DNA from: an uncultured virus (IMG/VR IMGVR_UViG_3300020185_000031)
Lineage: Duplodnaviria > Heunggongvirae > Uroviricota > Caudoviricetes
Virus record (IMG/VR): IMGVR_UViG_3300020185_000031
Location: 56,587-76,586 of that record
DNA length: 20,000 nt
Direction: 5' to 3' (one strand)
How positions within the stretch are numbered: position 1 is the first letter of the stretch; every line of letters begins with the position of its first letter. The notes under the pieces are model-generated. The model searched no databases, was not told where the DNA came from, and worked only from the letters and a program-made list of their open reading frames with translations. Of this stretch, positions 1 through 20,000 are shown piece by piece. The position numbers were made by a program, and so were the translations under genes.

Positions 1-1
1 A

Positions 2-1249
2 AACCAGTCGAACTATGAAATTTCTAATCCTAATCCATTTATTCTAGGAGAAACTTTATTTGCTAAGTTTATTGAGATTAAAGTTCCTACAGTTCTTGGT
101 AATCAAAATCCTGAATTTAATGATTTTTTCTATGGTGACAACACGCCTGGTTCTTCTGATATAAGCGATACTACAAACTACGGTATTAAGTTTAGTTTAA
201 TTGATAGAATTTCTACCGAATCTGGCTATGATTACATTCATTTAGGAGAAGAGAATTCTTTTACGGTTTCAAGAGAAGACGAATTCCAAGATTTTACCGC
301 AGTTATTGAAGAATCAAGCATTGGGGATTATTTTAATATTTATGGGGAAAGAGACGGAGAGGCAAGCGCGTTTGAGTCATATATACTAAACAGAATTAAC
401 ACATCTTCTGATGATATTATTGTAATGTATGATGTTACTCAATATGAGCAAGTTGGTCTTAATCAAATTAAGACTTACGATACGACGTTTACTCAATCTG
501 AAGATTTTGATACTCCTATTATTTATAGACCAGTTGTTATAAATAGTAATGTTGCAGTAAACTTCTCAATAGATGTTGTTATGAGGATTTATAATGAGAC
601 TGATAATACTCAAATCGTAAAAAGAGCTAGTTTAACATATAATAATGCTGTAAAATACGGCAATAGAATACAATCAGTAAACATATCTGGAAATAATACA
701 GTAACTGAAGTATTCAATACACTACCTAATCTTTCACAAAACAGAAGCGTTAGAGATGTTATTGCTGCATCTGTACCAAGAGCAACAAAATACGTTTCTA
801 CATTTATTGAGAGACATAACGTAGTTGCAGGGTTTACGCCAATTACATTCGCAGCAACAAGTACTACTGATAACCTAGATGAGGTATCTGAGACTGATCC
901 TTCTCAATTTGTAAGCGAACGCGAATTGACAATTAATGTTTCTCCATTTACTAATTACTACAAATTTAAAATAGGAAAATTAGAAGGAGATGCGGTAAGC
1001 TTAATGGACTTTAGTTCTTCTGAAAACCTTAGCCTTAACTTTATTAGCGGAGATGTCAGAAAAAAGTTTAATCACATTCCTAATAAAGACGTATTTATGG
1101 GATCTGGAGAGGTTTTATTTAAAATAGATAAAGGAAATATAAGCGAAATTTTAGGAATGTCGGATAAGGTGTTCTATATAGCTATCGACAACGGTAGCGA
1201 AGAGACTATGATTATTAGTGGTAGTTTCTACGATAAATTTGGTTCATAA
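2..1249 (+). CDS. 5'-truncated hypothetical protein, probably virion structural
   Basis: The frame of ORF 425..1249 is open from position 2 (NQSNYEISNPNPFILGETLFAKF...), so the gene starts before the window. It is rich in Asn/Ser/Thr/Asp and lies directly upstream of the gp3-like gene. Structural role is inferred from context only. Confidence 0.6.
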   Translation, partial: NQSNYEISNPNPFILGETLFAKFIEIKVPTVLGNQNPEFNDFFYGDNTPGSSDISDTTNYGIKFSLIDRISTESGYDYIHLGEENSFTVSREDEFQDFTAVIEESSIGDYFNIYGERDGEASAFESYILNRINTSSDDIIVMYDVTQYEQVGLNQIKTYDTTFTQSEDFDTPIIYRPVVINSNVAVNFSIDVVMRIYNETDNTQIVKRASLTYNNAVKYGNRIQSVNISGNNTVTEVFNTLPNLSQNRSVRDVIAASVPRATKYVSTFIERHNVVAGFTPITFAATSTTDNLDEVSETDPSQFVSERELTINVSPFTNYYKFKIGKLEGDAVSLMDFSSSENLSLNFISGDVRKKFNHIPNKDVFMGSGEVLFKIDKGNISEILGMSDKVFYIAIDNGSEETMIISGSFYDKFGS

Positions 1250-1250
1250 T

Positions 1251-1258
1251 TATAAATA
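1251..1258 (+). promoter_or_regulatory. TATAAATA, T4 late-promoter consensus (possible)
   Basis: Exact match to the T4 gp55 late promoter, 7 nt before the gp3-like start. A second copy is at 9409-9416. The AT-rich context makes chance or translation-initiation function possible. Confidence 0.35.
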
Positions 1259-1265
1259 ATAATAG

Positions 1266-1817
1266 ATGATATTAAATAGTAGAAATAATTTATATGATTT
1301 TAGGTTTCCTAGAAACTTTATACCAGAGGAGGTAGCTGATAAGTATCGAAAATATCTTAATAAGATTCCAGGCAACTTAATGGCCGAACCTATAGATTTT
1401 GTTAATTATTCGGTACAGGGTATAAATATACCTGGAATTTCTTTTGATCCAACTACTCAAGCAGATAACGATGGTACTACTAGGTATCATAGAGGTGCTG
1501 TACCAATTCAAAATACAATTGATAGACAGTTTACGGTAACAATGCAGTTACTTGATGGTTTTATTAATTATTGGATAATGCAAGACACTCTATTATATTA
1601 TTACGCAAGGTCGACTAAGAAGGCTTTTACTGAAGATCTAACCCTTAGAATATTAGACGCAGAAGGTGCTAGTGTTGCATATTTAAAGTTTAATAGCCCA
1701 ATAATGAATTCAATTAATGAACTTACGTTAAATATGAGTGAGAACGTTGCTGATTTTAGTACATATGAAGTTACTTTCTATTACAATAAGTTAGAATTAA
1801 AACTAGAAATAGAATAA
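1266..1817 (+). CDS. gp3: T4 gp3-like tail tube terminator / tail-tube-fold protein
   Basis: 183 aa. FVNYSVQGINIPGISF, FTVTMQL, YWIMQD, LTLRILD and YEVTFYY parallel, in order, the recalled T4 gp3 motifs (FTLNAQSVPIPGI, LIVRF, WIGMYEW, ITLYILD, TATIPY). Confidence 0.7.
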   Translation: MILNSRNNLYDFRFPRNFIPEEVADKYRKYLNKIPGNLMAEPIDFVNYSVQGINIPGISFDPTTQADNDGTTRYHRGAVPIQNTIDRQFTVTMQLLDGFINYWIMQDTLLYYYARSTKKAFTEDLTLRILDAEGASVAYLKFNSPIMNSINELTLNMSENVADFSTYEVTFYYNKLELKLEIE

Positions 1818-1829
1818 AATATATAAATC

Positions 1830-2207
1830 ATGAAAGATATTAAAACATTTAAAGAATACTTAGTAGAACAGCAAATAACTGATGCTGATTTATTAATTTT
1901 AACCGAAGGTCTACAAGAAGAGTGGACTCCTGAATTAGAAGCTAAAGTAGATGCAGCTATTAATGAATTCGTTAATGAATACTCTGATGAAGACGGTAAG
2001 CTTGACGTTAATAAATTTAATAATGAGTTAACTAACGAAGGTATTTTAGGTTCTATTTTTGGAGGACTTGCTGGATTTGCTCTCGGTAAATCAGTTGGTA
2101 AAATGATTGCCAAAGTTTTAGGAATTGAAAAAGGAATATTCTACGATTTATTAACTTCTAGACTTGTAGGTGCTGCATTAGGTGCTTCTCTAGGTAAAGG
2201 TAGATAA
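1830..2207 (+). CDS. Putative capsid-targeted protein with acidic pro-region and C-terminal glycine-zipper/amphipathic segment
   Basis: N-terminus MKDIKTFKEYLVE resembles the T4 capsid-targeting sequence. C-terminal GILGSIFGGLAGFALG...VGAALGASLG contains GxxxG repeats. Confidence 0.6.
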   Translation: MKDIKTFKEYLVEQQITDADLLILTEGLQEEWTPELEAKVDAAINEFVNEYSDEDGKLDVNKFNNELTNEGILGSIFGGLAGFALGKSVGKMIAKVLGIEKGIFYDLLTSRLVGAALGASLGKGR

Positions 2208-2852
2208 ATGAATTTTTTAGCAGTAGACTTTTCTCTTAATTCTCCAGGGGTATGTTTATATAATGATAAAAGTAAAACATATCATTTTATAGCATATATT
2301 AAACCAGGTACTGGAACTAAAAAAGAGCGCAAACTACAAGAAGAAATATCTCTTCTTAAGGACGTTACTTTAATTTATCAACCAGATTTTAGCAACGATG
2401 AATCATATTCTAGTGCTGAACTCTTAAAGATTAAGAGGTACGATAAAATGGCTGACGATATTATTAATTTAGTTCTCCAGAATTCTTTTACTGGAGACTC
2501 TTTTACTGTTGCATTTGAAGGTACTAGTTATGGTTCAAAGATGGGTACTAATAATATGATTGATATGGCAGCAGGAGCTGCTATTCTTAAACTCAAGCTC
2601 TTAAAAACTCTTAAACCCGAAGATCTTCAAACTATAGCTCCTACCTCTATTAAAAAGTTTATTAATAAAGGTAATATGAGTAAATCTGACATTTGGCCGT
2701 TTTTCTTAAGTAATACATATTGTAAAAAATCTGCACTAATTTCTTATTGTAATTCAGAGCTAGGTCCGGATATAACTAAGATTCCTAAGCCACTTGATGA
2801 TTTAGTGGATTCTTTTTATCTTGTTACTTTATTAAAAGAAGGTATTTCATAG
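2208..2852 (+). CDS. ruvC: RuvC-like Holliday junction resolvase / RNase H-fold nuclease
   Basis: N-terminal LAVDFSLNSPG, central VAFEGTSYGS, PTSIKKF and C-terminal DDLVDS give the acidic catalytic arrangement of phage RuvC-like proteins. Confidence 0.8.
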   Translation: MNFLAVDFSLNSPGVCLYNDKSKTYHFIAYIKPGTGTKKERKLQEEISLLKDVTLIYQPDFSNDESYSSAELLKIKRYDKMADDIINLVLQNSFTGDSFTVAFEGTSYGSKMGTNNMIDMAAGAAILKLKLLKTLKPEDLQTIAPTSIKKFINKGNMSKSDIWPFFLSNTYCKKSALISYCNSELGPDITKIPKPLDDLVDSFYLVTLLKEGIS

Positions 2853-2949
2853 ATATATAGTAGACGCATTCTTCCTAGCAGCTATGATTTCTAGCCCTAA
2901 AGACCAACCCCAAACCTTGTAACCTTATCTCTCCTTTGGAAACCTAAAG

Positions 2950-2977
2950 TTATATGCATCGTTTCTCCTTTTGTTTC
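2950..2977 (-). promoter_or_regulatory. Putative phage promoter on minus strand (GAAACA-N16-ATATAA)
   Basis: Reverse complement reads GAAACA aaaggagaaacgatgc ATATAA, the same bipartite motif as the three + strand copies with a spacer 1 nt longer. Confidence 0.5.
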
Positions 2978-3009
2978 AAAATGAATAAAAAAATATGTAA
3001 AATATTAGT

Positions 3010-3036
3010 GAAACATACTAATAAGTAGATATATAA
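3010..3036 (+). promoter_or_regulatory. Putative phage early/middle promoter (GAAACA-N15-ATATAA), overlapping a GATATATA motif
   Basis: GAAACA 3010-3015 and ATATAA 3031-3036. Identical spacing at 3166 and 15075. Confidence 0.65.
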
Positions 3037-3165
3037 TATGTATGGTTTTGAAGATATTCTTTAATCTACGGACTCTATTTAATAACAAAAAAGGCCATTG
3101 ATATGGCATCGCAAGCCGCGTAGGCATTAACACTAATAGAGATCTTTACAGTAGGACTAACTTTT

Positions 3166-3192
3166 GAAACAAAACCATTTATACTTATATAA
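3166..3192 (+). promoter_or_regulatory. Putative phage early/middle promoter (GAAACA-N15-ATATAA) for the gp32-primase-uvsY-uvsW block
   Basis: GAAACA 3166-3171 and ATATAA 3187-3192, 49 nt upstream of the gp32 start. Confidence 0.7.
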
Positions 3193-3241
3193 TAATAACA
3201 ATTAACATTTAAAGTTTAACAAATTAAAGGAAATTAAAGAC

Positions 3242-4153
3242 ATGGCAGATTTTGACATTTTTAACCTGGGAGTAGAAGACGTAGAGACGCATCAGCCCCA
3301 AGCAAACTCATCAGCAACAGTAGTTTACAAACCAACAGCAGATGATGGAAAAGACGGAACTTATAAAGCATTAATACGCTTCGTTCCAAATTCTGAGAAT
3401 CCAAGAAATTCTCTTATTCAAAAATACGTTCACTGGTTAACAGATTCGAACGGTAACGGTAAATTGGTAGATTCACCATCTTCAATCGGTGAAAAATGCC
3501 CTATTGCAGATGTATTTTGGAAACTTCGTAATAGTGATTCAGCAGTTGATAGAAAGGCTTCTGAAAAACTAAAGCGTCGCCAACAGTATTATGCATTAAT
3601 TAAGATTATCAAAGATCCACAAAACCCAGATCTAGATGGTACTTATAAAGTATTTAAATTCGGTTACAAAATTAAAGAAAAGATTGATGCTGAGTTAAAA
3701 CCAGATTTTGGTGAGCCAACTCAAGTGTTTGACCTTTTTGAAGGTAAAAACTTCGAGTTAATTATTACTCGACAAGGAGACTATAATAACTATGATAAAT
3801 CTAAATTCTCTTCTTCTCGTTCAGCTATCGTATTAGATGGAGAACCTGCAGAAAGAAGCAAAGAAACCATGGTTGCTATAAAGGCCGAATTAGATGAAGC
3901 ACCTTCTCTAGCATCTTATGATTATAAGGCATGGGATGGAGAAACTAGAGAGTTTGTAAATAACATATTGAAGATGTATTTAAACCCAGGAGATGCAATC
4001 TCTGAGGTAGCTATGCCTTCAAGAACAAATACAGAAAAGAAAGCAGAACCTAAAAAGGAAAAAGTTGCAGAAGCAGCTGGAACCAATGAATCAACGCCTA
4101 GTGTAAACACGGATGATGATCTAGACTCTTTCTTGAATGACCTCGACATCTAA
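3242..4153 (+). CDS. gp32: T4 gp32-like single-stranded DNA-binding protein
   Basis: ALIRFVP, EKCPI, KRRQQYYALIKIIKDPQNPDLDG, VFKFGYKI, FDLFEGKNF, NYDKSKF and the acidic tail DDDLDSFLNDLDI match gp32 family motifs. Confidence 0.93.
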   Translation: MADFDIFNLGVEDVETHQPQANSSATVVYKPTADDGKDGTYKALIRFVPNSENPRNSLIQKYVHWLTDSNGNGKLVDSPSSIGEKCPIADVFWKLRNSDSAVDRKASEKLKRRQQYYALIKIIKDPQNPDLDGTYKVFKFGYKIKEKIDAELKPDFGEPTQVFDLFEGKNFELIITRQGDYNNYDKSKFSSSRSAIVLDGEPAERSKETMVAIKAELDEAPSLASYDYKAWDGETREFVNNILKMYLNPGDAISEVAMPSRTNTEKKAEPKKEKVAEAAGTNESTPSVNTDDDLDSFLNDLDI

Positions 4154-5213
4154 GATACAATTAACAGAAGAGTTAAGACTTAAGATTATGAAAGCGCTGA
4201 AGGATGTATGTCTTTCAGCGCATTCTAATCATAATAAGCAGATGCTACAAGACATGCATGGTAGGATTACTATGGCATGCCCCTACTGTGGTGATTCTTA
4301 TACCGATGAAACAAAAAAGAGGGGTAACATGTATTGGGACACTCTACAATACCACTGTTATAATTGCGGACATCACACAGACATTAGAAACCTTCTCAAA
4401 GATCACGAGGTTAGACTTCCCAGTTCAGAAGATTCATTTACAATAATTGATTATATAAAACACAATAGATCAGTTACAACACAGGCTGATACACTAAAAC
4501 ACTCCGTATTTCAAAGCGTGAGCGATTTAGCAATTGAAGTTGATGAATTTAAAAAAGGATTTGGCGCTCATAAAATAGAACCTGGAGATTGGATTTGGCT
4601 ATATTTAAAAGGAAGATTACTACATAAAAAGAGTGATGAATTCTTATTTAGCCCAAGAGACAATAGACTTTGGATTCTAAACTTTACAAACGATGGTAAG
4701 ATTATATCTGCGCAAAGTCGTCGTATGAAAGGAAAAGGAGCAAGATACCTAACATATGATTTACCTAAACTATACGAAGAACTTGGTAAAAAATTAGAAC
4801 TTTCACAAGAAGATCTAGAAAAAATAACTAAGATATCAACGCTATTTGGTATAATGCAAGTAAACTTTCAAAGAAATGTTACCCTATTTGAAGGCCCTAT
4901 TGATGCCAAGTTTATGGTTAACTCGGTTGCTCTCGCAACTGCTGGAAGAAACACTGAAGAGTTTGATGAGATGGCAACGGTACGGTACTTGTTTGATAAT
5001 GATGATACTGGAATAAACAAAATGATACAAAAACTTAAGAAAGGTCGTCCTGTATTTATGTGGTCTAAATTTTTAAAAGAAAATAAATTAGATACATATC
5101 ATATCAAAGATTTAAATGAGTTAGTAGTCAAATGTTTTGAGCTTAAAAATCCAGCTCTTGCCAAAATGGACCAATATTTTACTACAAGCAAATTAGATCT
5201 ATGGTACATTTAG
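4137..5213 (+). CDS. gp61: T4 gp61-like DNA primase
   Basis: Zn ribbon CPYCGDS...YHCYNCG, TOPRIM EGPIDA and FDND, and KDLNE. Overlaps the gp32 3' end by 17 nt. Confidence 0.9.
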   Translation: MTSTSKIQLTEELRLKIMKALKDVCLSAHSNHNKQMLQDMHGRITMACPYCGDSYTDETKKRGNMYWDTLQYHCYNCGHHTDIRNLLKDHEVRLPSSEDSFTIIDYIKHNRSVTTQADTLKHSVFQSVSDLAIEVDEFKKGFGAHKIEPGDWIWLYLKGRLLHKKSDEFLFSPRDNRLWILNFTNDGKIISAQSRRMKGKGARYLTYDLPKLYEELGKKLELSQEDLEKITKISTLFGIMQVNFQRNVTLFEGPIDAKFMVNSVALATAGRNTEEFDEMATVRYLFDNDDTGINKMIQKLKKGRPVFMWSKFLKENKLDTYHIKDLNELVVKCFELKNPALAKMDQYFTTSKLDLWYI

Positions 5214-5419
5214 AAGATATAACAGCAACCGTGGAAAAAGATTTAGACGACTTTTACAAAGACAGAGATAGGTTTAAAGGACTAAAGCTGCTGGTAGGCT
5301 TTGAGGCTAATGATTATAACTTAGAGGCTCCTGAACTTGAAGTAGGAAAGGCTAAGTTTAAAAAGAAATTAAAGACAAGTACCTTTGTAAAGGGTAAAAA
5401 AGGAAGTTCACTATTTTAA
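5201..5419 (+). CDS. Hypothetical protein (72 aa, basic C-terminus)
   Basis: Fills the gap between primase and uvsY, with overlapping start and same strand. Confidence 0.6.
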   Translation: MVHLEDITATVEKDLDDFYKDRDRFKGLKLLVGFEANDYNLEAPELEVGKAKFKKKLKTSTFVKGKKGSSLF

Positions 5420-5429
5420 AATACAATTA

Positions 5430-5855
5430 ATGTCAAACAGCGATAAAATTTTAGCACTAGATAAAAAACTAAGTGAGCAACGATCGGTTTGGACTGGTAA
5501 AATAGGAGACCTTGCCAAATCTTTACGATATATCAACGGAATTGAAGACACTATAGCAATGCAACTTTCAAATCGTCAGATTTTAATAGAGCATATCGCA
5601 TATATTAATGTCAAGATAAAAGAACAGAAAAGAAAACTAGCTGATAGATATCGTGAAAAGTATCTAGAATACTATAACTTTGATTATAAATTAGGAGAAA
5701 GACAGAAAGAACAGTTCATACAAGCCGATTTGGCGGATGACGGAATCATTCTTTCTCATTTAGAGAACCAATTAGAATTCTTTAAAGAATCGGTAAAAAC
5801 CCTAGATAATATGGGATTTGCCATCCGAAACAGGTTAGTAATAAAAGACCTGTAG
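5430..5855 (+). CDS. uvsY: UvsY-like recombination mediator
   Basis: 141-aa helical protein with YLEYY, IQADLAD and C-terminal TLDNMGFAIRN (cf. T4 UvsY GFAIK), immediately upstream of uvsW. Confidence 0.75.
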   Translation: MSNSDKILALDKKLSEQRSVWTGKIGDLAKSLRYINGIEDTIAMQLSNRQILIEHIAYINVKIKEQKRKLADRYREKYLEYYNFDYKLGERQKEQFIQADLADDGIILSHLENQLEFFKESVKTLDNMGFAIRNRLVIKDL

Positions 5856-5881
5856 ACGTAAATAAAAAAACTGCGCCATGA

Positions 5882-7390
5882 ATGGAGCTCAGTTTAACAG
5901 AGAATAAACAATTGTTGAGAATAGATAGTGCTACTGCGCTAGAACTCGAGCAATTAAATATATCTTTAACAAAGAGAATTGACTCGTGGAGATTTAATCC
6001 ACTTGTCAAAAGAGGTGTTTGGGACGGGTATATTTCATATGTAAAAGACGACAAGTGGATTCCTGCCGGCTTATGGAAAGAGGTAATGGACGTATGTAAA
6101 GAGTACAAAATAGATCTTAAGATCCATGGAATCACTCAATTATTTGATCGTGAAATTAATCAAGAATCATTTCAAAAATGGTCATCAGACTTCTTTAATG
6201 ATTCAGAAATTAAACCAAGAGACTATCAAATTGACGCTGCGTTTAATATATTAAAATTTAGAAAGTGTTTATCAGAATTAGCAACATCTGCTGGTAAGAC
6301 TTTAATTTCATTTTTAACAGTTGCATATATATTAGAAAAACAAAAAGCAGAAAAGGTTTTATTTATAGTACCTAATGTTTCTCTTGTAATTCAAGCAAGC
6401 GAGGACTTTACTGATTACAACTACAAAAATCAAGTCAATATTAAAATACAACAAATTTATTCTGGACAAAAAATTAGAGCAGGTAGGAATGTAGTGATAG
6501 GAACATATCAATCGCTAATTAAAAAACCAACTGAATACTTTGACCAATTTGAAGCTGTTATAATTGATGAAACGCATAAGGCAAAATCACAGTCAATTAA
6601 AACTATTCTATCTAAATGCAAAAACGCAGAATATAGATATGGTCTATCTGGTACTATACCTAAAACAGGAACGCTAGATAGATTAACATTAATGTCGTAT
6701 ACTGGGCCATTAATAACTGAGGTAAGTGCAAACTTTTTACAAAATGAAGGGTATATCGCTGGATGTAGAGTAAAAGTAATTGAAATGGATTATGCGACAC
6801 AAGGAGCAAAAGATGCTTTTAAAGAAATGGCTTTCAATAAATATGAAAGCAAAGACGTATTTAAATTCGAGCAAAATTATATTATTAATTCAACCGGACG
6901 TCTTAATTTTATTTGTAATATTATTTCTAGAGTACGTGGCAATAGCCTAGTGCTTTTTCACAGAATTGAACATGGTAAAAAAATATATGATAAACTTAGA
7001 CAAGATGGTGATAAGATCATATACTATGTTGATGGAGGTACTGACAAGGATATTAGAGAAGAATATAAAAAGAAAATGGAGCTAGGAGACGAAGTAGTTA
7101 TCGTAGCGTCTTATGGAACTTTTTCTACCGGTATTTCAATTAATAAAATGCATAATATATTTTTCACAGAATCGTTTAAATCAGAAGTTATTATTAGACA
7201 ATCAATTGGACGTGGTCTTAGGCAACATGCATCAAAAGACAGTGTTACTATCGTAGATTTTGTAGACGATATATCAAGTCCAGATTGGGATAATTATCTA
7301 ATTAGACACTCGAAGGCTAGACAAAAAATATACAATGAACAAAAGTTTAAGTTTGATGTTAAAAAGGTCAAATTTGAAGGAGATATATAA
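5882..7390 (+). CDS. uvsW: UvsW-like SF2 DNA helicase
   Basis: WDG N-terminal motif, PRDYQ (Q motif), LATSAGKT (Walker A), DETH, SGT, QSIGRGLR; 502 aa. Confidence 0.93.
   Translation: MELSLTENKQLLRIDSATALELEQLNISLTKRIDSWRFNPLVKRGVWDGYISYVKDDKWIPAGLWKEVMDVCKEYKIDLKIHGITQLFDREINQESFQKWSSDFFNDSEIKPRDYQIDAAFNILKFRKCLSELATSAGKTLISFLTVAYILEKQKAEKVLFIVPNVSLVIQASEDFTDYNYKNQVNIKIQQIYSGQKIRAGRNVVIGTYQSLIKKPTEYFDQFEAVIIDETHKAKSQSIKTILSKCKNAEYRYGLSGTIPKTGTLDRLTLMSYTGPLITEVSANFLQNEGYIAGCRVKVIEMDYATQGAKDAFKEMAFNKYESKDVFKFEQNYIINSTGRLNFICNIISRVRGNSLVLFHRIEHGKKIYDKLRQDGDKIIYYVDGGTDKDIREEYKKKMELGDEVVIVASYGTFSTGISINKMHNIFFTESFKSEVIIRQSIGRGLRQHASKDSVTIVDFVDDISSPDWDNYLIRHSKARQKIYNEQKFKFDVKKVKFEGDI
7382..7389 (+). 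promoter_or_regulatory. GATATATA putative late promoter for the accessory (head-internal protein) block
   Basis: Embedded in the last uvsW codons, 36 nt before ORF 7426. The same octamer occurs at 2852, 3028, 16556 and 19545, all at gene boundaries. Confidence 0.55.
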
Positions 7391-7425
7391 AGAGTAAAAT
7401 ACTATAAAAATAAAATAATAAGGTA

Positions 7426-9402
7426 ATGGCATTACAATCATTTGAACAATTTGCAAAAACTAACTCGACTAAAATCGCAGCTGAATTAGAATCTAATAAC
7501 ACAGTAGTAAGAGAAGAATCTGCAAGATCTTTTAGAGATCTTTTAAAAGAGTACGGAGTAACTAAAGTTTCTGAACTTGAAGAAGAAAACAGAGAAGAAT
7601 TTTTTAACAGAATTCAAGGAATTAAAGTTAACGAATCAGGAGTATACTCATTTAATGGAGCTAACATTTTAGAATCCATAGAAATTGCACCAGAATTCGA
7701 AGATTATATGGCTAATGAAGCTGTTATTATTACTGGTAAAAGAGACGCTAAAAAAGTGTTTAACCAATATGTTAAAATATTTAATGAATATTCTGCGTTC
7801 TCTAATAAAAACTCAAAGTTACACGCTTTAGGAGTATTGAAGCAAATATACTTTGATGCAATGGAAGACGCTAACTTTTCTAGAGAAGCGTACCCTACTA
7901 TGAAAAAGATTAAGGGTAATATTGGAAAGGTAGTTGTAAAGCTTGCTGAACTCAAAGGCATGGAAATTAAAATTCCAGGATCTAAAATAACATTCGCTAT
8001 CTCGCAAGTTGCTGGTAGAATATCGAACGCAGCAGGCTGGTCTGGAATTGGAATAGTCGAAGGTACTGCTCTTTATTTAGAGTCTATTGGAGAGCCTAAA
8101 ATAGCAGAAGATTTAGTAAATCTATTTCAGGCACAGTTTGAAGGAGAAGATGTAAGAGTAGATATTAGTTCTAAACTAAATGAATCTAAAAAGATTGTCG
8201 AAGGCGCTGTAAAAAGATTCGAGATGGACCTTAATGACATGATTAAAGATATTAAAAGAGGTTATGGTTGGATTGATCCAGAATTTGTAGCAGATACTTG
8301 GGAAAATACAAGTGATTCAATAGACTTTGAATTAGTTAAAGGAGAAATCTACAAAAGATTAATCGCAGCTGGTTTATTGGCGCATGCTGCTGATGATAAC
8401 GAAGAAGAGGCTGGAAAATACGTTAAAAACTTAAAAGAATTAGGAATTAAAGAATCAGTAGTTACTGAAGGTAAAGGTTTTAAAAACACCAAAGATTTTG
8501 AAGACTTCTTAGAAGAAATTGATGGCATGGGAGAGGCTCAAATCAAGAAAATCATGGGTAAAGATTATATCGATACTCCTGGATTCTATCAAGATGAAAA
8601 AGATAACTATGAAGATATTATAGATTTTATGATTTCAAACATGGGTGATTCAGAATTTGAAAAACTCCAAGACTGGTGGGAAAACAACGTTCAAGAATCA
8701 GTAGTTACTGAAGCTAAATTTGTAAAAGACTTTAACAGAGATGTTTTAAAGGCTAAAACAAAAGAAGAAGTTTTAGAGCTTTATCCAAACGCTGAATTCT
8801 TTATCGGTAAATCAGATCATTTCTTTGGAGAATTAGACGGTAACTTATTCTTTAAAGCATATTATACTAAAGCACAAAAAGAATTTGAAATTAAATCAGT
8901 TTATTCTGAAAAAGGAAGCAACTATGTTCATTTATACAATGAATCAATAGTTACTGAAGCTGAAATTGAAGAAGGTAACGCTTTCGGAGATGCAGTTAGA
9001 AAAGCTAAAGAAGCTGGAGATAAAGAATTTGATTTTGACGGAAAAACTTATAAGGTAACTGAAAGTACAATGTTATCTAGCGAATGGATCGTCGGAGAAA
9101 CTTACCCAGAATATGGCACTGTAATATCAATCACAAACAATGGAGGAGTTCAAGAGATAAGATTTGAATCCGGTGAAGTTATTAAATATGGATTTGGAGT
9201 AAAGGTTGAAGAATCAATTGTTAATGAAGCAGAAGTTACTTCTGATGAAGACTTTAAAGAATATGCGACTAATGTTTTACAAAAGGCATTTGGAAAAGAT
9301 TTTGACGAAGCAAAGGCAAATGAAGTTATTGATGGTATTTTAGGTAAAGTTGATGGAGACTATGGAGCTGCTGTTGGAATGCTAACAAGTTCATTAGGAT
9401 AA
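7426..9402 (+). CDS. Modular putative head-internal polyprotein with repeated prohead-protease-like sites
   Basis: Leader MALQSFEQF. Recurring VNES, ILES, LNES, IVEG, ESVVTEG, ESVVTEA, ESIVTEA, IEEG, VTES and ESIVNEA punctuate unrelated segments. Confidence 0.65.
   Translation: MALQSFEQFAKTNSTKIAAELESNNTVVREESARSFRDLLKEYGVTKVSELEEENREEFFNRIQGIKVNESGVYSFNGANILESIEIAPEFEDYMANEAVIITGKRDAKKVFNQYVKIFNEYSAFSNKNSKLHALGVLKQIYFDAMEDANFSREAYPTMKKIKGNIGKVVVKLAELKGMEIKIPGSKITFAISQVAGRISNAAGWSGIGIVEGTALYLESIGEPKIAEDLVNLFQAQFEGEDVRVDISSKLNESKKIVEGAVKRFEMDLNDMIKDIKRGYGWIDPEFVADTWENTSDSIDFELVKGEIYKRLIAAGLLAHAADDNEEEAGKYVKNLKELGIKESVVTEGKGFKNTKDFEDFLEEIDGMGEAQIKKIMGKDYIDTPGFYQDEKDNYEDIIDFMISNMGDSEFEKLQDWWENNVQESVVTEAKFVKDFNRDVLKAKTKEEVLELYPNAEFFIGKSDHFFGELDGNLFFKAYYTKAQKEFEIKSVYSEKGSNYVHLYNESIVTEAEIEEGNAFGDAVRKAKEAGDKEFDFDGKTYKVTESTMLSSEWIVGETYPEYGTVISITNNGGVQEIRFESGEVIKYGFGVKVEESIVNEAEVTSDEDFKEYATNVLQKAFGKDFDEAKANEVIDGILGKVDGDYGAAVGMLTSSLG
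8450..9230 (+). repeat. Four interspersed ~20-nt direct repeats encoding ES(V/I)V(T/N)E
   Basis: AAGAATCAGTAGTTACTGAAG is identical at 8450-8470 and 8693-8713. Variants: GAATCAATAGTTACTGAAGC at 8941-8960 and GAATCAATTGTTAATGAAGC at 9211-9230. Periods are 243, 246 and 270 nt. Confidence 0.9.
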
Positions 9403-9429
9403 TCATACTATAAATAAAAACTAAATAAA

Positions 9430-10716
9430 ATGAACAAATTATTATCATACGGAGAATTCTTAGTAGAGAGATCTAACGGAAATATTTATGAATCTAAACT
9501 AATCTTAGAAGGTGGAGCAGCAGGACATATGTCACATCCATTTGATGAAAAGAGTTTAACGTTTGGTGACTTTAAAAAGATCGTTGAGTTTGGCTTAAGA
9601 GGCGAACTTAACTTTGAAGAAGAGGCTACTGAAAAAACAGACGGACAAAACTTATTTGCAACCGTAATGGATGGAGAGGTTAAATTTGCCAGAGGTATTA
9701 ATGATATGAGGAATCCAATGACTCTCCAACAATTCAAAGATAAATTTAAAGACCATGGAAGTACATTAGTAAGAGATACTTTTCAATTCGCAGCAGAAGA
9801 TTTAGCAAATTCATTAAATAAGCTACCAGCAAAAGACTTAGAGGTTTTTAATAATGGTAAGAGTTTTATGAATATGGAGCTAATCTACTCGAAGAACCCA
9901 AATGTAATCTATTACGACAGGGATATTATTCAGTTTCACGGTATTAAACATACTGATGGTGAAGGTAATGAAATAGGAGAGGAAACAAAATACGCTGCAT
10001 CAATTGCAAAGGCTCTTAAAGACCTTAAGCTTGATATGGGTAAAACATTTTCAATAATTCCCCCACAAATCATTAAACTTGGTAAGGACATTGATTTTGA
10101 GGCTAATAAAGCAAAATTCATTAAGAAAGTTGAAGACCTAAGAACTCGTTATAATTTAACAGATGCTGACGAGGTTTCAAGATACCATGAAATGTGGTGG
10201 AGAGAAACTATTGATAAGAACTTTCCGGATTTAACACAAGATTATAAAGAAGGTTTATTATTAAGATGGGCATATGATGACAAGAAAACTCTTAATATAA
10301 GAAGTCTTGATAAAGAACTTGGAAAGGATCAATCTGCATTGATTAAGAAATTTGATAAAGAAAACGTTAAGAAGAAGCAAAAAGAAAACATTAGACCATT
10401 TGAAGATTTATTCTTAGAACTAGGTAGTGTTATCTTAATGAATGCTAGTAACTTTGTTGCTGCAAACCCAGATGCTGAAATGCAAAGGTTACATAATCAA
10501 ATTAGAACTGAGGCCGAGGCTATTAAAAAAGGAGGAAGTATTGACCAAATAGAAAAGGTTGAATCTGAACTTAAAAGACTAGATAGAATAGGTGGAATAG
10601 AATCAATTATCCCAACTGAAGGGCTTGTGTTCGTATATAATGGTAAGACATTTAAACTAACAGGTACATTTGCTGCTATAAACCAGCTTATGGGTATAAT
10701 AAAATACGGACGGTAA
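9430..10716 (+). CDS. RNA-ligase-fold (KxDG covalent nucleotidyltransferase) protein with capsid-targeting-like leader
   Basis: Motif I TEKTDGQN, III MELI, IIIa IQFHGI, IV EGLVF, V FKLTG. Leader MNKLLSYGEFLVE...IYE...ILE precedes GGAAGHMSHPFD. Confidence 0.7.
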   Translation: MNKLLSYGEFLVERSNGNIYESKLILEGGAAGHMSHPFDEKSLTFGDFKKIVEFGLRGELNFEEEATEKTDGQNLFATVMDGEVKFARGINDMRNPMTLQQFKDKFKDHGSTLVRDTFQFAAEDLANSLNKLPAKDLEVFNNGKSFMNMELIYSKNPNVIYYDRDIIQFHGIKHTDGEGNEIGEETKYAASIAKALKDLKLDMGKTFSIIPPQIIKLGKDIDFEANKAKFIKKVEDLRTRYNLTDADEVSRYHEMWWRETIDKNFPDLTQDYKEGLLLRWAYDDKKTLNIRSLDKELGKDQSALIKKFDKENVKKKQKENIRPFEDLFLELGSVILMNASNFVAANPDAEMQRLHNQIRTEAEAIKKGGSIDQIEKVESELKRLDRIGGIESIIPTEGLVFVYNGKTFKLTGTFAAINQLMGIIKYGR

Positions 10717-10730
10717 CTAAATAATATAAC

Positions 10731-12572
10731 ATGGCATTACAGAATTTAAGAACTTACTTTAGTGAATCGAGCATAAATGATTTTCAGCAAATGCTAGAAC
10801 ATTCATGCGTTGTAACTGAAAAATTACAAGCATCAAATTTTCATGTACAAAAAACAAACAGTGGATTTAATCATTACAAAAGTGGTGGTAAGAATCCAAT
10901 GAATCTTGTTGATAGAACAATCGTGAGGTACTATGAGAATGCAATCTCTCACTTTAATGCGCTAGAAGATGCTGGTAAAAAAGAAATGCCATTAGATTGG
11001 AAATTTGGATTTGACTATATGATTGATTCAAAAACGGTTAACATTAAATACGATAGAATACCAAAGAACAATTTAATGTTAACACATATCCAGATTCTTA
11101 ACCCAGTTGATGAAACATTAATTAAAAAAGTAATTAGAGATCCAAAAATTCTAAACAAATGGGCAGATATATTAGAAGTACAAAGGCCACAGGTTCTACA
11201 TCAAGGTAAGTTAACCGACCTTCAAAAAGAAGAACTCACTAAACTAATGTCAGTTTCAGAGTCTGAGTATTCTGAAAACTTTAAAGACATTTCGTTTTCT
11301 AGAAAAATGTACAGTATTTTTAATTCTTCTTTAAATTCTACAGCACTTAACGACGATTTAGATAGTACTATAGATTCTTTAGTAATTAATTTCTTTAATG
11401 GAAAAAGCGTTAAGAATTTTAAAATTTGTGAAGCTGAATCTCCAAGAGAGAATAGAAAGCCATCTGACATGTACCAAATAGCACTACTACAAATTGTTGA
11501 ATTCTTTTCAGCATTCGATATTGAAAAAATAGAGTTAGTAGAAAAGAAAGCTGACCTTAGGTACATTGAATTAACTTCACAATTATTTAATGCATATATA
11601 GATAAGAACGCATCAAAATACATTGGAGTTAAATTTGAATCAGCGGGTTTTGCAGATTCTCCAGAATTTTCACTAAACACTGCGTTTATTAAAAATGAAA
11701 AAACAATAGAACTAGTTTCAAACCCTATACTTTCTGAGCTTTACAAAATAGCACTGAGTTCTTTTAATAAGAAAAGAATTAAAGAAACTGATATTATTAA
11801 CGCAGATCTACTACAGCAAATCAATGAGATAGTTAAAAAAATAGAAGCGGTTGTAATGTTACAAAACAATGAAGATTTATCAATGATGAATTTTAAAACA
11901 TTCTTAAACCACGAAAATCTAAAGCATCAAGTAAGCCCAATTACTGAGGCATTAACTGTAAAATATCCAGAACAGGGTAAAAAACCAGTAAACATGTTTG
12001 TTGGCAGATTCCAGCCGTTTACGATGGGACATGCTAAAGTTGTTGAAACAATTAATAAACAAAATGGATATCCAGTAGTAATCTTTTTAGTTAAGGCAAA
12101 GAATAAGAAAAAAGAAGATGCTTTTAAGAGACCATATGACGAAGATACTCAAGTTAAAATGTTAAAGCAACTTAAAAAGAAATACCCAATAGAGAAGGTA
12201 TATGTTATAGACAGAGGTGCTATAGATTTAATGTTTAATACAATGAGAGCAGATGGATATGAGCCGGTGTTATGGGGTACAGGATCTGATAGAATTAAAA
12301 CATATTCATATCAGGTAGATAAGCCAGAATACAGAGAAGATTTAGGAGTTAGGACTGATTTTGGCCTTTTTGAAATTCCAAGAAATAATGATAATATATC
12401 AGCAACTCAAGTTAGAAATGCATTATTAGATGATGATGAAAAACTATTTAAAAAATTAACTCCTAAACAAATACACTCAATGTATAGTGAACTAAAATTA
12501 AAATTAGAAACATCTATGTCTACTAATGAGAGTACACTACAAACGTTTAATCAATTTTTAAAGAATATATAA
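10731..12572 (+). CDS. Fusion: degenerate ligase-fold N-terminus plus HIGH-family (cytidylyltransferase/NMNAT-like) nucleotidyltransferase
   Basis: C-terminal domain has FVGRFQPFTMGH, PY/GSDR segments and ISATQVR. N-terminal VTEKLQASN, IDSLVI and NFKI resemble decayed ligase motifs I, IV and V. Confidence 0.75.
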   Translation: MALQNLRTYFSESSINDFQQMLEHSCVVTEKLQASNFHVQKTNSGFNHYKSGGKNPMNLVDRTIVRYYENAISHFNALEDAGKKEMPLDWKFGFDYMIDSKTVNIKYDRIPKNNLMLTHIQILNPVDETLIKKVIRDPKILNKWADILEVQRPQVLHQGKLTDLQKEELTKLMSVSESEYSENFKDISFSRKMYSIFNSSLNSTALNDDLDSTIDSLVINFFNGKSVKNFKICEAESPRENRKPSDMYQIALLQIVEFFSAFDIEKIELVEKKADLRYIELTSQLFNAYIDKNASKYIGVKFESAGFADSPEFSLNTAFIKNEKTIELVSNPILSELYKIALSSFNKKRIKETDIINADLLQQINEIVKKIEAVVMLQNNEDLSMMNFKTFLNHENLKHQVSPITEALTVKYPEQGKKPVNMFVGRFQPFTMGHAKVVETINKQNGYPVVIFLVKAKNKKKEDAFKRPYDEDTQVKMLKQLKKKYPIEKVYVIDRGAIDLMFNTMRADGYEPVLWGTGSDRIKTYSYQVDKPEYREDLGVRTDFGLFEIPRNNDNISATQVRNALLDDDEKLFKKLTPKQIHSMYSELKLKLETSMSTNESTLQTFNQFLKNI

Positions 12573-12592
12573 AAAAACAAAAAAATAGTAAT

Positions 12593-14428
12593 ATGATAAA
12601 TTTTAAACAATTTATAACTGAAGCATCGGTTATAATGGACGCAACAGATCCAGAATCTAGAGTACTGAAAAAATTACTTAAGAAACATAAGGTTAAAATG
12701 GAAATTGTTAATAACGAAGGACCAAGTGGTTTTCCAGAAGTTGAACTAACTGGAGCTAGAAAAGATCTTGAAGCAGTATTAGCATCTGAAGACGGATGGG
12801 ACGATGCTGGTTTAAACGATTACATCGAAGAATCTAATTCTGCTAATGAATCTAAGATTGTTATCAAGAGAAGATATACTGAAAGCTATCCCGCAGTTAC
12901 TGTTGGTAAAAGCGCAAAAATTAGAAATAAAATGCTTGAGGCTATTTCTGATGGTAAAATTACACAAGAAGAGTTTAATAGTATCTTAAAAGAAATGTCA
13001 ACCGATTCTCCTAGGTGGATGCGAAGAAATAATAAATTCTTTAGTATATCTGAAGAGGGTATTTCACTTTCAAAATTTGGTAAAAAAGCACTTTCACAAA
13101 TTACAGTAAATGAAGAAGAACTCGACGAGGGTAGAGCATTCGTTGCAGCCGCTAAAAAAGCAAAAGACGAAGGTAAAAAAGAATTCGAATTTGGAGGCAA
13201 GAAATTCCCAGTACAAATAAAGGAAGAAAAGAAATCACAATTTATATATGAATCATTTAGAGACTTTGTAAACTTTTTAACTGAATCAAAAGAAGCTACA
13301 GAGGCTGAATCAATCTTAGCTGATCTTTTAGACGAAAGAGGCGGAGACATGGGAGAATTGCATGGAATGGAAATTGATGATGCACTAGACACGGTAGAAT
13401 CATACGGACATAAAGGTGCTAAAGCAAAGAAAATTGCACAAGAATTAGTTTCAATGACTAATGAATCTTTAATTAATGAGGCGTTTGCATCTGTAAAACT
13501 TGCAAGCATCTTAACTGGAGGTAACAAAATGCCTAAGGATCTTCCTAAAGCATTTTACAACATGTCTAAAATTGCACTTGATAAAGTTCAAGATGTAGAT
13601 ATTATTGAAATAGATCCTCAAGCAGCAAGAAAAGAAAAGAGACAAAACGCAGTTTATTTATACTTTACAACAAACGAAAAAGAAAATCCATACGCTGCTC
13701 GTGGTTCTTATGGCGTTAGCACTATTCCAGCAAATACTTTATTAGCAATTACAGATGGTTCTAATGAATGGATGAATATGCAATGGCAAAACAAATACAA
13801 TTCAAAAGATAGAAAAAAATCTTTACAAAAGACTAAAAGAGATGATAGTTCTGGTTTTGACAAATCAAGTTCTAATGATTCTTATGGAAGTGGTATTTCA
13901 AGTTTAACTAAAGTTGCTGAATTAGCAGATAGAGCATATTGCTTAGATTTAGATATTCTTAAAGCAAGATATTCTACAACCGCAAAAAGAGATGAAAGAG
14001 CTGACTCTAAAGCGGGCGCTATATCTTTTAAATCTGATAAAGATTTTAAGAAAGCTAACTTAGACAGATACAACACTATTATTTCAGATAGAGCCTCAAA
14101 AATGCCTTTAGATAAAATGGTTGCCGATGCTATCGATACTATAACTAAGCAAATTAAAGACGGTCTTGTTAAAGGAGAAAAAGGAAAATACGGAGATATT
14201 ATAATAGGAAGAAACAAAAAGGGTAGCGAAGCAAAACTATCAGAAGCAGCAAGGCACATGCAATATATCCTTGATGATTTCCAAAGATATGTAAGTTCTT
14301 CTAACCAAGCTAAAATAGAAAAAGATTCTGGATATTCTGGAAATTACTACGATCAAGAAATTAAAAGATATGCTAAAGATGTATCTGATAAATTAAAGCA
14401 AGTAGAAGATTTTGGATACATTTGGTAA
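12593..14428 (+). CDS. Second modular putative head-internal polyprotein
   Basis: Leader MINFKQFITE. Internal IEES, ANES, VNEE, LDEG, IYESFRDF, LTES, ATEA and TNESLINEA. Shares a ~30-aa module with ORF 7426. Confidence 0.65.
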   Translation: MINFKQFITEASVIMDATDPESRVLKKLLKKHKVKMEIVNNEGPSGFPEVELTGARKDLEAVLASEDGWDDAGLNDYIEESNSANESKIVIKRRYTESYPAVTVGKSAKIRNKMLEAISDGKITQEEFNSILKEMSTDSPRWMRRNNKFFSISEEGISLSKFGKKALSQITVNEEELDEGRAFVAAAKKAKDEGKKEFEFGGKKFPVQIKEEKKSQFIYESFRDFVNFLTESKEATEAESILADLLDERGGDMGELHGMEIDDALDTVESYGHKGAKAKKIAQELVSMTNESLINEAFASVKLASILTGGNKMPKDLPKAFYNMSKIALDKVQDVDIIEIDPQAARKEKRQNAVYLYFTTNEKENPYAARGSYGVSTIPANTLLAITDGSNEWMNMQWQNKYNSKDRKKSLQKTKRDDSSGFDKSSSNDSYGSGISSLTKVAELADRAYCLDLDILKARYSTTAKRDERADSKAGAISFKSDKDFKKANLDRYNTIISDRASKMPLDKMVADAIDTITKQIKDGLVKGEKGKYGDIIIGRNKKGSEAKLSEAARHMQYILDDFQRYVSSSNQAKIEKDSGYSGNYYDQEIKRYAKDVSDKLKQVEDFGYIW

Positions 14429-14456
14429 TAATTTAAAAAATAAAATTATAAACAAT

Positions 14457-14996
14457 ATGTCTAGCACAAAAAATGAAAAACTTTCAGAATCTGAATTAAA
14501 CGAATATGACGGTATTAGTCCTGGTTCTGGATCGCATCCAGGAAATATGGGAGGTATGGGTAAGCTTCAACTTCCATCAGGAGGAACTACAGGTTCTGGA
14601 GATGTACCATCAGGACAAGGAGACGCTAAAGAAATATTTAAAAAGAAAAAGAAAAAGAAAAAGATGAAATACGTTAGCACGTTTGAATCATTTAATTTAA
14701 GCGAATCAGCTAAACCTTCTACTGCATTAATGCAATTTGCAAAAGATGAAAATGCAGAAGAAAGGGTTTATTTAGGATATTTTTCTGGCAAATCAATGGA
14801 TGCACAATCTACTAATAAGACATGGGAAGATGGAGTACCAGTAACTAAGAACTTTACTAGAGGAGGTTATAAACAAGTATCACCTAACGGTAAAATATGG
14901 ATTATAGAAACTACACAATGGTGGTACTTTGAAACTAAGGGAACATGGTACGCTGTTAAGAGAAAGGATTACGGTACCCCGCCTTTTGAATATTAA
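14457..14996 (+). CDS. Hypothetical protein with Gly/Ser-rich N-region, K8 tract and internal capsid-targeting-like motif
   Basis: Start reassigned from TTG 14412 (inside the upstream gene) to ATG 14457 after an A-rich leader. Internal MKYVSTFESFNLSE starts at 14664; the C-terminal domain is aromatic-rich. Confidence 0.65.
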   Translation: MSSTKNEKLSESELNEYDGISPGSGSHPGNMGGMGKLQLPSGGTTGSGDVPSGQGDAKEIFKKKKKKKKMKYVSTFESFNLSESAKPSTALMQFAKDENAEERVYLGYFSGKSMDAQSTNKTWEDGVPVTKNFTRGGYKQVSPNGKIWIIETTQWWYFETKGTWYAVKRKDYGTPPFEY

Positions 14997-15024
14997 AATA
15001 ATTTGAGTATCATCGAATTAAAAT

Positions 15025-15052
15025 AAAGCCTAGAGAAATCTAGGCTTTTTTT
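15025..15052 (+). terminator. Rho-independent terminator closing the accessory block
   Basis: AAAGCCTAGA-GAAA-TCTAGGCTTT hairpin followed by a T run. Confidence 0.9.
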
Positions 15053-15074
15053 ATGTAATCTAGCAAATATGTTA

Positions 15075-15101
15075 GAAACAATACAACTTTAGCTAATATA
15101 A
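15075..15101 (+). promoter_or_regulatory. Putative phage early/middle promoter (GAAACA-N15-ATATAA) for DNA polymerase
   Basis: Located between the terminator and the polymerase ATG (17 nt upstream); same motif and spacing as at 3010 and 3166. Confidence 0.7.
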
Positions 15102-15118
15102 CTTCTAAAATAATTAGA

Positions 15119-16522
15119 ATGCTATTAGATATTGAACAAAAAGCCAACGAAGTCATTGTTTCATACTACAACAAAGAAGGCAAGGTAGCCTTTAAAAGGT
15201 ATCCAGTATCTCAATTTGAAAATTGGGTAGTTGCTGGTGAAGATGAAAAGTGGAAAGATCAAACATATACAAATTGGGATGGACGTCCTCTTAAAAGACA
15301 GCGCTCTAGAAACTTTAATAAGTTTTCTCTAGTCTATTTTATGGATTCTCTTCCTGAGAATGATCGGAAAGAAATATTCGAGTTTAATATGCCAAGAACA
15401 TATTTTGTCGATATTGAAACCGAAATAGTAGATGGTTTTCCAAAAGCGGAAGAGGCTAGAACTAGAATATTAGCGTTCTCCATTATTACACCTGAACGCA
15501 AGGCTATCGTCTTAGGTCTTGATGATTTATCTAGCGAACAAATCAAGAAGATTGAGGATGACACACTAAAGCACTTTAGGAAATACGATCAAGATTGGGA
15601 GTTTAGCTACTATAAATTTAAGGATGAATACAACATGTTATATACGTTCTTGCATAAATTCCTACCTAAATTCCCAATGATGACAGGATGGAATTTTATA
15701 AACTATGACTGGCAGTATATTGTAAATCGTTGTAAAAGACTCCAGATAGATCTAACTGAAATTGCAGTAACAGGAGCTCTTGATAGTAACGATAGTAGAC
15801 CTTTACATATGGGTATTTTAGATTATATGCAATTATATGACAAATATGACAGATCGGTAAAGGTAAAAGAATCAAATCGCCTTGATTTTGTTGCTGGCCA
15901 AGTTCTTGATGTTGCTAAAATAAAGCACACGGGCTCTCTACAAGATCTTTATGAAAATGATTTTCAAAAGTATGTGTTTTATAATGTAGTAGATTCTATT
16001 TTAGTATATTATATTGACGAAAAATTAAAATCAATGGAAGTTTTACTTACTCTTGCAACGATTACACAAATGCCTTTATACAAAGCAGCAAGCCCCGTTG
16101 CAGTAACCGAAGCATTAATGGCTCGTAAGATGGCTGAGCAAAATCACAAGATTGGGGTTGATTATAATCAGAAAGATAATCAAAAAGATGGCAAATACGC
16201 AGGTGCATTTGTAAAACAACCAATAGTTGGATATTATTCTGGAGTAAGCGCATTTGATTTTGCTTCACTATATCCTTCAGTAATGAGACAGTTTAATATA
16301 TCACCAGAAGCATATGTAGATATAATACCTAAGACTCAAATAGAGCAACGCAGGAAGAATACAGAAGAAATAGTTTGTGAGAATGGTGTTGTATATAAGA
16401 AAGAAGATTCAGTTCTTAAAAACATACTAGGAGACTTGTATGAGCAACGAAAAGATTATAAGAAATTATCGTACCAGTATTACGAAAAGGCTCACGAACT
16501 CAAAAAAAGATTTGAAAAATAA
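15119..16522 (+). CDS. gp43: Family B DNA polymerase, N-terminal subunit only (exonuclease + palm motif A; gp43A-like split polymerase)
   Basis: ExoI DIETE, ExoII GWNFINYDWQY, ExoIII YNVVDS, YAGAFVKQP and FDFASLYPSVMRQFNISPE. Ends after EQRKDYKK, without KxxxNSxYG or YGDTDS. Confidence 0.9.
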   Translation: MLLDIEQKANEVIVSYYNKEGKVAFKRYPVSQFENWVVAGEDEKWKDQTYTNWDGRPLKRQRSRNFNKFSLVYFMDSLPENDRKEIFEFNMPRTYFVDIETEIVDGFPKAEEARTRILAFSIITPERKAIVLGLDDLSSEQIKKIEDDTLKHFRKYDQDWEFSYYKFKDEYNMLYTFLHKFLPKFPMMTGWNFINYDWQYIVNRCKRLQIDLTEIAVTGALDSNDSRPLHMGILDYMQLYDKYDRSVKVKESNRLDFVAGQVLDVAKIKHTGSLQDLYENDFQKYVFYNVVDSILVYYIDEKLKSMEVLLTLATITQMPLYKAASPVAVTEALMARKMAEQNHKIGVDYNQKDNQKDGKYAGAFVKQPIVGYYSGVSAFDFASLYPSVMRQFNISPEAYVDIIPKTQIEQRRKNTEEIVCENGVVYKKEDSVLKNILGDLYEQRKDYKKLSYQYYEKAHELKKRFEK

Positions 16523-16555
16523 TTTTATAGATATAAGCCATGATACCATCTATAT

Positions 16556-16568
16556 GATATATAGATTA
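16556..16568 (+). promoter_or_regulatory. GATATATAGATTA putative promoter upstream of nrdB
   Basis: The same 13-mer occurs at 19545-19557. Overlaps the inverted repeat ATCTATAT-gat-ATATAGAT (16548-16566). Confidence 0.5.
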
Positions 16569-16596
16569 ACTAAATAAAACACAGCTACGATAAGAT

Positions 16597-17577
16597 ATGA
16601 ATAAAAACATTTTTCAACCGAGAACAAATATATTACCATATGAATACCCACAATTGTTAGCGTATAAAGACGCAATTAGACACTCATATTGGATTCATAC
16701 CGAATTTAACTTCACTACAGATATTGACGATTTTAAAACTAAGGTTTCTGATTCTGAAAGAGAAGTTATTAAGAGAGCAATGCTTGCGATCGCACAAATT
16801 GAAGTTAATGTTAAAACTTTTTGGGCAGATCTTTATAAAAGAATGCCTATTACAGAAGTTGGTGATGTTGGAATGACTTTTGCAGAATCTGAAGTAAGAC
16901 ATAAAGATGCTTACGCACAATTACTTAGAGTCCTTGGATTAGAAGATGATTTTAAAAGTGTAGTTGAAATTCCTGCAATTAAAGACAGAATTTCATACTT
17001 AAAGAAATACTTAGACGGTACAAGAAGTAGAGATGATAAAATGTATACTAAATCAGTATTACTGTTCTCATTATTTATAGAACATGTAAGTCTGTTTAGT
17101 CAGTTCTTAATTATGATGTCGTTTAACAAAGAGAAGAACTTATTTAAAGGAATCTCAAATGTAGTTGAAGCAACATCAAAAGAAGAAGAAATTCACGGAA
17201 ACTTTGGATCAGAACTTATTAATATTATTAAAGAAGAAAATCCAGAATGGTTCGATGAGGAGTTTGAACAACTAATAGATTCAGCATGCAAGAAGGCTTA
17301 TGTTGCTGAATGTAAAATATTAGATTGGATCTTTGAGCAAGGTGAACTTTCATTTTTGTCAAAAGAAACTATACAGAACTTTATTAAAAACAGATTCAAT
17401 AACTCATTAACTCGCATCGGTATGAAACCTGTATTTGATGTTGATTTTACTGAAATTGAAAAGACATTATGGTTTGATGTAGAAATTACAGCAACTAAAG
17501 AAGGAGATTTCTTCTACAAGAAAAGTACCGATTATAATAAGAAAAGCAAATCAATTACTGAAGATGATTTGTTTTAA
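16597..17577 (+). CDS. nrdB: Class I ribonucleotide reductase beta subunit (class Id-like)
   Basis: PYEYP, W..TEFNF, QIEVNVK, ESEVRHKDAY, FIEHVSLFSQF, EEEIH, DFFYKKSTDY. Confidence 0.95.
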   Translation: MNKNIFQPRTNILPYEYPQLLAYKDAIRHSYWIHTEFNFTTDIDDFKTKVSDSEREVIKRAMLAIAQIEVNVKTFWADLYKRMPITEVGDVGMTFAESEVRHKDAYAQLLRVLGLEDDFKSVVEIPAIKDRISYLKKYLDGTRSRDDKMYTKSVLLFSLFIEHVSLFSQFLIMMSFNKEKNLFKGISNVVEATSKEEEIHGNFGSELINIIKEENPEWFDEEFEQLIDSACKKAYVAECKILDWIFEQGELSFLSKETIQNFIKNRFNNSLTRIGMKPVFDVDFTEIEKTLWFDVEITATKEGDFFYKKSTDYNKKSKSITEDDLF

Positions 17578-17580
17578 ATT

Positions 17581-17799
17581 ATGAAAACAATTATTCACGT
17601 TAACCAACACGTAATAAAATCTAATAGAAAGAACAATGTTAAAGATCCTGTATTAACTTGTAAAACATACAAGGATAATACATATGCACATGAAGTAAAA
17701 ATATTAGGTCCTAGCAAAGTAGTGTATAGCCCTGATAAACCCCTAAGTTGTGGAGCACATGTATGGATTGAAACAGAAGGGGGAAATAACAATAATTAA
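17581..17799 (+). CDS. Small phage hypothetical protein (IHVNQH...YSPDKPLSCGA.VWIET)
   Basis: Clean 72-aa ORF exactly filling the nrdB-nrdA gap. Confidence 0.75.
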   Translation: MKTIIHVNQHVIKSNRKNNVKDPVLTCKTYKDNTYAHEVKILGPSKVVYSPDKPLSCGAHVWIETEGGNNNN

Positions 17800-17811
17800 A
17801 TAAAATTACAC

Positions 17812-19437
17812 ATGAAATACGAAAAAAATTACTGGTTAAACGAGGATAGCAGGACGTTTCTATCTAGAGGTTACATTTCGGAAACACCGGAACAGAGGAT
17901 TAAGGACATTGCAAACACGGCAGAAAGATATTTAAAGATAGAAGGATTTGCGCATAAGTTTGAGGATTATATGACCAGGGGTTTTTATAGTTTATCAACT
18001 CCAGTTTGGATTAACTTTGGAAAAGATAAAGGACTTCCAATCAGTTGTTATGGATCAAACGTAGATGACACATTAGATAGTATCTTAAACGGTTCAAGAG
18101 AGATTGGAATGATGTCAAAATATGGAGGCGGAACTTCAGTTTATTTAGGAAACATTAGAGAGCGAGGTGCAAGTATTTCTACAGGAGGGACAGCAGACGG
18201 ACCAGTACACTATGCTAGAATGTATGATACTACTGTCGATGTATGTAAACAATCCGAAGCAAGAAGAGGTGCATGCGCAGCTTGGCTGCCAATAGAACAT
18301 AATGACATTTTAGAATTTTTAGATATTGGAACTGAAGGAAACCCTATTCAAAATCTACAATATGGAGTTACGGTAACTGACAAATGGATTCAAGAAATGA
18401 AAGATGGTGATGCAGATAAACGTAAAGTATGGGCTAAAGTTATTCAAAAGCGCAATGAGTTTGGTTTTCCATATATCATGTTTAAAGACAACTCTAATAA
18501 TAATTCTCCCTATAAAGAATTAGGACTTGAAATTACAGCTTCAAATTTATGTTCTGAAATTCAATTACCAACAGATTCATTTAATTCTTTTGTTTGTTGT
18601 TTAGGTTCATTAAATCTTTTACACTGGGATGAAATTAAAGAAACTGATGCAATTGAGACATACGTACTGTTCTTAAACGCAGTAATGGATGAATTTGTTA
18701 AGAAATCATATAACTTACCAGGAATGGCAAGAGCTCATAGATTTGCAAAAGAGCACAGAGCTATCGGATTAGGAGTACTTGGATATCATTCACTATTTCA
18801 ATCAAAACTTATTGAATTTAATTCATTAGCAGCAAAGGCAATTAACCATGATATATTTTCAACGCTAAAAGAGAGAAGCGATAAGGCTTCAAGATGGCTA
18901 CATGATGAGAAAGATATTAAATCAATTAGACCAGGATATGCAAACTCAACTTTGCTTGCAATCGCACCGACAAAAAGTAGTTCATTTATTCTAGGTCAAG
19001 TAAGCATGGGAATAGAACCAATTAAATCTAATTATTTCGTAAAAGATTTAGCAAAATCCAAGACAATATACAAAAATAATCACTTAATAACTGAATTAGA
19101 GAAATACGGATTAAACACTCCACAGGTATGGGAGGACATCTTAAAGAAAGATGGAAGTGTACAACACTTAGACTTTCCAACAAAGGCAGTATTTAAATCA
19201 TTTATTGAAATTAGCCCAAAGGAATTAATTCTACAGGCAGCACAGAGACAAAAATTTATTGACCAATCACAGTCTTTAAATTTAATGATTCACCCAAGTG
19301 TAGCAGCAAAGGATATTAATCAATTGTATTTATATGCACACGAAGAGGGAGTAAAGACGCTATATTATCAATTTAGTCAAAGTTCAGCACAGTCATTTGC
19401 AAGAGACATTCTTGATTGTGATAGCTGCGGAGCTTAA
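17812..19437 (+). CDS. nrdA: Class I ribonucleotide reductase alpha subunit, short form without ATP-cone
   Basis: PISC, GGGTS, RRGACA, SNLCSEI (thiyl Cys), CCLGSLN, IAPTKSSS, IDQSQSLN, KTLYY, C-terminal CDSC. Confidence 0.96.
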   Translation: MKYEKNYWLNEDSRTFLSRGYISETPEQRIKDIANTAERYLKIEGFAHKFEDYMTRGFYSLSTPVWINFGKDKGLPISCYGSNVDDTLDSILNGSREIGMMSKYGGGTSVYLGNIRERGASISTGGTADGPVHYARMYDTTVDVCKQSEARRGACAAWLPIEHNDILEFLDIGTEGNPIQNLQYGVTVTDKWIQEMKDGDADKRKVWAKVIQKRNEFGFPYIMFKDNSNNNSPYKELGLEITASNLCSEIQLPTDSFNSFVCCLGSLNLLHWDEIKETDAIETYVLFLNAVMDEFVKKSYNLPGMARAHRFAKEHRAIGLGVLGYHSLFQSKLIEFNSLAAKAINHDIFSTLKERSDKASRWLHDEKDIKSIRPGYANSTLLAIAPTKSSSFILGQVSMGIEPIKSNYFVKDLAKSKTIYKNNHLITELEKYGLNTPQVWEDILKKDGSVQHLDFPTKAVFKSFIEISPKELILQAAQRQKFIDQSQSLNLMIHPSVAAKDINQLYLYAHEEGVKTLYYQFSQSSAQSFARDILDCDSCGA

Positions 19438-19444
19438 AGAAACG

Positions 19445-19528
19445 CCGATCTGAAATACGATCGGATTTTAGGACCGTAATAGTTACGGCTTGGGCAGAGA
19501 AAAGTTCGCTACTATCTCTGCCCTTTTT
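19445..19528 (+). ncRNA. Three-hairpin structured RNA element in nrdA 3' region (unassigned)
   Basis: CCGATC/GATCGG (19445-19464), CCGTAA/TTACGG (19474-19488) and GGGCAGAGA/TCTCTGCCC (19492-19523). Confidence 0.45.
19492..19528 (+). terminator. Rho-independent terminator after nrdA
   Basis: 9-bp GC-rich stem followed by TTTTT. Confidence 0.85.
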
Positions 19529-19544
19529 ATTTGTAAAAATAAAA

Positions 19545-19557
19545 GATATATAGATTA
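19545..19557 (+). promoter_or_regulatory. GATATATA(GATTA) putative late promoter
   Basis: Sits between the nrdA terminator and the next gene, where a new promoter is needed. Confidence 0.6.
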
Positions 19558-19578
19558 TAAAAAATGAAAATAAACATT

Positions 19579-19839
19579 ATGAAACACATTAAATTATTCG
19601 AACAGTTTATCACAGAAGGTAGAAAATCATGGGATGATATAGATCCTTATAATATTGGAGATGAATTTAAGTCTCAATTTCCAAAAAACAGAGATTGGGA
19701 AGACGAAGGATTTGAGTCATTAGAATACTGGATGCAAGAAGAATGGGGACCAAATGCGGGTGTAGAAAAAAACAAAGGATTTGATGATGCACTTGACGTA
19801 GTACAATCGTACTTATCAGACGCCGGTTATTCAGTTTAA
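19579..19839 (+). CDS. Small acidic protein with capsid-targeting-like leader
   Basis: MKHIKLFEQFITE|G leader (alternative start at 19564). The remainder is acidic and Trp-rich. Confidence 0.75.
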   Translation: MKHIKLFEQFITEGRKSWDDIDPYNIGDEFKSQFPKNRDWEDEGFESLEYWMQEEWGPNAGVEKNKGFDDALDVVQSYLSDAGYSV

Positions 19840-19889
19840 TAAAACAAAATATAAAATGAAACACATTAAATTATTTGAACAGTTTATCA
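19579..19889 (+). repeat. 34-nt direct repeat encoding the shared leader MKHIKLFEQFI
   Basis: ATGAAACACATTAAATTATT(C/T)GAACAGTTTATCA at 19579-19612 and 19856-19889, with one mismatch. Confidence 0.92.
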
Positions 19890-20000
19890 ATGAATCTCAA
19901 TTCGCTGATGATAGTACTTCTAATCAAGATGCTAAGTTAAGGCTAAAAGAACGTACAGAACTAACAAAAAAATTAATTAAGGCAACCGGGATTACAACAT
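19856..20000 (+). CDS. 3'-truncated protein with capsid-targeting-like leader
   Basis: MKHIKLFEQFINE|SQFADDSTSNQDAKLRLKERTELTKKLIKATGITT..., open to the window end; not in the ORF track. Confidence 0.8.
   Translation, partial: MKHIKLFEQFINESQFADDSTSNQDAKLRLKERTELTKKLIKATGITT

Follow-up and report, generated by a model that had tools for sequence, protein, structure and literature searches.

A phage gene of exchangeable cassettes joined by one recurring in-frame linker: putative head-loaded polyprotein of an uncultured virus

The internal proteins of bacteriophage T4 are the textbook case of capsid-delivered counter-defence, and each of them is encoded by a separate gene. In the T4 record, the N-terminal tag of IPII and IPIII reads MKTYQEFIAE/A, and IPI carries a 19-aa tag ending in ITE/A (a slash marks a cut or candidate cut throughout). 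The T4 protease gp21 cleaves after L/I-x-E and was first found to act at a Glu-Ala bond, Asp in place of this Glu prevents processing in T4, and the T4 capsid targeting sequence (CTS) is already in use for packaging foreign proteins (PMC9026906, available text). In the giant phages phiKZ, 201phi2-1 and SPN3US, a gp21-related protease processes many head proteins on the C-terminal side of Glu, there at S/A-x-E. According to the available part of the same account, their propeptides exceed 100 aa and contain extra internal sites, and paralogous ejection proteins share identical N-termini (PMC5694885). Polyvalent proteins combine disparate domains in one polypeptide, which presumably travels with the DNA before proteolysis separates the domains; their authors liken them to RNA-virus polyproteins (Iyer et al. 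2017, PMC5512222, as far as its text is available).

The gene described here lies in a 20,000-nt stretch of DNA from an uncultured virus, a marine T4-like giant phage; the stretch was analysed as a whole and is called the window. The product of the gene, P0001, is a chain of independent units. It comprises a leader, a core that is basic and conserved, and six small cassettes (34-90 aa), most of them acidic. The linker that recurs between the units has the consensus h-x-E-S-V-V-(T/N)-E and is followed by A, G or S.

Layout of the gene and its linker

An earlier note, made from the letters of this DNA alone, had described a repeat of ~20 nt encoding ES(V/I)V(T/N)E that recurs in frame, with a tandem pair of x-x-E sites at each junction and with the first two copies identical over 21 nt. 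All of this was borne out. The 19-nt pattern GAATCARTWGTTAMTGAAG has four copies in the window (8452, 8695, 8941 and 9211), all on the plus strand and in the frame of the ORF 7426-9402; 0.01 copies are expected in a shuffled window, and none of 200 shuffles reached four. A repeat search returned a single family, at 8447, 8690, 8936 and 9206, with spacings of 243, 246 and 270 nt. An exact 21-mer is common to the first two copies (8450-8470 and 8693-8713), and these identical repeats flank cassette M1. The linker peptides in P0001 are ESVVTE at aa 343 and aa 424, ESIVTE at aa 506 and ESIVNE at aa 596, each preceded by a second h-x-E (IKE, VQE, YNE and VEE, respectively).

Looser candidate cuts of the linker type occur at aa 70, 98, 258 and 545. 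The one at aa 258 belongs to LNESKKIVE (aa 250-258, nt 8173-8199), which had been named as a looser junction and proved to be a real module boundary: 33 BLAST HSPs begin at aa 237, others begin at aa 242-259, and family alignment A1 changes there. The proposal that the segments of 243-270 nt are the units stood in part. They are bounded by linkers, but the 270-nt segment holds a boundary that had been missed, KVTE/S (aa 545, nt 9049-9060), which splits it in two and at which 36 HSPs end (aa 545-547).

Table 1. Units of P0001 and the second cassette-bearing gene of the window
Feature	Residues (aa)	Position (nt)	Strand	Description
Whole P0001 gene		7426..9402	+	658-aa polyprotein, 74 kDa, pI 4.6, stop included
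Leader	1-70	7426..7635	+	Starts MALQSFEQFA, ends IKVNE/S; from alignment A1 and AF2 model
Disordered acidic spacer	71-98	7636..7719	+	Ends YMANE/A; pLDDT <50 over aa 67-104
Conserved core	99-258	7720..8199	+	17.6 kDa, pI 9.3, helical; ends KLNESKKIVE/G
Cassette A	259-348	8200..8469	+	Ends at junction 1, ESVVTE (8452-8469)
Cassette M1	349-429	8470..8712	+	81 aa, pI 4.1; ends at junction 2, ESVVTE (8695-8712)
Cassette M2	430-511	8713..8958	+	82 aa; ends at junction 3, ESIVTE (8941-8958)
Mini-cassette M3a ('GNAF' unit)	512-545	8959..9060	+	Helix and hairpin; ends KVTE/S
Cassette M3b	546-601	9061..9228	+	Ends at junction 4, ESIVNE (9211-9228)
Cassette M4	602-658	9229..9399	+	57 aa, pI 4.1, three-helix unit, pLDDT 74-96
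Second cassette-bearing gene		12593..14428	+	611 aa, tag MINFKQFITE/A; phrog_5922 match

The leader is predicted by AF2 as two helices (aa 6-42 and 53-63) and is common to many otherwise different proteins, including the short proteins P0145, P0146, P0149, P0216, P0127 and P0163. The spacer region is the place at which relatives carry extra cassettes in alignment A1. The columns of this alignment also reveal an invariant stretch in the core, AAGW.G.GI.EGTALYLE, and the model is confident there (pLDDT >90 for aa 105-240). M2 is a well-folded alpha/beta unit in the predicted structure (pLDDT 82-96) and M3a reaches 75-85, while M3b is modelled as beta strands with low confidence. The cassettes and the spacer are acidic (pI 4.1-5.7). 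Profile comparisons and the predicted structure agree that several unrelated domains are carried in one phage polypeptide. With pLDDT <50 at every junction and a pTM of 0.34, the AF2 model is not one continuous fold, as the proposed modular build had required.

Exchange of cassettes and search for their functions

P0001 has 1065 homologs at E<=0.01, and the linker is present in 119 of the best 120 of them, among which 72 different cassette orders were found. M4 is the commonest cassette (61 of these best 120 of 1065 homologs), standing last in 43 and internally in 18, and it is doubled in proteins of 209 aa. Cassette A occurs at other positions in P0029, P0068, P0130, P0237 and P0239; M2 occurs in many other cassette orders and in short proteins; and M3a has 18 tblastn matches in the loci, often elsewhere in the gene. 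P0002 is nearly identical to P0001 and differs from it only by one clean exchange between two linkers: an unrelated 86-aa cassette stands in place of M1, and the flanks are identical at 347/348 and 82/82 positions. Moreover, 98 of 142 HSP boundaries (at least 70% identity) fall within 8 aa of the four strict cuts, where 0.10 is expected. The segments between the linkers had been called mutually unrelated, and this holds for the profiles: in 45 hhalign comparisons covering 10 cassette families all probabilities were <50%, and the best alignments were the last 6-11 residues, which are the linker.

Metagenome contigs point in the same direction. Both ends lie in linkers in five of the seven contig joints among those listed. 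Loose ends lie at 8450-8475, 8689-8713 or 8958-8964 in 16 of the 24 among those listed, some of them being linkers of paralogous genes and not alleles (X3 at 8475, for example, continues as the cassette at 96821 of G001, a longer record described below). M1 lies between unrelated flanks in a contig of 584 nt, and the depth of the M2 contig is far above that of its flanks in three of four runs. Two cassette families match the stand-alone phage protein families phrog_1987 and phrog_5922. The expectations that relatives differ in the number and order of their cassettes, with breakpoints at the repeat, and that modules occur differently embedded or alone, are thus confirmed, and it can be concluded that cassettes are gained, lost, replaced and reordered in nature with breakpoints at the linker.

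No Pfam match above cut-off was obtained on P0001, on 45 family members covering all cassette clusters or on single cassettes (E<=10), and rows below the cut-off (FAM25, zf-CHCC, Tad4 and others) were attributed to chance. The same Pfam scan of 45 members gave no embedded peptidase and no recognisable effector or enzyme domain, and PHROGs gave no match for P0001. Foldseek (PDB, BFVD) and VIA-align on both AF2 models yielded no match at E<=0.001; the best structural Z scores, 5.5 and 5.6, were both to generic helical bundles. The conserved core had no fold match, all of its ESM Atlas rows being at TM <0.5. A HigB/YafQ-like identity for M2 (ESM Atlas, TM 0.53) received no backing from the Pfam or PDB searches and was set aside. 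One BFVD row, A0A8S5TFJ2 (79 aa, prob 1.0, 61 columns, 33% identity), hints that one cassette has a stand-alone relative. The word 'effector', which had been applied to the modules, is unsupported, as the Pfam and fold searches linked no cassette to a known function.

Cultured relatives were sought as well. A tblastn search of 50,697 phage records with the full-length P0001 and with every cassette separately found no relative; the one exception, a row at E=0.01, fell on a DNA polymerase gene and was regarded as chance. Two scans of 185,579 prokaryote genomes gave no confirmed relative; the first of them used M4 patterns, and its confirming query was without M4. A literature search found no description of such a gene.

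The linker as a candidate cut site and alternative explanations

The record G001 is identical to window positions 9782-20000, so that G001 and the window represent the same phage; the P0001 gene is absent from G001 because this record begins at window position 9782. G001 encodes a gp21-type protease (24337-26184; Peptidase_S77 PF03420, 52.6 bits; PHROG 207, 3e-41), whose protease domain runs from 24337 to about 24900 and which adjoins the portal and MCP genes, and a gp21-type protease is present in all four related virus records searched. Scans of the 19 window ORFs and of 26 G001 ORFs revealed no other protease. The linker agrees with the gp21-type motif (hydrophobic P3, Glu at P1, usually small P1'), with mostly Val where T4 has Leu or Ile. 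In 207 distinct linker contexts drawn from the best 120 of 1065 homologs, with P1 Glu fixed by the search pattern, P3 is Val in 189, Ile in 10 and Leu in 8; P2 is Thr in 104 and Asn in 87; and P1' is Ala in 130, Gly in 40 and Ser in 15. Position -7 is V, I, L or Y in 158 of the 207, creating the second h-x-E. The N-terminus of the MCP, MATLINE/AEIR, is linker-like, three relatives have LINE/AE or KINE/AE, and KRVNE/S follows directly after the protease domain in all four protease ORFs.

Tags at the N-terminus add to this context. At least 12 G001 ORFs have a start that resembles the T4 CTS: 12 of 187 begin with MKH(I/V)KLFEQF(I/L/V)(N/S/T)E, a short tag of the 13-aa MKHIKLFEQFINE type; the DNA upstream of the tagged ORFs is not conserved and their synonymous sites vary. 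One tagged ORF is located between the protease and MCP genes. The start of P0001 has the FEQF core, like the 12 short tags and T4 YQEFIAE, and its first candidate cut is at aa 70, residues 10-19 having none. A paralogous polyprotein (G001 91609-93582) has an acidic segment of 58 aa with 93% identity to the scaffold part of the protease ORF, and a cassette polyprotein is encoded two genes downstream of the MCP. The second cassette-bearing gene of the window (Table 1) has three cassettes of the P0001 family, then ESLINE/A (nt 13463-13480) and then a long unique part. The proposal that the repeat is a protease-cleavage linker is therefore strongly consistent with its context, namely the gp21-type protease, the T4 rule, the linker-like MCP N-terminus and the CTS-like tags.

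Taken together, a linker that resembles a protease site and swaps that occur exactly at this linker in relatives suggest that P0001 is probably capsid-loaded, self-dismantling cargo with exchangeable parts. It is considered fairly probable that P0001 is loaded into the head and cut by the prohead protease into small proteins, while the linker would also serve as an in-frame crossover point. Its cleavage and packaging, like a possible effector role, are inferences. The leader, whose first residues are like the T4 capsid targeting sequence, would bring P0001 into the prohead scaffolding core. The gp21-type protease would cut after the Glu of each linker, with a probable second cut after the Glu five residues upstream that would release an SVV(T/N)E pentapeptide, and about eight pieces would be freed inside the head. 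Folded pieces would remain alongside the DNA and reach the host cell when the phage infects, and the high cassette turnover would represent an arms race, as for T4 internal proteins. In-frame cassette exchange would come about when the linkers of different genes or genomes recombine, by homology or micro-homology. Such exchange would spare expression, targeting and processing, because a near-identical word of ~20 nt is present at every junction.

The P0001 gene sits among replication genes, with UvsW upstream and polymerase and RNR downstream, ~15 kb from the head genes, and this position counts against the cargo reading; the ip genes of T4 are dispersed too (T4 record). The first cut candidate of P0001 only at aa 70, the mostly Val P3, the acidity of the cassettes and the lack of a recognised function or fold in the searches above are further points against that reading. 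The late promoter consensus TATAAATA occurs 9 times against 4.7 expected and not before the P0001 gene, which has TATAAAAATA; this is uninformative.

An unlikely alternative is that P0001 is cut but its pieces are scaffold-like filler, making it an accessory prohead-core protein like T4 gp22, gp67 and gp68, whose small acidic fragments would mostly leave the head before DNA packaging. The acidic cassettes and spacer and the segment shared by the paralog and the protease ORF agree with such a role, as does the cutting of T4 core proteins into several capsid-exiting fragments (PMC5694885, PMC9026906, in their available parts). However, M2, M4 and M3a are confidently folded small domains, two cassette families have the stand-alone matches in PHROGs described above, and 72 architectures with rapid swapping are hard to square with a size-determining scaffold.

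It is quite unlikely that P0001 remains an uncut 74-kDa multidomain ('polyvalent') chain, in which the linker would be a structural or docking motif, such as a strand binding scaffold or capsid. At P3, P1 and P1' its linker obeys the rule for the protease that this phage encodes, and similar sequences stand at the N-terminus of the MCP and where the protease domain ends. That one six-residue motif separates unrelated domains in 207 contexts is most easily explained by a common reader of it, and a tandem pair of h-x-E sites is what redundant cutting typically looks like. These points oppose the uncut chain even though polyvalent phage proteins combining many disparate domains exist (PMC5512222, available text), cutting of P0001 is so far a deduction, and AF2 gives the linker no defined structure either way.

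At the DNA level, the codons of the linker were counted in 81 distinct contexts, the sequences being related by descent, and the p-values are inflated because related sequences were counted. Ser AGY is found in 0/77 (background 0.20), the first Val is GTA in 53/68 (background 0.41), the second Val is GTT in 48/55 (background 0.50) and Thr is ACT in 21/23 (background 0.50). Glu and Asn codons follow background, and TCA and TCT are both found together with ACT. The idea of micro-homology exchange is supported to this extent by Ser, Val, Val and Thr codons that are more uniform than background, but the kinship of the contexts and the free variation of the Glu and Asn codons weaken it. The same uniformity, and a 5-bp inverted repeat in the word (TCAGT-AGTT-ACTGA), could also indicate a primary function in nucleic acid; the word would then be an RNA element, or a target for recombination or a nuclease, and its peptide incidental. 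This is very improbable: third positions vary under a fixed peptide (GAA/GAG, TCA/TCT, AAT/AAC, all four Val codons), and the ESVVNE form (41/81 contexts) breaks the small hairpin. RNA folds at the four junctions are no better than shuffles (z 0.27, 1.04, -1.11 and 0.41) and no consistent inverted repeat exists across them, so that an RNA or attC-like structure there was rejected; no internal start codon follows the word. That P0001 is cut in the cytoplasm by a host or second phage protease and never enters the capsid is highly improbable, since its replication-gene neighbourhood and the lack of an exact late-promoter match before the gene are outweighed by the shared tag resembling the T4 capsid targeting sequence, the cassette polyprotein two genes downstream of the MCP gene, the MCP-like linker and the lack of another protease among the ORFs scanned.

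Head-loaded, cut cargo is the preferred explanation of P0001. A wider form of it is possible but doubtful, in which the linker is a dual-use element, both protease cut site and in-frame crossover word, and several genes per genome are racks for a shared pool of small capsid-delivered proteins. Among marine T4-like giant phages, such a pool could comprise hundreds of families, and many acidic cassettes could inhibit host defences in the first seconds of infection.

Comparison with known systems

The T4 system of IPI, IPII, IPIII and Alt has counterparts in this phage, namely a gp21-family protease, N-terminal tags of similar style (P0001 itself having the FEQF core, with its first candidate cut at aa 70) and candidate cuts after h-x-Glu before a small residue. 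Mature IPI* has 76 aa, and the cassettes are similarly small. In both cases conservation is confined to the targeting and cut signals, actual or putative, and what they would deliver varies greatly (for T4, the available parts of PMC3012670 and PMC9026906). Each T4 cargo has its own gene with its own 10-19-aa tag, whereas here up to about eight units share one 70-aa leader and one ORF, within which the candidate cut site is repeated as a linker, unlike in T4 internal proteins. T4 IPI-III are basic (pI 8.9-9.5) in contrast to the acidic cassettes, and T4 has Leu or Ile at P3 where Val is found here. If the cargo reading is true, the T4 trick would be scaled up, one targeting signal and one linker serving to load, process and exchange many small proteins. 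The leader or tag with ESVV(T/N)E/A would then be a sequence rule for the packaged proteome of a large uncultured marine phage group and would give a catalogue of compact, independently folding candidate effectors. Linker and tag may also serve as a natural design for multi-cargo loading of phage heads.

The head proteins of giant phages lose propeptides and, in the available part of PMC5694885, are not described as arrays of unrelated exchangeable units with one linker; tblastn against the 50,697 phage records showed no sequence relation to them. Polyvalent proteins have recognisable enzymatic domains and an embedded zincin-like peptidase in the available text of PMC5512222, whereas none was found in the 45 family members scanned, and cutting here would be in trans, at a fixed linker and by the head protease. 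PeSLs of T4-type phages (2010, PMC2839356, available text) are short conserved motifs between small non-essential units that mark points of insertion, deletion and replacement, and P0001 likewise has a short conserved repeat at the ends of the swapped units. However, PeSLs are intergenic promoter-terminator units that move whole genes, while the linker is coding, in frame and moves protein parts; the repeat lies inside the ORF, with no significant stem-loop and no intergenic sigma-70-like promoter and terminator of the PeSL type.

Integron arrays, like this gene, are ordered series of small unrelated units bounded by a recurring site, and gain, loss and reordering occur there. In integrons, an IntI-type tyrosine recombinase is adjacent, and the attC sites, imperfect inverted repeats able to fold, lie between separate promoterless ORFs, whereas here the site is an in-frame coding word of 18-21 nt. 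The description of the locus as an integron-style array was not upheld, with no integrase among the 19 window ORFs (PHROGs, Pfam), no attC-like structure and cassettes that are in-frame parts of one ORF, and the comparison is an analogy only. If the dual-use reading is true, the linker would provide an integrase-free, in-frame functional counterpart of the integron for injected cargo.

A modular chain exchanged at its linker

P0001, the 658-aa polyprotein encoded by window ORF 7426-9402, is built as a chain of modules, with a conserved linker, ES(V/I)V(T/N)E, between them at aa 343, 424, 506 and 596. The repeat described in the earlier note was recovered as a 19-nt pattern at 8452, 8695, 8941 and 9211 (expected 0.01); the first two copies have an exact 21-mer in common, and the spacings of 243, 246 and 270 nt are all in the frame of the ORF. 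The parts of P0001 were delimited by alignment of 37 relatives, BLAST boundaries and two AlphaFold models. In the model of aa 259-658, stretches with pLDDT <50 fall on every junction and pTM is 0.34, indicating beads on a string rather than a single continuous fold. M2, M3a and M4 are confidently folded in this model. The P0001 cassettes are acidic (pI 4.1-5.7). When 10 cassette families were compared profile against profile (45 pairs), no probability exceeded 46%, and the best alignments cover the common linker alone.

Parts of P0001 and a second cassette-bearing gene (↓, proposed cut)
Feature	Position	Description
Leader	aa 1-70	two helices; C-terminal end KVNE↓S
Spacer	aa 71-98	disordered; C-terminal end MANE↓A
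Core	aa 99-258	conserved, basic, pI 9.3; pLDDT >90 for 105-240; C-terminal end KLNESKKIVE↓G
Cassette A	aa 259-348	
Cassette M1	aa 349-429	
Cassette M2	aa 430-511	
Cassette M3a	aa 512-545	C-terminal end KVTE↓S
Cassette M3b	aa 546-601	
Cassette M4	aa 602-658	
Second cassette-bearing gene	window 12593-14428	611 aa; N-terminal tag MINFKQFITE↓A

A protein search with P0001 returned 1065 proteins at E<=0.01 (7998 candidates scored). Among the best 120 of these 1065 homologs, 119 carry E-[ST]-h-h-x-E in one to seven copies. When the 120 were split at this motif and the pieces clustered, recurrent cassette families were found in 72 distinct architectures, and two families were seen in both relative orders. 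A search aimed at shorter proteins added 401 matches, including 90-350-aa proteins composed of the leader and one to three P0001-family cassettes; one such architecture, the leader with two M4 units, is present on 59 contigs. Of the 50 proteins scanned, 13 have a cassette of ~110 aa that matches phrog_1987 almost over its full length (lowest E 7e-13); this cassette precedes the core in three of the 13 and follows it in ten. Matches to phrog_5922 were seen in 4 of the 50.

A margin of 8 aa around the four strict cuts takes in 98 of the 142 internal HSP ends against P0001 at >=70% identity (expected 0.10), and 125 of the 142 when four looser cuts are included (expected 0.21). At any identity, the counts are 198/470 and 321/470, respectively. 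The clearest swap is found in P0002, a near-identical relative that matches P0001 in the upstream part (347/348), M2 (82/82), M3 (90/90) and M4 (54/57) and has an unrelated 86-aa cassette in place of M1, exchanged linker to linker. M1 is precisely the cassette enclosed by the window's two identical 21-mers. Cassettes are exchanged at the linker in nature; the architectures, the clustering of HSP ends and the P0002 swap bear out the earlier expectation that module content and order vary with breakpoints at the repeat.

The stretch or part of it is present in twenty public runs, with shares of 0.99 to 0.27 in six and 0.12-0.15, about the size of one cassette, in fourteen. Contigs, not reads, of four runs, X10 alone representing the fourteen with small shares, were placed on window 7000-9800. 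Five of the 7 listed joints run linker to linker (8456>8704, 8470>8695, 8471>8695, 8473>8939 and 8474>8693), and of the 24 loose contig ends listed, beyond which there are thirteen more, 16 fall at 8450-8475, 8689-8713 or 8958-8964. Linkers of paralogous genes in the same phage account for some of the loose ends. M1 occurs with 17 differences on a 584-nt contig, with unrelated sequence on both sides. Contig depth, summed over organisms, is several-fold higher over M2 than over its flanks in three runs.

Codon use at the linker was counted over 81 distinct contexts. Glu and Asn codons follow background usage. Ser is never AGY (0/77; background 0.20), Val1 is GTA in 53/68 (0.41), Val2 is GTT in 48/55 (0.50) and Thr is ACT in 21/23 (0.50), so the linker word is more uniform than the peptide demands, to a degree that these statistics overstate because the contexts share descent. 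Such uniformity would be expected if the word spread by recombination, and also if homology were selected for. A 5-bp inverted repeat, TCAGT-AGTT-ACTGA, is present in the word (window 8452-8470 and other junctions); it folds no better than shuffles and is lost in ESVVNE and TCT variants. No RNA or attC-like structure was present at the linker junctions.

The linker as a candidate head-protease site

The linker consensus over 207 distinct contexts is h(-7)-x-E-S-V-V-(T/N)-E, with two h-x-E sites in tandem; the next residue is A in 130, G in 40 and S in 15. According to passages of two papers (PMC9026906, PMC5694885), T4 prohead protease gp21 and its giant-phage relatives cleave after Glu, at L/I-x-E or S/A-x-E, and the earliest gp21-type site defined is a Glu-Ala bond. 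This phage encodes a cognate gp21-type protease, and both that protease and the major capsid protein (MCP) carry linker-like sites. In G001, a virus record of the same phage, a single 615-aa frame between the portal and MCP genes (24337-26184; piece L045:4337-6184) joins a Peptidase_S77 protease to an acidic coiled coil. The coiled-coil part resembles a scaffold and contains repeated ...IQY(T/S)E... units. The protease is present in all 4 related virus records searched, the open frame being 652-736 aa in relatives, and KRVNE↓S ends the protease domain in all four records. The MCP begins MATLINE↓AEIR.

In the 187 G001 ORFs, 12 copies of the strict linker motif were counted; 200 shuffles gave 1.78 on average and 6 at most. 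The copies are concentrated in four additional multi-cassette genes, which have cassettes in common with the relatives of P0001. One, at 29066-30814 (L045:9066-10814), lies two genes downstream of the MCP gene, and its product has a long C-terminal stretch of tandem GKDKGTSG / GKDEGTSG repeats. Another, at 91609-93582 (L048:11609-13582), encodes a 657-aa polyprotein with three ESVVTE linkers. Three tandem copies of an acidic segment of ~57 aa are visible in it by eye; one copy (58 aa) aligns by BLAST with the protease-scaffold ORF at aa 383-440 (93% identity). The second cassette-bearing gene of the window contains phrog_5922-like, GNAF-like (M3a-like) and 61-aa units, all common to P0001's relatives, followed by ESLINE↓A at aa 291-296 and ~315 aa of unique sequence.

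N-terminal tags and the phage genome

The window is AT-rich (32% G+C) and belongs to a T4-like phage, with gp32, primase, UvsW, a family-B polymerase piece and ribonucleotide reductase recognized by PHROGs and Pfam. G001 matches window 9782-20000 without a difference and extends this genome further; its 148,784 bases and CheckV completeness of 49% imply a full size of ~300 kb. The family-B polymerase ORF (window 15119-16522) has just 467 aa, covering the exonuclease domain and the beginning of the polymerase domain, and may be one of two genes that together encode the polymerase. Directly 3' of the polyprotein gene are window 9430-10716 (428 aa, without a family match, tag-like N-terminus MNKLLSYGEFLVE), preceded by an exact TATAAATA at 9409-9416, and 10731-12572 (613 aa), with a C-terminal cytidylyltransferase-like domain (PF01467, 5e-9).

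The phage has a family of tags resembling the T4 capsid targeting sequence (CTS). MKH(I/V)KLFEQF(I/L/V)(N/S/T)E starts 12 of 187 G001 ORFs (pieces L044-L051). DNA upstream of the tag is not conserved and synonymous sites within it vary, so the signal resides in the protein. The tagged ORF between the protease and MCP genes reads ...FINE↓AK. Window ORF 19564-19839, counted from Met at 19579, is one of the 12, and a related sequence, MKDIKTFKEYLVE, is at the N-terminus of ORF 1830-2207. The T4 record gives MKTYQEFIAE↓A as the N-terminus of both IPII and IPIII, and for IPI a 19-aa tag with the end ITE↓A; the G001 tags plainly resemble these in their residues, their position and the cut site at their end. 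P0001 itself begins MALQSFEQFA, with the same tag core and no cut there, and runs on into the 70-aa helical leader, which is common to many other proteins. The tag sequences suggest that many small proteins of the phage are targeted to the head. A RimK-like enzyme (G001 58443-59927, PHROG 2599) and a tRNA nucleotidyltransferase (61395-62549, PHROG 2244) carry h-h-(N/T)-E↓A near the N-terminus (aa 12-19); they may be packaged enzymes, or the motif may be due to chance.

Proposed pathway and known systems

The polyprotein would be loaded into the prohead and cut at the linkers, and the pieces would be retained in the head and then ejected; cassettes would recombine through the linker word. Alternatively, the pieces may be expendable prohead core material, as the acidity of the cassettes and a scaffold-like segment in a paralog would allow. 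The effector function earlier ascribed to the cassettes is so far unsupported. Full-text literature searches found no account of such cassette arrays, and the linker peptides appeared in no paper searched. The nearest known systems are the T4 CTS and gp21-processed internal proteins, giant-phage head proteins with multiple processing, polyvalent proteins and PeSL-mediated shuffling.
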